This document shows positions 1 through 8,674 of a DNA stretch of 8,674 bases, piece after piece (the first letter of the stretch is position 1; each line of letters begins with the position of its first letter). The notes below the pieces were generated by a model that was not told the origin of the DNA, did not search any database, and was given only the letters and a program-made list of their open reading frames with translations. A program made the position numbers and the translations under genes. This DNA is from an uncultured archaeon (lineage in GTDB: Archaea > Asgardarchaeota > Thorarchaeia > Thorarchaeales > Thorarchaeaceae): positions 1-8,674 of the forward strand of contig CAZYLT010000043.1 of NCBI GenBank assembly GCA_964648855.1, read 5' to 3'.

Positions 1-282
1 ATGGGAACAATTGCAGCTAGGAAGGCACAGGAAATCTTGGAGAATGTTCGCAATGTGATTTCTATAGAGTATCTTTGTGCAGCAGAGGGTATTGATTTAC
101 TTGCTCCTCTAAAGGCTGCAACCCCACTTGTTCGTGCTAAAGATGTCATAAGAAGGGAAGTTCCAAAAATGGAAGATGACCGCGCCTTGTCAAGTGATAT
201 CAAGAAGATCTACCATCTTCAGCTATCTGGCAAAATAATACACGAAGTAGAGAGAGAAGCTGGCTCCATCATTCCTGAATAG
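1..282 (+). CDS. hutH: Histidine ammonia-lyase, C-terminal fragment (gene starts upstream of the window)
   Basis: MGTIAARKA is the segment that follows the EDHVS motif of HAL; IEYLCAAEGIDL and DDRALSSDI match the HAL C-terminus. hutI is nearby. The ATG at 1 is an internal Met. Confidence 0.9.
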   Translation: MGTIAARKAQEILENVRNVISIEYLCAAEGIDLLAPLKAATPLVRAKDVIRREVPKMEDDRALSSDIKKIYHLQLSGKIIHEVEREAGSIIPE

Positions 283-334
283 CCACATTCCTGTCTACTC
301 GTGAACCTTTATCTGATTCTGCGGCTCCATATTA

Positions 335-354
335 TTGTTAGATTCATCTAACAA
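335..354. promoter_or_regulatory. Putative DtxR/MntR-family operator (palindrome TTGTTAGAT-tc-ATCTAACAA)
   Basis: Perfect 9-bp inverted repeat with a 2-nt spacer and TTAG-N6-CTAA core, the geometry of MntR/SirR-type boxes. It lies directly upstream of the DtxR-family gene and about 20 nt downstream of a TATA-like CTTTATCT (307-314). Confidence 0.7.
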
Positions 355-382
355 ATATAGATAATCTGTGGCGGTAATCAAG

Positions 383-805
383 ATGCCTGAACTCTCAAAA
401 TCCATGGAGCAATATCTCGAAACCATTTACGACCTTCAGAGAGAATATGGGGCAGCAAGTGTGACCGATATTGCTAGTGACCGTGAAGTCAAGTCCCCAA
501 GCGTAACCTATGTACTTCGGAAGCTTAAGTCCCTTGGACTTGTTAACTACAAACGGTATCGAAGTGTTACCCTCACTGAACAAGGAAAAGAAATAGCAGA
601 GAAGCTAGAACGCACCCACAAAACCCTCCGGTGGTTCCTTGAGATGATTGGAGTTAGTCCTGAAATTGCTGATGAAGATGCGTGTGAAATTGAACATCTT
701 GTGCATCGGGAAACAGTCGAGAAGCTGGCTCAGTTTGTAGATTGGATGAAGAACACGAAAAAAGGGGCTCAGTGCCTACAAGCATTTCATTCTTCTGAGG
801 CATAA
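383..805 (+). CDS. DtxR/MntR-family metal-dependent transcriptional regulator (short form, no FeoA/SH3 domain)
   Basis: SMEQYLETIY, HTH DIASDREVKSPSVTYVLRKL, wing LVNYKRYRSVTLTEQG, and metal/dimerisation motifs THKTL and DACEIEH. ATG 383 is preferred over GTG 368 because GGCGGTAA (370-377) is SD-like. Confidence 0.92.
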   Translation: MPELSKSMEQYLETIYDLQREYGAASVTDIASDREVKSPSVTYVLRKLKSLGLVNYKRYRSVTLTEQGKEIAEKLERTHKTLRWFLEMIGVSPEIADEDACEIEHLVHRETVEKLAQFVDWMKNTKKGAQCLQAFHSSEA

Positions 806-858
806 TATTCCAAGGAATATCCAGTTTTGCTGAGGATTTGGTAGCCGTTTTCTGTTGC

Positions 859-2130
859 TTACGGACCCAATTTTGTGTATATCAATTCGCCACCAGCGAT
901 GACCGTATGCACCAAACTCACTCCAAATCTGTATGCGAGGTATTCAGGATTTGGCGCCTCCAAAATTACAATATCCGCCCTTTTTCCTACCTCTATGCTT
1001 CCAATTTTATCAGCTCTATCCAGTGCATGAGCCGCATTAATCGTAGAGGCAGTTAGAGCCTCTCTTGGATGCATCTTCATTTTGTAACAAGCAAGTGCAA
1101 TTGTGAAAAACATCGATTCGTTAGCACAATTGGGATTGAAGTCCGTCGCTAATGCAACAGGTAGTCCCATCTCGATCATATCTCGTGCACGCGCATAGTC
1201 CGTATTCAGACTGAATGCAGTAGCAGGCAACAGCGTTGCAATCGCTCCTGCCTTTCTCATGTCCTCCAATCCCTCATCCGATGACATGAGTAAGTGATCT
1301 GCAGACACTGCATTGAGTTCGGCTGCGAGTTCGGCCCCGCCCAATTGGACAATCTCATCAGCATGTAGCTTGAGCTTCATTCCCGCTGCCCTTGCTGCTT
1401 CCAGTATTCTCCTCGACTGCTCTATATTGAAGACTCCCTTTTCACAGAAGACATCACAAAATTCTGCCAATCCGTTCTTGCTGACCGCAGGAATCATTTC
1501 CTCAATTACGAGCTCGACGTAGTCATCAGTTCTTCCTTTGTACTCGGGAGGGATTGCATGTGCGCCTAGGAATGTTGATACCACTTCAGCTGGTAACTTG
1601 TTGTTGGTTTCTTTTGCCGCCTTTAGCAGCTTCAGTTCGGTGTCCGTTTCCAAACCATAGCCACTTTTTGCTTCGATAGTTGTAGTTCCTCTCTCTAGCA
1701 TCCTAATTCCAAACGAAAATGCGTTGGTGTATAATTCGTCAGGGGTTCCCTTTCTAGTGGCTCTAAGTGTGTTCAGAATGCCTCCACCCGCCTGAAGAAT
1801 CTCCATGTAGGATTTTCCCTGCAGTTTCATCGCAAAGTCATTCTCTCGAGACCCAGCAAAGACCAAGTGTGTGTGGCTGTCTATGAAACCAGGTATTGCC
1901 AACATATTCTGGAATTCCATCTTTGGAAACTCTGGTTCAGCTGTAATTTGAGACTGGACATCTTCTGTCTCTCCTACTGCTGCTATTTTACCATCAGCAA
2001 TTGCAATAGCTCCATTCTCCAAGATGGACACCTCCATCATTTCTTCACCTACTTTTGGACTCTTACTACTGTCTTTCAGCGTTGCAATTTGACCAATATT
2101 TGTCAACAGAATGTCAGGTTTCATAGACAC
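859..2130 (-). CDS. hutI: Imidazolonepropionase
   Basis: PGFIDSHTHLVFAGSR, GGGILNTLRATR, GTTTIEAKSGYGL, FLGAHA, DVFCE, LHADEI, SADHL, ATDFNP. The start is GTG 2130 or ATG 2124. Confidence 0.96.
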   Translation of the reverse strand: MSMKPDILLTNIGQIATLKDSSKSPKVGEEMMEVSILENGAIAIADGKIAAVGETEDVQSQITAEPEFPKMEFQNMLAIPGFIDSHTHLVFAGSRENDFAMKLQGKSYMEILQAGGGILNTLRATRKGTPDELYTNAFSFGIRMLERGTTTIEAKSGYGLETDTELKLLKAAKETNNKLPAEVVSTFLGAHAIPPEYKGRTDDYVELVIEEMIPAVSKNGLAEFCDVFCEKGVFNIEQSRRILEAARAAGMKLKLHADEIVQLGGAELAAELNAVSADHLLMSSDEGLEDMRKAGAIATLLPATAFSLNTDYARARDMIEMGLPVALATDFNPNCANESMFFTIALACYKMKMHPREALTASTINAAHALDRADKIGSIEVGKRADIVILEAPNPEYLAYRFGVSLVHTVIAGGELIYTKLGP

Positions 2131-2245
2131 ATCAGCTGTCTGTTTAGGCTCCTACTGCCAAAAGTAGGTTTTGTTCATGGGCAGTAGTTGAATTAATTAG
2201 GGATAACTATTGGTCGAAGGGCAAGAAGAATGGTAGTTGTTGTTC

Positions 2246-2827
2246 ATGGAATACCTAATCCTCGGTTGGAAAGAAGTCTACAACCTTACACTACAACTTT
2301 CTGAGCGGATATCGGAGAGTGGATTCACCCCTGATTTGATTGTTGGTATCGCTAGAGGGGGATGGATTCCCGCAAGAATTCTCTCTGATGTTCTGTATGC
2401 CAGTGCGATGTTCAATGTTCGAATTGAATACTACAGTGATGTGGGAATTCGAGGAAAGGAGCCAACTGTTACTCAACCATTATCAATTCCCATAGAAGAA
2501 AAGAAGATTCTTCTTGTTGACGAGGTTTCTGATACAGGTGAATCCCTACAGCATGCTGTGGAATACCTAAAGGGTCTTGGCGCGAAGGAGATAAAGACCG
2601 CTGTACTTCATCTTAAACCCAACTCGTGCGTCACACCTGATTTCTATATGCAGATGGTGGATGCATGGACCGTCTACCCATGGGAATTGCGGGAGTCAAT
2701 TATTGCACTGGTGAAGAAATTCAAGGAAGAAGAGCCTGAGAGCGACATGAAGAGAATTCGTGACAAACTGGTCTTTGAAGTTGGATTCGAGCCAACTGTG
2801 ACCGACTACTTCATCAAACGCCTCTGA
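2246..2827 (+). CDS. Type I phosphoribosyltransferase (purine PRT, HGPRT/XGPRT-like)
   Basis: IVGIARGGWIPARILSD, PRPP-binding loop ILLVDEVSDTGESL, and WTVYPWE. ATG 2246 is preferred over TTG 2237. Substrate not determinable. Confidence 0.88.
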   Translation: MEYLILGWKEVYNLTLQLSERISESGFTPDLIVGIARGGWIPARILSDVLYASAMFNVRIEYYSDVGIRGKEPTVTQPLSIPIEEKKILLVDEVSDTGESLQHAVEYLKGLGAKEIKTAVLHLKPNSCVTPDFYMQMVDAWTVYPWELRESIIALVKKFKEEEPESDMKRIRDKLVFEVGFEPTVTDYFIKRL

Positions 2828-3420
2828 TGGGGTGTGCTGATATGTTAATCGAGTGCCTAAAATCGAAGACCGATAGCGTATGGATTGGAATAGAGCATAT
2901 TGTAAACACATCGGAACTGGGGCGTACGAAACTTTTAGGTCTCTTGAAGCAACAACCACAGATAATGGCGTCTCAGTTTATGAATTACCAGTTTATCGCG
3001 GGTTCCCACCATCTGGTATCAGCAGCGCAAAATGCTCTTAATGCATGGGAAGGTGGCTATGCCATATCCCGTTCATTAAGCGTTGAAATCATTCTATTCG
3101 CATCAGGACAACGACAAATATCGAAGGCGCTTGATAAACTGGGAATAGAGAATATGCCGCAGAAACTGCTCATCGTAGTACTGGGACTAGAGAGCTCTGA
3201 AGTTGAACAATATATTGAAGGTTTCGTGAAATCAATTGGGGAAGCTCAAGAACCCATGTTCCCAATTAGTGATCAACGAATTCAGCAGATATCAGAATAT
3301 TTTGAAATTGGAAACGAAGAAATTCTCGCCATTTCTGAAACGGAATCAACTGAGGATAGATGGAATGCACTATCAAAATGTGTAGTTAGCCGGGTTTCAA
3401 TGGTGGCGTTTGATCTATAA
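2827..3420 (+). CDS. cgi121: KEOPS complex subunit Cgi121
   Basis: HLVSAAQNALNAW, SRSLSVEIILFASGQRQISKALDKLGI and C-terminal VVSRVSMV. ATG 2827 overlaps the PRT stop (TGATG); alternative start ATG 2842. Confidence 0.9.
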   Translation: MGCADMLIECLKSKTDSVWIGIEHIVNTSELGRTKLLGLLKQQPQIMASQFMNYQFIAGSHHLVSAAQNALNAWEGGYAISRSLSVEIILFASGQRQISKALDKLGIENMPQKLLIVVLGLESSEVEQYIEGFVKSIGEAQEPMFPISDQRIQQISEYFEIGNEEILAISETESTEDRWNALSKCVVSRVSMVAFDL

Positions 3421-3428
3421 CCTCCATA

Positions 3429-3977
3429 CTAATACATCTCATCACGCATAGTCATGATAGAAAGAATATCTTCCTCTTCAACTAAAACTGATACACCAGT
3501 GACATCTCCAATCACTTCGATCCATAGGTGCTTGTCCGGTTCCTCCAGATCGACTTCTCTAGAGATTACATCTGCAGTGGCACCCACAATTTCCATATGA
3601 TTCAAATCAGTATGACGCCTCCTCACTGTAACCCTAAATGTCTCCTCCTCTCCTATTTTAGAGCGAAGCTCCTGAGCTGCCTCAACTATGTTTTCAATCT
3701 CTGACTTCACACACATCTCTATTGGTGTGAATTTTATTGCAAATCTGAATTGATGAGGGTTTTCTTCCGCAAACTCAGTTAACTGATGTATGGTTTCAAA
3801 TGGGTCCAAGGCGGTCGTACAAGTCAATAATCCGGACACATTGGTAAATGAAATGGACAGGTCATCGTCACCAATAAGATCACCAATGAAGTATCGTACC
3901 TCTGACATTGCAGCCTGTTCACGTTCTCGAGGGGTACTGACCAGGATGTTAAATTCTCTCAGAGAAGGCAGCCTCAC
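3429..3977 (-). CDS. Stand-alone THUMP-domain RNA-binding protein (Tan1/THUMPD1-like)
   Basis: FNILVST...E, VSGLL, KFTPIE, TFRVTVRRR, VDLEEPDK..WIEVIG..GVSVL. The GTG start overlaps the upstream TGA (GTGA), suggesting translational coupling. Confidence 0.88.
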   Translation of the reverse strand: MRLPSLREFNILVSTPREREQAAMSEVRYFIGDLIGDDDLSISFTNVSGLLTCTTALDPFETIHQLTEFAEENPHQFRFAIKFTPIEMCVKSEIENIVEAAQELRSKIGEEETFRVTVRRRHTDLNHMEIVGATADVISREVDLEEPDKHLWIEVIGDVTGVSVLVEEEDILSIMTMRDEMY

Positions 3978-4687
3978 ATGTTTGCATATACGATTCTATT
4001 CGTCCAGAACCGAAGTGCCTCAGTATCGCCTCTTAAGACATCGTCGAGCTGGGCCACAGACAGTTCTCCTTCTCGATAGATTTTGATTATAGATGAATCG
4101 TCCTCTTCTTGAACTCCTATGATTGTAGAATCTTTCTCACTTGACGATGGTCCCGCGTCAATATAGAGGTCTACTTCATCACCTAGTTGTTCTTGTGATT
4201 CAGATACACTATACGGACTCGGTCCGCCCGATTTATTTGCACTTGTTCCGACGATGGGTGCATCTATCTTTCTGGCAATCTCGCGGGGTATCGGATGTCC
4301 AGGCACTCTAATGAGAATACTTTCTCTCCCCCCAGAGATTAGGGTAGAAACATCTTGATTTGGAGAAACTACTAGTGTGAGCGGGCCTGGCCAAAAGAGC
4401 CTTGTTAGTACTCTCTCTAGGTCAACAAACTCGTGATACAGTTCACATTGCTTCGTATCTGCGAATAGGAGTGGCACTCCTAAATCACGTCTTCTCTCCT
4501 TGGTTTCAATGAGTTTCTCAATGGCCTTCTCTTGTCTTGGATCACATGCAAGACCATAGCTTGTATCTGTGGGATAGACCACCAGTCCTCCTGCCAGTAA
4601 TATCTTTGCAGCTTCGTCAACTACTTCGCTCATGTTTTTCTCATTAATCGTAAGTGTTCGTACATTCAAGGGACTTTTCACTACCAT
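3974..4687 (-). CDS. sua5: Threonylcarbamoyl-AMP synthase (TsaC/Sua5/YrdC family, YrdC domain only)
   Basis: VVYPTDTSYGL, K-x-R (KER), FWPGPLTLV, IRVP, GTSANKSG, DAG, STII, REG. Confidence 0.93.
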   Translation of the reverse strand: MVVKSPLNVRTLTINEKNMSEVVDEAAKILLAGGLVVYPTDTSYGLACDPRQEKAIEKLIETKERRRDLGVPLLFADTKQCELYHEFVDLERVLTRLFWPGPLTLVVSPNQDVSTLISGGRESILIRVPGHPIPREIARKIDAPIVGTSANKSGGPSPYSVSESQEQLGDEVDLYIDAGPSSSEKDSTIIGVQEEDDSSIIKIYREGELSVAQLDDVLRGDTEALRFWTNRIVYANM

Positions 4688-4775
4688 CTGGGTTTAAAGC
4701 AAATGCTACCTATGCTGTAAGCTTGCAAACATACATATGAAGGTTACAACTTAGGCTTGGTGAAGAATATACTCT

Positions 4776-4783
4776 AGGAGGAG
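4776..4783 (+). promoter_or_regulatory. Shine-Dalgarno AGGAGGAG for the nucleotidyltransferase
   Basis: Lies 5 nt upstream of ATC 4789, the codon aligning with the initiator Met of the family consensus. Confidence 0.7.
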
Positions 4784-4788
4784 TTGCC

Positions 4789-5811
4789 ATCCAAGCATTA
4801 CTACTGGCTGCTGGTAGAGGCTCTCGTCTGTCCCCTCTATCAAATAGCATTCCCAAGCCGCTTATTCACTGTGCGGGACGCCCAATCATTCATCATCTAT
4901 TATCTGCACTAATCAAATCGAAAATAGAAAAGTTGATTGTAGGTCTCGGTTGGAAGGCACATTCCCTACAGCAATTCCTCTCATCAGAAATGTTCTCCTT
5001 AGAAATACAGAACGTGATAGTTCCAGATTATGAAAGTGGTCCATTGAAAACATTTGTCACTGCCGGTTCGAAATTAGGAGATGAACCCTTCGTTGTGTGT
5101 CCGGCTGATTTGGTATCTGTCAGTAGCAATATTGAGAATATCGTCCGCTCTCATTTACATGATGAAGCACTCCTTTCCCTAGCAGTAGACCCCACACTCG
5201 AAATTGGAACCAAAGTGTATGGAGATGAGAATGGGTTGATCACTGGAGTGGGCGAAGGTTCAGAAGGAAAGTTCCTCGGAAGCTCAGCACAAATCATTAT
5301 GGCGGACAATCAGTTTGTAGAATTTTGCTCAGACCTAGAAGCAAGAGGCTTGAATACTATATCAGAGATTATCAACGAACTGGTTGCCAGGGATAGAAAA
5401 ATGAGAGCAATCCCCGTTAGTGGCTATTGGAAGGATATCGATACATTTCAGGCACTTCTCGAAGCCAACAGACAACTTTTATGCTCCGAATTTGACTTGC
5501 CTTCAAGTTGTGTCTATGTTCCAGCCGGGGATTCTATGGAATTTGGAGAAGACATTTCATTAGGCTCGGGAGTCATGATTCACGCTGGCACCAAGATTCT
5601 TGGTCCAAGTTTAGTAATGCCCATGTCCACGATTTCAGCAAACAGTGTTATAGGACCAAATGTTAGTCTATCTGAAGGCACAAAAATAGGGATGTCATCT
5701 TCAATAGAAAACGCAATAGTATTTGGTCCTGGAACCACTGGGAAAGGAACATCTCTCTCTAATGTAATCATTTTCAAGAACAAAGTTATCGAAGGTGATA
5801 AGATAGAATGA
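4789..5811 (+). CDS. NDP-sugar/polyol-phosphate nucleotidyltransferase with C-terminal hexapeptide (left-handed beta-helix) repeats; probable non-canonical ATC start
   Basis: Reading upstream in frame from TTG 4933 gives IQALLLAAGRGSRLSPLSNSIPKPLIHCAGRPIIHHLL, the signature G-x-G-x-R-L...PKPL N-terminus. Downstream are PFVVCPAD, GYWKDIDT and [IVL]GxxxxI-like repeats. About 340 aa. The family call is secure; the exact start is inferred. Confidence 0.85.
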   Translation: MQALLLAAGRGSRLSPLSNSIPKPLIHCAGRPIIHHLLSALIKSKIEKLIVGLGWKAHSLQQFLSSEMFSLEIQNVIVPDYESGPLKTFVTAGSKLGDEPFVVCPADLVSVSSNIENIVRSHLHDEALLSLAVDPTLEIGTKVYGDENGLITGVGEGSEGKFLGSSAQIIMADNQFVEFCSDLEARGLNTISEIINELVARDRKMRAIPVSGYWKDIDTFQALLEANRQLLCSEFDLPSSCVYVPAGDSMEFGEDISLGSGVMIHAGTKILGPSLVMPMSTISANSVIGPNVSLSEGTKIGMSSSIENAIVFGPGTTGKGTSLSNVIIFKNKVIEGDKIE

Positions 5812-6422
5812 GTCCGAGTAAGTATAGACTTCGTAGAGTCTTTGGTGGTGCCGTTAAAGCATTAGCAAAACCATTCATCAAATTCAATATTCATCCAACA
5901 GTAGTAACCTACATCTCGCTTTTCTTCGCCTTTCTTTCAGCATTGACCCTTGTATTAACACAGAATCCACAGATCTATGCTTTGCTTGTTTTTCTAACGG
6001 GATTGTTCGATGGCGTTGACGGTGCAGTGGCACGAGCAACTGGTAAGTCTTCGGACTTGGGTGCATTCTCCGATTCGGTTGTGGACAAAGTAGCTGAATT
6101 CTTGATTCTACTACCACTTGCCATTATTTTTCCAAACAGTATTTTCTTGGGCGTTTCTGTACCAGTTTGGGTACTCGTCTGTATTAGCTCGTGGCTTCTT
6201 ACTAGCTACACTCGGTCGAGAGCGGCTTCATTGGGAATTAAAGACTTGGATGTTGGACTGGGTGCTAGGTCAGAACGTCTTTTCATATTGGTGATTTTTG
6301 CTTCCTTTGACTTGCTACAAGTCGGCTTAGTTATTGTGACCTTGGTGGGTGCAGTGACGGCTGTCTTTAGATATCTCCACTATTCAGAAGCTCTCCAAAA
6401 ACGCGATTTAACTGAGAGATAA
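5808..6422 (+). CDS. CDP-alcohol phosphatidyltransferase, archaetidylinositol-phosphate-synthase-like
   Basis: Signature DGVDGAVAR...GAFSDSVVD, plus HPTVVT, SYTRSRA, RSER and several hydrophobic helices. ATGA overlap with the upstream gene. Confidence 0.9.
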   Translation: MSPSKYRLRRVFGGAVKALAKPFIKFNIHPTVVTYISLFFAFLSALTLVLTQNPQIYALLVFLTGLFDGVDGAVARATGKSSDLGAFSDSVVDKVAEFLILLPLAIIFPNSIFLGVSVPVWVLVCISSWLLTSYTRSRAASLGIKDLDVGLGARSERLFILVIFASFDLLQVGLVIVTLVGAVTAVFRYLHYSEALQKRDLTER

Positions 6423-6508
6423 ATGAGCATAAATGAAATCGCAGTACCATTATACTTAAGTGCTTGACCAAACTGGGCGCAATCACTTATTGAATGGAGT
6501 GACTATCA

Positions 6509-6928
6509 ATGGCCATTTTCAGGGCGGACCACTATCTTATAGCCGAATTCGAAGAGGTATCTGATATCAGAAAGACCGGTCAGGATGTTCTTGAAGCACT
6601 AAAAAAGGTCTCTGAATTGAAGGACCTAGCTATGGTCTTCAAGCGAATGGAAGGAAAACAGTGGACTGAAATTGTTGGAAGAATTGACATTCCCGAGGGT
6701 TCCAAGGCGTTTTGGGCGATGGTAAAGAAGGAAGTCACTGACCGTGAACCCTACAATCTATTCATCCGACTTGACCGAAATGCTGAGGGTGAAACTATAG
6801 AAGACGCTCGAGCTGAGGTAAAGAACTGGGCAGAAAGCGAAATCATACCAAAGATCGAGTCAAAAACAAATCCCAAAATGATAAAGGCTATAGAACCCCA
6901 AGAAATATTCATGCCAAAGCTTGACTAA
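6509..6928 (+). CDS. Hypothetical protein (139 aa, soluble, probably alpha/beta)
   Basis: SD GGAGTGA at 6496-6502, protein-like composition, fills the gap between genes and stops 5 nt from the convergent gene. No motif recognised. Confidence 0.8.
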   Translation: MAIFRADHYLIAEFEEVSDIRKTGQDVLEALKKVSELKDLAMVFKRMEGKQWTEIVGRIDIPEGSKAFWAMVKKEVTDREPYNLFIRLDRNAEGETIEDARAEVKNWAESEIIPKIESKTNPKMIKAIEPQEIFMPKLD

Positions 6929-6933
6929 ATCCC

Positions 6934-7947
6934 TTAAGGTTCAAGAGCTAACAGGTAAATAGAATTCCCTACAGATTGCACAATATCAATTTGGCCATTT
7001 CCATCCGTATCACCGTAAGCAATGTGGCTCTCAACAGCCTTTTTCGCTGTCTGTACTGTAAAATCTTCGTAGATTTGGACTCCCTCATAAGAGAGGATAG
7101 AAATCTTAGAATTCGCCTGACTCACCAGCATCTGTCCTGCTGATTTGCCATCATCATAGAATGACCCCACTCGCAATGACGTGATTTTCCCGGGTGCGTG
7201 AATTCTAGCTAATACACTGAGTGGTTTGGTGGCGGCCGATATCAATGAGATATCCCGCTCATCACTTATCCCCATAATCTCGTCAACTCTTCCCCCAGTT
7301 ATGTTTCCAGTAGATACAAGAGTTACTTCGCCCTTGATTTGTATCTTTGAAACCTCATGAAGTCGGTCGTCTTGATACTTGTAGATATACACATGCCCTG
7401 TGTCATCACCAAAAGCAAAGCGTGAATATGACATTCCCTTGCTATTGAGCGCTTCCATGGAGAAAATTGGTCGTTCCACAACTTTGTGTGCTAGTTTGTC
7501 TAGGCAGCCTCCAAACCAACCATAACACCGGAGTGCCTTGTCGTTTGTACTGACGATTACTTCTTTCTTATCATCAGCCATAACATTAGTGACAATCAAT
7601 GCCGTAGGAAGACTACCTAAGGGCGTACAATCTTCGACTATTAGTGAATCATCATCAAACCGTAGTACTCTGAGCTTGTTATCAAGGCATCCAACGACAA
7701 TGTTTGGGGCTCCATCACCATCTATATCTCCTATGTCAAAAGCAGCAACAGGATTAAGCTCATCCGATCTGGCAATTTCCTCAAGCTCGATTTTCTCGCC
7801 CTTGATAAAGTTGTGTACTCTAAGATTGCCCTCGACGGTACAGACAATTAGATTGTCTTTGCCGTCACCTGTAAGGTCATGAAGCTCAATTCCTGTGATT
7901 GGCTCCTTAAATGAGAAGTCTGATTTTATGGAGAGTTCTGGCATCAA
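6934..7947 (-). CDS. FG-GAP/VCBS-like repeat beta-propeller protein without signal peptide
   Basis: Roughly 45-50 aa repeats with DxxGDG-type loops: DLTGDGKDNLIV, DIDGDGAPNIVV, NVMADDKKEVIV, NITGGRVDEI, DTDGNGQIDIV. SD TGAGGT (7959-7954) precedes TTG 7947/ATG 7944. Confidence 0.82.
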   Translation of the reverse strand: MMPELSIKSDFSFKEPITGIELHDLTGDGKDNLIVCTVEGNLRVHNFIKGEKIELEEIARSDELNPVAAFDIGDIDGDGAPNIVVGCLDNKLRVLRFDDDSLIVEDCTPLGSLPTALIVTNVMADDKKEVIVSTNDKALRCYGWFGGCLDKLAHKVVERPIFSMEALNSKGMSYSRFAFGDDTGHVYIYKYQDDRLHEVSKIQIKGEVTLVSTGNITGGRVDEIMGISDERDISLISAATKPLSVLARIHAPGKITSLRVGSFYDDGKSAGQMLVSQANSKISILSYEGVQIYEDFTVQTAKKAVESHIAYGDTDGNGQIDIVQSVGNSIYLLALEP

Positions 7948-8114
7948 ATGGCGACCTCACAGCAAAATACTATGGTCAGAATTGGAGTGACCGAACCTCC
8001 AATTTAAGATTTGTCTGCTTTAGTTGAAATGGGGCTCTACGATGCAAACTGCTTCTACTTGGCATTTCCGATGGTGTTTAACGATCGGTGAAAACAATAC
8101 TAGAGTGATAAGCG

Positions 8115-8522
8115 ATGTGCTTCAATGAGTTCTATCCATTTTTGAACGATGATCTATGGAATTGTAGTTTTCACGAATTATGTCGTGAGTTACAATCGTT
8201 CATTGATGAATTTGACGCTTTCACGCCAGAGCTATTCGCTCAGCTTCGGTTCGATCTATTTCGAAAGGCTTTGACAACGAGGTCCCGAATGGGGCTTTGT
8301 AGAGTTGCCGCCCATGCGGGTTACTGTTCCTTCTGTTCCGCTCTCTACAAAACAAAATACTGTCTGCTATGGTTTAAATTATTCAATCATATTCCAAGAA
8401 GAAGCATTCAGCGTTCTCCTCCTTGTATTCGAAAGGCCTACAGGAATGGAAGCATCAAAACAGTTGCCAACTTCCTCGATAGGATAAGTGTGCTGGATGC
8501 TCCCTTTTATGAATCTAAATAA
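8115..8522 (+). CDS. Hypothetical Cys-rich protein (135 aa), possibly metal-binding
   Basis: SD-like GAGTGA at 8103-8108, longest ORF in the interval, 8 Cys including C-x8-CxxC-x8-C and PPCI. Confidence 0.55.
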   Translation: MCFNEFYPFLNDDLWNCSFHELCRELQSFIDEFDAFTPELFAQLRFDLFRKALTTRSRMGLCRVAAHAGYCSFCSALYKTKYCLLWFKLFNHIPRRSIQRSPPCIRKAYRNGSIKTVANFLDRISVLDAPFYESK

Positions 8523-8536
8523 ACTATTTCTGACAA

Positions 8537-8674
8537 GTTGAGTGACCTCAACGTGTCCGAAACTTCTGTGTTCCGCCCTTCCCCTGCCACCGTCACCGCC
8601 CCCAGCATACCCGAAGGTCGCTGAGTCAGCAGGGGCTTTGTCCGTGCTCATCGGGATGGTATCCCTCCCACGGT
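8537..8674 (-). ncRNA. Unidentified structured RNA with a kink-turn (3' part; 5' end probably outside the window)
   Basis: About 62% GC by hand count (85/138), visibly higher than the flanks. Four consecutive hairpins on the minus strand, a canonical K-turn (G-GA/GAU-GA-G), and a cUUCGg tetraloop and G-U pairs that fix the strand. Confidence 0.65.

Follow-up and report, generated by a model that had tools for sequence, protein, structure and literature searches.

A K-turn-containing RNA at the end of a Thorarchaeota contig is probably part of the TnpB omega-RNA scaffold of a gene-less transposon derivative

Introduction

Stand-alone omega-RNAs that act in trans have been described (Altae-Tran et al. 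2023, PMC10691335). The same paper summarizes the gene-less OMEGA elements of Altae-Tran et al. 2021 as multicopy, mobilized sequences devoid of both effector and transposase. In Asgard archaea, the aCas1-TnpB loci (Cas1H-Asgard-1 and Cas1H-Asgard-2) carry a GTTCACTCA motif in a conserved non-coding region located after tnpB, and the hypervariable stretch that precedes this motif was proposed to be the guide (PMC10691335). A possible kink-turn (K-turn) was noted in the RAGATH-18 reRNA of IS607 (PMC11061315) and in an engineered ISDra2 omega-RNA (PMC13201667). In the literature searched, neither a report of a natural canonical K-turn in the ISDra2 omega-RNA nor a paper connecting L7Ae with any omega-RNA was found.

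The DNA analysed here (the window, 8,674 nt) is a whole contig (C43) of a genome (G000) that comprises 3.1 Mb in 62 contigs and belongs to an uncultured archaeon of the family Thorarchaeaceae. An initial annotation, made from the letters of the window, had proposed that the end of its minus strand encodes a novel L7Ae-bound RNA made of four hairpins, which might be an H/ACA-like guide, the RNA of a mobile element or an RNA belonging to a gene located just right of the window. The comparison of this locus with its relatives indicates that the RNA very probably represents the 3' third of a TnpB omega-RNA scaffold from Thorarchaeota, carried by a ~564-nt gene-less deletion derivative of a TnpB transposon.

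A repeated gene-less element at the end of the contig

Contig C43 breaks inside a repeat and the RNA lies at its very end; the 5' side of the RNA is therefore missing because of the assembly cut and not for a biological reason. When the last 375 nt were compared with the genome by BLAST, 22 matches were obtained; the element, complete or fragmentary, occurs at least 20 times, in many cases where a contig ends. The extension of internal copies gave a length of ~564 nt for the repeat, and the copy C8:17520-18083 was taken as reference. The window copy (8674-8514, minus strand) corresponds to the 3' end of the element (reference positions 403-564) and ~115 nt of it (reference positions 288-402) are unassembled. 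Its 5' part starts contig C6. This copy is gene-less, and no gene lies to its right beyond the window as had been envisaged. Likewise, full 564-nt copies lack any long ORF, contain neither an effector nor a transposase gene (the tnpB loci lie elsewhere in the genome) and have surroundings that are unrelated from one copy to the other. In the metagenomes of the microbial mats from which the genome comes, contig depth summed over positions 8500-8674 is ~10-45x that of the flank. The end of the element is marked by the loose ends of other copies, which start at 8512-8527.

A covariance model of the 3' domain detected the element in 21 of the 26 genomes sampled within the family, with counts that reach at least 21 in a single genome; matches in the genomes of the family number more than 200. 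In 26 other families of the phylum, represented by 124 genomes, the model gave no match with Infernal's stricter filters. For genome annotation, many contig breaks in Thorarchaeota genomes, and several of their 'orphan structured RNAs', are explained by the element.

The insertion has cut a host gene (Table 1) of which each of the 15 genomes sampled in the family has a homologue. The missing tail of this gene is encoded at C6:266-415, where it adjoins the 5' part of the element at the start of contig C6, and the last two codons and the stop of the truncated gene are supplied by the duplication and the element. Comparison with genome G001, from the same genus, gives the empty site (...TATGAA-TCTCAA-ATTGTT...) and a 6-bp duplication whose two hexamers match at 5 of 6 positions, the upstream hexamer being identical in occupied and empty sites. 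Mobilization is thus supported by an insertion that interrupts a gene intact in G001 and whose halves are found on C43 and C6. The empty-site allele was not found among the source metagenome contigs aligned to the window end, and a sample from a second year likewise has the insertion. Other copies are flanked by perfect direct repeats, and these 6-bp repeats (TCTAGA/TCTAGA, TGTAGA/TGTAGA and, at this site, TTGAGA/TTTAGA) disfavour a transposition of the IS200/IS605 type.

Some features of the surroundings can be added. The product of the interrupted host gene, split over two contigs, is a Cys-rich protein of ~180 aa without Pfam family. Elsewhere in the window (6934-7947, minus strand), a beta-propeller protein with FG-GAP repeats also matches the BBS2/BBS7 (BBSome) propeller models (E about 1e-9), a eukaryote-like signature typical of Asgard genomes. 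A GTCACTCTAC-like motif, which resembles GTCACTCAA of the terminal loop of the RNA, follows the right end at a distance of 17-85 nt in 5 of 16 copies, compared with a genome background of 0.013 per 150 nt. In G000, it is found at C8:18101, C20:966, C34 (~4559) and C1:208217 and on C31, in unrelated surroundings, and it is absent from the window copy (8514 and downstream). This motif could be a feature of the target site or could correspond to the 'variable stretch plus GTTCACTCA' layout of PMC10691335.

Secondary structure of the RNA

Two alignments were used, one made with MAFFT from 26 copies of 16 genomes (A1) and one based on a covariance model, which includes 50 distinct copies over a 138-nt model region. 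In the MAFFT alignment, the whole scaffold adopts one nested fold of 94 pairs, 52 of which show compensatory changes. Among the 50 copies, 91% of the cells of the 3' domain are paired, against 36-44% when the partners are slid, and 27 of the 30 pairs of hairpins 1 and 2 are changed on both sides; none of 500 shuffles matches the values observed for the 3' domain. The cells harbouring G.U or U.G largely outnumber those harbouring A.C or C.A (186 vs 32), which identifies the minus strand as the folding strand, in agreement with the initial annotation. All four pairings that it had drawn are present in the sequence; their fate in the comparison differs.

Hairpin 1 (Table 1) is indeed a canonical K-turn. 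Both of its stems covary, and GA is kept on both strands in ~47 of the 50 distinct copies, even in four that have diverged so far that their stems are wholly different. The pair closing the C-stem (-1b/-1n position) is G-C in 46 of the 50 copies, as in the sequence criterion of Kt-7-type K-turns.

Table 1. Features of the RNA, of the element and of its insertion site (window coordinates)
Feature	Position	Strand	Basis or remark
K-turn hairpin (hairpin 1)	8642..8673	-	sequence; covariation of both stems; G.A core, 50 distinct copies
K-turn NC stem CCGUG/CACGG	8673-8669/8646-8642	-	sequence
K-turn tandem G.A/A.G	8667-8666 and 8649-8648	-	sequence
K-turn C-stem GGGAU/AUCCC	8665-8661/8657-8653	-	sequence
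K-turn 3-nt bulge GAU	8652-8650	-	sequence
Former tnpB stop UGA (K-turn nucleotides L3, G1b, A2b)	8648..8650	-	14/14 TnpB-linked copies
Three-way-junction domain (hairpin 2)	8581..8635	-	covariation, both alignments
Hairpin 2 outer helix, 9 bp	8635-8627/8589-8581	-	8/9 pairs with two-sided changes
Hairpin 2 inner helix, 7 bp, variable cap	8625-8619/8607-8601	-	6/7 pairs with two-sided changes
Mini-helix CG-GUGA-CG with GNRA-type tetraloop	8591..8598	-	98% of cells paired
3-bp helix closing the K-turn and junction domains, 3' strand	8575..8577	-	A1 columns 322-324 with 429-431
CACAG, 3' strand of long-range helix	8566..8570	-	partner CUGUG ~170 nt upstream, off contig
Terminal stem-loop	8529..8560	-	per-sequence folds
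Terminal outer stem	8560-8554/8535-8529	-	79% paired, U-A/G-C exchange, moderate support
Terminal inner stem (hairpin 4), loop GUCA	8552-8547/8542-8537	-	per-sequence folds
GGTCACTCAA, counterpart of the published GTTCACTCA motif	8547-8538	-	PMC10691335
AT-rich right-end tail UUGUCAGAAAUAGUUUA	8520..8536	-	conserved across genera; overlaps the 8535-8529 stem arm
Flank directly 3' of the element, putative guide position	8494..8513	-	no similarity between copies beyond this point
Host gene cut by the insertion	8115..8522	+	homologue in G001 runs ~45 residues longer
Target-site duplication TTTAGA	8514..8519	-	partner TTGAGA at element 5' end, contig C6

Hairpin 2 stands as far as its outer and inner helices are concerned, since both covary heavily, whereas its '11-nt one-sided loop' has to be redrawn as a GNRA-capped helix of 2 bp (cap GUGA or GCGA; closing pair U-A in 28 copies and C-G in 20). 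As this loop forms a capped mini-helix, the hairpin-2 domain is a three-way junction, and what had been viewed as an exposed surface available for pairing is closed. The K-turn and junction domains are together closed by a 3-bp helix whose partner lies beyond the contig end; it is 97% paired and shows one-sided changes only. Hairpin 3 (8575-8558) does not survive the comparison: it displays zero compensatory change and is broken at one pair in 5 of 26 sequences, and it is unsupported because the CACAG of its loop is engaged with CUGUG farther upstream. In the 26 sequences, pairing of this long-range helix is complete (100%), and compensatory changes have arisen in it three times independently. 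Hairpin 4 is present in this subfamily, but in other genera the pairing occurs in a shifted register, inside a longer two-tier stem-loop. According to per-sequence folds, UUCAC(U) sits in the loop of this conserved two-tier terminal stem-loop, which displays UUCACUCA, and the GTTCACTCA motif is found in the terminal loop of nearly all copies. A terminal helix in which GGUGAGUGG, at the 5' end of the omega-RNA, would pair with UCACUCA was considered and rejected, as it comprises 4-7 mostly invariant pairs with uncompensated breaks (A1, inspected by eye).

Searches of Rfam with the window and three full copies, at both gathering and E-value thresholds, gave chance-level matches only (L20 leader, E 4.3; sR55, E 0.36), the sR55 match, alone in having E < 1, being both sub-threshold (19.7 vs 35 bits) and outside the element. 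The Rfam search called for by the initial annotation thus leaves a structured RNA without match to any Rfam family. Group II intron, HEARO/IscB and bridge RNA were also rejected, given the lack of Rfam match and the linkage to tnpB. The archaeal RNase P RNA is present in the genome.

The window also contains, on the minus strand (8379-8651), an open frame whose AUG is inside the GAUGA of the K-turn, with an ATGA stop/start overlap. A coding sequence across the region had been named as an observation that would speak against the RNA. The frame does exist (window 8651-8379, 90/97 codons), and 44 of the 50 copies have no stop in it across the 138-nt model region. It was rejected as a gene, as it lacks third-position periodicity, is broken by 1-nt indels and, where it was traced (window and C8), enters unrelated flanks past the element end. 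Codon periodicity is absent downstream of the tnpB stop and at most slight upstream of it. This open frame is probably a by-product of composition.

Link to TnpB

In diverged copies (C19, C28, C29 and many relatives), a tnpB-type ORF of 494-613 codons ends inside the region homologous to the element. Forty-nine distinct copies have readable loci, and in all 14 that are linked to TnpB the ORF stops exactly at the UGA of the K-turn, ~140 nt before the end of the conserved element. The linked ORFs of 557-612 aa match the Pfam models Cas12f1-like_TNB and OrfB_IS605 (E 1e-10 for PF07282), and a linked ORF matches the NCBIfam model guided_TnpB with an E value of 7.7e-24 and a score of 84.7 bits that is under the curated cut-off of 100. 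The linked proteins also match solved Cas12f/TnpB structures (PDB), including the zinc finger (CxxC) and the RuvC-III motif (NADxN).

The structure is interpreted as the scaffold of a TnpB omega-RNA because the linked tnpB genes end inside the element, at the UGA of the K-turn. Its placement is that of an omega-RNA, as it overlaps the 3' end of tnpB and extends to the right end of the transposon. The same holds for its layout, which consists of a conserved covarying scaffold followed, from the right end onward, by copy-specific sequence. Among the three guesses made initially, the RNA of a mobile element linked to tnpB was therefore the right one, tnpB ORFs ending inside the homologous region. 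The claim that the RNA is novel has to be given up: it would be the omega-RNA scaffold of the published Asgard TnpB group (PMC10691335) and not a new class.

The mini-element successively comprises a left end, a TATA-like box, a region of ~435 nt homologous to tnpB (the last ~100 codons of the gene and a ~140-nt non-coding tail) and a right end. The archaeal TATA-like box GGAGCTTAAATAG, which is conserved in five diverged gene-less copies, is located ~25 nt upstream of the tnpB homology, and its reading as a promoter is based on this distance, which is the spacing of archaeal promoters. According to tblastn, gene-less copies keep only TnpB residues ~513-613. The catalytic core of TnpB ends near residue 505, and the retained tail is thus located downstream of the core. 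As it retains only the region encoding the omega-RNA, the mini-element would be a deletion derivative of a TnpB transposon. Another decay product, at C1:207720-208152, consists of a scaffold copy preceded by a piece of tnpB (residues 448-500, 61% identity); more than one deletion has thus given rise to gene-less copies. Near solitary remnants of the left end (C2, C4 and C11), no ORF of tnpB size was found in the orientation of the element within 9 kb.

The tnpB genes of the genome are carried by contigs C19 (C19:41633-43474), C21, C28, C4 and C29, with at least four full genes. Their scaffolds are only 68-73% identical to that of the mini-element (BLAST), and their omega-RNAs score 89-129 bits with model R1, compared with 133-156 bits for most gene-less copies. 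Use in trans is unproven, because no tnpB gene of this genome has an omega-RNA close to that of the mini-element.

A protein of 959-1189 aa is encoded divergently from tnpB on C19 (C19:38000-41566; L035:1-3567, minus strand) and C28 (C28:5002-7878; L036:3-2879, minus strand), the two proteins sharing 27% identity over 942 aa. No match to this neighbour was found in Pfam, NCBIfam, the PDB sequence search or the ESM Atlas, and it is a candidate for an unknown integrase or partner of these elements. The Pfam model of Cas1 (PF01867) matches only C32 and C42, never beside tnpB; a very diverged Cas1 might nonetheless lie next to tnpB.

Alternative explanations and proposed mechanism

The element might be viewed as a plain miniature transposon, the hairpins of which would be ends recognized at the DNA level by a transposase, with gene-less copies encoding no functional RNA. 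In favour of this view, the element has a 6-bp target duplication and conserved termini, and many copies appear decayed (for example C20 and C6:105878-106449). However, the covarying region, ~435 nt, extends far beyond an end-recognition site, and the K-turn, the GNRA cap and the excess of G.U are RNA features borne by one strand. Furthermore, a TATA-like box is preserved at the right distance and the deletion retained exactly the omega-RNA part of tnpB. Taken together, these data make the plain transposon unlikely.

A second proposal is that the K-turn acts mainly on the mRNA of tnpB, as a roadblock or processing mark bound by L7Ae at the stop codon that would control termination or the cutting of the mRNA into omega-RNA, instead of being an architectural element of the nuclease ribonucleoprotein. 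It would account for the position of the stop codon within the K-turn in the 14 linked copies, and both translational regulation by L7Ae and self-processing by TnpB of its mRNA have been described (references in PMC12817955). However, the K-turn is equally conserved in ~35 gene-less copies, which have no ORF to regulate, and lies within the helices that close the scaffold; a role restricted mainly to the mRNA is therefore very improbable.

H/ACA guides have a pocket between their lower and upper stems, with the ACA about 14-15 nt from this pocket, near the 3' end. An L7Ae-dependent modification guide, either H/ACA-like as suggested by the initial annotation or C/D-like, is scarcely credible here: the canonical K-turn, the ACA that follows hairpin 1 and the perfect box-C string AUGAUGA found in many relatives would be in favour of it, but hairpin 1 (only 5 bp, the K-turn and 5 bp) has no pseudouridylation pocket, the RNA extends >120 nt further after the ACA, the D box is absent (AUGAUGA faces AGGA or GGGA instead of its partner CUGA), no Rfam snoRNA family matched the element, and the hairpin is embedded in the 435-nt nested fold and corresponds to the end of the tnpB ORF in linked copies.

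The interpretation of the RNA as part of a TnpB omega-RNA scaffold can be extended into the following model. The ~435-nt RNA would be transcribed from the promoter of the element itself, and the transcript would read into the flank (8513 and downstream), which would serve as guide. The RNA might then be used in trans by the TnpB proteins encoded on C19, C21, C28 and C4. The K-turn would kink the scaffold and would probably be clamped by the K-turn-binding L7Ae of the host. Judging from the sequence of the motif, binding of L7Ae is plausible, and the genome carries two genes of the L7Ae family, one of them at C2:55596-55874. In its full form, in which Asgard TnpB would be a three-part ribonucleoprotein with L7Ae clamping the stop-codon K-turn of the ~435-nt omega-RNA and gene-less copies supplying extra guides, the model is tentative and may well prove wrong. 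If it is true, an RNA-guided nuclease encoded by transposons would rely on the RNA-protein module that also serves the C/D, H/ACA and RNase P particles of archaea and eukaryotes, and would receive extra guides from the dozens of gene-less copies that a genome can contain. The presence of the K-turn at the stop codon makes a possible role of L7Ae in TnpB activity cheaply testable.

Comparison with known systems

As in ISDra2 and the IS200/IS605 family, the omega-RNA overlaps the 3' end of tnpB and runs to the right end of the element, the position of the guide being just outside. The well-studied scaffold of the ISDra2 omega-RNA is far smaller than ~435 nt. IS200/IS605 elements do not duplicate their target, have subterminal hairpins and encode a Y1 TnpA, whereas a 6-bp duplication is found here at a TCTAGA-like target; its description at this site is new, and so are the revised readings of hairpin 3 and the '11-nt loop'.

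The RAGATH-18-derived reRNA of IS607 TnpB is likewise a TnpB guide RNA with a possible kink-turn. It is bacterial, about 73 nt long and belongs to an Rfam family, and it has no sequence or Rfam match to the element. Kt-7-type K-turns bound by archaeal L7Ae occur in rRNA, RNase P and the C/D and H/ACA sRNAs. The motif described here shares with them, as judged from its letters, the 3-nt bulge, the tandem sheared G.A pairs and the C-G pair closing the C-stem. It differs by its location in the scaffold of a transposon guide RNA and by doubling as a stop codon. The building of the tnpB stop codon into a canonical K-turn is new.

The aCas1-TnpB loci share with the element their Asgard hosts, the GTTCACTCA motif after tnpB and the flanking repeats. 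They differ in that, here, the Cas1 model matches C32 and C42 and not the neighbourhoods of tnpB, and the tnpB genes of C19 and C28 are preceded by the divergent 959-1189-aa protein of no known family. In the copies analysed here, the stretch before the GTTCACTCA motif measures only 9-13 nt and makes up the 5' side of a stem, which suggests that the published 'hypervariable' stretch is a stem arm rather than the guide proposed in PMC10691335. The earlier literature found on the guide RNA of Asgard TnpB provides only a motif and a conjectured guide; the present comparison adds a secondary structure, backed by covariation, for the 3' domain of this RNA.

Finally, the description of gene-less OMEGA elements matches the organization found here, in that the scaffold adjoins the transposon end and the effector loci lie elsewhere in the genome. 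The Thorarchaeota element is distinguished from them by its ~435-nt scaffold, its archaeal promoter box, its 6-bp target duplication and its Asgard host.
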